In this document: piece by piece, positions 1 to 64,000 of the stretch
Numbering within the stretch: the stretch's first letter is position 1
Layout: every line of letters begins with the position of its first letter
Assembly: GCA_021613535.1 (NCBI GenBank)
Contig: CP075494.1
Coordinates: 16,058,001 to 16,122,000, forward strand
Reading direction: 5' to 3'
Origin: Adineta vaga
Lineage: Eukaryota; Animalia; Rotifera
Length of the DNA stretch: 64,000 nt
The notes under the pieces: model-generated
The model's input: the letters and a program-made list of their open reading frames with translations, nothing else
Database searches by the model: none
What the model was told of the DNA's origin: nothing
Position numbers and translations under genes: made by a program

Positions 1-1094
1 AAAGAAGAAAATAGTATTGTTTAAGGTTTTGAATTACAAACATCAGCAAGAAAATCATAGTTTCAAGCTAGAAGTGAATGTTACATCGTGTTTTGTAAAG
101 AAGTGTTTGCTCTACAGAGTAACCAATTCTGACAATTGTTGATAGTTTTACAAAAGAATTCGTGAAAAATAGCGAAACTCTCGGTCTTTGCTATTCAAAT
201 CAGTTTTTTCGGACTTTTCAAATATCGTCTCATGTCTGTAGAGATCTTTAAAAAGAGCACTAAGTTCTGATAATAATTTATCGTTTTTAACTCATTTGAT
301 ACGTCTTTGAACAGGATCATCAATCTGTGCAAACTAATTTTGTTAAGTTTATCAACGACTTCTTCATTATTCTGAGTACAAGCAGATACAAATTTTTGAA
401 GTTTATAGTAGAAAAAAGTAAAGAACACAAAATTCTGAGTCTAGCTAAGTATTTTTGGTTGATACTAATTCTTTTTAAGGCATCGGAAACCGAGTGAACC
501 TTTTGTCTCAAGACTTTTACAATCAGAGATTAAAACAGCGTGCAAGACAAATGCATCCAAAGGCGTGGTCCTGCATAATTCTACTGAAGCAAAGAAATCA
601 AAAACGTCACATATGTAACGTAAATCAAAATAAATTAAGCCTTTTATAATAACACTACGAAATGGATATAGAACAATAAGAGTGAATTGTCTTATAGCTC
701 TCTAGGGTGGGTATGGGCACTTCGATTGACATCCAAAATTGGCAAGAATTTTTGTAGAGTTTTCACGCGTTTTTGTCAGTTCTTGTCTGATCGGGTAAGC
801 ACAGTTTATTGTTCTCCATAACAAATTACTATGGTGGTACTTCGTTTTTTTTCAATAAATTCTAAGTCAGATATTCTGTCTTTTCCAGCAAAATGCCGAA
901 CAAATTACCATTTGAAATTTCAGCGTATCATCGGCACTTTGCTTAACAGACTGGTACGTGCTATCATGACATAGACTATAGAAAAACGAATCATTATTGA
1001 TCTTGTTGACGACATCGGTCAAATGAGATAAATAAACATATAAATAAATGCGTTGATTCATATTTTTGAATAAGAAACGAAGAAAAGAAGAAAG

Positions 1095-2860
1095 ATGAAA
1101 TTGAATGATTTACCTGACGAAGTTCTTCTATTAATCTTGAAAGAATTAAATAGTTTTGAAGTTTTTTATTCTTTTCATGATATTAATCAACGATTCAATA
1201 GAATTCTTTCTGATCCAATATTTACAAATTATTTGAATTTTGTCAAATGGTCATGTCATAAAATGATTACTAAGTTTTCTTCTAATCTTATTCATGAATT
1301 TTCTTCACAAATTTTATCTAAAATTTGTACAAGAATTGAATGGTTTAATGTTGAATCATCATTTATAAGACATATTTTATCTACGAACAAATATTCCAAT
1401 TTATATGGACTTGGTCTATACAATATTGACGAAGAAATAATCAATTTTCTTTTTACTGGTATGATAATACTTTATTTTAAAGATAATTCTTTCAAATCAT
1501 TTGATTTGTTTTATTTAGATAAGAATCTTTCATCTGATATTTTTCAAAATCAAATAACATCACTTGTTATTGGAATTGATTTAGAAAAAAAAGAATATGT
1601 CAATCGTAGAAAATATACTCTATTCACAATGATGAAGAATTTAATTCATTTAACATCTTATGAGGCATCATATGACGATTTCGTTCGATTTAAATTTGAT
1701 GTTTCATCTCGAAAATTTTCTTCGTCAACTTTATTGACATTAAATATTAAGGCATATACTTTTAATAACTGTCTCTGTATTCTTGATGGTCGTTTTATTA
1801 ATCTTCAATCACTTGAAGTTGATCTGATTAGCATTGGTCGTTCATTCGAACAAGTCGAAAATCAAGTTAGTTTAATAATGACGAGAAATATCTTTGTTCT
1901 TTTTTCTTTAACATTTTCTAGAGAGAAATTCCAAATCTGAAATGTTTCAATATATCATGTTTATCACAATTCTGCGAATACAACGAATTACTTGTTCCAC
2001 TACTTCGTCGAATGTCAAATTTAGAAAAACTTGGTTCATACATCACGGCTTCATTCAAAGAAAGATTTATTGATGGAACAAGTTTGAAAGAAGATATTCT
2101 CTATCATTTAACAAAAGTAAGATATTTCCATTTTGATATTTATTCAATGGTATCTAGAAATAATCAGATGAATTTTTCATCAAAAGAAGACGTTCAACAG
2201 ACATTTACAGATTTTCTGTGTACAAAAGTGATATCTTATGTTGATGATTTTCCTGATAGACCACAAACAGTACAATATCATGTTTATTCATATCCATTTC
2301 TAATGAAATCTTATAAAAAGATAACAACTAATTTTCCTGGTGGATATTATCCATATGTTCGCATAGTTTCATTACGTGATGATGAACATCCATTTGAACA
2401 TGAATTTTTTCGTCAAATTTCTGTTGCATTTCCAGTGATGAGTAAATTAACTGTGAATAATTATTGTGCACAAAATTCTAAACAATTGATGGATATTAAT
2501 TACAATCATTTTAAAGTTATTCGATATAATCATCTTATTGAACTTTATATTAAAGATTGTCATGATGATTATACTGAACAATTTGTTCTTAATACAAAAA
2601 CATATTTACATAATTCGATTTCACTATATATTGATTTGCGATCATTTGTAAGAATAATAGAGAAGTTTACAAGAAATGAAATACGAATGAATTGTGCGAA
2701 AGTAAATGAAATATTTATCTTTGGAGAAAACAAATTTAATTTGATTCAATCTTTACAAAATTATTTTCCCTTTGCAAAAGTTCATTCAATGTTATTGGTT
2801 TTATGTATAGTTTCGAAAAATAAAATGATCATTTGGAAGAAAATGAACTTCATTCACTAA
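1095..2860 (+). CDS. F-box domain protein (expanded bdelloid-type family), 3 exons
   Basis: N-terminal F-box LNDLPDEVLLLILKEL and family motifs CILDGRF and HPFEHEFF. GT-AG introns 1459-1518 and 1866-1921 join the 1095 and 2012 ORFs in frame. Confidence 0.85.
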
Positions 2861-3597
2861 AACATATTTAGTTTGTGCAATGCAATGAAATCTTAATCTA
2901 ATCATCGAAGTTTTTACAAAATCCACAAGAATTTGTGGAAAATTTCTAGAAAAGAATGATATTTTGAAAACTTGTAATAATATCACATAAAATAATGTTT
3001 TGGTGAATGAATAAGTATTTCAAAGAATTGAGTTATTTGAATAATCGATATAACATAACGATGTGCTTTATTTATTATGTAGTCCTACACCAGTGCAACT
3101 TTTTGCACTCGAAACCGAACAATCTATTTATTTTAAGCTCGGACCCATGCCGAACCGAACCGGATCGGCACTAGTAACATATTTTCAAAAATATCACCAA
3201 GTTTGTGAACGCTAATATCATGCATAAAACCATAACGGGTGATTTCACTCATAAACAAGAAGGAAAAACATTAGTGAGTAGTGTCACATATCTTCTGGAT
3301 CGGGGACGACGGAATATGCCATGAAAGATTCAAGATACGCGGGTTAAAAGGTCATCTGCCATATCCTGTCGGAGATGACACATATTCTCCATCTCCTATC
3401 CTCAAGAGATGAGTGAGGATAAAAACAAGACACCCTCACCCGCCCTCAAGATGCTTATTCATAGTCAAGTTTGATTACAGAAAAGAAAACATCATTGTTC
3501 TCACTGATGATTACGGTCATACAGATGCCGTAAATATCTATATAAATAATCATGTATCATTTATATTATAAATGAATCTAATAGATAAAAAATAATT

Positions 3598-5367
3598 ATG
3601 ATTGGTTCATTCGTTCTATTAGATACTTTACCAGATGAAGTTCTTATAATTATTTTGAAAAAACTAAATAATGATCAAGTGTTATATTCATTGATGGGTG
3701 TTAACAAGCGATTCAATGCATTTGTACGTGATTCAATTTTCACAAGTCATTTGACATTGATGAAAAAATCCACCAATAAATTTATCTCACCATTACCTGA
3801 GTTGATACTTTGCCAATTTTACTCACAAATTTTACCTGAAATTTATCATAAAATTCAATCGCTAAACGTCGAATCATCTTCTATGGAACAAATTCTCTCT
3901 GTATATTATCCAAATCTACATCGACTCGGTTTATATAACATTAATAGTGAAACTCTAATTGAATTATTGTCCAGTAAGATATCTTATTTTTATCATTGAT
4001 TTTCATTTTTTATAAGAAATGAAATAATTCATTCAAAGAATATGTGCAGATATTTGATTTGTTTTTGAAAAATGTTTCTTTTTATATTTAGATCAAAACA
4101 TTTTCAATGATAGATTGAAAAATCAAATTCGATCGTTTACTGTTTGTATGACATATGACTGCAAAAAAACTTCACAAAAGCAGAATATAGAGATATTTGC
4201 AAATCTTTTCACTATTTTCACCAATCTACAATATTTAAATTTTGGTTCACCAGAAATCTATCCTCAATTTATATCGTTTGAGATTTTATTGCCAATATTT
4301 AATTCATCTATGGTCTTAGAGTTACATGTCAACATACACAGATTTGACGACTGTCTTTATTTACTTGATGGACGTTTTAATCAACTTCGGACGCTTTATG
4401 TCAATATTCTTTTGATTAGTTATTCTTCAAATTCGAAAAGCAAGAATATGGTAAAATGCATTTCATGAATATCGAATTAATTCAAATGAAATTTCTTTGT
4501 TTTCAGGGAGATTTGCCTAATTTGAAATGTTTTTCATTACATTCTCGCGAAGAGACAAACGTATACGATGAATTACTTGTTCCATTATTCCAACGTATGT
4601 TCAATTTAGAAAAACTAGATTTAGATTTAGTCGTTCGTTGTAAGAACACATTTATTGATGGTAAGAATTTAAGAACAAATATTATCAATACAATGTTATT
4701 ATTAAATCATTTTACATTTCATATTTGTTCAATTGTTTTTCTTACTAATCTGATCAATTTATTATCGAATGAAGATATTCAACAAACATTCATTGATTTT
4801 CCACAGAAACAAATTATGTCGTATGCTGATTATTTCCCCGAAATTAAAGAAGGTCAATGTCATGTTTATTCATATCCATATCAATGGAATGAATATTGTA
4901 GAATAACAAATCATTTTCCTGGTCATATATTAAAATACGTTCGTAAATTATCGCTTTTTGATGAAAAACCTTTTGAACATGAATTTTTTATTCAAATTTC
5001 AAACTCATTTCCATTCATCGAAAAATTAACCGTAAGTAATCAAAAACCACAAATCAATAAACCATGCAAACAATTAACTGATAGAAATGAACATTCACCA
5101 GTTACAAAATACTTATATCTCACGGAACTTAAGCTCATTGAAGTTCATGATGATTATATTGAAGAATTTATTGTCGATTCGAAAACTGAATTACCAAATA
5201 ATCTATGTTTCATTGTTGAATATGGAGGAATGAAACGTGTGACAGGACGTTTTACAAATATTAGGATGCGAAATACATGTAAAAAACTGCACAGTATTGG
5301 CCTTATGGGAACATATCGAATCCCAAAATATGTAAAAGAATATTTTTCACATACGAAAATATTTTAA
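3598..5367 (+). CDS. F-box domain protein, tandem paralog of 1095-2860, 3 exons
   Basis: LDTLPDEVLIIILKKL, CLYLLDGRFNQLRTL, KPFEHEFF. Introns 3974-4091 and 4451-4506 join three ORFs in frame, at equivalent positions to the paralog. Confidence 0.85.
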
Positions 5368-5570
5368 ATGTTATCAATACTTATGTTGAATGAAATAAAT
5401 CATAGTCTTGTTTTCAAGAAAGATTTTTCGAAAATATTATTCATAAATTAGAGAAATGAAGTTATGATTATAAATCAAAGAAAATATTTGTAATTGTTTT
5501 AAATTAGACTATCTCGTAGGTTATCTTCGTTGAAGAAATATCAAACAAGCCATGAATTTCAAACGTAGGT

Positions 5571-6244
5571 AAAGTTAGCACCATATTCGAGTATTTTTTG
5601 TTAGGATTCGCCTGTAAACTTGTGCTGGTCTTCGAAAAGGTTGTGTTGGATGCAGAATTTAACTATCTATCGAATGATGCTAGTTTTAATAGGGGTCACC
5701 GTCCAAAAACTGAAGTTTTTGACCAAAAACCGGTGTTTTCACCCATTTTTCGGACTTAAAACTTTTGTATTTCTTGCCCGGATTCGCTCGAGAACTTGTG
5801 CCCTGTCTAAGAACGGTTGTGTTGGATGCAGAATTTAATTCTCTATCAAATGATGTAGTTTTTGAAGACAGTCACTGAGAGAAAAAATCGTCACACCCAC
5901 CCACCCATACCCTGACCCACACTCAGACCCTTGCCGCCGACAATACCCCCTAAGACCTACATCATTTGATAGATAATTAAATTCTGCATCCAACACAACC
6001 GTTCTTAGACAGGGCACAAGTTCTCGAGCGAATCCGGGCAAGAAATACAAAAGTTTTAAGTCCGAAAAATGGGTGAAAACACCGGTTTTTGGTCAAAAAC
6101 TTCAGTTTTTGGACGGTGACCCCTATTAAAACTAGCATCATTCGATAGATAGTTAAATTCTGCATCCAACACAACCTTTTCGAAGACCAGCACAAGTTTA
6201 CAGGCGAATCCTAACAAAAAATACTCGAATATGGTGCTAACTTT
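5571..6244. mobile_element. Foldback/MITE-like element with ~288-bp near-perfect inverted arms
   Basis: 5571-5858 is the reverse complement of 5957-6244 (one mismatch seen), with a ~98-bp spacer. Each arm holds two copies of GGTTGTGTTGGATGCAGAATTTAA. No clear TSD. Confidence 0.85.
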
Positions 6245-6278
6245 TCTTACCTCTAGTCTACTATCAATAGTAAATGTC

Positions 6279-7532
6279 TTACGGAGTTGATACAACCTCA
6301 TAATTCGGCAGCACATTTTTCTGACCAGCCTTCGGAGTGAAAAGTTTTGTGACGAATCGAGTGATGGCAGGTCTGAATACAAACCTAAGTACACCGTTGC
6401 GCAAGGCAATTGCAGTGCGTGTGTTTGGTAAACCGACGCGTAGAATCCCAGGAATGATTTTCTGAGTTTTTGTCACATAAGGGCGCATCCATGCTTCATA
6501 CTGCTTAAATGCCTCATTATGATTCAGATGGCGTGACAGTTCACCGGCAAGAATGTAAGCGCCAACAAGAGCCACGTTTGCTCCCATGCCAGTGAGTGGA
6601 GAAGGAGAGTAACCTGCGTCGCCTACTAGAGCGACCCGTCCTTTTGACCATCGATCCATTTTGACCTGTCCAACAGTATTAAAATAGAAATCATCTGCGT
6701 TCGGTAGTTCACGAAGAATTCGGGGTGCTTCGAAACCAGCATCAGCAAATAACTTTTGTATAAGACGTTTTTGCATGTCGACATCCAGTTTTTCGTAACC
6801 GCGTTCTTTACTTCGAAAGCAGAGATACGCTTGTGTTTGGTCTTGGTTATCTGGACGTAGTGCTACTGATCGTCCTCCGGGTGCAGAACAAAAACGTACG
6901 CAATTACCATCAGAATCACTGCGAGGAATAGAAAAATATGCCGTGTAAAAGTTAGCATAAGAGATAGGCGATTCATCGCCGAAGACGAGACGTCGAGTCT
7001 TTGAGTGTATACCATCAGCACCTACGACTAAATCGAATTCGCGAAGATTGCCGCTAGCAAACTTGACTTGCACTTTATCACCACGATCGTCAATAGCTTG
7101 TGGAGAATCACCAAAAACATATTCAACGTCGTTACGAATGTACTCGTAGAGAATTTTGGCTAATTCTGCACGACGAATTTCAATCTCTTCAACAGAGCCT
7201 TTTTCACCAAAGTTATCTACATCAAGACTGGCTTGCAATCGTCCTGTGCTGTCGACAATGTGTATTCCTAGATCTCCAGTAATCTTCTCGCGAACTTTGC
7301 TTTCGATTCCCATACGCCAAGCAACTTCTTTTCCCTCATCTTGTAGATCGACCCAATGACCAGATAAACGTAGTTCTGGTGCACGCTCAACCACCACAGG
7401 TTTCATACCATAACGATGTAAAAAAAAGGCCAGAGCATGACCAGCAATTCCTCCGCCGACCACCAGAATATTGTAGTTTTTCTCTGGCCCTTTAAGGTTG
7501 GATAAGGATCGACGTAACAACGTAGAATGCAT
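6279..7532 (-). CDS. FAD-dependent monooxygenase (class A), bacterial-like, probable HGT
   Basis: GGGIAG Rossmann motif, VVGADGIHS (DG motif) and LVGDAGYSPSPLTGMG (GD motif). Uninterrupted 417-aa ORF, visibly more GC-rich than the flanks. Confidence 0.9.
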   Translation of the reverse strand: MHSTLLRRSLSNLKGPEKNYNILVVGGGIAGHALAFFLHRYGMKPVVVERAPELRLSGHWVDLQDEGKEVAWRMGIESKVREKITGDLGIHIVDSTGRLQASLDVDNFGEKGSVEEIEIRRAELAKILYEYIRNDVEYVFGDSPQAIDDRGDKVQVKFASGNLREFDLVVGADGIHSKTRRLVFGDESPISYANFYTAYFSIPRSDSDGNCVRFCSAPGGRSVALRPDNQDQTQAYLCFRSKERGYEKLDVDMQKRLIQKLFADAGFEAPRILRELPNADDFYFNTVGQVKMDRWSKGRVALVGDAGYSPSPLTGMGANVALVGAYILAGELSRHLNHNEAFKQYEAWMRPYVTKTQKIIPGILRVGLPNTRTAIALRNGVLRFVFRPAITRFVTKLFTPKAGQKNVLPNYEVVSTP

Positions 7533-8301
7533 TTTGCGCTGTTGATAAATCCTGGAAAAAATAATAGAAGAATCATATAGATAATCTCTCTGGTTGCCTC
7601 TTATTCGTGATACTCAAGAGCTACTTTAAATAGTCATGCAAAAAGTTATTGAAAAATGAGAAACATAAATACAAAAAAAGAGTTTCTGAAGAATATTGAA
7701 TCACCTACCGAAACGCGTAACAGAATGTTTTTAAACGAAAGAAAACGAGTTATCGAGTGAAAACGTTTTCATAGTCACATAACGAATGCACTCTCCATAC
7801 GTAACCGTACGCACTTCTTCTATTCTGTCAGTGTAAGACAGGATGAAAGAAATAAAAACATCGCTAGGCACTCGTATATTTGCGTTCTTTCACATATTTC
7901 TTTTGTATGAAATGTCGCTATGCCATGGCCTTCTTCCTCTCTGTAACTCTTTATGCTATTCTTCGTTCTGTAGCACGTGCACTGCATTGAAAAAAAAATG
8001 GTGTTTTGCCGAACCTAAAAGGTTTTCTATGAATCACCGGTTCAAATATTTACAGCAAAATTCGGACGACAATGGAGATCAAAGGAACCTCCAAAGGGAA
8101 AAATACCACCAGCTAATATCTTACGACAACGAAATGGTGTTGGACGACCAGCTGCAGATATACAAACTATAAAAGAAGCATTTCAGATTCTGATTACTCA
8201 AGAAATGATTCTTCTTTTGGTCAAAGAAACCAATTGACGAGCGCATCTGATCGCAAAAGAATGGAATAAGCAAAATCCGGGTAAAGAATATCAACGAAAG
8301 G

Positions 8302-8542
8302 TGTGAGATAGGTACTGTTTCGTCGGATGTTATTTAGCAGAAAATCTTATCATGTATGGAACAACGTTTATTAACGAAGAAATGAAAGATATATATATAT
8401 ATATAGGTTTGAACAGAACGAAAAGAACATATAAGAAGATTCCATATGACGTCATGGCAGAAGGGACAAATTCAGTAGTACATATGACATCATATATATG
8501 TGAATAAAGGATATCAGCTGTAGGTCGTTTTACTTCTTAACA
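8302..8542 (+). mobile_element. Solo LTR (241 bp)
   Basis: TGT...ACA termini, 4-bp TSD AAGG (8298-8301 / 8543-8546), internal TA-rich tract and AATAAA. Removal restores the piggyBac frame QRK-DTNVEEMW. Confidence 0.7.
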
Positions 8543-8583
8543 AAGGACACAAACGTTGAAGAAATGTGGGCCTTCATTAGACT

Positions 8584-11500
8584 TAGTGGCGTAGCCAAGG
8601 GGGGGGGGGGCTAGGTTGGGCGCCGCCCAACCCCCGAGGCTGTTTACCCAACCACTGTTAATTTTTTAAAATTTATATACGATTACTATGATTATCACTT
8701 TCTTTCAGGATAGTGCGTCCTCTGTCATTGGATTGATCATTGGTTTATTCCTACTTAACCAATAATGTATTTTACTAATGTTAATAGTTTGATTTTATGA
8801 GGGAATTTCACAAATAACATTGGTTAGAATCAATAGTCTTGCTGTTGATATGGAACCGAATGATAAAGAACGAAAACGCAATACTCTTCATTCATTTTTT
8901 CGTTCATCATTTAAGAAGAAAAACCTTGATACTACTGTTTCTCATAGTGATGAATTTTCACAACTAACAGAATCTGACTCAACCACGTCTTACGCAATGA
9001 ATAATTCGCTTGAACCAGTATCACCATCGTCAACGGCAGCAACAGCATCTTTTTCACCTTCTTCAATAGCTGCAACATCTTGTTTATCATCAGCAACAAC
9101 GTTTGTACAATCACCGCCTTCAACATCTCCACCGTCCGCACACTTGTCCGCTACAAATATATCTCTTCCTTCAGATATTAGTATTTCTCAAAGAGAACCA
9201 CCAACTCAACCAAAATTAGCTTCATACAAAACAAATAAAGATAGTCGATCATTTCATTCACAGTGGTATTCAATGTTTCCTTGGTTAGAGTATTCTATAG
9301 AACAGGATCGTGTTTTTCGTTATTACTGTCGTCATTTTAACGATACATCTAATCTATTGAATAGGGTATGTCAAATTCTATTACTATGTAGACATTTTTA
9401 CTTAAATGCTTGTACTCTAATTCGAATACAGCGTCTATTTTCTATCTCGACATTTAGATTCAAAGTGATGCATTTACTTTTGGTTATAATAATTGGACAA
9501 ATGCGATGACAAAAGCTCAAGGTCTTCGTAAACATGAACTTAGTGTATCACATAAATCTTCAGTTTTGAATTATCAACAATTTATTTTGAGTACAGATAG
9601 TCAAACAACTGTTAAAGATATTCTTGACAAAAGTCGTGTTGATTTGATTCGAAAAAATCGACAACGTCTTTCAAAAATTGCTTCTCCAATTCTTCTATGT
9701 TCGAGGCAATCAATTCCTTTGCGTGGACACGATGAAAATGATTTGTAAGTACAAATAGCATCTTCTTCTTTACATGTTCTATCTATCATTAGATCCACTA
9801 ATCGTGGTAATTTCATTGAAATTTTGAAATGGGCTGCTTTAACTGATCCAATCGTTAATTCAATATTTGCTGATAGTTCAAGTAATGCTTCGTATTTGTC
9901 TCCACAAATTCAAAATGAACTTATTCAACAAATGGCAAATCAGATTTGAGTACAAATCGCAGAAAAAGTAAGTAGTTTTGATCTTGGTCAAACATAAATG
10001 CAACTATTTCAATTTCGAATGCATCTTTTAAGATTCATGGACATGTCTTTGCTTTAATGGCAGATGAAGATAGGGATTGCACCGGAAACGAACAACTAAG
10101 CATTGTTCTCAGATGTATTTCAGATGATCCAGTTAAAGACAAGGAAAACACCGATCACGATTATATTTTCAAAGAGTATTTATCAGGAATAGTCAAATTA
10201 ACTGAATTTGATGCTAATACTTTGAGTAACGAAATAGTTCGATATTTATTGAACTCTAATATTGATATTCATAATTGTATTGTCATGTGCTTTGATGAGT
10301 AAGAACTTATTGCTTTAATAATGTCAAATCTATTGTTATATATCTTTTTTTCTCTCATTGTAGAGCAGCTGTAATGAGTGGTAAACATGCCGGTGTACAA
10401 GCTATTTTACGAGAGAAGTTTATGTTATCAGCAATATATATCCATTGTTTCGCGCATAAACTGAACTTGGTCATCTGTGATGTATCTAAGGTCGTACCGT
10501 ATCTATCTGAATTTTATTCTGTTGTCTAAAAGATCTATACATACTTTCATTCATGTGGCGTTACTAGCGAATGGTTAAAAATAATCAACATAGATCAGAA
10601 AAATTTGTATTATTTTGTTGATTCTATTGGACAAACGAAAGATAGATGACTGTTTTCTTACTTGTAATTTGTTATTAATAGAAAATAGCAATTCAACATC
10701 AATTAAAAAATGGAGCAACATTAGATGGGATAGTAGGTGGACTTCGATTAATTCGTTACTACAAAATTATAAAGCTCTTATTATTACTCTACAAGAATTA
10801 GGAGATGAAGGAGATGAAAGATTTATTGATGCACGTGGTTTATTATTAGCAATTAGAGCACCCATATTTGTTGTATCATTGATTATTGTCCATAAAGTGT
10901 TTGGAATTATTAAAGTATTGTCAGATCAATTGAAGGATAAAAATCTTATTTTGTTTAATATTCTATTAAGTCTTTAAAAACACTTGTTTTGTTAATTTCT
11001 TTTCTTTTTGCAACTCAATCTTTAATCAAATCAGTTATAACTCAAATAGCTGATCTTCGAAATGAAGAACAATTATCAATTATTTACTTATAATTTGAAA
11101 GTTTTTGTGAAGAGCATAATATCGATTTTTCAACAACAACAAGAGCACGAAGAACTACAGCATTACCATCCAGATTTAAAAATCTCCTTGTTACCGGTAC
11201 TGTTGGCCAACGTGTAAATATGAACAACGACGAAGAATATCGAACAAATCTTTTTTATCCTTTAATTGATTCCATATTAATCGAATTAGATGATCGTTTT
11301 TCTTTTAAAAATATGGAAATTTTAAATGGAATATCATCTCTTTGTCCTGATGGTGATAAATTTTTGGATAGTGCAGGATTGAAATCGTTTGCAACACATA
11401 TGAAAGTTGATTTATGCTCATTATATAATGAACTACAAGTTCTGAAGCCGATGTTAGAAAGATCAAATCTAAAAACGATTGTTGATCCATATATCGAATT

Positions 11501-11940
11501 ATTGCCATTAAAAAAAGCATTTCCAACAGTAGTGAATCTTGTTGTTGCTGCAATGACTGTACCTGTCTCGTCTACGACATGTGAAAGAACATTCAGTAAA
11601 ATGAAACTGATTAAAACAACTACTCGTAATACAATGTCTGATTCGCGATTGAGTGATTTGTGCGTTTTAGCGGTTGAACGCGATTTTATTATCAATTTTG
11701 AAAAACTCACTAATGACTTTGCTGATGCACATAAGAATCGTAGAATTTTATTGAAATAAAACTGATTTTTCTATTTTTTTTAATAAACGAGCGAGGTACT
11801 ATTTTAGAAGATGTTTTAAAAATAAATACATCTTTCTACTTGCTCTACGAAAAAGAATATCATGTCTTACCAAAAATAATCTTTTTCAAAAATCTTTAGG
11901 GCGCCGCCCAACCAACCGTCAAATCCTGGCTACGCCACTA
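8584..11940 (+). mobile_element. hAT transposon (ZMYM1-like transposase), inactive
   Basis: TIR TAGTGGCGTAGCCA / TGGCTACGCCACTA and subterminal GGGCGCCGCCCAACC at both ends. Near-TSD ATTAGACT / TTTAGACT (right copy offset by 6 bp). TTF-type zinc finger, PLRGHDE, RWDSR and hATC SSTTCERTFSKM; introns; stops at 9947 and 10527. Confidence 0.9.
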
Positions 11941-12618
11941 CTAAAATTTAGACTCTTGTTTCTCGCAGGTGTTCATCGAGCAACTGTGACGAAAAATCGT
12001 TTCAAAAGCTTACTTCAGTTTTGTCGATTCGATGATACAACAACACGAGAGGAAAGACTGAAAATAGATAAACTGGCGGCAATCAGAGAATTATGAGCAA
12101 TGTTCTTAGATCGATTACAAATATGCTATACACCTAGTGAATCACTCATGGCAGACGAACAGCTGGTTCCAACTCGTGGCCGATGCCATTTTCGTCAATA
12201 TATGCCTAATAAACCTGGAAAATATGGACTGAAGATCTTTTGGTGTTGTGACTCGGATACAACATATCCGTTGAATGCTGAAGTTTATTTAGGGCGTCAA
12301 CCTGGAACAGTGACTGCAGCTAAAGATACGAATCGTATTCATAATCTAGTGAAACGGTCGGTACATCCTTGGATTAACACAGGACGAACCATTACTACTG
12401 ACAATTATTTTACCAGTGCAGAGTTGGAAGAAGATCTTCTAGGTGTTCAAACAACTCCTGTAGGGACTATTCGACGAAATAAGAAAAAAATCCCATGCTG
12501 TGCTTTTGCTGTCATCTCTTCACCATGATCCGACAATCATCGATGAAGAAAAGAAAAAGCCAGAGATTATCTTATATTACAATAACACAAAAGGTGGTGT
12601 TGATCATATGGATCAAAT

Positions 12619-12933
12619 CCCAGGTAGAAAAATCCGAGCCGGATCCGGTCGAAACCAGAACATTCCGGTCATTTCATGGAAGCAGGATTCCGACCCGGAT
12701 ATTTTCGGACTTTTCCATTCGCTTCTGACTAGCTTCCAGTAAGTTCCAGTCGGAAAACGACTGGAATTCACCAGAACAGTCCGAGAAATTCCGATCGGAA
12801 TACTGCCTCCACTCTCCTTTGTTCTCCGGTTGGAACCTTTTGGAACTAGCTGGAACCGTCCGGAATATCCTCGGAAAGGCGTGATTTCTGGCAGGTTCCT
12901 TTCGAATCCGGAGGCCGGAACGTCCGTCCCGGG
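12619..12933. mobile_element. Non-autonomous CCC...GGG-ended element (CMC/EnSpm-like MITE)
   Basis: CCCAGG / CCCGGG ends, AT duplication at 12617-18 and 12934-35, and many TTCCGG/CCGGAA subrepeats. Removal gives the piggyBac frame GGVDHMDQ-MC. Confidence 0.65.
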
Positions 12934-12969
12934 ATGTGTGTGTGTATATATAAGATAGCGTCATAGAGA

Positions 12970-13713
12970 AAACCCAGTAGAAGGAAGAGAACAGAAATGA
13001 CCTATATGTATTCAAAGTATTTGCTGATGCTTGAAAAAAAAGCAGAGACGCAGGAGAAAAAATACCCAGTAAGTGGGACGATGTCGTATATATAAGCTAT
13101 CTTATCTATTGAGTGTTATAAAATGGCAGTTGGCGCAGAACACAACACAATATTTTTCGACGCATTTATCATTTATTGTTTTTTTTCTCTTGTAGTATAA
13201 AGAAGAGCTGTAAACAGGTTTAACCAGTATACTATCAATTTTACGACATTCCATTTCACAGTAAATAAAAAATACATTAACAGTCACTAAATTCGATGTA
13301 ATTTCGAACAACTCGAGAGAGCGACAACGATATGTCCTATAAAAGAATCAGAAATTCACTTCTATTATCTCACTCTATCACAGACCAATTTGTACCGAAT
13401 TAAATAGTCTGTTCTTTCCTTGATCTATTTTCAATATTACATCTTCACTCTTTATTATGATCCTAAACAATTGCTTTTGTTGTTTATGTTTTCATTCATG
13501 ACATCATTAGACACGTTATCGTACATCCTTGAATTCCCCATTACTACTTTATTTATTGTTCAGTCTTTAGTTTCATGTATTTTTGATCTTATCATTTTTA
13601 TTTTTCTTCCTTCCCCTCTTTTTCTCATCCCAACGACACTCTACTATTAAGGTGTGAGTGAGGGTGTTGATAGAGAACTAAAATCTATACCTATCGTCGT
13701 CCTTTACCCTCAA
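12970..13713. repeat. Dispersed repeat, diverged copy of 25152-26109
   Basis: Shared blocks such as TATATAAGCTAT, TTTACGAC.TT.CATTT.ACAGTAA, TGTAATTTC.AACAACTCG and TTCACTTCTATT.TCTCA. Both copies end in a G/C hairpin closing with ACCCTCAA. Confidence 0.7.
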
Positions 13714-14006
13714 ACAGGAGATTTGGGACATATAGATGTTTGTCTTTTTAGCCTTTAATGTCAATATACAGTATACATAAAAAGGCTATTTGCGACGCTT
13801 CTTACATATATAAACAAACATTTTTATGAGTAGAAAAATGTGTAAGTCTTTACTACATGTCGTCACATAGAAAATTTACAAAAATTTTCATACAAGAACA
13901 TTTGAGTTTCATATCTTACAAAGGTTTTCTATTTATTTATATAATCTAATGTTTAAATTCTTTCTTTTCTAAAATACTTACATTGTATGCATTTAGATTT
14001 TGGAAA

Positions 14007-14240
14007 ATGAGCAATTCTTCAGATTCTGACGGTTGGGAAACTGCTTATGATAGTTCTAACACGGGGCCAAGCGAGCAAGAACTTCAAAGGCAACGAGACG
14101 AAAAGGAATTGCAAGATATACTTCAACAACAACGAGAGGCGGAATTAGAACGAGAAAGAGCCCGGCAAATGGAAGAGTTCTTAAAGCAAAATACTCCTCC
14201 ACCGTCGCAATCATCAGAATCATCAGAATCACAATGGTAA
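14007..14240 (+). CDS. Small acidic coiled-coil protein, function unknown
   Basis: 77-codon E/Q/R-rich ORF of protein-like composition, preceded by an acceptor-like TTTAG. No recognised family. Confidence 0.35.
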   Translation: MSNSSDSDGWETAYDSSNTGPSEQELQRQRDEKELQDILQQQREAELERERARQMEEFLKQNTPPPSQSSESSESQW

Positions 14241-14787
14241 TGATTTATGACTCAATAACTACAACAAATAAACAGACTTATAGTGTAAACCCCTTCCCGT
14301 ATCACAAGCTGTTACTTCTTTCTTTTTTCCCTTTTTTATTCTGACCTTATAACAAAAAAATGCGGAAACTTCGGATTTTATCCGAAAGTTATGTGTACCA
14401 CAAAAAGTGTATGAGGGAGATGAACCATTCTAGAATGTCTACGGAACAAAATTACCACGAGAAATTTTTCGATGAGCAAGATCTCTGATGACTTATTTTT
14501 GAATGAATTTTTGTGTTTGGATCTACCGGGATTACAGTCGTAAGTGATTTCATGAATCTATAAAAGATCTACGATAGATACACATATCAGCAATTTCATA
14601 ATAGATCATCAATATCAATAGGTATGGAGATCAGGTTTTTCCACTTTGATAGTCTCTCTGACTAGCTACAAAATCAAGCATTTGGGAAACTCCGAAACTA
14701 CAAGTCGTCTGAGAACCACCCTCAAGATGGGATGCTCTGGCCAATAATAACAATTTTTTCGATAACTCACCCATTTCTCGAGAGATC

Positions 14788-14912
14788 ATTCTCATCTTCG
14801 AAGTCGACCGAGGTATTTATGAGACAATTATGTGCACAAAGTTTCAGTTCAATCGATTATATTTTCGAAGAGTTATCGAATGAACAGACGAACGGACATA
14901 CCGATCGATTCT
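14788..14912 (+). repeat. Helentron/HINE-like interspersed repeat, copy 1
   Basis: TCATCTTCGAA.TCGACCGAG...GTTATCG...ACGGAC...GATCGATTCT shared with 18748-18878 and 46590-46725. Confidence 0.55.
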
Positions 14913-15006
14913 TGTCAACTACATAAAGAATCGTAAGGATCTATGAGGAACCGTTTTCCCCTCTTGTCTGAACAAGTCCTTGGAGAAAGTTCTTTGAAAA
15001 TTTTAG

Positions 15007-17616
15007 GTTCAATCATCAAATGAATCAATGAAAGATTACATTGAATTAAGTTTCCGTTCAATTGGTATATCAATAATTGATGATGTTAATCGCAGTGATT
15101 TATTTTTTATCACAATAAATCCTTCACATGAAATTTGGACTGAAAAACGAAAGATTAATTATCAACTAGTTTCAATTCAATTAAATGATCATTTAAATGA
15201 ACATTACAAAACATTTTTAAAACATAAACAATCAAATGGAGAGTTCGAAAATCATTTTCAAATTGATAAAAATTGAGTAAATATTTTCTTTTCTTTTAAA
15301 GTTTGTTTCATTTGATGAAGGACATAAAGTTCGTATTCATCATCAATCTCTAGAAGGTTTATGGTTAGGATATTCATGGTCAATAAGTAAAATGGCATTT
15401 CATGTTAAAATAAATCATATTCAAATTGATAGTCAATTACAAATTGCAATGTTTCCAACAATTCTTTATCCAATTATATCAAAAGCAGCAGGAACAAATA
15501 TTCGCATGAATTTTTATATTTCATTTCGAAAAAAAATCGAAATTGTTTCTTGTGAAATTTTTAGCTGGAAAACCATTTATTGAATTAAGTGTTCTTAAAA
15601 GTGAATCAGCCAAATCAAATACCATTCAGATCAAGTAATTTTTATTTAAAAAATATTTTTTATCTTATTTGAAATTCTTTCTTTTCAAAGATATTTGAAA
15701 TTATTAATTCAAGAATTTGCAGTTGCTGTTGATCAAGGTTTAATTTTAGCTTTGATTGAATTTTTCAAAGCTGAAGAAGTTTGTTTTAATGAATATCTTC
15801 AAATTTAATTTCTTTCTTTTCTTTTTAAAAAGACTCGTGCAGCACCAACAGTCAATATGGAAAGTGATTTAAAACGTGTTGAAAGACCTTTATCAATTCT
15901 ATCCAATGAAGGAACAGATAATACGTCACAAGAAACAAAAATATATTTTGATAATCTTCATTTATCTCCATTAAAAGTATTTTCTTTAAAAAAGAAAAAA
16001 ACTTTGTTTTTTTGAATAAAATGTTTATCTTTTAGATTCATGTTAGTTTTTCAATGCGTGGATCAAAAGCTGATAAACTATTATTAGCTGAATATCCATT
16101 AGTGGATTTTCTTTTACAACTTTTAAATTTAGCTGAAGTTCAAGATGTTATTCTAAAGTATATCTTTTTGATTGAAAATGTTTTTCTTAAATTTGTTTTT
16201 CTTTAGATTAAATTATTATGAAAGAAAAAATGATCGATATTCAATAACAAAATTAACACAAGAAATCACAGCTCATTATCAAAATCAATTTTTACAACAA
16301 CTTCATGTTGTTGTTCTTGGTTTAGATGTTCTTGGAAATCCTTTTGGACTTATTCGTGGAGTTGCTGGTGGAGTTGAATCATTATTTTATGAACCATATA
16401 AAGGTGCAATGGAAGGTCCAATGGAATTTTTAGAAGGAATTGCAACAGGTACAAAATATTTTGTTGGTTCTGTTGTTGGTGGTGCAGCTGGAGCTTTATC
16501 AAAAGTAACAGAAGCAGCAAGTAAAGGTTTAGCAACAATGACTTTAGATAAAGATTATCAAACAGCAAGAATTCAACGAAAAGAAATTCAAGCAGAAACA
16601 CAACCAGAAATAGTTTCAAGTGGAAAAAATGCTCTTAAAGTTTGATCTTTTTTCTTCGATTTTTCTTATTGAAATGCATTGATTTGATTTAGGATGTGGT
16701 TAAAGGCGTTAAAGGTGTTGTGAAAAAGCCAATGAAAGGAGCGAAACAAGGTGGAGCACAAGGATTTTTTAAAGGTTTAGGTAAAGGTTTTCTTGGTCTT
16801 GTTGGAAGACCAGCAAGTGGTGTTGCTGATTTAACAAGTACTTCATTCAAACTTATTAAAAAGTATTCTTTTTCAATTAAAAAGAAAGATTCAGATAATA
16901 GGATTTCGTTTTTTAAACAGAGTTGCAACTGATGAAATTATTATTCATCGAATAAGAAATCCACGTCATATTGGAAGAGATGGAATTGTTAGACCTTCAA
17001 TTGCATATGAAACTTTGGGAAGATTTATTTACGATGTTTGTTTCTTTTCGAAATCTTTTTTTCAAAAAAAACCATTTGAATTTTTCTTCAGAAATTTGAT
17101 GAATCACTTCATGGAGAAAACGAAGGTTATATTGCTCATATTGAACCATCAAGAGAACCTTCATCATTATTATTTGCAACAACAAAGTAACAAATGAAAA
17201 TCTTTTTTTTTTTCTTATTAAAAAAATCTTTTGTTTTTTAGACAAATTATTTTCTTAGTTGAAGATGAATCAACAAATGGAATTTATAAAATTGAATGGA
17301 TTCTTCATTATAAAGATATTAAAGGAAATCCAATTGTGAAATTTAATCCAAATTTTATTGAATTTATAATTAGAGTAATTCATTTCTCTGTTTTTCTTTC
17401 TTTATTTATTTATTTATTTATTTTCATTGTAAAGGAAACAAATGCAATTGGAATGACGAAAAAAGATATTATGCATGCAAGAGTTGTTCCATATCAAACT
17501 GTTGCGGAAGCACGAGTATGTTTTCAATTCTTTTCTTCTCTTCTTTGATTTTCTTTTGCTTTATTTAGTTTTTTGTTGATAAAATTATGGAAACAACGAA
17601 AGCATTGGAACTATAA
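15007..17616 (+). pseudogene. VPS13: VPS13-family C-terminal portion only, multi-exon
   Basis: LHLSPLKIHVSFS, VLGLDVLGNPFGLIR, LFYEPYKGA, KGAKQGGAQGFFKGLGKG and RIRNPRHI. Many short introns, an apparent in-frame TGA at 15274-76, and no upstream VPS13 exons in the window. Confidence 0.75.
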
Positions 17617-18010
17617 ACGATATTTCTCGTTTTTTATTTATTTGTTAATCACGCAAATTTATTCGATAATAAACACTCATCATTCTTAGCTAAAATCAAT
17701 CCATCCCGATCTAAAAGAATAAATTGTAATTGGTAATAAGAGAAACAAACAACTCCCCACAACTTAGTATCATTTGAAGCCCATCAACTTCTCTATTGAA
17801 TGGTATATTATAGTCGAGGTTTAGTTTTAACTAGATATGAAATTGATGAATAGAAATATAACGGTAGTTCTTACTGAAAATCAATAATATTCATGGAATA
17901 GTGCTTGACAACAGAACTATTCTTTTAAAAGTTATCCGAAAAACGGATGGTCGGATGCATTGACGGATTCTAAGATCAGGAAGATTTAATTTTTCAAAAC
18001 TAAAAAAAAT

Positions 18011-19613
18011 TCAAAAAGTTGTTTTATTAAATATTCCAATATTCGTATCAAAAGTAAGTAACATATTTGTTTCAACCGAATTTGCTTGATCAAATGAATA
18101 TAAAATGAAAGGACCGAGATCTGATGCTAAAATAAAGTAATGAAATAGAATATTTAGACAAATAAATCTAAACAAACCTTGAACACCAATAGTACATGTA
18201 ATACCACCATCTGTTGCTTCATAATATTTAACTTGAAATATATTTGGAAAATTTTCAAAGAAAATAACTTGAAAATGATAATATTCTTTTGGTTGTAAAT
18301 AATGACTCATATAATATTCAAATGTTAATATTTGATTTGGAGATTTTCCATCAGATTGATAATAAATACCTTGTGATGTATTCGAATAAATATATAAATC
18401 ATCCCAATATGGAAATATTGTTACATTAGAAAAGATATTTGATGGTAATAATGTTTCGGTGTAACTTGTTGAACAATTACCAAAACAAAGAATCTTTTGA
18501 AAATAATTCAATTTAAAATAAATATGAAAACATCGAATTAAAATTCAAATGTTATGTGTAATTCAAAAAGTAAAACTGACAACAGATTTGTTCTCATAAA
18601 TCTATTTAAAATAATTCTTCTTAGGCCCTGTAAAGAATCAACTCTTAGGTCTTGTGGATACCCTCCCCTCCTACCAACCCTTACTATCGATTTGAACCCT
18701 ATATTGACATTTCTACTGTAACTCATCAACGGTACAACAGATTGGGTTCATCTTCGAACTCGACTGAGATAATATTGTGTAGAAAATTTCATCACAATTG
18801 AATTAGACCTTCAGGAGTTATCGAGTAAACGGACGGGCACTGATCGATTCTAGAATGTACTCAATTTTTGAGTATACAAAAAGAAAATAAATAATACTTA
18901 CTCCATCTGTTGTCACATTTATTGAATTTGTTGTTTTATTATAGATAGTTATATTCCATGGAATAGTAACCTTAAACATTTGATCATCAGCTGATCCATT
19001 TGTTGCTGATGAAAATATAATATTACTATTCTTTAATTGAATACCAGGAGCATCAGCACAAATTCCGTTTGAACAACTATAATTAAATGCACATTTATTA
19101 TTGATTTGACCACAATTATTTGAATCAATTAAAATATTAACACAGTTATTTGATACTTCATTGAACATATTTGGATAAATACAATTTACTTAAAAGAGAT
19201 TTAATTTTAGTTAATTCAATTATCAATTTGTTTTCTTTACTTCGTGTTGTTGTTGTCATTGTTGAATTATCTAAATAATAATACAATGATTTCTATTTTT
19301 AAATAGAATAAATCTTACTTGTTACTGGAATTGATTTATTTTTAATAAGAAGAATTGGAAGAAGAATGGATAAAAGAATTAATAATAAACAAAGTAAACA
19401 TAATAAACAGTATAAACATGATTTTAATCTATTTCATTTTAAAAATATTAAAGTAAGAAGAGAAATGAAAGAAATCTTTAACCTTAATTTATTTGAATAT
19501 GAAAAACGTTCTGTTAGTTGTAAATCAATTAATTTTGGAACAGAATGTTCAATAATAGATGGAGATTTTACCTTTAACCAAATCGATTGATCATTATTTG
19601 TTATTGTTTCCAT
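18011..19613 (-). CDS. Single-pass membrane protein with STIG1-like Cys motif and NIDO-like domain
   Basis: ATG at 19613, TM CLLCLLCLLLILLSILLPILLI, CVNILIDSNNCGQINNKC..YSCSNGIC, then SADD..TTDG and FPYWDDLYIY..QGIYY. Short introns, one expanded by a repeat. Confidence 0.65.
18748..18878 (+). repeat. Helentron/HINE-like repeat, copy 2 (intronic)
   Basis: Same motifs as 14788 and 46590; terminal stem-loop TGTACTCA-atttt-TGAGTATACA. Confidence 0.6.
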
Positions 19614-20041
19614 TGGAAAATCTAAAGAATATTTTCAAACGATTCATTCTGTTGCCTCACTTTTTCTTTTCAGATTTATTCATTTATTCATTTTGAATAA
19701 ATTAAATAATTAACATATCTTTTTTTATTCTTATTCATCCTACTCATATTCTTAATATCGACCATAGAGTTCGAATTGATTTTTATCGAGTTGAAAAATA
19801 CTGTTAATATTCAATTTGTTCTGATGTTATGAATCGTAATATCTACATTATAACGAAACATTTATTTTTTTATCTCTTTCTTGTCGACTATCATAGAATG
19901 GAGTTAATGATTAATTAACATAAAATATAACGTTAAGAATTCAATGATCTTTATTGGAATCAAATAAAAGACATAAATGATAAATCATTCATGAGATGTC
20001 TAATTCGAGTTATAACATAAATAAATATATATATAAATACA

Positions 20042-20580
20042 TACAAGATGGCCCAAAAGTCACGTTACTAAAAAAAATTAAATATATCCCTTATGGTTCG
20101 AGCAAAGAACCTAGTTTTTTTTATCAATAGTAGATGCGCCTTCAAGCTTAATATCCATACGAACAAGGTTAGGAAAAGCCTTTGTTAAGTACCACTATTG
20201 ATATCAACAAGGCGATTTTACTTTTCTACCGAGAGGGAAAAAACACTGGTATAAGATGATGCAAAAGTCACTTTATCGAAATGAAAATTGAATACCTCTG
20301 TAATAGTTAGAGGAAACGAGCTGCTTTTTTACAAAGAATAGAGGCGTGTCCACACGCCAGAACCATATAAACAAGACAAATGAGAAGCTTTATTAAGTAC
20401 ATTGTTTTCCTTTTCTATTTGTAGAAAAGTAAAATTGTCTTGTGTTGATATCAATAGTGATACTTAACAAAGGTGCTTCCTAATCTTGTTCGTATGGATA
20501 TGAAGATTGAAGACGCCTCTACTATTGATAAAAGAATCAGCTTCTTTGCTCGAACATAGTCATGTCGATTTAGATTTAGT
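20042..20580. mobile_element. Tc1/mariner-like MITE with long imperfect inverted repeats
   Basis: Starts TA-CAAGATGGCCCAAAAGTC. ~20097-20229 is an imperfect inverted copy of ~20421-20556; right terminus eroded. Confidence 0.6.
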
Positions 20581-20864
20581 TTTCCGTATAATAGTCGTGT
20601 TGATGTCGCATGAGTTTGGAAATTCGAAATATAATATAAATGCACATTCTAAAGCCTCATATCAATTGGAACAAATATGTGTATAGAGTGAGAGTATGCA
20701 ATAAGATAATACACTTACACTCTCACTTTCACACACCTCACATCCTTTACAAAGAAGTTGTCTTATTCAAATATCTTCTGAATAAGTTTCCGGAATTTAT
20801 AAGAAACTATAATGTGTATTGTAATCAGATAAAATCGAAAATTTTCAAGAAACAAAATTCTTTA

Positions 20865-23298
20865 TTAGAAATGATCATTACATGAACATTTTCCATTAGA
20901 AAAATCATGAATACGATTAGCATCACGAATAATAATCTGACATTGCCGAATTTGACTAATTAGTTTGATTGCAGCATCTATTAAAAAACAAACAAATAAT
21001 GAATGAAAATATTTTTTCTCTATAAGATATTGAATATCTTATAGAGAATAAACAATAACTTACGACAATCACCACAAATACGAAGATTTTTAACGATTTG
21101 AATTCGTGATGGTATTGGTCGTTGAATAAAATTAAATGCAAGTGCTAATCGTTCACTATGTGAATTAAGAATTGATTCAACGCTTTCATCTGCCATCATT
21201 GGACGTGTTATCCAACTTGAATCAAATTTATGACCATGTTCAATAAGTTCGTTTTCTATTCGATGAAGTTCTTCATAGATTTCACGAGTTCGTGGATGAG
21301 ATCGATCCTGAACACGAAATTGCTAAAAGATTCAATGAAAAATTCGATTAGAATTAACAGAGAAGAATCTTCTTTTTTTACCACAATTTCGCCATTGACT
21401 TCAGTCCAAGATAAACCAACTTGTTTCTTTGCACCCGATTGATTCAATTTCCATCTAATTTGTGATGCTTCTTGTAATTCTCCTGATGATGCCAATGTAT
21501 TTGTAAGAAGTATTGATGCCGGTAACAAATGTTCGTCGACATTTTGAAATCGTTCTCGTATTTGATTAGTTATTTCTCGTGCTAAAAGTGCATCATTTCG
21601 ATTGCGAACACCTGATAACAATGACACTAAAGAAAATGAATAATCTATATTTGAAATATTAGAGATGAACAAAAATTTTTCTTAAAATAGAAATAGCTTT
21701 CATAATCTACTATTCATCATTTTTGTATCAAACATAATAATTTTTCATGTAAAAAAACTTACTATACATATGTAGATCAGGAAGTTGATCACGTTCAAAT
21801 TCTTGAATCAATTGTTTTGCTTCATCAAAGAAAAACGAACGACTCAAACAATCGATCTAAATTAATAAATTCATAGTTCAATTATTTATTAATAATATTC
21901 AATAACCATTGTTGTATAAATGTATTTAGTTTTGTTTGGAATTGTTGAGAAAATTGAACGAGCTTCATCAACAAGACCTGAATGTGAACAGGCATTCAAA
22001 ACGCAAGTATAAGCTTTGTCATGAAGCATTTCTCTTGGCATTTGATAATAAAGTTCAATTGCATTATGACCCATTCCATTCAAACCATATGAATTAACTT
22101 TTTAAAATGAATTAACAAAAAGAAAACAATCAAAGTTAAATATAAACTTACTCATAGAAGCGTATACTACAGGATCTCGTTGATGAATTTTCTCAAAAAT
22201 TTGTTTCGCTTCATTCACACATCCTACTTTACCCTATTGTTTGAGATAAAAAGAAAAGAATAAATGAAAATAAATAAATCAAATATGACTTGCCCACATA
22301 TGAATTAAAGCTGATTGAAGTTGTAAATTATTTAACATAGAAGATGGAATTTGTTTGACAATCGATCGACAACGTGATTCGATTCCAAGTTGAGCACATG
22401 CATCAATCAAAAGTACAAATATGATAATATTTGCTTGAATATTTTCATTTGTCATCCTTTCATATAAATTAAGAGTATTCATCGGCATATGATGATTATT
22501 ATAACATTTCATCATTTGTCCATAATCAATTACAATACGTTTCTTTTTATTAAATAACTTTTCAGCATTTATTATATCATCACATTTGATAAACATATCA
22601 AGTGTGGTATTAAGAATGTATTGATTTTTATAATAAATTAATGGCATTTGAGACCAAATTTTTCGACCAAAATCTAATGCTTCTTTCGTTCGTACTTGAG
22701 CACAACTGTTAAATAAGAGACATAGAAGAATTTCATCTGGATCAGTTACTTTTTTAAAGAGTTCAATAGCTTTTTCAGACATATTATTTTTTATGAAGCC
22801 TAAATAAGAAAATAACGAAATAACAACTATATGTATCAATTAAATAACCTTTCATCATTGAAGTATAATGAACCATTGTTTTATTTTTAGATGAATCAAA
22901 AACATGTTGAGCATCGTTTACTCGACCACATTGCACTTGAAGAATTAAAAGAAAATAATTTCAATTTCATCTAACAAGATAAATTTACTATAGAATTGAA
23001 TAAGTAATGGTTGAATATAAGTATTATTCAATGCATTCTTGGAGAGATTTTTATGAATGATTTGACCACGTTCAATATAACCTAATTGAGTACACGCTTT
23101 TAATGCTTGACAAATAGCTGCATCTGTTGGTATTGTTTGATGTTCATGTTTATCAAATAGAGCAAGTGCTTTAACAAATTCTTTTCTCTCATTTAGTTTC
23201 TTTAATTCAAGTTCAATATTTTTCTTCGTTGAATTTGTTATTGTGCGTAGAATATTGTTGTATTTTGATTTTGTATGATGAAACATAGTAATAAACAT
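20865..23298 (-). CDS. PPR protein with C-terminal DYW-type deaminase domain
   Basis: PPR repeats (CVLNACSHSGLVDEARSIF), KKQVGLSWTEV box, HSERLALAF, KNLRICGDCH and IRDANRIHDFSNGKCSCNDHF*. Many GT-AG introns. Confidence 0.9.
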
Positions 23299-23660
23299 CT
23301 ACAATAATAAGTCATATATGAATTTATATGTTCAATGATGGATTATAAATAAAATTTGTACATAACAGAAATATATCATCAATATTTTGTTGATGATTTT
23401 CTTTTCAAATTTTTGTTTTTCACCTTTTGATTTCTTATAGTTATAAAACGAACGAAATATCAATATTGATCATAAAAAGAATTCTATTTTAAGTTTCGAA
23501 TGCCATAAATTATTCAATTATTAATTGATACACAATTTCTACACAATAAAATATGATTAGTTGATAACAGTGCAATAAACATATCGTTGTAATATATTAT
23601 TTTTAGATCGGTAGATGTCGGAAATGTAAAGGCTATTGAAGAATAAGAGTTACTAACATT

Positions 23661-23705
23661 TTGAGGGTGTAAATACTCTTTAAATTTAACCCACACCCAC
23701 TCTTA
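23661..23705. repeat. Telomere-hexamer-like hairpin
   Basis: TTGAGGGTGT..TACTCTTTAAATT..ACCCACACCCAC; spacer nearly identical to that of 27922-27967. Confidence 0.7.
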
Positions 23706-23855
23706 TGATGCTTTCGCAACATATGACAGAAAAGTAGCGTTGTTTTTTTTTGTTGGTAATTATGCAAGACTTGAAATTACTCAATTCTTCAAGTATGCTT
23801 TGTCTCTATATGTATATAAAGCACTGCTTTGGCTGTAGAAGTTTAGTTTTTGACG

Positions 23856-24408
23856 ATGACTTCACTTGATTTCAATTTCGCCGAACCGATCGCTTCGTCC
23901 GATAGTGCGTCTGATTCTGATATGGATTCAACTCCAGAACGTGTCGGTGCAATTCACAAGTCAGATCATGTCGTGCTCAACGGACGTCCCGTCAAAGTAG
24001 TTGAAGTATCACATTCAAAGCCAGGAAAACATGGCCATGCAAAGGTTAATTAACAATTTTTTTCTCTTTTTTTGTTAATTTTAATTTGATCTTCTTCAGG
24101 TTCATTTAGTTGGTATTGACATCTTTACAAGTCGTCGATATGAAGATGTTCGTCCAGTTGGACATATGATTCAAGTGCCAAATATTCAAAAAAAAGAATA
24201 TACGATTGTTGACCTCAATGGATGTGATTCTATAACATTACGTGATGATATTACAAGTAAAACACGTAATGATTTAAAATTAAAAAAAGATTGGGACATT
24301 ACCGCTCGAATCCTCGACAAATACAAGGAAGGAAAAGGTCGGATAAAAGTTACTGTTTTCAAAGCATTCGGCGAAGAGCAAATCAAAACATTTAAAGTAG
24401 TAGAGTAG
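23856..24408 (+). CDS. eIF5A: Translation factor eIF5A-like, divergent paralog
   Basis: [31 protein letters not shown]; intron 24045-24099 joins the two ORFs in frame. Confidence 0.88.
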
Positions 24409-25151
24409 TGTCGATGAACACATACGTATGTTCATAGAACACTGGTCTCACCAGTATAAGAAAAATATTATTTTTAAAAATTTTTATTTGAAAATAAAGT
24501 TCCATCAGTTTACGTTTAATTCAAATTCATGTTGACTTTGAATAACTAAGTGTTGACTTGAAAAATGTTCCAAAATAGCGTATGATATTCTGTTATTTTT
24601 CGAAGAATATTCATGTATCTCCACAATAGAAGAAGACGAAGCGAGATCTACTACGAATGTAGCTTCATGTAATGCACGACATTCAAGCGATGATCTCAAA
24701 TTTTTTGAAATACCACAAAGAAAATTTTGACCAGCTTGGACTAGCATTTTGCGTAATGGAAAGATAATACAGAAGAATATTTGCCTGACAAATGTCAGAG
24801 AGATTCCAGCTGATTTTGAACGTTTGAACGTTTGAATGTATGAATCAGAATTTTCGGACTTCGAACGATCATTCTCAATCAGAAATACAAGATCTTGAGG
24901 ATATGGCTGTGGCTCTGGGTACTACGTCTATCTAAAACCCACCCCACCCACCCCTTTTTGGTTTTATAACAGTGTAAATTTAAGTTATGTGTGTGTATTT
25001 TGATTCTTTAAATTAAAATTGAAATAGATATATAATCTTAAATCTACCTGAAGAGATCCTTGAGCAAGATCGAAACTGGTCCTTGTATGCTGATCTAGCA
25101 CTCAGAAAATGTGATGTATTCGAACGGTATCATGCGAAGAATAATATCCAC

Positions 25152-26109
25152 TTGAGGGTGGGGAAAAAACCCAGGAGAAGAAAGAAAAAAGAAATACTCC
25201 ATAAATAGGATGCTGTCGGATATATAAGCTATGGATTCTATCGAGATAGTATCAACTGATATTTGGAGCAGAATACAACCTAATATTCTTCGACGCATTC
25301 ATCATTTATTGTTTTTTTTCTTGCAATATAAAAAATAACTGCTAACAGGCGAACCAGTAAAGTATCAAGTTTACGACGTTTCATTTAACAGTAATTTAAA
25401 AAATTAACAATCAGTAAATCGTATGTAATTTCTAACAACTCGTGATAATGACAGCAATATGTAGTAAAACAATAAGAATTTCACTTCTATTTTCTCATTC
25501 TAGCCCAGACTGATTTATATTGAACAAAATACAGATCAGTTTGTTTTCGTTATTTATCTGGTCTCTTCTTATTATTTTTTCTCCATATTTTGCTCTTTTC
25601 TCTCGTCTCTATGCTCCCTTCTTATTTTTTGCTAACATAGATGCTTGCGAGAACGACTCAAATACGTCTACAATATTGCCTTCAGTAGATGTGTTTTCTA
25701 TTAGATCAGACGTATTATTCAATGGTCTGTTTTTTATCCATATGTCACTTTGCAGCTAACACCCCATGTGCTTATTCTTCCTTACATATCGTCGATTAGT
25801 AGACAGCGTATTATTTTTATTTCCTTTTGTTTTAACCAGAGTAGCTCAGTTTCTAGGTTGATTCCTTTCTTTTTTCTTCTCCTTCTCTCTTCTCGTTACT
25901 CTATGTTCTTCTGTGCTTTGCGATTATGTCACGATCAAAAGCTTATCCGTCTCTTGTTTTTACTTGTTTCGGCTTTTCTTCGAGTTAGTTGGTCGATATC
26001 GCAGTTAGACAGTAGTTGAGCGAAAAGAAGAACAGATATCATTAGGGTGTGGGTGTGGGTGTGGGTATTGGTGTGAAAGAAGATGAGATACCCATACCCA
26101 CACCCTCAA
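25152..26109. mobile_element. Putative non-autonomous element bounded by TTGAGGGTG...CACCCTCAA
   Basis: 9-bp inverted termini, internal similarity to 12970-13713, and a right-end hairpin of (TGTGGG)n / (CCCACA)n-like repeats at 26042-26109. Confidence 0.5.
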
Positions 26110-26296
26110 AATCAGTAAAACTGTAATTAGCTGTTGGAATAGTATTTCTCTTTTGTTATTGTTGGTGCTCTGAATTCTGTTGACTTGGAAATGAAGAGGG
26201 TTCTCATCTGCCTATAGTTTTGAAAAAAACCGCAGAATATTAATGCGACTCCTATGCTTTGATTGTGTATTTTACAGATATAAAAGAACATAAGAA

Positions 26297-27048
26297 ATGT
26301 GTGCAAAGGCAAATTTCAATATAAATATAGATGCTGAATTGCTCAAATTAATCGAGGTAATTTTTCAATAATCTCTCATTAGTTAACTTATGTTCGTCTT
26401 TCTAGAGCAAAGTACGTGAGGGAAAAAATATAGCAAGTAAACTGCGCGCCGCACTAGAAGTCGCAGATGAAGAAACAGGAGGCAAATACAATATTATGGT
26501 AAGTTCCATTCACTCGCTTCATATTAAACCTGTAATCATGTACAAAATGGATCGATAGAAACCTTTTATTGAAAAGTCAAGCGTTTGATATGTAACCACA
26601 TTTATTTGGTGGAGATACCTTTCATGTCCAATATCAATGTATACCTTTTCACATATAGTAACAGAAAGAGTAAAGTCGAAAAGCCAAGGTTTGTTTTATC
26701 AACTGAGCTCGCATTTTTTCATCTTGATGCAATCCATTGTATTCATTTTTATTTTTAATCGTTTTTTCTTTGAAGGTATCCGACTTGAGTCAGATCACGT
26801 CAAGAAATTTAATAGGGAAAAAATTTCATGAAACTTTTGAAATCAACAATCGTTCATATGGTGTATGGATTTTCGTATCTGGTACGTTTACGAACACTGG
26901 AGAACGCGGGTATGTAATCCTAGTCTTACGTGTCATAGAATACTGTATATCACGCTCATTTAGATACGATTATTGGATATTCAGGGGAAAACATGATTTT
27001 ACAGATGGTCAGAAAAGTTCAACTGTTACATTCGAACCACGGCGTTGA
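26297..27048 (+). CDS. YvgO-like bacterial stress-protein homolog, 4 exons, ~123 aa
   Basis: Exons 26297-26356, 26406-26498, 26776-26909 and 26964-27048 splice in frame to ..GGKYNIMVSDLSQ..YGVWIFVSGTFTNTGERGYDYWIFRG..VTFEPRR*, which matches the recalled Bacillus YvgO pattern. Confidence 0.7.
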
Positions 27049-27921
27049 AAAAAAGAAGAAAAGTTAACATTTTCGCTGTGATGGATGGGATCAATTCTGG
27101 CATCCTATTCCTCCTCTTTTTCCTCTTTAAAAAAAAGAACTAAGTTTTATGAGAAAATCGATAAATTGCTGTTCATTTGAATCAATAAACGTCTTTTTAA
27201 CCAAGAAGGTCAATAATAGGACTAGAAACTTCCATTATAGGAATAAAAGCTTATAATTAAGAAGAACCTGATACTGATTTATGAAAGAATCTTGAATTTC
27301 GTAGTCAAATATCTCATAATTTTAACAAAAGTCACTACAACATTCGGAGAAATAGCAGGAAAAATGGCTTTCAGATCTCTTCTCGCACTAACTCATGAGG
27401 AAACTTTTCTTCAAAAATTATTTCAGACATTCTATGATCAGTGTATATTGGCTTTGTGTATCGAAAGAAACTGCGTAAGAACACTCCGTAAAAAGTTATA
27501 TTTTTATCAAAATTCTAGCCCTTCAATTGTCAAGAATAATTGTAAATTCTGTTAGATATATGGTAACAATCAGACAGACACTCACTATAACTTCTAATAA
27601 TTTTAGCAAGACTCATTAATCTGATTATGCTCGAACATCTAAAATTACTATGAAACGCAGCTAAATTTGAAAAATATTATAGAATGCGATTAATTTATGT
27701 AAGAATAAACATCAATGTAAAATTTCAATACTTGCGCTCACTGGAATGCTTGTTTTCTCAACACATCATAAAACTGGACGGAAAATCAAAGAACGGTAGA
27801 GATTTGAGTTCTCTCATGGTTTTGAAAATGTACTCAGTAAACAGTCATGAAGACTAGTTGGTAATAACATCCATCGATTTGTGAATAACTTACCACACAT
27901 TCTAGCTTAGAGAGATTGTAG

Positions 27922-27967
27922 TTGAGAGTGTGGGTACTCTTTAAATTGAATCCACACCCCCTCCCTT
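27922..27967. repeat. Telomere-hexamer-like hairpin
   Basis: TTGAGAGTGTGGGTACTCTTTAAATTGAATCCACACCCCCTCCCTT. Confidence 0.7.
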
Positions 27968-28377
27968 GCTGGAGAAATATTAAACACGGAGATATTCCTT
28001 ATAATGATTAGGTATCAAGTTATATCAAATAAATGAATTGATTCTCTTATTGCTATGTGTATCCATATCCAATGAAACCTTGCTGTAATCATGATTCAAT
28101 TTTCTCATATCATGCATATTTAAAGTCTCACATAAAATACGGTGTTTATTTGGATTGTATGATTTGCTTTCAATAAATAAACATACGTATAAGACAAATA
28201 GGTCTTGAGAATGTATGTGTCATGTCAACCAACTCTCATAAGCTTCAACATGAAGAACCTACGAAGATAATTGTAGCTAGAATAAGCATCTAGTCTTGTA
28301 GTTTGGTTAGAATTTTATCTTGTGAAAACATATTTAACAATGTGTACTATAGCTTTCAGGCATCTAAAAGAATCAGA

Positions 28378-30417
28378 TTATGATGCATTATGATATTGAA
28401 AAATTTTAGCAAATAAATCGTCAGTATTAATATTTTCCAGATTCAACTCTTTCGATGATGGATAAACAGTTTTTATTGCATGGCATTTGTTTAACATTTC
28501 AGAAGCTTCGTCAAATTTCTTCTGTTTCTTATAGATTTGAGCAATGTGCTTATATACGAGGGCGAGGTCATGAGGATTATACTCTGATTTGTTTTGTATC
28601 ATACCAAGACATGTATATAAGATATTCAAAGCTTTATCCAGTTCATTCAGCTCTTCATAAATGTTAGCCATATCATTGTACAATGAAATAGTGTCTGAAT
28701 GAGCTATTGGCAGATGTACGAGCATTAGTTCCAAAGCACGCTCGTAGTAATTCATTGCTTCATTATATTTGTTAAAACAATATTGTAGAATAGTTCCGAT
28801 ACTTTCGTACGAGTAAGCAATATTCGTGTAATCTGGTTGTGAAGCATTTATTTCAAGTTCAATAGATCTGTTGTAATTGTCAATTGCTTGTTGATCCTTA
28901 TTCACAGCACTACAACTTATTGCTACATTACTATAATAATAGGCGAGCAATGGATCATTTGTATCGACATGCTCCGCAATAATATTCAACGCTTTTTGAT
29001 GATACTCTAGTGCTAACTCTTGATTTTCTTTCTCACCATTGATCCAAGCAAGAGTATCATATAATGTTGCTTTCATTTCCCAGTCATTTTCCGATGCTAT
29101 ATGATTTTCACATAATTCAATGGCTTTCTTATGTTCATCCATTCTTACAAATAAACGACAGAGAGGTACTAGTGGGTTCGGACGTTGTAGTTGAATAATT
29201 TTATTCATATGAATCGTTAGTTTAGCTAAAGTTTCATCTTGATCATTAGTAAGTATTAAACCGACGTGCCAAACATTATCAATTAATTCAATATTTTGAA
29301 TTCGAAAAACAGTACCCATTGAAAATAGCCATTCATGTTCCGCTTCTCCAAAATTACTAAATTTTTCTATACAACCAAATGAATTATTAGTATAATCATT
29401 TAAATTAACATTGAATTTGAAAACAATAGCTACTGTTTCATGATCTGATTGTCCGGCAAATATAATTGCTACATCTTGACTTGTAGTCGTAGATACGAAA
29501 TTTGAAACTGACAGTAATCCACCTTCATTATTTTTCAACTTATCAAATTCTCTAAACGACAATTTTTGACCGCGATAAAGAGTTAATATTGATGCTGATT
29601 GAATATGATCATCTTTTGGACGAAGTTGAACAAGTTCTTGATGAAGATGACGAAGGAATGTACGCATATTGTATAATGTTTCGACATCGCGAGTGCGAAG
29701 AGCTTTGTTCATTAATTTATGGAGAAAACAATCTCTCGTATACCACCAAATCGCTCGACGTTTATCGTATTGACGTTCAAATTCATCGATGATTACTAGT
29801 TGAGGAGGATCTTTAGAATAAAGCTTTCGACAATATTCCACAAACTCTGTTGTACTATCATCTTCAAATCTTAAAAGAACTTCTTTCAATAATTGTGAAT
29901 ACATAAATGTACATTCTTGTTTGTTACAATATCTCGGTATTGAGAGAGAAATATCCGATACTTCTAAAACTTCGAATCCAATAGAGTCATGTTCGATTCG
30001 ATTCGTATCGAATTTAATTTGATTAATCAATCGATTGACATTCGTATAAACACCTTTGATCTTTCGAATGGATTTAGACCATTTTTTCTCCATATCTTCA
30101 TTTGATAAACATAAAATATATACATCAGAAATAGACAGAAGATCTTCAACAAGTGTAAAAATACATGAATCGATTATTGTGCCAGAGACGATTAACAGAA
30201 TATTTTCATTTTCCAAATCAGTTATATAATCGATACATTCATTAGAATCATTGAATATTTTAATATCATTACTAATTACTTTCAATTGTTCAATTATTTG
30301 TGTACTATGATTATTTGTATTAATTGCATTATTTAACCAAACAATAATAGAACTTTCAATGTATTGTCGTGTTTTGAGAATATTTACTTCTTTCATTTCC
30401 ATTCGTTTAGAAACCAT
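28378..30417 (-). CDS. ADP-ribosyltransferase (R-S-E class) + TPR repeat protein
   Basis: AIWWYTRD, LYRGQ, FVSTT and EAEHEWLF, followed by TPRs; intronless, 679 aa. Confidence 0.9.
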   Translation of the reverse strand: MVSKRMEMKEVNILKTRQYIESSIIVWLNNAINTNNHSTQIIEQLKVISNDIKIFNDSNECIDYITDLENENILLIVSGTIIDSCIFTLVEDLLSISDVYILCLSNEDMEKKWSKSIRKIKGVYTNVNRLINQIKFDTNRIEHDSIGFEVLEVSDISLSIPRYCNKQECTFMYSQLLKEVLLRFEDDSTTEFVEYCRKLYSKDPPQLVIIDEFERQYDKRRAIWWYTRDCFLHKLMNKALRTRDVETLYNMRTFLRHLHQELVQLRPKDDHIQSASILTLYRGQKLSFREFDKLKNNEGGLLSVSNFVSTTTSQDVAIIFAGQSDHETVAIVFKFNVNLNDYTNNSFGCIEKFSNFGEAEHEWLFSMGTVFRIQNIELIDNVWHVGLILTNDQDETLAKLTIHMNKIIQLQRPNPLVPLCRLFVRMDEHKKAIELCENHIASENDWEMKATLYDTLAWINGEKENQELALEYHQKALNIIAEHVDTNDPLLAYYYSNVAISCSAVNKDQQAIDNYNRSIELEINASQPDYTNIAYSYESIGTILQYCFNKYNEAMNYYERALELMLVHLPIAHSDTISLYNDMANIYEELNELDKALNILYTCLGMIQNKSEYNPHDLALVYKHIAQIYKKQKKFDEASEMLNKCHAIKTVYPSSKELNLENINTDDLFAKIFQYHNAS

Positions 30418-31672
30418 TCTATTTCGTAATTTGATGAAATAATATAAATTCTATTTGATTTTTTTCTACCTCAGAAGGAAATATGATAGAAAATAGCTTT
30501 GAATTTTATACTTGTGGTGATTTGATGAAATACGTTGTTGGTGATGCATAAATATAATCTACAAGCTTTCTTTTTTCTTTTTTTCCTTTTCACGTGTTCG
30601 ATTTCGAGAGAAAAACAAATCCAATGTGAGAGTGCGAGAGAGTAACTTTCGAAGTTTATCGAATGGATACTTTTCATATTTCTATGTAAACAGTAACATC
30701 TTCCGTCTCATTCCTCTTTGGATTCACTTGCATTGTTAAATGAGAAATACAAAAAAAACAAGACTCAAACGTAAGTTATTCCAATAAAATCTCAGTTAAA
30801 TATATTTTTCTTCGAAAGTCTAAAACGATTCTATTCAGTTTCATGAGTAAGATTAACTAGAATCTGTTTTCCAATAAGACCAAATCCATCGTAGAAGCTT
30901 TCTACAATTTCATGAGCTTTTTCTTTTGTTTTTTTTTCGAGTTCTTCATATCTCCATGCACCTTGTACAAAATCTCTCCATTAACTGTAATATAGAATGA
31001 TTCATCGATTGAATTATATGCAAACGAAATATCCGTTCACTGACGAATCGTCTGGGATAATAATGATCCGAAGGAGCAAATTCAACTGCAGAAATCAAAT
31101 AAGATTCAGTCTCGAGTAGTGAAGCATAATGTTGCAAGGCAGAGGGTAAAAGTCATGTTATAGAAAGTGGAATAGTCAAATAGAAAGAACCAGTTGTATT
31201 CCGATTTTTGCGAAGAAGTTGTTTATGAGTAAGTAACACTAAAACAGTAGATCAATATCCTTTTCATTCCATTAGCAGCAAAAACTTATGATAATCTAGA
31301 ATTTTCTTCATGCCATCTCTTACATAAACCTTTTAACAGACTAAAGGCTATAGAATATCCTTCTGTGATTTTACTCGACAATACTTTTATCTATCTACTT
31401 ACAAATAAACATTGATTCTCATCGAGGGTACTCCTATAGTATACGATACAAGGACTGGATGGTACATCCAATCAGTAGTTGAAAGAAAACCTTTTTTTTT
31501 TCATATAACCCTCCTTTCAATGAAATGGTTATTTATAAGATAAGATATCTATAAAAATGTTTCATTTTGTGTGAAACTATTGTCTGAATGTGGGAATTTT
31601 CCCATTGAAACATGAAACATATAAATACAATCAACAAAAAAAACTAAACATTTAAGAACAATCTTAATAATA

Positions 31673-32251
31673 ATGAATACGAAATATTTCTATCAATTAT
31701 TAATAATAAATATCTTATATCTAACAACTATTTATGTAAAGAAATTGATTATTCTTATTGAAATTCTTCATTTATTTTCTTTTTAGGCACGTAGATCCGA
31801 TAAATGTAATTTGCCTCGTGGACGATCATGTACAAGTATGACACCCACAAATACAAAATTGGAAGGTTTAGGTGTTTATTATGAGGATCCATGTCATGGT
31901 GCTGGATGTGGATTTTTTCATTCAAATTGTCGTCTTTGTTGGATCGATCAAAATGCTCCTGGAAGAGCTGATCGTCTACAATGTCCACCATGCGTGGCTG
32001 AGCGTTTTCAAAGAGAAAAATCTGAAGATGCAGTATGTAGTTTACCTCGTGGACGATCATGTACAAGTATGACACCAGAAAATACAAAATTGGAAGGTTT
32101 AGGTGTTTATTATGAAAACCCATGTCATGGTGTTGGATGTGGATTTTTTCATTCAAATTGTCGTCTTTGTTGGATCGATCCAAATGCTCCTGGAAGAGCT
32201 GATCGTCTACAATGTCCACCATGTGTTTCAAAAATTTTAAATAAAAATTAA
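31673..32251 (+). CDS. Secreted protein with two tandem 63-aa Cys8 domains (~175 aa)
   Basis: Exon 1 (31673-31735) encodes signal-like MNTKYFYQLLIINILYLTTIY; intron 31736-31786; two repeats at 231-nt spacing. Confidence 0.8.
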
Positions 32252-32464
32252 CTTTACCTTTTCGTTTAGAATATCTTTACACGATTTCTATTTCTTTTTT
32301 TTCCATCTATATAACACGATTTTGATTCTCATAACCATGATCAGTCCAAAGTTCATCTTCAAATAAAATTAAGAAAACATTGAAGTTCGTTTTTAATCCT
32401 TTCTCTTCTCTAACAATTTCATGAGACCAAAAAACTAACAGATAAATACATTACATAAAAAATA

Positions 32465-33507
32465 TTAATCCTTTTCGTGATAAACTTTTGAAACACATGG
32501 TGGACATTGTGGACGATCCATTCTTCCCGGAGCCTTTGGATCAATCCAACAAAGACGACAATTTGGATGGAAAAATCCACATCCAATACCATAACATGGA
32601 TTCTCATAATAAACACCTAAACCTTCCAATTTTGTATTTGTGGGTGTCATACGTGTACATGATCGTCCACGAGGTTCTTCACATTGTGTATCATTACTAT
32701 TTGTTGATGTTGTTGTTGCTGATGTTGTTGTTATTATTGGAGGAGATTTTGATGTTAGTGAATAATTTTTGATTCCAATAAGAATTAATAACAAAAATGA
32801 AATAAATAAAATCGTTAATATACATAATCGAATAAAACATGAGGATTTGAAAGAAATATGACATGATGAATAATTATTATTAATACGATTTAATTTCAAA
32901 GAAGATGGATTTTCTTTTGTTTTTTCAATAAATGGTTTTATTAAATAATCTTCATTTGAAATATTTCTATTAAAATTATTATTTGTTAATATTTGTAAAG
33001 TATCTTAATAAAAGAATATATTCAATTCATTTTTGTTTCAAAATCAAAATTTCATATAAAATTACTTGAATTTTGATTAAAATTAACTTTATCTTCATCT
33101 TCTAAATCTTTCAAAATATTTTCTGAAAGACTCTTTGAATTATTTGTAAATGAAGATGAATTTCTTCTTGAAACTTTTTCTATTTTTCTTCGTTGAAGTT
33201 CTAAAACAACTCAAAATTCATATGATATTCGAAATCTAGAATATGAACCTTTTAAACTATTTGAAGCTTGATAACATTTAATTCTTTCAAATGATTGAAT
33301 TAAATAAGTAAAATTTTCTTCCGAAATCTTGTTTCGATCAAAAAGTTGTTGAATTAAATCCAAAGCTCCACCAATTGTTGGATCATCACATATACGACGA
33401 TCAATATCATCAACTAATAAAAATGAAAGTTTTTTACGTTCAATATCACTTAAACGATCCAATATATCAATTAAAACTTCACGAAATTGTAATTTATAAT
33501 TTTCCAT
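32465..33507 (-). CDS. Death-effector-domain + TM + Cys8 domain protein (~310 aa)
   Basis: Exons 33507-33249, 33200-33066 and 33003-32465 splice in frame. DED-like FREVLIDILDRLSDIERKKLSFL..LFDRNKISEENFTYL; TM LCILTILFISFLLLILIGI; T/S stalk; one Cys8 domain. Confidence 0.8.
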
Positions 33508-34108
33508 ATTATCTAAAACATAAATTTAGATCAATTCTCTTATTTAGAGAGAAAGAAATTTCATTCAATGGAATTATACTACAGACCTTTTGTTTTCTTA
33601 TCTTTTCATCGAACAATCTCCTCCGCATGTTTCATTAGAAATGGAAGTTTATTTAGTCATGAGTCATTTTCTTCGTTATTTATTGTTTTCAATCGAATAG
33701 ATAAAGAGAATTAATGATTATTATTTCTTTCATCCATATTGATAAAATGAAATTTCATCTTTTCATTGATCTTATTGATCAGAAAAATAAAGAAAAAATG
33801 ATATTTTTGCTGTTCTAATAATGATTACAGATAGGAAATAATATATGTGAATAGAATAATAAATGAAAAAGATACGACGTTTTATTTTCGTGGGAAAGAA
33901 AAAGAATTGTAGGGAAAGAGCAAGTTTTTCCCATCCGATGAAATTTCATCATAAAAAGTATTACTCATTGTTTATACATGTTTGTTTAGGATATATTTAT
34001 ACCAAAAGCTCCGGGTGGGATGGAACAAAAACGTTTTTGCTCAATATAAGTAATCAATGTACTTATTCGTCTTGTTTTTTGAAATCATACATAATTTGAA
34101 ATATGATC

Positions 34109-34151
34109 TTGGGGTGTGAGTGGCAGATGATAAGAGTACCCACACCCTCAA
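34109..34151. repeat. Telomere-hexamer-like hairpin
   Basis: TTGGGGTGTGAGT...AGAGTACCCACACCCTCAA. Confidence 0.7.
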
Positions 34152-34504
34152 TTTTTAAGAGTTGAATAACTATGTATAAAAGTGAATGACACTATATTTC
34201 TATTCTTTATCGTAAGTATAGTAATACATACATAAACATAATCGAGTCAGTACTCAAACAGTGTGATCTTTCGATAACACCCTTCGAGACTTCTGAAAAG
34301 TGTGCACTATTATTATTGAGAAGATGCTATGAAAAATAATCTTGTACATGTCGATATTGGTTCTAAGCGTGTTTTTCTTTTACTATCGTAGGATTAGTTT
34401 AGCGTTTTAATGAATTATATTTTAGAGAAAAAATAACTAAATAGATTTAAAAGATCAATAGAAGATAATTGAATAGTTTTTCAAATATAAAATAAAGAAT
34501 GATA

Positions 34505-37500
34505 TTAATAATATAATTGTGCAAGATTTACAGCAGTACCATTAACATCATGTCCACCTGTTACTAAAATTCTTCCATCATTTAATAAACACGGTATGTA
34601 TCCAGTCGGCATGTTGCTTCTATCACCGATCAACGTCCAACTGTCTGTTGATGGATTATACAACTGCATTTTATAATAACCATCAACTATTAGAAGTTGT
34701 CCATTAGACAATACTGCTTCAACACGCCAAAATGTTCTATTAGCTAAGTTACTAAAAGATGTCCACATACCTGTTGATGGATCATATATTTCAGATTTAT
34801 TTAATAAACTACCAAAACCCCATTGATCAACGACTAATACTTTTCCATTCGATAAAACAGACGTCATATGTTCAATTCGTGCATTAATCATATTACCAGT
34901 TTGTGTCCATATTCCTGTCAATGGATCATATAATTCAGTACTATTCAAACTACCATTCACATTTTCTCCACCAGTGACTAATACTTTTCCATCATTTAAC
35001 AAAGTTGCTGCATGATTATGTCGTATATCAGTCATGTTACCAGTCAATGTCTAATTGTTAGTTATTGGATTATATAACTCAGCAGTATGTCTTTCTCCAC
35101 CACTTACTAATACTTTTCCACTATTTAGTAAAGTTACTGTACAATGATAACGTGTTTCAATCATATTACCAGTTTGTATCCATATTCCTGTTAATGGATC
35201 ATATAACTCAGCACCATTTCTGTCAGCGGCAATAACTAAAACTTTTCCATTAGTTAATACAGTTGCTGTATGTTGACTTCGTGAAATAGTCATATTTCCA
35301 GTTTGCGTCCAAATACCTGTTAATGGATCAAACAATTCAGCATTATTTAAAGTACTATAACTATTAATTCCACCAGTTACTAATACTTTTCCATTTAGAT
35401 AATACCGATGCTGTATGATACCATCGTGCATAATTCATACGTCCAGTATCAAACCATCCTAAAATTAACAGCATGTGAAGGAAATTTAGTTGATTATTAT
35501 AAAATTGTTATACCTATGTTCGGCAAAAACTTATTGCTATTAATGGTAAACATACAAATTGTGATGAACAACATGAGTTGATGATACATATCGATTGATT
35601 TGATGTACATGTATGAGTAATATTATCACATAGTTCTAAGAGTGAACATTCAATTCCAGGTGAACAATAACTTGTATTATTCATTGTACGACCCATGTGC
35701 TACGAACCGGATAAAAACCGGCGGTAAACCGATCGTAGGACTGAGGAGTATACCGCCTAAAAACCGGCGGTTTACCGCAGTTTTTGCCGGTTTCTCGCGG
35801 TTAACCATCGGTTTTTTCTCTTAAATTTCTCATTTGTACTGCTTTCTTATTGAGAACTTTTTACGCATATTATTATTCCATTATATTTTATTTTTAATTT
35901 TCATCATCACAGAAGAGAAACTACACATGTCTAGAAACAAATTTCGTAAAAAAATACACAGAAAATAGGTTTATCACAATTCACAAATTATACACAACAA
36001 CAAAGTGACACGTTTTCGCATTTGTACAATTCATTTCAGTTTAGAAAACATCAGATGTAATATGAACAACAGAAAACTGATGAAATCAAATAAAAACACT
36101 CACGCATTAATCGCATGACTTATAACAACAGGTTTTTTGTCTTTCTTCCAATTTCTTCGTTTGTTTAATATAGCTTCATGAATATTTGGCCATTCGATTG
36201 CTAATTTTGCTGTTGTAAGTCAAAACTTGACTCTCACTGCTTCTAAATAAAAATAAGAGGAAAATATCTACCTATGTAAAATATTATTTGAAATTGTTTT
36301 AAACTTTCTATTCAGACACTTTTCTAAAAGAATAGCCCGTATCATATATGACAAGTTGATACATTAAATTTACTAAAAACTTCAAAATATCTGGTCAGTT
36401 TCTCCGACGTGTTATTCTTTTCTCTATTATGTTGAAGAATAATTCCAACGTACCTTTAATGAAAAAATAACTTCGGTGTGAGAGAAGTTTATTTTTCTTT
36501 GTCACAGGATCAAGTTCAAGTAATTCATCTTCAGAAAATAGTTTATCGACTAATTTCAATGCAAATAAGTTTTTTTTCGTCGGATCACCATGAATACGTA
36601 AAGCATCAAAAGTTGTTTCACCACCATCAGTTGAATACGGCTAAATTATAGAAAATGTCTGATGATTCAAGAAACAAGAAAAACTACCTTATCAACTCAG
36701 AAGGATATAAATTTCCATCATCATCTGTTCGAACACCTTCCAAAGGATTAATTTCTTCTTCAATATCAACATAAATCTACAATTAACAGATACATAGCGA
36801 GAAATATTATTGTGCTTATAAACACTTACTTTATTTTTCATAGTCACGTAAATCATCATCAGTTGAAGCATGTGGAAAATTTTAATCTACAGTTGGAAGA
36901 TTTAGTTCATTCGTATCACCATCAGAATCTTCAGGTGCTGATGAAAGTACATCAGAGAGACGAACAGCTTATTTTCGTTTTTCACAACGACGGTCTCGCT
37001 GTGAAAGTACTTTGCTAGAATAAAACTTCTGAGAGGCCATTACTAAAATAAAGCAAATAATAAAACAACAATTTTAGAAGTTTCTATTTACATGTATACA
37101 GAATAATTGTGACAATCGTTCAAACGTATGAGCTGATCGAATAGAATAAAGAATCTAGTAATCAAAATAATTACTGAAAACACATGTTCGATCAAAAAAT
37201 TAGACACTTACAATTTTCGAATAAATAATTTCAACATGAAAATAACAACATCAACGATAATGAAAGATGAATTATAACTGAACAAGTACAATACATCTCA
37301 ACTGAACTCGATTGTAGGCACAGCCAGAATTGCAAATGAATACTAACGACCGGCAAAACCGTTAGAAAATATCGTCCACCAATCAGAACTTTTAGAGCGC
37401 CATCTATAAAAATTTATTTAGTCATTTAAATGACCGTATACTACTAAAAAAAAGTTTGTGTTTTTTAAATAATTTTTTGTACGATACTCATTAGAATGAT

Positions 37501-37976
37501 TTGATATTTCCTACAAACAATATCATATTCAAATTATGAGTCAATACCGGTATGCCGTCGGTTTCACTAAATTTAATTTAAACCAGCGGTAGACCGCCGG
37601 TTTTTATGGAACCGGTGAAAACCGCCGGTGAACCGCCTTATACCGGCGGTTTTTGGGGGAACCGCCGGTATGGATAAAAAAGTGACGACATGGGCGATAA
37701 TCAAAACAAGGTGTTGATTGTAAACGACAATAAGTCGCATTATTTGGTGAATATATATTACATTGTTGTAATGAACAATTTGATATTGAATTCCATGCCG
37801 AATGAAATGATGAAGATAATGTAAATCCTACACCAATATCATTTTTATTACATGAATAATTCAATGCATTGATAGTTTGATCTAAATTATAGAAATTTTG
37901 AAAATATCAATAACAAAAAGAAAATGAATCTAACTTGTATAAAAAAGAATCAAAGATAAGAATAATTTAATCGACA
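34505..37976 (-). pseudogene. Secreted Cys-rich + Kelch-repeat gene, disrupted
   Basis: Kelch repeats HTATVLTNGKVLV..AELYDPLTGIW. Stop at ~35051, frameshift at ~35400, and a 2-kb transposon splitting CFDYR|TMNNTSYC. Confidence 0.75.
35692..37694 (-). mobile_element. CMC/EnSpm-like non-autonomous transposon carrying a decayed BEN-domain gene
   Basis: TIR CCCATGT / ACATGGG, 3-bp TSD CGA and subterminal AACCGGCGGT arrays. Internal minus-strand exons give FALKLVDKLFSEDELL and EWPNIHEAILNKRR. Confidence 0.8.
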
Positions 37977-38178
37977 TTCTGTATACTCTATATTATATGA
38001 ACAGAAAATGATTGGAATAAAAGTTTCTTTTATGATTTTCAACTCTGAGATGCATGAAATTATAAAATGATCAATGAATTTTTGTGTACATTGATGTGTA
38101 TTTAAACTATATTACGAAGATCACAGATGGATCACATAACAACACAACATATATATATATAAAGTTTTTTTTAATATT

Positions 38179-39253
38179 TCAAGTTGTAGGATATGTTGGT
38201 TGTACTTGATTTCTTGATGTTGGTTCAATACGATGATTATTGACAGTAAAATGACAACAAAACCAAGATTGTAACATAAGCCATAATTCATTCCGAAACA
38301 TACTTGATGTTAATGTGTATAAATAAAATGATACCGCAGGAAATACATATGATAATCCACCAGTTATACTAGTTATAAAACTTTCTATTGCTACTCGATC
38401 AGTACTCTTATTTAGAATATAAGGAGAAATAATGCTATTAATACTATAGATCATCAATGGTAATGTTATAATAAAAAAGGCAATAATTTGAGCAAATAAC
38501 ATTTTCAATACTTGTTGATCACGTTTACGTTGAATTTTTTGATTTTTATTGATTATTACTTGTTGATTCGTAATAACTTGGCGACGCTCTCGTCTTTCTT
38601 TCAGATTCTTTTGAATAAGTATTGTAAAAATAATCATTGATGAGATTGGTACAAAAGAAGTATTTGACAAGGAAAAGACGCTTATCAAGGTAATTCCAGT
38701 TGCATCCAAAGAATTATAACAAGTATTTGATTTAATATTGAAAAAAACCAACATATAAATATGTTCAAGTAAGACAAGAATAATAATTGAGGCTATGACT
38801 TTATATGCAAATTTAATATTTGCTAAATTTCTTAAACTTGTATTTGAAGATGATAATGCAAAACGATCAAAAGAAGCAGCACTTAATACCAAACGAAATA
38901 TGACAGAAGTGATATGATTGAAATACGAACGAAATTTACAAAAACCAATATTATATGTTATGGGATTAGCATAATAATAACCATAGATTGTTGGAATTGA
39001 ATAAATTAATAGATTACATAACATTCCTATTGATGCTACGAAGAAATCTTTTTAAAAGAAAAGATAAATTATAGAAATAAAAAAAAAGGTAAAGTAACTT
39101 ACATTTACAACATGATGTTGCACGAAATTGCTTTCGAGAAAAAAGTAAAATATTAAGAATACAACCAGTGACACCAAAAGTAACATAAACCCAAGATAAA
39201 GTAAAAAGTGTAGTTTTTTGAATCGATTGAAATATACTGTTTAATGACGACAT
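38179..39253 (-). CDS. Rhodopsin-like GPCR
   Basis: FGVTGCILN, FCKFRSY, ASFDRF and FYLYTLTSSMFR; seven hydrophobic segments; one short intron at ~39050-39102. Confidence 0.85.
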
Positions 39254-40328
39254 TTTCTATTAATTCTATAAAATAGAATAATTTCAATTTAATCTAAAAG
39301 ATAATTTTATATGAACATATTGTAACATTCATAGTTCTTTCTTTTCTAATGAAAACATTCATGTTGATTAACATTTTATAAATTATAACTTTTATCTTAT
39401 AATAAAGCTAGTCGACTGACAGGATCAGGGAAAGTATCTAAATCTTAAAAAGATATGAAAATAGAAAAGAATATACTATACTAAATCCTTACATTAAAGA
39501 ACTACGTTAAAAAAAAGGATATTTTTGTCGAGATACAAAAAATTACTACTAATTTCTATTTCAAAATTCCATATTTCACCGTTAGAAAGAGGAGATAAAT
39601 GTAATGATTTAACGAATAATAATGATAACAACAAATAAAAATACACATTAGATTCTGTTCATATATATCTAACTTCTTTATTTAAGCTTAACATTACGCT
39701 TTGGTCTTCTCGAGTGTGTCTCACTCTAACTATCAACTAACTATATTTTTAGAATATCTTAAAGAAAGATAAAGAATACAAAAAAACAGGAAGTAAGGGA
39801 GAGAAAGTCGTGTATTAGTGAAAAAAAGACATAAGACATGTCACTCGAAATAGTTAGAAAGATTTTCTCATATAGTTTTTTGATGCACCTTCATCATCTA
39901 TTTCCAACGGAGAAAACCTCAGGCTTCTAATATATGTTAACAACAAAAGATCGCCATCGGTAGTTGTTTTGAATAAACTCAAGAACGAAAAGAACTAGAG
40001 ACCTGCAATTTTCATCAGTAAGCAGAAGAGATACTAACACGTCTTTGATCTTAATATTGTAAGACAAAATCGTTTTAAAGTCAATTGTTTTTTGTAAAAA
40101 ACAAAATCCAACTTTTTTGACGAAATAAATAAGAAATCAAATTAATGGTTAATCGAAAATTTTCATCTGTCTTTTGTTAAATGAACATTGGTTCAATGAA
40201 CGTTTTATATGTGTAGTCTTTATTAATTTATAGTTTCCGAAGAATGAAATTGATAGAGAAGATTATTGAAAAAAACTCTTCCAGTGAATAAAACATTCAA
40301 ACAATACATTATCAACTGATACCAATAT

Positions 40329-40396
40329 TTAGGGTGGGTGGATGTGGGTGTACATTAGGCTACGCTCTTGACTCTCACCCACACCCACACCCTCAA
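40329..40396. repeat. Telomere-hexamer-like hairpin
   Basis: TTAGGGTGGGTGGATGTGGGTG...CACCCACACCCACACCCTCAA. Confidence 0.75.
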
Positions 40397-41220
40397 GAAG
40401 AATACATAATCCATATTTTTATTTAAAAACTTGATGATAAATTGTCAACAATTATTCTAGAATATCGTAAAGAAATTTCAATCAAGTAATTATTGAAGAA
40501 GAAAAGTGTACACGCTTGACATTTCTCCATTTTACAAAACGAATCGAAACAAAAGGAAGTTGTGCGCTTCTAAACTAATGAAGAAAGCAAAAAGTTCATC
40601 TTTTAAATTTATTTTCATTAAATACTTCTCATTCTTCTGAATAAACTCTATGGAAACAAAAACAAAACAAAAAAGAACTGAAGCATTTCTTTCTTTTTTT
40701 CTCTCTTCGTGTGTATATATTTTCTGCTCAGTTTTCTTTTAATAATTTAGATGGAAAGTTCTTAGTCAAATGAGATACATGTTTTTTTGAATGATAATAT
40801 GTTCATTATTTTATTTAATTCCGATTCTCTTCATTTACATTTCATTTGATAGAAAACACTGAAATTATCTAAATAGAACGATTTTATTGGATAAATTAAA
40901 ATTATCTTTCTGTTTTTCTTTCCAGTTGTCAATTAAAATGATATAAAATTGAAAGTTTATAATAACTCAATTCAATAAGAACACATAGTCTTCAACATTT
41001 TCAGTATAACAATCTCATACATACTCTTAATCAATCGAAAAACGTCATATTATTTGATTATCTTCCATTCAATTATAGAGAATTTTTATTTATTTTGAAA
41101 AAACACAATATCATAATTAACAGCAGCGTTATTGTTTGTTTTAGTTGTATTCATAGTCACATATTTTCTATTTTAATGTTTTCCTATAAAACAAGTAACG
41201 CTCGTCTAGGGACTCGCTTA

Positions 41221-41748
41221 GTTCTTTCTCGTAAAAATCGTGTTCTGCAATGCTACTGAGCATCTTGCTTATACAATTTCAAAAAACTAACACCAGATTC
41301 CAGATCCACGACCCCCAAAACCCTTTGGCCAACTTTTTAAAACTGAAAATTTTTTTGTAAAAAAGGTCCTTTGTGTAAAAAAATGTCAGAAAACTAACGA
41401 GAGATTCTTGTTCCGCGACCTCAAAAACCGTTTTGTCAATTTTTCTCGTAAAAAAAATGGTGCTTTGTCTAAAAAAATAACATCAGATTCGAAGTCCCCG
41501 CATCAAAAAACCTCTAGAAATGTCTTTTCCTGAAAATCGGTTTTCAATGTTTTTTTGACCTTTCACCCACATCCACCCACCCCTAACCATGATCAGCCAA
41601 TAGATCTCAAATTCGAAGTCCCCGCATCAAAAAACCTCTAGAAATGTATTTTCCTGAAAATCGATTTTCGATGTTTTTTTACCCTACGGACAGACAAGCA
41701 AGCAGACAATTTATGTCTGCAAGACTCTTTTCTACGAGAAAGAGAACA
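41221..41748. mobile_element. Helentron/DINE-like or MITE-like element
   Basis: GTTCTTTCTCGTA ... TACGAGAAAGAGAAC inverted ends, internal ~70-bp direct repeat TTCGAAGTCCCCGCATCAAAAAACCTCTAGAAATG, and an ACGGACAGACAAGC tract. Confidence 0.5.
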
Positions 41749-42963
41749 TTTTAGGATAATATTTCTTTAATAACACCGACCTTGCCCTAAAACATGACAG
41801 ATAACAGTCATTCTGAAATATATGAGAATACATCTAAATCGACAGAAGATTTCATATGAATTGTTCAAGATCTCAATATTCAAATAGATGAATCGGAATA
41901 ATCTTTAAAAAAAATTATTCTCTCACGAGACTTTGGCGAGACTAATAAAAGTTATTCGAGATTGTCTTATACCATATAGATTCTAACATGATCAGTTGAT
42001 CTCTTTCTTATCATATAGAAAATGAGAAACTGAAATATTTCAATAATATAGATGGTAGATATGGAGATGAATAAGGGAAAAACCAATTCAAAAGATTATT
42101 TTAAATTATTAATTGCCTTTTCTTTTTTCCCAATATTCATTATGAAAATGTGATTGTTTCTAAACCAATTTTTTTCTGCTGTCAGGTTTTAAAAGACATT
42201 TGTTTATTGAAACTCGGTGATTTTTATTATTATAATTGACAATAGCTACGCTCATAAACTGTGTGCTGTCAGAGTTTTTTTCTAATTAATTCCTTTTGTT
42301 TTGTACGTGTTTCAATATGATTGAAGAAAAATAATCATCATAGTAGAACACATATACTACGATCTAGGGAAAGAGAGCTGCGAGGGGCTAGATCCAAGCA
42401 TAGTTTTAGAAATAAAATTTGTTTATACGAAAATTTCTTGATAACACTTGCCACCAGCCCAGATTACAAGCTCTTTTTCACTATTTTCTAGCAGAAATAC
42501 TCTAATTTTGGCATTTTTCGTTTAGTACTATTAAAAAAAGGCGTCTGATGGCTGTTCCTAGCAGTATTTCTAGACTTTCTGCCAAATTCTAGCTTCTTCA
42601 CTTTAGGAAAACAATCGAAAATCATGGTGAAATAAAAAGATCTGAGTTAAAAAAATTGATATTTATCTAAAATTTTCTTTGACATATCTATAAGTATAGA
42701 ATGAACATTCGATTGATTTTTCATTTCGAATTAGTTATTTTCTAAACTAAATTATTTCATAAGATCTTCGTTTCTTTTTCTATTTGAATAAATACAACGA
42801 AAATTATGAACGTATATAGTTTCTTATTTAACTAATGGAATAAATATAGAAAATAGAGAGAAAGAGTGGGAGTAGTAGGGAATGATAGAAAATATTCTAC
42901 TTTTGTTTACTGTAGAATCTTTTCTTTTCAGTTTCATTCATTTCATGAATTTACACTTTGACG

Positions 42964-45900
42964 ATGACTTCAAGAAATATTTGTCTACTATTTTTACTAA
43001 TGTTTATTATACAAACAATGGCAAATGATATTCGATCTGTTCAAATGACAATAATCAATGATAACATATTTCAATGTGCTCAGTCAACTTGTTTACCATT
43101 TAACAATCTGACAACATCAAATATTCGTCAATGTCAAATAAATTGTTTAAATCGAAATGAGTGTATAGTTGCTACGTTTTATAAATCAAATTCACAATGT
43201 CAATTATTTAATAATTCAATCAATCAAAATGCGAACATGTCATATGAAATGAATGCTGTGACCATGATTACGATTTTGGGAACACGATATCCACTAGGTT
43301 CGCATGAAATAGAAATCATACTACCCGAGTAGTCGACAAGAATTGCCAGACACGCATGTAAACACATAAAATATAGACCCAAAGTGACCGAATTTTTTAT
43401 CGGTGAGAATTGTACCTATCATCATGGTTACGTCTCTCGTCTATAAAAAATGCGGTCACTTACTGTCTTTATTTTACATCTTCACTCACAATTGGGAACC
43501 GCGATTACAGGCGAAACACGTCCACTGTTTTCCATTTTCTCACGCATTTTTGGGCGTTTACACACGTGTTTGGCAATTCTTGTCTTATTGGATAGGAGGA
43601 CTAGAAAACTAAACTCTCTTCTGAATATTAAAAAATGCCAGCTCTTCGGATGTAATTCTACGGAAGTGGCTTTTTGCAGCTGTAAAAAAACTATTACTAG
43701 AGACACAAAAAGAATAAGTTAACTATAAATAAAACACTATTTCTAATTTTTTTGATTTATATAAAACTAATTATTTTCAAAACAGATCTAACCGCGATTT
43801 CAACATCATCATCCACAACATCAACTTCATCGTCATCAACAACAACAACATCATCATCAACATCAACAACAACATCATCATCATCAACTTCATCGTCAAC
43901 AACATCAGCATCAACAACAACATCAACAGAAGCACCACGCGGTTAGTAATATAATGGGATAATTATCAGTTCTTTTAGTAGGTTCTTGAAACCGATTGCT
44001 AAGACCAAGTTCTTATTTTCTTTAGCAACAGTTATTCTCATTGAAAAAATGGTAAAAACTATAGCGAGAAAATCATAATACAACTGATTAATCTCTTTTT
44101 CAGCGGAACTCACACAGTCAGAGGTTATCGACTATAATGATTTCGCATATGAATATAAGAAACACTGCTAGGTCTGTAACACGTGATTATCTGTAAGACT
44201 AATTTTTCACCTCACTAAAAACTTTTAGCAAATTTATTCTAGAGCATATTGAATTGACTATAAAGCAAGACTTGTTTCTACTTCATATCGATTTTTCCTG
44301 AGATATGTATCTACTTGAATTTATATGAGGGATACATCCCATAACATTTTTGCATGGAAAATAAATTTCACAATACACTGATATGGCTAAAAAAGAGCAG
44401 TTTTACAGATGAGCGTGTTAGAATAATCTATGAGCAATTTTTATATTCGCATTCGAAACTAACATGGTCAAAAGCTTTTGACTCTGTACCCTCCGTTGAG
44501 AAAGTGATCAATCAGTTGCATCGATTCCTTTTTTAGTTTATTTTAATCTTTTTCAGTAAATCTTAATTTCGAAGTCATGTGTATATTTATTTCCATAGTG
44601 ATTTATCTACAGGGTGAGCAGGATGGGCGTCGCCCACCTAAGATTTTGATTCATCCTCTCAGAAACTTACAGCCAAGTCTGTGAAACTAGATCATTAGTC
44701 CACCTACTATGAATTAAGGAGGACATAGGCCAGCCTAAACTTCGAGTTGCCCACCCGGGAAACAAAACCTAGATAAAATACTGTTCATTTCTATGAGGAA
44801 TGAACCAAACTATACATTCTTTTCAGCAGTCTTTTAACAATTAAGAATTTTCAAATTTAAGGTTAGAGCAGATTTTGAAAAACAAACTATCTTTTCACAA
44901 TATTACGATTGTGTTTAATTGACTGGATTTTTATTTGATCAATAATCGATCAAGATGAACTTACGAGAAATTTAGAGTAATGAATATCGGAAAAGTTGTC
45001 GAATGAAGTGTCATTGATTTTTTTCTGTTTCATCATTTCATTTTCTGAATTCATTAACAAAATTGATTGAGATATCAATTTTCGAAGAGGACATTCAAAG
45101 TTATTAAGATTGATAAAAATGCGATTGAGTTATGAAAGAAGAATAGATCCGTCTTTCTCTTTTTACACTTTTATCATTGATAAACATTATTACTATATCA
45201 CTCATGTGAGATCAAAGATACTTTAGATTCGATAATGAACTCTCAATTTTTATCCTAAGATTTGAATAAACGATCTAGTAACTCATATAGAACAATAATT
45301 GAATGATAAGTAACATCGCGGAGTAAAATGTATTCTCGAATAAATGCTTTGAAAATATTCACAGACACTTTTTTTATCTATTTGCTCTATTTAGTATGGA
45401 CAACAACAGGAAATATGAATGTGCCACGAACTTATCACACAGCAACCGTTTTACCAAATGGAACAGTGCTAGTTGCAGGTGGATCGAATGGTGGTCTTTA
45501 CTTGAGCAGTGTTGAATTATATAATCCGTTAACAGGTACTTGGGCAACAACAGGAAGTATGAGTGTGACACGAGGATATCACACAGCATCTGTTTTAACA
45601 AATGGGACAGTGTTGGTTGCTGGTGGATTTAGTAATAGTGGTTACTTGAACCGTGCTGAATTATATAATCCGTTAACAGGTACTTGGACAACAACAGGAA
45701 ATATGAATGTGACACGAGGATATCACACAGCATCCGTTTTAGCAAATGGAACAGTGTTAGTTGCAGCTGGATATGGTGATGGTGGTTACATGAGCAGTTC
45801 TGAATTATATAATCCATTAACAGGTACTTGGACAACAACAGGAAATATGAGTATGTTACGAGCATATCACACAGCATCCGTTTTATCAAATGGAACAGTG

Positions 45901-46245
45901 TTAGTTGCGGGTGGATCTAATAGTGGTGGTAACTTAAACAGTACTGAATTATATAATCCGTTAGCAGGTACTTGGGCAGCAACAGGAGGTATGAGTATGT
46001 TACGAGCATATCACACAGCATCCGTTTTAACAAATGGAACAGTGTTAGTTGCAGGTGGATATAATAGTGGTAGTAACTTGAACAGTACTGAATTATATAA
46101 TCCGTTAACAGGTACTTGGACAACAATAGTAAATATGAGTGTGTTACGAGCACATCACACAGCATCCGTTTTAACAAATGGAACAGTATTAGTTGCAGCT
46201 GGATATAATACTGGTGGTTACTTGAATATTGCTGAATATTATTAA
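42964..46245 (+). CDS. Secreted PAN/Apple + S/T linker + Kelch beta-propeller protein
   Basis: Exons 42964-43297, 43786-43941 and 45395-46245 splice in frame; signal peptide, CQINCL..C PAN motif and six 48-aa Kelch repeats. Confidence 0.85.
43322..43594. mobile_element. Intronic MITE
   Basis: Imperfect TIR GACAAGAATTGCCAGACACG..TGTAAAC / GTTTACA..CGTGTTTGGCAATTCTTGTC, flanked by TA. Confidence 0.6.
44596..44783. mobile_element. Intronic hAT-like MITE
   Basis: TAGTGATTTATCTA / TAGATAAAATACTG ends; GGGCGTCGCCCACC resembles the subterminal motif of the hAT at 8584. Confidence 0.4.
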
Positions 46246-46589
46246 TGGAATTTTATTTTAAGACACTTTCATTCTATAACTTGACGCATAAGATTGAATG
46301 TTCTAAATCATTTATGTATTCATTATTTTGTCTGCTTTTTTTTATTTTGAATTGAATAATCATATCATACGTTTCCCTTTTCAAAATCTTTATGACACAT
46401 TATTTATTACTTATTTTGTCATTATTTGCTTTTATTAACAATAAATCTACTTCTTCTTTATGGATTATTATTCGATATCGATTTCATATTTTGTTGATGA
46501 GTATGATTTATCTACAAATCAAATATGATCTGTTATTCATATTCGAAAACGGTTTTCTTAGAACTCTTCGTTGACAACATCGCCAACTG

Positions 46590-46725
46590 GTAAAGTGAGT
46601 ACACTTTAGAATCGCTCAGTGTGCCCGTCCGTTTACACGATAACCTTTAACTATTACATTTGACTAAGCTGAAAGTTTTGGACAGGGTTGTCTCATCAAT
46701 ATCTCGGTTGAATTCGAAGATGAGA
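46590..46725 (-). repeat. Helentron/HINE-like repeat, copy 3
   Basis: Reverse complement GTTATCGTGTAAACGGACGGGCAC..GATTCTA.AGTGTACTCA closely matches 18816-18863. Confidence 0.6.
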
Positions 46726-47704
46726 AAGATCCGTCAAGAAATGGACAAGTTATCAAAAAATTGTCATTAGTGAGCAAAGTACTCCTGAGGATCAGTAGAG
46801 AGATTTTTTCAAAAAAACTTTTTCTCAAAATTATTCAAAACATGTAAATCGACTGAATTTTTAGCGTTGATTCCGAGGCTGCCATTAGTTGTGAAACAAA
46901 TCGTAGTTTTCTAATGAAACATTGCCTGAAAAAAGGTCTCAACATGCTCAAAAAGTGCGTAGACATGTCTCATATGCTAGTAGTTTCGAGGTTTCCCAAT
47001 TGGCTGGTTTTGTAAGTAGTCAAAAGCACTATCGAAAGGTAAATATCCAAACTCGATAGCTATTGAGCCTGTCCAGCTAACGCCGACCCAGCTCGGCCAA
47101 AGTTGAACTTCAAATCTCTCAGAACTAAAGGTGGCCAGTTTGTAGAGCATGTTTAACAGTACAAGACCATGTATCTTGTTTTCTTATTTGTTCTGTCTAA
47201 CAAGAGAACCAGAGCCCGAAACATTAGGTACAAAGTGGTCTTATTATCATATGTTTTGACAGCATATAGACAAAGGTTCTCAGCGACCGTTCCACAATGG
47301 TTTATAAAACAGTTAGGATGTGAGTAGAGTCAGTAATAAATGGGCTTCGTACCAGAATGTCAAATGAATTATTATCTCTACCCATGACTGAAAAAGTCTT
47401 CCCGAAAAACTTAGCCAAAACAGTGATGAGTGCGTTGCTAATTGGAGGTTTTTTAAATTTTTCCCTAATAATACGTTAAACAATTTCAAAGAATACTATC
47501 CCTCTTTTCGACGTGGTAGCGATCAGTCGCATTCATCCAGGTCTTTTAGTTAAATCTTCTATCTTATCTATCGTCTTCAATAAACGATCTATCTCCAAAT
47601 CTTACACTTGAAATATCAGTTTTCTTTCTTTCGAAATCTTGGGTATTTCAAAAGGGTGTTCAACAGATCAGGTAATTGAACATCAGTTTGATCCTCGGTC
47701 CGAA

Positions 47705-49105
47705 ATGCCTCCGAAAAAGGGAGGTGGAGAGGTTGCCACCAGTACAAGGCGCAACCAAAGCCTCGACAATCGGCCAGTACAATTCAACACAACACAAAGA
47801 AACGGACACGTTGGCAAAAGTCCAATAGCAGCAAAGAAAAGCCAACCAAACTTTAGCATAGCTCCTCTCATCATAGAGGGAGTGAAACTAAACAAACTGG
47901 AACTTAATGACATCTTGAAGCAACAATTCAATGATGTTAAAATTTCCGATATTCAACTAGGACGAACAGGAATTTTTACAATTTATTCGGCTGATGTTAA
48001 ATCATTTAATCGACTGTTAAACGACTTTACACTCGTTCTAACAAACAATGGTCAACAAGCAGCAAAAATTTACGTTCCTCGATCAATCCAAAGAATTACC
48101 GAAACAGAAAAGGTAGCTTTTGTCAAACGAGTCGATCTTGAAATACCAGAAAATCGAATAACGGAGGCATTAAAGACTCTTGGTCTGGATGTCAGTACAG
48201 TTATACGATTGACTGGTAAAGATGGAAAAACTCCAACAACAACAATCAAGATTCTATTCGGTGATGTGCAAAACAGAAATATATTTGTGCATACTGGTTT
48301 ACAAGTAGAATGCATGCATTTCAAAGCTGAACCAGCATCACATAACACAAAGCCGGTGCAATGCTTTATCTGTCTAAAGTTTAACCACGTGGCAAAATAC
48401 TGTAAAACAAAGCAGCAAGTATGTGCTCGTTGTGGTGACAATCATCGGCTAGATCAGTGTTCTTCTGATACAGCCAAATGCAACAACTGTAAAGGTAATC
48501 ATTTAGCAACATCTAATGACTGTTCACATTATAGAGAACAAGAAAAGAGAATGCTAAATTTGGTTAACCAATACACAAGCTCGTTCAAACCACATCCAGC
48601 AATACCAATGCTACATGATACAGAAAGTTTTCCACCGTTACCAAATCCATCACAACGTCCATTAGGTCACACACATCAAGGAGCATTGGATGACATTATA
48701 AATCTATTAAGCAAAAAGATGGAAAAGATGATTGAAGAAGCTTCAAATCGACTATTCGAGACGTTGCAACAGCAGTTCACAAAACTCGAAAAATCTTTCA
48801 GCACATCGATCATCAAAAACATAGATAAAGCTTTGACTATCTCCGACTCTGATTCAAGAGAAGAAGGTCCAGAAGACAAGCAAGTCAAAAACAAGCAGCA
48901 ACATACTACAGAAACAGACAACGCAGCTAAAGCATCCAAAAACACTGCTACTAAGTCAACAACATCAAAGAAAACATCTTCATCACAACAACATAAGAAA
49001 AAGAAAGGTGAACAGGGTGAAAAGAGAACACGATCTGACATCAGCTCGTTAGATTCATCGACATTAGACACTCAAGACACCAAAATAAGCAACCACGATG
49101 TTTAG
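47705..49105 (+). CDS. LINE ORF1 (gag-like, three CCHC knuckles)
   Basis: CFICLKFNHVAKYC, CARCGDNHRLDQC and CNNCKGNHLATSNDC; first ATG at 47705. Confidence 0.9.
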   Translation: MPPKKGGGEVATSTRRNQSLDNRPVQFNTTQRNGHVGKSPIAAKKSQPNFSIAPLIIEGVKLNKLELNDILKQQFNDVKISDIQLGRTGIFTIYSADVKSFNRLLNDFTLVLTNNGQQAAKIYVPRSIQRITETEKVAFVKRVDLEIPENRITEALKTLGLDVSTVIRLTGKDGKTPTTTIKILFGDVQNRNIFVHTGLQVECMHFKAEPASHNTKPVQCFICLKFNHVAKYCKTKQQVCARCGDNHRLDQCSSDTAKCNNCKGNHLATSNDCSHYREQEKRMLNLVNQYTSSFKPHPAIPMLHDTESFPPLPNPSQRPLGHTHQGALDDIINLLSKKMEKMIEEASNRLFETLQQQFTKLEKSFSTSIIKNIDKALTISDSDSREEGPEDKQVKNKQQHTTETDNAAKASKNTATKSTTSKKTSSSQQHKKKKGEQGEKRTRSDISSLDSSTLDTQDTKISNHDV

Positions 49106-51788
49106 CTTATGTCATATCAACATAAACTCAATCATCAAACACAAAGACGAACTTCAAGCCAGATTCTCCAAATACGACATCATTTCTGTAAATGAAACTA
49201 ACTTAAAGAGCGAACGACAGTTCACTCTAATGGGTTACAACATTTTCAGAAACGATCGAGTAGGACAAGCTGGTGGTGGAGTTTTACTAGCAGTCAAACA
49301 ACACATCAAATGTCGAGAAATACTTAACAAAACAGTAGGTAAAAATGAAGCGATAGCAGTAGAGATTGAAACTAAAACATTCAAATCAGTACTGATATCC
49401 TCCATATATGTACCTCCAAAAGCAAAGATCGACATCAACTTAATCTACGAAATATACAACCTCAACAACAACTGTATTATAATGGGTGATCTTAATGCAA
49501 CATTGTTTAACAAAGGATCACAACAAGCAAATGCTCGAGGACGACAGCTGCAAGAATTATTCACAGAAGGTTTTATCGAATGTGTCGAGGATGATAGGCC
49601 AACATTTGAAAAGAATGATTATGAAGTCAAATTAGACTGGATTCTAGCAAGTCAACCACTTCTTTCATTTATATCAAATGTTGAAATACATCCTACAATC
49701 GGCACGATAACCGGTCACAAACCATTAACCTTCGATATTCCAACTGGAGTTGAACCTAAACCAGCATCTCCAAGAATATCATTTAATTTCAAAGCAGCAA
49801 ACTGGTCAGAATTCAGATACAAGTTAGATCAACAACTGATGTCATGGAAAAATGACCGTTCTTTAAGTTCAGCATTAGATATAGAAGAATATACGTCGTT
49901 TATTACCAATAGTATATTGGTAGCATCAAAAGAAGCCATTCCACAAAGCAAACAAACGAATACTATCTTCGTACCAAGTGAAGTATCGAAAAGTTTGATT
50001 AAACAAAAACATCAAACATATCGAAAATGGAAGAAGACCGGGGATGTAATAGACAAACGTCTATATTACAACTCCAAAGTCTTACTGACAAATTCACTTC
50101 GAAATGATAGAAGAAACAACTTTAACAAGTTAATGTCTTCATTATGTCATAAGAAAATGTATTCGGACAAAGTTTGGTTGACGGTACGTAAGTTCCACAA
50201 CAAACGGATCAAGCAAACCTTTACTAGCATCATGAAATACAACAACACGACAGCAACGTCAGAAAAGGAGAAAGCAGACCTATTTGCAGATTATTTCGAA
50301 AATGAAGTCTACTCTCTTACTGCTGATACACTGCCGTTTCATGATCAAGTAACAAGTCAAGCAAACAAAGTCAAGAATGGTAATATAACCTTAACAAACA
50401 CATCCAAGTGGAAGCTAGTTAAAGTAGAAGAAGTCAAATTTCATATTAGACAACTTCGAAATAGCTCCACTGGTCCAGACAACATCCACAACAGGTGTTT
50501 AAAGAATCATTCAAAATTACTTGTCCAGCATCTAACAAATCTGTTCAACGCAATTTTGAAACAAGGTTATATTCCAGCAATGTGGGAAAAGGCTAATATT
50601 ATTCTTTTACTAAAGCCGAAGAAGGACAAACAACATCCATCTAGTTATCGGCCGATTAGTCTCCTTAGTTGCTTAGGCAAACTAATGGAGAAAATAATCA
50701 AACAACGACTAATGCTCGAACTAGAAAGACGAAATATACTACCACAACATCAAGCCGGATTCAGACCAGGAAAAAGCACTATATACAACATCGTGCGACT
50801 AGAAAGATATGCTGAAGGTCAACTGAGACGACCCCGTCGAAGACGTCACTCAGCTGTCATTCTTTTCGACATCAAAGCTGCCTTTGATTCGGTTTGGCAC
50901 GATGGTTTGATATACAGGCTTAACGATTTACGTCTTCCCAAATACATCATTAACTACCTGATCTCTTTTTTAAGCAATCGAACGGCTGCTATTGAAATTG
51001 AAAATATATTATCACGTCAATTCAATCTGAAGAGCGGTACACCACAAGGATCTCCGTTATCACCTCTACTATACATTATGTACACGGCAGATTCGATGAA
51101 TGGAATACCGACTCATACAGAACACGGGCTTTTCGCCGACGACACTGCATTATGGACATCTGGCAACACCTTAACATCACTTAGATCCAGATTACAACAA
51201 TCCATAAATGCATTCGAAAGTTGGTGCAAATCATGGAAATTGAAATTGCAACCAACAAAAACAGAGCTGATACATTTCAGCATACACCCAAGAAAGAATT
51301 ACAAAAATCCAGTGATAGTGAAAGTCGAAAACAACATCATCAAGCCACTGGATTCTACACGATACTTGGGTGTAATCATCGACAAAAGATTAAAATGGCG
51401 AACACATCTCGATCATATCGAAACGAAGATTGCTCCTCGGATCGGTCTTCTTAGATATTTATCGAGGAAAGCACAAGACCCCAACAACAAGACGATGATA
51501 AATATTTTCAAATCAATAGTACGTACAGTTATCATATACGGTTATCCAATTCTCCTCACTGCTGATCAAAAAATATGGGACCGATTACAAATCATGCAAA
51601 ACAAAGCAATTAGAGCTGCACTCGGTTTACCCATATATACATCAGTCAACTACATCCACAAGATTAGCAACATCCCCAAAATCAAAGACTACGCCATTGG
51701 ATTACTTAAAAAGTCCATATCAACGGCATCTTCCAACCACGACACTACACTGAAGAACCTTCTACAAGGCATATTCGACAAAGTGTAA
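49098..51788 (+). CDS. LINE ORF2: APE endonuclease + reverse transcriptase
   Basis: NET, MGDLNA, YRPISLLS, QAGFR, GTPQGSPLSP, FADD and YLGV; no RNase H visible. Confidence 0.95.
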   Translation: MFSLCHININSIIKHKDELQARFSKYDIISVNETNLKSERQFTLMGYNIFRNDRVGQAGGGVLLAVKQHIKCREILNKTVGKNEAIAVEIETKTFKSVLISSIYVPPKAKIDINLIYEIYNLNNNCIIMGDLNATLFNKGSQQANARGRQLQELFTEGFIECVEDDRPTFEKNDYEVKLDWILASQPLLSFISNVEIHPTIGTITGHKPLTFDIPTGVEPKPASPRISFNFKAANWSEFRYKLDQQLMSWKNDRSLSSALDIEEYTSFITNSILVASKEAIPQSKQTNTIFVPSEVSKSLIKQKHQTYRKWKKTGDVIDKRLYYNSKVLLTNSLRNDRRNNFNKLMSSLCHKKMYSDKVWLTVRKFHNKRIKQTFTSIMKYNNTTATSEKEKADLFADYFENEVYSLTADTLPFHDQVTSQANKVKNGNITLTNTSKWKLVKVEEVKFHIRQLRNSSTGPDNIHNRCLKNHSKLLVQHLTNLFNAILKQGYIPAMWEKANIILLLKPKKDKQHPSSYRPISLLSCLGKLMEKIIKQRLMLELERRNILPQHQAGFRPGKSTIYNIVRLERYAEGQLRRPRRRRHSAVILFDIKAAFDSVWHDGLIYRLNDLRLPKYIINYLISFLSNRTAAIEIENILSRQFNLKSGTPQGSPLSPLLYIMYTADSMNGIPTHTEHGLFADDTALWTSGNTLTSLRSRLQQSINAFESWCKSWKLKLQPTKTELIHFSIHPRKNYKNPVIVKVENNIIKPLDSTRYLGVIIDKRLKWRTHLDHIETKIAPRIGLLRYLSRKAQDPNNKTMINIFKSIVRTVIIYGYPILLTADQKIWDRLQIMQNKAIRAALGLPIYTSVNYIHKISNIPKIKDYAIGLLKKSISTASSNHDTTLKNLLQGIFDKV

Positions 51789-52968
51789 AAAGAAATCACC
51801 AACCGTTATATATATAATAGTAACGTCGAGAGAATAGACTATTCCTGTGTTCGTCGAATCTGTATAAGAATTGTTATATCGGATTCGAATACATATAGCT
51901 ATTTCTTTTCTCGTTCTTGTATATAATATCAAGTCAACCAAACTATACAACGAATTATCGATATATTCAGCCAATTCTTTGCTCGTTATTATATGCAATA
52001 TGATATCGAGTCAACGCATCGGCTGATTCACGCGTCAACCAGCAAATTATTTCACTCGGTCTTATATACAATATGAAATCGAGTCAATGCATCTACTGAT
52101 CAAAATTCGTTTCATATATATTCAAGCGCCTTTCTTTTTCCTTTTCTTTCCTTCTCTATTACATTTGTTTCTTTTCCTTACCACACCACTAAGATTTTTC
52201 ACACGTCATTCCTTGTACATATACTAGAACTACACTTATTCTTCATCTTTCTACTTCTTTCTCTACGGACAAAAGACGTACGTCATGGGTCCTTGTTGTT
52301 TCTCTTTCAGCTTATATATAACAATGATACTAACCGTTGATTATATCTACTAGTGTTGTTTTATATAATAAAGCTTTGTTACCAAAAAAAAAAAAAAAAA
52401 AAGAATACTATCTATATTTAGCTAACTCTTGATGGTCTATCATATGAATATTTGAGATTTTTTAAAACCGTCTTGTACATTAAAATAAATGGTAACGCAC
52501 TCATGCGACTTTGGCGTGTCAGATAATGAATCGATTCATATAGGTCATATATTTCGCTCAAATTATTTATGAAGATGAGCATAAGATTCAGATTGAGTTT
52601 CAGTGGTCTACCACTATATATTTTCCGTTATCTAACGCATATTTTTTTGACGAATTATTTTGTGAAACATGTCCTTCTTTCTTGTTCTTCTATAATATAT
52701 ATAGTTCCATCGACGATACATAATCATTATTTTTCCTTTCTTGACGAAGCATTTTCCTATCTATCTCGGACGGCCGAGCACATCTGCGACGGACGTCTCG
52801 TTCATTTTCTATATATAGCGCGCTTTTTGTGAAAAGAAACGAAAAAAAAACGAACGACCTAAAAGTGAACATACAACAGTTATCGATAATTTCACAATAT
52901 TTCGAGAAACCTTTTCATTCTTTTATTTATTTCAAACTGTTGTTTTTGCATTGATATTTTTTGACATT

Positions 52969-54781
52969 ATGGCTTTTACACCAGCTGAAAAACAAAAGAG
53001 ATATCGAGAAAATTTGATAAAAAATGGTTTATATGGTGTGGCGAAAGCTAAAAATGCTATAAGAATGAAAGCTTTTCGTCAAAAATTGACCGGATCAGCA
53101 CGAATTAATTATCTGGTTGCACATGCTGATTCACAGAAACGTTATATGAAAAAGAAGTCTTCAAACGAGAAGTACGTTTGTCAACAATAATGGGCGACAG
53201 TACATTATTTTCTTTTTCTTTATTACCTAGTAATTCATCTCCAACAGTGCAAACAGTGGCAAAAGCAACAAAGAAAGTCAAGAAAATGTTGCCCAATGAT
53301 CCAGCTAAGAAACGACTAGTTATAAAAACAATTGCCGAATCTGTTGGACTTTTGCCAATACAAACTCATCCACGTGTTACAAGAACATTATCTTCGACAA
53401 CCAAAAATGTTATTCTTCGTTACTATGAACGTGATGATATATCATATCAATTGCCAGGCAAACGTGATACAGTCGTCGTCAGGGCGGTTGGTGGCAGTAA
53501 GAAAACTTTTCAGAAAAGAGTTTTGTTATATAATTTACGTGAAGCACATCAAATGTTCTTGCAAGATAATCCTGGTATTAGATTATTTTTACTTTCGTCT
53601 ACATGTCATTTTTGAGATTCATTGTCTTTTTTTCAGGCCTTTATGTATCACGTTCATTGTTTGCTCATTTACGACCTAAACATGTGGTGGTGAAATCTAT
53701 GATGGCTCATCGTGTGTGCTTATGTTTATATCATCAAAATGTCATCTTACTCATTGATGCGTTGTCGAAATTTATCAATGGTACAGCTTGTTCTAGTTTA
53801 CAAGAATTTACCACAGCACTCGTCTGTGATGAGTCCAATGAAGAATGTATGTCGTCTAATTGTCGTTATTGTTCTAATAATTTCAAATTACATATTGAAA
53901 ACAAAATCATTGATGAAAATATTACTTTAAAATGGTCTCAATGGAATAATACTCGTGGTCATGCTGAAAAAACAGAGCATACCGGTACAGTGAAAGAATG
54001 CGTACAAGTTTTGTCGACGAAAATAGAACAATATCTGAATCATGTATTTATTAAACGTAAACAAAGTCATTTTTTCGAAGAAATCAAAGATAATTCGAAT
54101 GATAAATCAATCATTGTTCAAGTTGATTATTCAGAGAACTTCAATATTGAAGAACAAGATGCTATTCAGTCAGCACACTGGACAACTAAATCAATTTCAA
54201 TTTTTACTGCACATGCTTGGTGTGGTTCATTAAATTTCTCATTTGCTTTACCATCGAACAATCTTACTCATGATAAATATTGTGTTAATGCTTGTCTTGA
54301 TTACATTATCAATGAATTAAAACAATATTTACCTGATTTGACAACAATCGTATTTTTTAGTGATGGTGCTGGCTCTCAGTTTAAACAGCGGTATTTGTTT
54401 CGTAATTTAACAAGATTATCCATTGACCATAATTTGAATTTATCATGGAACTACTTTGCTACCAGTCATGGTAAAGGCGTAGTAGACGCCATTGGTGGTG
54501 TTATTAAGCGATTAGTTTATCAAGAGATTATGACTAAAAACCGATGTATAAACGCAGGTGATTTCGTTCGAATTGCTAAAACTAAAACCAATACAATTAT
54601 TTTACATGAAATTACAGAAGTAGTAATCAATGCATCTGTACGAAAATTGAAAGATATATTCGATAATACAAAATCCGTTCGAGATACACGAAAGATACAT
54701 CATATAACCGTTGTTCGTCAAGATGTCATTGAATGCCGATTATATGGTCAATCGACACACTTTTGGACAGTAAATTTTTGA
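52969..54781 (+). CDS. Sola2-like DDD transposase, 3 exons, ~563 aa, intact
   Basis: Introns 53172-53230 and 53575-53636 give a continuous frame; DYSENF..QSAHW, FSDGAGSQFK and ATSHGKGVVDAIGG. Superfamily assigned from recalled motifs. Confidence 0.75.
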
Positions 54782-55557
54782 ACAAGAGTTGGTTGAAACA
54801 GATATTTTAGGTGTATTTTTTTAGAAATGTTCTTTAGGAGTGTTGTTTTTATCGTACTGTTATATCGAAAAAGTGTTGTTTTTTAAATAAATAGAAGATT
54901 TTCATCACAGCAACCAATATATACTATTCAGCAGCTAGTTTTACAAAAAACTGCGGAAAAAACTTCGTAAATGAAAAAGCTTTAAAAATAATACTGAGTG
55001 CGTTACCGGAATCATTCAACAATAACTCTTGGAAGAGATAAGATTTCAAAGGGTAGATTTATGGGTATCAAGCATGATATCTTAGCTCTCAATACATATA
55101 AAAATATTTACTTTCGAATGCAAAAATTTCGTAGCGGTATAAACTTCTTTGCATTGGTCTGGCTGTAGGGGTCCTTTTGAATGAGTGCGTTACCACGCTT
55201 TTTTAAAGCTATAAAACTGTGACAGTGCAACCCAATGAAGCGAGATTTTCAGTAAACGTAGGTTGTCTAAATATCTTGAGAACCTATAAGTTTCAGGTCT
55301 GCAGCACCTATAGTTCTTGAGATATAACTATCGAAAAGTGAAAAATGCTGAGTGTGTTACCTGTGGACATGCTCTATACAATTGAAAATGATTATAATCG
55401 AATCGTATATAAAATCAATTTCACGTTCAACTCCAACATGATCATTCCTTGGATTCATAAGAATTCACGAAGAAGACATTTACCAAGGGGTAAAGTGCAG
55501 AGCAGATGCCGTCAGCACCTCAGCACCTATCCAGCATCTCAGCATTCAGCTACTCGA

Positions 55558-55612
55558 TTGAGGGTGTAGGTCAGACTAAAATCTTAACCCATACCCACAT
55601 CCACATCCACAC
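55558..55612. repeat. Telomere-hexamer-like hairpin
   Basis: TTGAGGGTGTAGGT...ACCCATACCCACATCCACATCCACAC. Confidence 0.7.
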
Positions 55613-55706
55613 GACAATAAAGTAAAATACAAAAGAATAAAGTTTTTTTTTATTGAAATTGTCTAAGAGTAATCATGTTACTGATAGTAGTATTTATTGT
55701 TACATT

Positions 55707-56736
55707 CTATTCTCGATGAAAATTACCAGGTAAGAATTTCATTAAACCAACAATCATTGTTTCTCGAAATATACGAGATGTTAATGTTGATAAATAAAAT
55801 GATCTTACGTTAATTAGATAATATAAATTACTCGTTAAATCCATCGTAAAATATATAATTGTCCATTCCTCAGCACTTCTATTGTTATATACTGTTGTCA
55901 TATAATACCAATACATCGCAATCCATTGTAATACAAAGAAACTACTTACAAATACTTGAGTAAATACCATTGCAATAAATTGATTTCGAAAACGATTTTG
56001 ATTTCTCATTATTACTGCATTCTATATCAAAATATTTATTTATAAATAGAAAAGATCGACACTATATACTTACAACACGTTGTCGACTTCGTGAAAATCT
56101 TCGATAAGTAAGAAATACGAAAATCAACATGACTAATGGTGTTATTATTCCATGAATAAGAATATAAATAACAGAATTCATTGTTGAATTTATTGAGATA
56201 CATCCAAAACCGAGAGTAAAATCAGTCAAAAGAGGAGAATATAATGACATAACACAACTAATGATGATAGTGATGAAAACTATCAAAGGGACCATTTTTA
56301 ATTGAAAAAGTCGAGCCATTCGAGATGTTGGACTTAATGTACATGCATATCGATCAATAAGAGATGTTATTAAAAGGTTCAAGGATAATTGTGGTAAAAA
56401 CAACAAAGCAAAGAATCGCAGTTTACATGTCAAACTATTAAGTGAGGTTGATTCAACATTGTCCACAGCTGTTTTAAGATAGTTTGGAAGGTGATTGATA
56501 CCAAGACTGATAATATCAATGAATGAAGCCAAAAGAGTATAAATACAAAACGAATTCTTTCGAAGTGTTGGTTGAAGAAAAGTAAAAAGATTACCAATAA
56601 ATCCAATAAGACCAAGAATTGGAATAATGAGAGGAAGTTTATTAATAAATCTTTGTTGTACAACACTCAAATCATCGATTATTGATTTTGGATATAATAT
56701 ATCATTAAAAGAAAATGTTTGATTGTTTGAGACCAT
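55707..56736 (-). CDS. Rhodopsin-like GPCR
   Basis: GFIGNLF, TCKLR, SLIDRY and FYLSTLTSRIFRE; intron at ~56023-56072. Confidence 0.85.
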
Positions 56737-57628
56737 GTCAACAATATCAAATAAGTGAAGCAAAAAAGAAAATGTATTAGCAAATTAATATTTTTTTTTC
56801 TAAGTTTTATTTCAAATTATAATGCATAAACAGAACTGACAGGAAATTTTCTTTCTTCAGGATAATCTCATAATCATTTCAGATTATAAATAGACGAGAA
56901 AAAAAATATTTTAATTTAACTCTTTGACCACGGGCTTAATTTTTGAAAAGCAGGTAGTGAAAAAAAGAGATTTTTTGAAATAATCCATTAGTAACTTTCC
57001 ATTAAATTGATTTCCCATCGAGATGTATCACATGTATGTATGTGTATAACAGGTAGTATGAGTTTACAGCCATATGAGATACCCATACCCTCAAGGTAGT
57101 ACAATATGCATTAAAACTACAATCTTTAATTATCAATCTTTGTAATATAGATTACATTGGCCATATAAATTTTTCACTTATACAATGCGGTGGTTTTCTA
57201 CACGTAAGTTTTATATTTGCCATTGGATGATCATTGAAACGATATCTGAATATGGTCTGTAACCGTCATATTAATCCATTATGATGGTCAACGAACGAAG
57301 TTTAATAAACTGATGAAGATTAAAATCAGAAAGACGCTGTGTCAGACATTCTCGATTGTTGGAATTGAAAATTAACGTTAATGAAATGATCTCAGATGGT
57401 GAGATAAGGTTGGATACAAATGTAAAATCAGAATATCCGTACATTATGTTGTAGTGGAACTTAAAACGATCATAAGTACTGACAGCTGCATAAAGTTGTT
57501 TACAAACACAACGAATCGAACAAAATATTGTATTTATTGACAGTTTCTCAAATAGATGTTAACTTACACGTGTTTTGATGTTGAATATAACAGCAAAAGA
57601 GAAAAGTATATCGATTTTGAAGAAAACG

Positions 57629-60600
57629 TTAGTGAATTATTCTTCGACATGTTTGATACCATTGGGAAATCAATTCTCGAAATTGTCTTCTGTAAAATGT
57701 CGATGGAAGAACAAATATAATAAAAACAAAAGATGATGGAATAAATGAAATAAAATAACCAATAAGAAATAACGAAGAATTTCTTGATGTTTTAATACAT
57801 CCTGATAATAAAGATATTAATAAATGAGGAAATAATAAAAGAATTAAAATAATTGGACTTATTAGAAGTTGTTTATGTTTATTAATTTGATTGATTAATC
57901 GTTTTTGTGATCGATTTCTATTTCTAAGTGATACTTGTCGTCGAGTTATATTATATGTAATAAAAATAGCTGAAAATAAATTAACTAAAAATGGAATAAT
58001 AAAATGAAATAATTGAATAATTGTTGTAGATGTTTGAATAAATTTTGAATAATGAAGAACACACCAAACACGATTTTCATCATAATCATCAAATAAATCT
58101 CGATTAATTAATTCGAAAATCATTGAAATTAAAATCAAAAATGGTAAAATCAAACTAATCCATCGTGCAATTGATCGACTTCGTCTTCTATTAAATTGAA
58201 TTCCATAATAAACTGACATTGTTCGTTCTATTGAAACACAACTATTTAACCAATTACTCATATATAAAACAAGTCGAAGTAATGGTTCCATTAAAAGACA
58301 TCCAATTCGTAGAATTAAACGATCTATCGATGGATTTATATATATATATATAATAAACCAATATTTAATTAATAATAAACTAACAACAAATGTTGAAATA
58401 ATTGATGAAAATAAAAGATAAATTCCTGAACCTATTCGACGTGATTTTCGATGATGTAAAATAATATATCCAAAGAAACTATTAATTAAACCAATAAAGA
58501 AAATAGTAAAAATAAAAAATGTACTTAATTTAATTAATAATGATTGATTATTAAAAATTATATTTGGTCGAATTTCATAACGTAATAAATCATCTAATGT
58601 TAATCCAATACCTTTAGCATAAAATTGACATCGATTACCAAAGAAACAATCAATACATACACATAAGATACTTAGAAGACACATTGATTGATCTTGTAAA
58701 CATGTTCCACCATTTTCACAATAAACATTATCTTTACAAATGAAATTCATTTGATGATCAAATAGAAAACAATTACTATGATGTTCGCGAGTACATAAAC
58801 ACATGTAGAATTCATCAAAAAAACATTGTAAATTTAAATTATGTTGACAGGGTAATTGATAATATTTTAATCGATGAATACGTGGTAATGAAAGAATTTC
58901 ATTATTAAAAAGATTATTAATTGAAATACAACGTTGATAAGGACTAACTGATGTTGTTATATTAGATATTTCAAATTTTTCAAATACAGATAAATAAAAA
59001 TCTGATTGAAATTTAATTAAAATCATTCGAAAATTCAATTGAGAATAAATTCTAATAGAATTTTCAAACATTAAAACTTTCTTAAGTATAACAAGTGTTG
59101 GAATTAATTGTTCAAAATCTATCGTTTGATAAATATTAGCAAATATATACGATGGAATAGGAATATTTTTGAATAAAATATCAATTCTATTTTTAATATT
59201 TCCACATTTTGATCCAAAAAATTCTTCGGAACAAAAACAAACATAACTATCATTAATTCTTCGATGATCAATAACAACACAATGACCATTATTTTCACAA
59301 AATTTTTCTGGACATTTAAGTTTTAAACGACAATATGTTCCAAATTTTCCATCAGGACAAACACAAATCGATCGATTTTCAATTGAACCAATACAAATTG
59401 AATTCGATGCACACATATAACAATCAATTGGTATTTGACATTGTGCACCTGACCAACCAGAATAACATCGACAAAAATATTTCTCTACATTATAATATTT
59501 TATACAAATTCCATTAAAACATTGAATATTACAAAGATTATTTAATGACATTTGATTTATTGGAAGTGTTAATACAATTGTTAATCGATTAACTGGTAAA
59601 AAAAGAAATGAAATTTGAAAATACCATGTTAATAAATATTTCATTTTTAAACTTTTATCAAATGCATGAATACGAATTGAATAATTTTGAAAAAGATTTT
59701 TTGATCGATTTAAATATAAAAGATAAATATTCATTGATTTACCACAATGCATTTTCGATATATATGTTAATTGATGATATGAATGTATTCTTTCTTCATT
59801 ATTATCATCTTCAAATAAAATAATTATTAATGAATAAATAATATCATGATCAATACTTGAAAATAAAATAGTTAAACTAACACGTTGATTTTGATATTGA
59901 CATCGATTACCATAATAATTTGATGGACAAAAACATATGCCATTGAAATTATTTAATCCATATCGATAATAAACATATAAACCACGATGACAAATATTTA
60001 GTCTTAATGAAATATTTTCTATAAAATCTTCAATAATTTCATTTTCATTCAAATCAATTTCATTTGTTATATTTAATAATGGATAAATTAATGCAGTTTC
60101 TAATGAAATAGACGAAAGAAAATCTTGTGAAGAAATAATTTTTGTACAATTTTGTTCATCTTCTCCATTAATACAATGATGAATATTATCACAACGTGTA
60201 TAAATATTATTACATATCCAATATTCACAATCAGTTTCATCGGAATGATTTCGTCCATTGATTAATATGAATGGTAAATCAACAATTTGATTACAGATTT
60301 GATAAAATAAAAGTTTGTTAATATTTATTTCGAAAGATGAAGAACAAATTTTTTGTGAAAATAATGGTGAACGACATTGTTTTTCATTTGGACATTGAAA
60401 ACGAGATGTTTCATTTAATAGACAACTTAATTCATATGCTTGTTCATCATCATTTAAATAACAATCAGTTATACTATCAATAATTCGATATTTTGATATA
60501 AATTTTGATGAATTTTTACAATGATATAATGATGAATGATTTTTATTCATAGAAGAATAAAATTGAGTAATACAACCATTAAAATATGGTTTTATAATAT

Positions 60601-61813
60601 CAATCATTGATTTCCAATCATCTAATTCAATATTTTCTTCAAGACCCATGTTATTCCTATGCTGACAAGTTAAATTTAGATATGAATAATTAAATGTTGG
60701 TATTAAATAATCACATAATTGACTATCATAACAAATATAAGTTGGTTTAAGTGTTAATGTTTCATTTAGATCATATAAAAATCTCACATGACCAAAAAGT
60801 ACAGGTATTATTGGAAATTGTAAAAGATTTTGACAATCTATTAAATATTCTTTAAGAATAATTTCATGGCATGAAATGTTTTTAATTTGATTTAAAATTT
60901 TTGTCAAACAAATCATTCCTATCCAACATTTCAATGATAAATTTCCTTGTATAGTAATTGAATGAATTAAATCCATATGTCGATTATTATCACATTGATG
61001 AAAATCTTCAACACATTTTCCATTATTACATGAAAATTTTCCTTGATTTGGTGAACATTGATATTCTTCACATTCAAATAAATTTCCATGAAAATAAAAT
61101 TCTAAACAATTATAATCATCTAATAAATCCGAACGATCAAGACAACAGGATTCAAAAGATTGAATTTGTAAAAATAGATTTGGAATACACATTCCATTCG
61201 AACATCGATATTCATTTTCATTACATTCATTTAGTTCTAAATGATAACATTCTATTTCATCAATTCCATTATTTAAACAATCAATTCGTCCATTACAAAT
61301 TTCACGCCAATCAAGACATATTGATAATCCACCACGATTACATTCTAATAGAATATAACATGTTCCATGAGTTAAGATTATTTCAGAAGAATTCTCATTT
61401 TCATTAAATTCTAATAATGAATATTGACAATGAGAACCAAACCATGAATTTGTACAATTAAAAAATCTTTTATTTGATAAATTCGAAATAATTGTTTGAT
61501 CAAGATAATATTGATATTGTTCAGCTAAATCAATTGATAATGACCAATGAAGAATATCATCTGATGTAATATTTAATTTATTTAATTGTTCAAATGTAAA
61601 ATTGTTGTCTGATATATGATTATATTAATTGATAATTATGGGATTCTCATTATTAATTGGACGAATACAATATTTAACTATTTCAGTAAAATAATTTTCT
61701 TGTAAAAAATAATGTAAACAATCAAATTCATAATGATCTTTATCATTATATATTGATAATTCAGAATCAATGAAAATTATCAAAAAAAATGTTATAAAGC
61801 AAACGATTCTCAT
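57629..61813 (-). pseudogene. LDLa/EGF-rich 7TM receptor with a single in-frame TAA
   Basis: The signal-peptide ORF at 61813 is in frame with the 1187-aa ORF, and the only interruption found is TAA at 61627-61625. LDLa, EGF and 7TM (CVSIER) motifs present. Confidence 0.75.
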
Positions 61814-63117
61814 TATCAGTTTTAGTAGAATATAAAAACTACAATTACTATAATCATCAATACGTGAGATTTAGCTTCTTTTTTTTTTCTTTAAATAAAA
61901 AAAATATGATATTATCTAAATATAGAAGAACAACGATTGTGACTTTTTATCGTAGATTTATTCTTGATTTTATATGAAAAGAATCCAGATTATAATATAT
62001 AGAGAGAGAAAAAAAGTATTGTCAAAACCAAAATTAACATTTTGGAATATCACCTTTACAATGCTCAGCAAGAACATATCCAGTTTTTCCTTTAGGTAAT
62101 TTAATATGTTGCCATTGAACTATTCTATTAAAATATTTTTCCTCTTCATAGCAATCTGATGAATAAAATTTGCCATTATCAACATAAGTAATAATAGCAC
62201 ACGTTTTTGTTGGACATCGACGAACAGCACTCTTTTGAAAACATAAAACTTTACCAGCCTAGCGAATTATATAATTATAATATACAAAGATAGTTTATTA
62301 AAATAAATGTTTACTTCACATGGTATTGAAGCAAGAAGTACAAGAATTAAAAAACAACCAATGGAGAAATTCATTTTCGTTTTAGATTTATTTCAAATGT
62401 TAAACCGTTTTAAACTGAATAGTTTAGCTATTCGACAAAGTCTTTTATATGCTCGTGAATACAAAAATTTTAAGATTAAAGTATATACATATATATTATA
62501 TCACATGATGAAAACAGCGCAATTTAGAGTCATATGAATTGTTATATAGGTATGATGAAAGTTCTTAGTGAATTTGATATCAAATGTTTTTGTTGCATGA
62601 TTAATACATCTGCTGATATTCGTTTGTTCTTATCAAATTATAAATCATTATATAATAAGATTTTATTGCTTCATCTTTATTATTGTTTTTTATGTAAGTA
62701 GATTTATTGCGCTCATAAAATTTATTTGATGAATCATTAAATAATATCAGATGAAAACAAAAACTTTTCTTAAATATCGATTAACAATTCATATCGATAA
62801 ACGCAACTTTAAATCGACTACAGCATTCATCTCACTCTCACAAGGAATGATCTGCAATTGATAAATCGCTTTAGACCTGAAAGCTAGTGGAGCATAGGTA
62901 ATCGATGGTCCTGAATCAGAATCTTACTTTGATTTGTGCTGCTAGGCTTTGGAACTACTGGGTTTTTCAGAAAACTAGATAACAATGGAGAAAAGAGTTT
63001 TTTTTTCAAGTTTCTTACCGATAGAAGAGAACATTAGAGACCTAACTAATAAGTTAGACATCGTTAGTTTTTGTTCAGATCCTTCTTCAAGGTTGAATAC
63101 TTACGATCTAGTAAATG

Positions 63118-63418
63118 TTATGAAAATGAAAGTCGAGGAAAAAAATGTTTAAAACAAAGTTTCTTTGCACAGGTAACGCGTGTCTTCTCATGAATGAAGC
63201 AGACTTGATTGGAACTTAAGAAGGGAGTTGGATCAACTTTTCTAAAACTGGAAGCAAACCACGAATACATGATCATTTTTCGAAATACTGGAGTGTCTAG
63301 CTCTTTGGAAACGAGAGAGACAAGACGAATGATATCATTGCGTTCGTATAAATTACAATCAATTTCATCTAAGACCACGTGATGGTACACGTGTTTGACA
63401 AAATTCTTCAGTTGATGA
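63118..63418 (-). pseudogene. Pogo/DDE-type transposase C-terminal relic
   Basis: NHQLKNFVK..RNDIIRLVSLV..FRKMIMYSW..VCF..LCFKHFF; truncated next to the hairpin at 63419. Confidence 0.5.
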
Positions 63419-63459
63419 TTGGGGGTGTGGGGATACTAAGATAGTACCGACATCCTCAA
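63419..63459. repeat. Telomere-hexamer-like hairpin
   Basis: TTGGGGGTGTGGGGATACT..AGTACCGACATCCTCAA. Confidence 0.65.
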
Positions 63460-64000
63460 TTGTGTCTAAATATTTTGAAAATTTGTCAAATGTGAAAAAT
63501 GATGATGAAAAATTCATGTCTTTTCGGTACAAGTTCGATTTGTTTCTTAATTGCTCTTTTTATAAGTCATGACTTTTCATCTTTTTTTTCAGATATATTT
63601 AGAACAGTTTTTTACACAATTTAAGCGCTATCTTTTGATGAAAAAAATGTGTTTTAATCACAGGAATAATATAGGTGAAATTTGGAAATTATTAAAAGGA
63701 CAATTATTTATAGGCCACTTGTTACACAATAGGTGTTACGAGAAAATGATGCAGATCTTGATATCTTCAATAGGAAAAGTCAAATTTATAATCATCAAAA
63801 AGTGTTTTTCAGAGCATACTCACATTTTGGAGGAAAGAAATAGTTGGATCTTCATGGATTCATTGTAAAAATAGATATTCTTATATACAGATGTAAACCG
63901 TTTGGCTTTTAGCTACCGCCAGACGTTATCTATATAGAATTCAATATTTTTCGATATTTTTTCTTATCAAAAGTTCTTAGCCCTACAATGTTCAGTTTTG

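Follow-up and report, generated by a model that had tools for sequence, protein, structure and literature searches.

Death-fold signalling is usually described as a relay from a receptor to an adaptor and then to a protein with a death effector domain (DED). FADD, caspase-8 and c-FLIP are soluble adaptors or enzymes, and the death receptors of the TNFR superfamily are type I membrane proteins with TNFR cysteine-rich repeats and a death domain, which reach the DED proteins through FADD. Dectin-1 (CLEC7A) is a mammalian type II receptor for beta-1,3-glucan that has a stalk, a C-type lectin domain and a hemITAM tail and clusters on particulate glucan. The GH81 enzyme of Bacillus halodurans carries the carbohydrate-binding modules CBM6 and CBM56, and such modules have beta-sandwich folds.

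Here we describe two convergent genes in a 64,000-nt window of a chromosome of the bdelloid rotifer Adineta vaga. One gene encodes a putative receptor with a DED, a transmembrane (TM) helix and a C-terminal domain of eight cysteines (Cys8), and the other encodes a secreted protein with two copies of Cys8. The DED of the receptor scores with Pfam PF01335 as do those of FADD, caspase-8 and c-FLIP, and it aligns with caspase-8 DED1, Phe-Leu patch included, but it is tethered to the membrane, lacks the RxDL motif and has no attached caspase or death domain. Like Fas, TNFR1 and DR4/5, the receptor spans the membrane and joins a Cys-rich ectodomain to a death-fold domain in the cytosol; it differs from them in its predicted type II topology, in carrying the DED on the receptor itself and in an ectodomain that gives neither a TNFR_c6 match nor a PDB fold match. 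It is leaderless, with the DED at the N-terminus and the Cys-rich domain at the C-terminus, which is not a type I arrangement. The secreted neighbour recalls the TNFR decoy receptors as a soluble relative of an ectodomain, a likeness of logic only. With Dectin-1, the receptor as proposed here would share a single-pass type II topology, a stalk, a C-terminal putative glycan-binding domain and a signal triggered by clustering, but Cys8 has no sequence or fold relation to the C-type lectin domain. Like the modules appended to GH81 enzymes, Cys8 can follow the catalytic domain on its C-terminal side, separated from it by a low-complexity linker and at times present in several copies, but it is a 64-aa disulfide-rich domain that belongs to no Pfam family.

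Receptor gene, topology and death effector domain

The three exons of the receptor gene (Table 1) join in frame into one protein, as the initial annotation had proposed, and their parts add up to 310 aa (86 + 1 split codon + 44 + 1 split codon + 178). Splicing is required in A. vaga because in-frame stops are present in both introns, and both have GT..AG ends. Searches with the receptor were carried out exon by exon or using the orthologue proteins. In alignments, the three exons were collinear with the full-length proteins predicted for A. ricciae, A. steineri, Rotaria magnacalcarata and R. socialis, and the acidic motif of exon 2 aligned with the orthologues as well. Particularly, in both A. 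ricciae orthologues the DED, the TM helix and Cys8 lie in one uninterrupted open frame (308/309 codons) with the intron left in, and the architecture is therefore independent of the predicted splicing. The A. ricciae intron is at the same position as intron 1 of the receptor gene, after the residues SLK, and intron 2 has no A. ricciae counterpart. The proposed order also held: the DED is followed by a single TM helix, a stalk rich in Thr and Ser and, at the C-terminus, the eight-cysteine domain, which is 64 aa long here. We are highly confident that these parts form a single protein.

Table 1 Features of the receptor gene and its convergent neighbour (positions in the window)
Feature	Position	Strand	Description
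Neighbour exon 1	31673..31735	+	Hydrophobic leader, read as signal peptide, 21 aa
Neighbour intron	31736..31786	+	51 nt, GT..AG
Neighbour exon 2	31787..32251	+	Cys8 copies 31805-31996 and 32036-32227, stop codon
Inverted repeat, neighbour Cys8 copy 2 and receptor Cys8	32027..32692	.	Arms 32027-32237 and 32482-32692; 211 nt, 88% complementary
Spacer between convergent genes, stop to stop	32252..32464	.	213 bp
Receptor exon 3	32465..33003	-	Rest of linker, TM helix, Thr/Ser stalk, Cys8, stop codon
Receptor Cys8	32492..32683	-	64 aa, 8 Cys; from alignments and AlphaFold2 model
Thr/Ser-rich stalk, membrane to Cys8	32684..32770	-	From exon 3 translation
Single TM helix	32771..32839	-	23 residues, mean Kyte-Doolittle 2.9
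Receptor intron 2	33004..33065	-	62 nt, GT..AG, in-frame stop
Receptor exon 2	33066..33200	-	Cytoplasmic linker with conserved acidic motif LKDLEDED
Receptor intron 1	33201..33248	-	48 nt, GT..AG, in-frame stop
Receptor exon 1	33249..33507	-	Start codon and DED; 86 aa and first base of split codon

The first 35 residues of the receptor orthologues contain no hydrophobic leader, in agreement with the earlier reading of the receptor as a protein without a signal peptide. When the flanks of the TM helix were compared, the N-side was clearly richer in K+R than the C-side in 6 of the 11 sequences examined, and the charge bias was neutral in the A. vaga and A. ricciae receptors. We infer a type II topology, which places the DED in the cytosol and Cys8 on the outer side of the membrane. 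This orientation is supported by Cys8 itself, in which eight Cys are invariant or near-invariant and which stands behind a leader in the proteins P0001, P0002 and P0003; the Cys-rich domain of the receptor has to be folded within the secretory pathway.

The death-effector-like N-terminus was confirmed with Pfam. Exon 1 matched PF01335 with an E value of 4.6e-10 and 40.0 bits, above the curated cut-off of 35.9, over profile positions 1-69 of 82, and the same DED scored 38.7 bits in a six-frame search of the genome. A weak phmmer alignment was obtained with caspase-8 DED1, and it shows that helix 2 keeps its Phe-Leu patch (S-F-L-L aligned with K-F-L-S-L). Exon 1 and its A. ricciae orthologue share 73% identity, and the dN/dS of the DED between the two species is about 0.3, in the range of purifying selection. 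The RxDL motif, with the charge triad of helix 6, is missing, and K-C-Y-Q is found there in A. vaga and all orthologues. In the same genome, R-x-D-L/I is kept by the soluble DEDs of the tandem-DED helicase genes (C5:14.94 Mb) and of one DED-only locus (C2:2.30 Mb). With RxDL replaced by K-C-Y-Q in the receptor and by C-x-D-A throughout the DED-TM family described below, the canonical DED contacts may therefore be lost. A DED within 10 kb upstream of a same-strand caspase domain was found nowhere in the genome except at one locus, and this candidate DED-caspase partner was rejected, as a TPR exon and a separate start codon lie in between. The receptor may signal through its DED, a possibility that we regard as slightly on the doubtful side.

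A modular family of DED-TM genes

The receptor gene is one member of a modular bdelloid DED-TM family with at least about 23 genes. A TM-like open segment follows the DED in 23 of 30 loci, compared with a background of 7.3% and with 0 of 30 in the antisense control, and the outer exons of the family encode an NHL propeller, jacalin, DM9 or Cys8. For the paralogues, splicing among the exons was inferred from their order and spacing. The receptor follows the plan of the family, in which exons for a family-type DED, a TM segment and an outer domain succeed one another on one strand, and its DED is 43-51% identical to most of the paralogous DEDs. Compared with the NHL, jacalin-like and DM9 paralogues, the receptor thus has the same gene plan, a similar DED and the family's C-x-D/Q-A in place of RxDL, and its own features are the Cys8 outer domain and the pairing with a secreted two-copy paralogue. 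Across the family, the helix 2 patch reads H-F-F/Y-L. In paralogous receptors, the lectin folds jacalin and DM9 stand where the present receptor has Cys8. In two family members, TPR repeats stand behind the TM segment, which is odd for an ectodomain and cautions against reading all members alike.

The initial annotation had regarded the receptor and its neighbour as a candidate undescribed module. This view stands in part: the literature searched describes neither a DED-TM receptor nor the Cys8 domain, and Cys8 is uncatalogued, but the receptor is not a singleton, and UniProt already lists its orthologues, automatically named 'DED domain-containing protein'.

The Cys8 domain and its secreted copies

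Using a 61-sequence alignment, AlphaFold2 gave a Cys8 model with a pLDDT of 91.7, consisting of one short helix and two strands; a model from a 12-sequence alignment (pLDDT 42) was discarded. The ectodomain had been called unrecognised, and it proved so in every search. No Pfam family covered Cys8 in any of the 24 scanned proteins or pieces that carry it, and the profile matched nothing among PDB sequences except a chance zinc finger at E 0.58. In fold searches with the model, Foldseek against the PDB gave nothing usable (best E 7.8), VIA-align against 48,161 chains gave no Z >= 2, and the ESM Atlas gave TM <= 0.42. A feature-based search of a protein atlas gave no usable match. The PDB sequence and fold searches found no characterised or solved relative of Cys8. 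A TNFR-like identity, prompted by an oomycete match named 'TNFR-Cys domain-containing', was rejected because there was neither a match to Pfam TNFR_c6 (E up to 10) nor a fold match.

Six copies of Cys8 are present in the A. vaga genome, and the named matches of the profile come from bdelloids and stramenopiles only. The closest non-rotifer architecture is GH81 with Cys8. In A. vaga itself, a GH81 gene (PF03639, 1.4e-67; PF17652) continues through a Ser/Thr/Pro/Gly linker into a C-terminal Cys8, the metagenomic protein P0014 has GH81 followed by four Cys8 copies, and the top score of the broad Cys8 profile belongs to the GH81-linked copy. Cys8 is also joined to an M12B protease in P0055 and occurs in P0061, which is named hyaluronan-binding by its source. 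Related repeats form long tandem arrays in the oomycetes Phytophthora, Globisporangium and Albugo, where one protein is named 'mucin-like' by its source; they are the most distant matches, and the first or last Cys pair is often absent. Between A. vaga and A. ricciae, the dN/dS of Cys8 is 0.2-0.4, the same range as that of the DED. As a discrete unit appended to the catalytic domain of a glycoside hydrolase, Cys8 occupies what would be the position expected of a carbohydrate-binding module. Attachment to GH81, or to the M12B protease of P0055, demonstrates modularity rather than sugar binding, and for the mucin-like oomycete proteins with related repeats a structural or adhesive role could equally apply. 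On the evidence of its partners, we consider that Cys8 probably binds a glycan. The strongest single candidate for the ligand is beta-1,3-glucan, since Cys8 stands behind a linker in GH81 endo-beta-1,3-glucanases, although as a specific assignment it is unlikely to be right.

The convergent neighbour had been predicted about 210 bp away, with a signal peptide and two Cys8 copies, and both points were confirmed: the stop codons are 213 bp apart, and the leader and both copies are found in the annotated 175-aa A. vaga product (NCBI protein I4U23_027126, P0001). The DNA of the receptor and neighbour Cys8 had also been described as nearly identical, which overstated the similarity (88-89%). DNA identity is 88.5% between the receptor domain and either neighbour copy, and 93.8% between the neighbour copies, which form a direct repeat of 192 nt (94%). 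From 64 codons, dS between receptor and neighbour Cys8 in A. vaga is 0.18, compared with 0.47-0.57 between receptor orthologues. The low dS between paralogues suggests that the two genes have been homogenised by gene conversion. A tree of rotifer Cys8 copies gave no resolution inside the receptor/neighbour clade.

Synteny of the pair was recovered in A. ricciae (twice) and on one metagenome contig, and failed in Rotaria socialis, where the 10 kb on either side of the receptor gene contain no secreted gene. In R. socialis, both genes have LTR-retroelement genes at their flanks, so an insertion between them is possible. The metagenome copy of the receptor had been divided into two genes by a prokaryote-style gene caller. 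A possible second A. vaga pair at C4:603 kb was rejected, as the secreted two-copy paralogue there has no adjoining DED gene.

Proposed mechanism, rival readings and significance

We propose that the pair encodes a DED-TM-Cys8 receptor clustered by glycan, together with a soluble bivalent partner, and we give this reading as a whole a probability of about 0.5. Cys8 would be a small disulfide-bonded glycan-binding module, which probably arrived in bdelloids with a GH81-type gene from a stramenopile-like donor and was later shuffled onto the DED-TM chassis. Clustering of the receptor on a polyvalent ligand, for example the wall of a fungus or an oomycete, would gather the cytosolic DEDs, which could signal by homotypic contacts with other DED proteins. 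The neighbour would be a soluble bivalent form of the same specificity that either agglutinates or coats the target or competes with the receptor, and gene conversion across the inverted repeat may keep its binding domain similar to that of the receptor. The pair resembles a putative undescribed sugar-sensing immune module because Cys8 elsewhere trails enzymes that cut beta-glucan. In its most specific form, a glycan module acquired horizontally with a GH81 laminarinase and set on a death-fold chassis would act as an adaptor-free sensor of the beta-glucan walls of fungi or oomycetes with a conversion-matched soluble partner; such a sensor would need no adaptor because the DED is carried on the sensor itself. 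A recognition domain of foreign origin would then feed directly into the death-fold signalling of an animal. This specific form is speculative and, we think, improbable in full.

Three other readings share some of the same evidence. The protein could serve surface adhesion or the matrix instead of sensing, with Cys8 as a structural or adhesive domain anchored by the membrane form, the neighbour as secreted matrix and the DED as no more than a cytosolic oligomerisation or anchoring piece. The tandem oomycete repeats, one of them in the 'mucin-like' protein, would fit such a role, as would the presence of Cys8 beside a protease in P0055 and in the hyaluronan-binding-named P0061. However, those repeats are the most distant matches and often short of a Cys pair, the nearest architecture outside rotifers is GH81 plus Cys8, and lectin folds stand at the place of Cys8 in the paralogous receptors. 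Nor is any DED known to act as a cytoskeletal anchor, and on balance we consider an adhesion or matrix role unlikely. Alternatively, the divergent DED could be regulatory or dominant-negative and start no signal of its own, holding other DED proteins, such as the DED-bearing RIG-I-like helicases, at the membrane or blocking them in the manner of FLIP or PEA-15, while the ectodomain sets merely the place or time of this effect. The replacement of RxDL by K-C-Y-Q, the occurrence of RxDL-type DEDs on soluble proteins of the same genome (the tandem-DED helicases and the DED-only locus) and a genome with no evident DED-caspase speak for such a role. Yet the substitution is common to the whole expanded family, a pattern that a family-specific interface explains better than decay does, and the domain has been kept under purifying selection (dN/dS about 0.3) with its helix 2 Phe-Leu patch. 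We therefore judge a blocking role quite improbable.

It could also be argued that the joined protein does not exist, and that the DED exon and the TM-Cys8 exon of A. vaga belong to separate transcripts. Word searches of the A. vaga protein set gave the neighbour but no full-length DED-TM-Cys8 entry, and the prokaryote-style caller made two genes of the metagenome copy. Against such an artefact stand the continuous frame over all three parts in both A. ricciae copies, the full-length models in four species, and the conservation of the exon 2 motif and of the intron 1 position. In addition, the introns have canonical ends and typical lengths, the frame is unbroken, and upstream of the TM helix exon 3 lacks an ATG start, only a TTG being listed there. 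Separate transcripts are accordingly very hard to credit.

In conclusion, a clustered glycan receptor with a soluble partner is our preferred reading of the pair. Here the membrane protein carries the DED directly, and the family to which it belongs has exchangeable lectin-like outer domains. Cys8 can be regarded with confidence as a new small disulfide-rich domain, and it is a candidate new carbohydrate-binding module that stramenopiles also have. The binding domains of the receptor and its soluble partner appear to evolve in concert, and thus the question of whether the partner is a decoy or an opsonin can be tested with one recombinant protein. The receptor also offers a concrete test case for the possible co-option of a horizontally acquired module into animal immune signalling. 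Bdelloids reproduce asexually and face strong pressure from fungi and oomycetes, so the DED-TM family would be an undescribed, lineage-specific repertoire of innate immune receptors.

Gene model and topology of the receptor gene

The three exons of the minus-strand receptor gene, which the initial annotation had joined into one frame of about 310 aa, indeed form a single gene model: both introns (48 and 62 nt in the window sequence) are bounded by GT..AG, and exons 1 to 3 stay in frame across two split codons. The window spans C5:16058001-16122000 in a six-contig assembly of 100.8 Mb. Because both introns contain in-frame stops, the A. vaga receptor protein exists only when both are spliced. 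Using single exons or orthologue proteins as queries, full-length proteins with a matching order of parts were found by word-index search in A. ricciae (289 aa), A. steineri (320 and 297 aa), Rotaria magnacalcarata (344 aa) and R. socialis (317 aa), and all of them have a Pfam death effector domain (DED). The A. vaga exons are collinear with the orthologues of these four species, and the acidic motif of exon 2 is conserved. In addition, A. ricciae contig CAJNOJ010000823 carries two copies of the receptor gene, and in each copy the frame from the start codon of the DED to the stop after the eight-Cys domain (Cys8) is uninterrupted over 308 or 309 codons with a 57-nt intron retained, and thus the DED-transmembrane (TM)-Cys8 architecture is independent of splice prediction. 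The first of these copies is fused by automatic annotation to an upstream transposase-like gene (974 aa, DUF4371, weak DED). Comparison of A. vaga with A. ricciae gave a dN/dS of about 0.3 in the DED and of 0.2-0.4 in Cys8, so both domains are under constraint. Taken across species, comparative support for the predicted gene model is strong.

Features of the receptor gene, its neighbour and related loci in A. vaga
Feature	Position	Strand	Remarks
Receptor exon 1	33507-33249	minus	259 nt, 86 residues
Receptor exon 2	33200-33066	minus	135 nt, 44 residues
Receptor exon 3	33003-32465	minus	178 residues
TM helix	32839-32771	minus	23 hydrophobic residues, exon 3
Thr/Ser stalk	after TM helix	minus	exon 3
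Cys8 domain of receptor	32683-32492	minus	last part of exon 3, 64 residues, eight Cys; one copy
Neighbour exon 1	31673-31735	plus	within the gene for leader and two Cys8 copies
Neighbour exon 2	31787-32251	plus	after 51-nt GT..AG intron
Inverted repeat arms	32027-32237 and 32482-32692		211 nt, 88% complementarity, 244-nt spacer
Secreted paralogue (dispersed)	C4:603 kb		two Cys8 copies
Glucanase gene	C4:7.61 Mb		one Cys8 copy
DED-TM loci, examples from set L041-L059	L044:934-1902; L043:1224-1754		
DED-TM loci, examples from set L041-L059	L050:5768-6280; L048:4806-5348	minus	

The N-terminal domain had been described as death-effector-like, and exon 1 matched the Pfam DED (PF01335) with an E of 4.6e-10 and 40.0 bits, above the curated cut-off of 35.9, while its alignment to caspase-8 DED1 was weak. 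Exons 2 and 3 had no Pfam match up to an E of 10. The remaining layout, with no signal peptide, one TM helix, a T/S stalk and a C-terminal eight-Cys domain, agrees with the translations and with the orthologues, from which an N-terminal hydrophobic leader is absent. Secreted paralogues from three species carry a leader ahead of Cys8, and the eight Cys of the domain are fully or almost fully conserved in the alignments, so the domain folds in the secretory pathway. Lys and Arg are clearly commoner on the N-side than on the C-side of the TM helix in six of 11 sequences (for example, 6 vs 1), and the bias is neutral in A. vaga and A. ricciae. The best reading of these features is a type II topology, in which the DED would lie inside and Cys8 outside.

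The convergent neighbour gene

The product of the plus-strand neighbour gene, identical to NCBI protein I4U23_027126 of the bdelloid rotifer A. vaga, consists of a hydrophobic leader followed by two Cys8 copies, and 213 bp separate its stop codon from that of the receptor gene, in agreement with the tail-to-tail arrangement at about 210 bp noted initially. The copies had also been called nearly identical in DNA, which was overstated: the receptor Cys8 has 88.5% identity with either neighbour copy, and the two neighbour copies have 93.8% with each other. The other details of the initial description had been given correctly. The convergent Cys8 exons form an inverted repeat (see table). As a speculation, read-through transcription of one or the other gene would give an RNA with a long hairpin, and this could feed RNA silencing. 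In the flanks, the C-terminal half of a 679-aa minus-strand ORF (28378-30417) is TPR-repeat-like by eye, and two adjoining minus-strand ORFs (34505-35431) have Kelch-like repeats by eye.

In A. ricciae, the whole convergent pair is duplicated in tandem, with the copies about 7.3 kb apart (stretch L037, CAJNOJ010000823.1, 737-2256 and 8001-9531), and a soil metagenome also holds the pair, on a contig of 2.5 kb in which the DED exon was made a separate gene by a prokaryote-style gene caller. In R. socialis, a search up to 10 kb from the receptor gene gave no secreted gene. On the R. socialis contigs L064, L066 and L069, LTR-retroelement genes (RVP_2, RVT_1, rve) directly adjoin both the gene for the receptor and that for the secreted two-copy protein. 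The orientations on these separate contigs are compatible with the insertion of one element, which may have split a pair that was once convergent.

Within A. vaga, dS between the receptor and neighbour Cys8 is 0.18, and that between the receptor Cys8 of A. vaga and A. ricciae is 0.47-0.57 (64 codons each). Because the paralogue dS is low though both genes are present in both species, gene conversion across the inverted repeat is indicated; this comparison, over 64 codons and with a weaker signal in A. ricciae, points to conversion as the process that would keep the two genes alike in Cys8. The tree of rotifer Cys8 copies was unresolved inside the receptor/neighbour clade.

The Cys8 domain

Single-sequence and broad-profile searches alike gave six Cys8 copies in the A. 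vaga genome. With a 61-sequence alignment, AlphaFold2 modelled the domain at pLDDT 91.7 and pTM 0.78, with one short helix and two strands; a 12-sequence alignment gave pLDDT 42. Foldseek against the PDB gave no match for the model (best E 7.8), none of 48,161 chains reached a Z of 2 in VIA-align, and TM was never above 0.42 in the ESM Atlas. The Cys8 profile likewise matched no PDB sequence, and when Cys8-carrying proteins were scanned against Pfam, no family covered the domain, so the initial description of the ectodomain as unrecognised stands for these databases of families and folds.

At C4:7.61 Mb, the Cys8 copy forms the C-terminal end of a GH81 endo-beta-1,3-glucanase gene (PF03639 E 1.4e-67, plus PF17652), which has an N-terminal hydrophobic leader and a Ser/Thr/Pro/Gly-rich linker before Cys8 (5892-8560 of stretch L039, C4:7604000-7613200). 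GH81 is unusual in animals, and the gene was therefore likely acquired horizontally. When a 12-copy rotifer profile was searched against 1.84 billion representative proteins, 54 matches were obtained, among which the named non-rotifer ones were stramenopiles only (raphidophytes, brown algae and oomycetes) and no other animal was named. The metagenomic protein P0014 has GH81 followed by four Cys8 copies, and P0055, also metagenomic, has an M12B reprolysin-type protease domain followed by one. A Cys8-like module was also seen in the metagenomic protein P0061, named in its source as cell migration-inducing and hyaluronan-binding protein. With the modules of P0055 and P0061, Cys8 is not restricted to glucanases. 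We read Cys8 as an uncatalogued extracellular disulfide-rich module; behind glucanases it stands where a carbohydrate-binding module is classically found, which provides a lead to Cys8 as a candidate module of this kind.

The DED-TM family and its proposed working

Pfam DED matches were found at 33 places in the A. vaga genome, and in 23 of 30 DED loci examined an open segment with a TM-like stretch (at least 90 aa, starting no more than 500 nt downstream in the sense direction) follows. For comparison, 3000 random window positions gave 7.3% positives in this test, and 30 antisense controls gave none. The outer exons that come next encode an NHL propeller, a jacalin-like lectin domain or DM9 repeats, and at one locus a mannanase-type galactose-binding-like domain 1 kb further on is a candidate part of the same gene. 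The window DED has 43-51% identity with most paralogous DEDs. By exon order and spacing, from which splicing of the paralogues is predicted, the receptor gene belongs to a modular DED-TM receptor-like family with at least about 23 members. At L046:1064-1312 (C3:4534800-4542300), the DED and TM exons precede a short Cys-rich open segment that has no Pfam match and by eye looks like a small defensin-like peptide. DED loci lacking the TM segment differ in kind, comprising one DED-only locus and a helicase cluster at C5:14.94 Mb (L061, C5:14942800-14952799, sense 763-6746), in which two adjacent genes have tandem DEDs or a single DED before ResIII/DEAD helicase exons. By architecture, these helicases are RIG-I-like, with DEDs where CARDs are expected, and their DEDs keep an RxDL-type motif.

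Beyond the architecture, family membership, convergent pairing and modular use of Cys8 demonstrated here, a working model can be proposed. Cys8 would bind a glycan, and its linkage to GH81 makes beta-1,3-glucan the best single guess. A particulate ligand would cluster the receptor, and the clustered DEDs would signal through homotypic contacts with other DED proteins. The neighbour product may be a soluble bivalent form with the specificity of the receptor, and might serve as an agglutinin, an opsonin or a competitor. A TNFR-type death receptor was rejected, as neither TNFR repeats nor a death domain are present and the predicted topology is the opposite one. It is closest in logic to type II lectin receptors such as Dectin-1, in which the tail is ITAM-like; here, a death-fold domain replaces that tail.

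Several features count against the canonical DED mechanism. By Pfam score the receptor domain is a member of the DED family, yet it fails the RxDL feature: the position reads KCYQ in the window DED and C-x-D-A in the DED-TM family, whereas soluble DEDs of A. vaga keep RxDL. Comparison of DED and caspase coordinates gave no DED in front of a caspase domain in the A. vaga genome. Two DED loci carry TPR repeats after the TM-like segment, and since such members are at odds with an ectodomain reading, they too would argue against the canonical mechanism. The long TPR_12 arrays at L062 (C3:3841500-3849500) and L055:1041-1622 fit an extracellular reading poorly, and immediately downstream at L062 there is a caspase-like (Peptidase_C14) gene that has a separate start codon. 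The initial observation was confirmed and its interpretation supported in part, in particular for the DED-TM-Cys8 architecture and the uncatalogued outer domain; DED signalling and the role of the neighbour product are predictions.

A previous rotifer lectin survey left out all proteins with TM segments and screened known lectin Pfam families alone, and by this design it was blind to both the DED-TM family and Cys8 (PMC8878817). Literature searches on rotifer or bdelloid DEDs, on DED with transmembrane and NHL, and on GH81 with cysteine-rich domains gave no description, and UniProt entries of the orthologues have only the automatic name 'DED domain-containing protein'. The product of the receptor gene is death-fold receptor-like, and both its architecture and its outer domain are new; its function is predicted from sequence.
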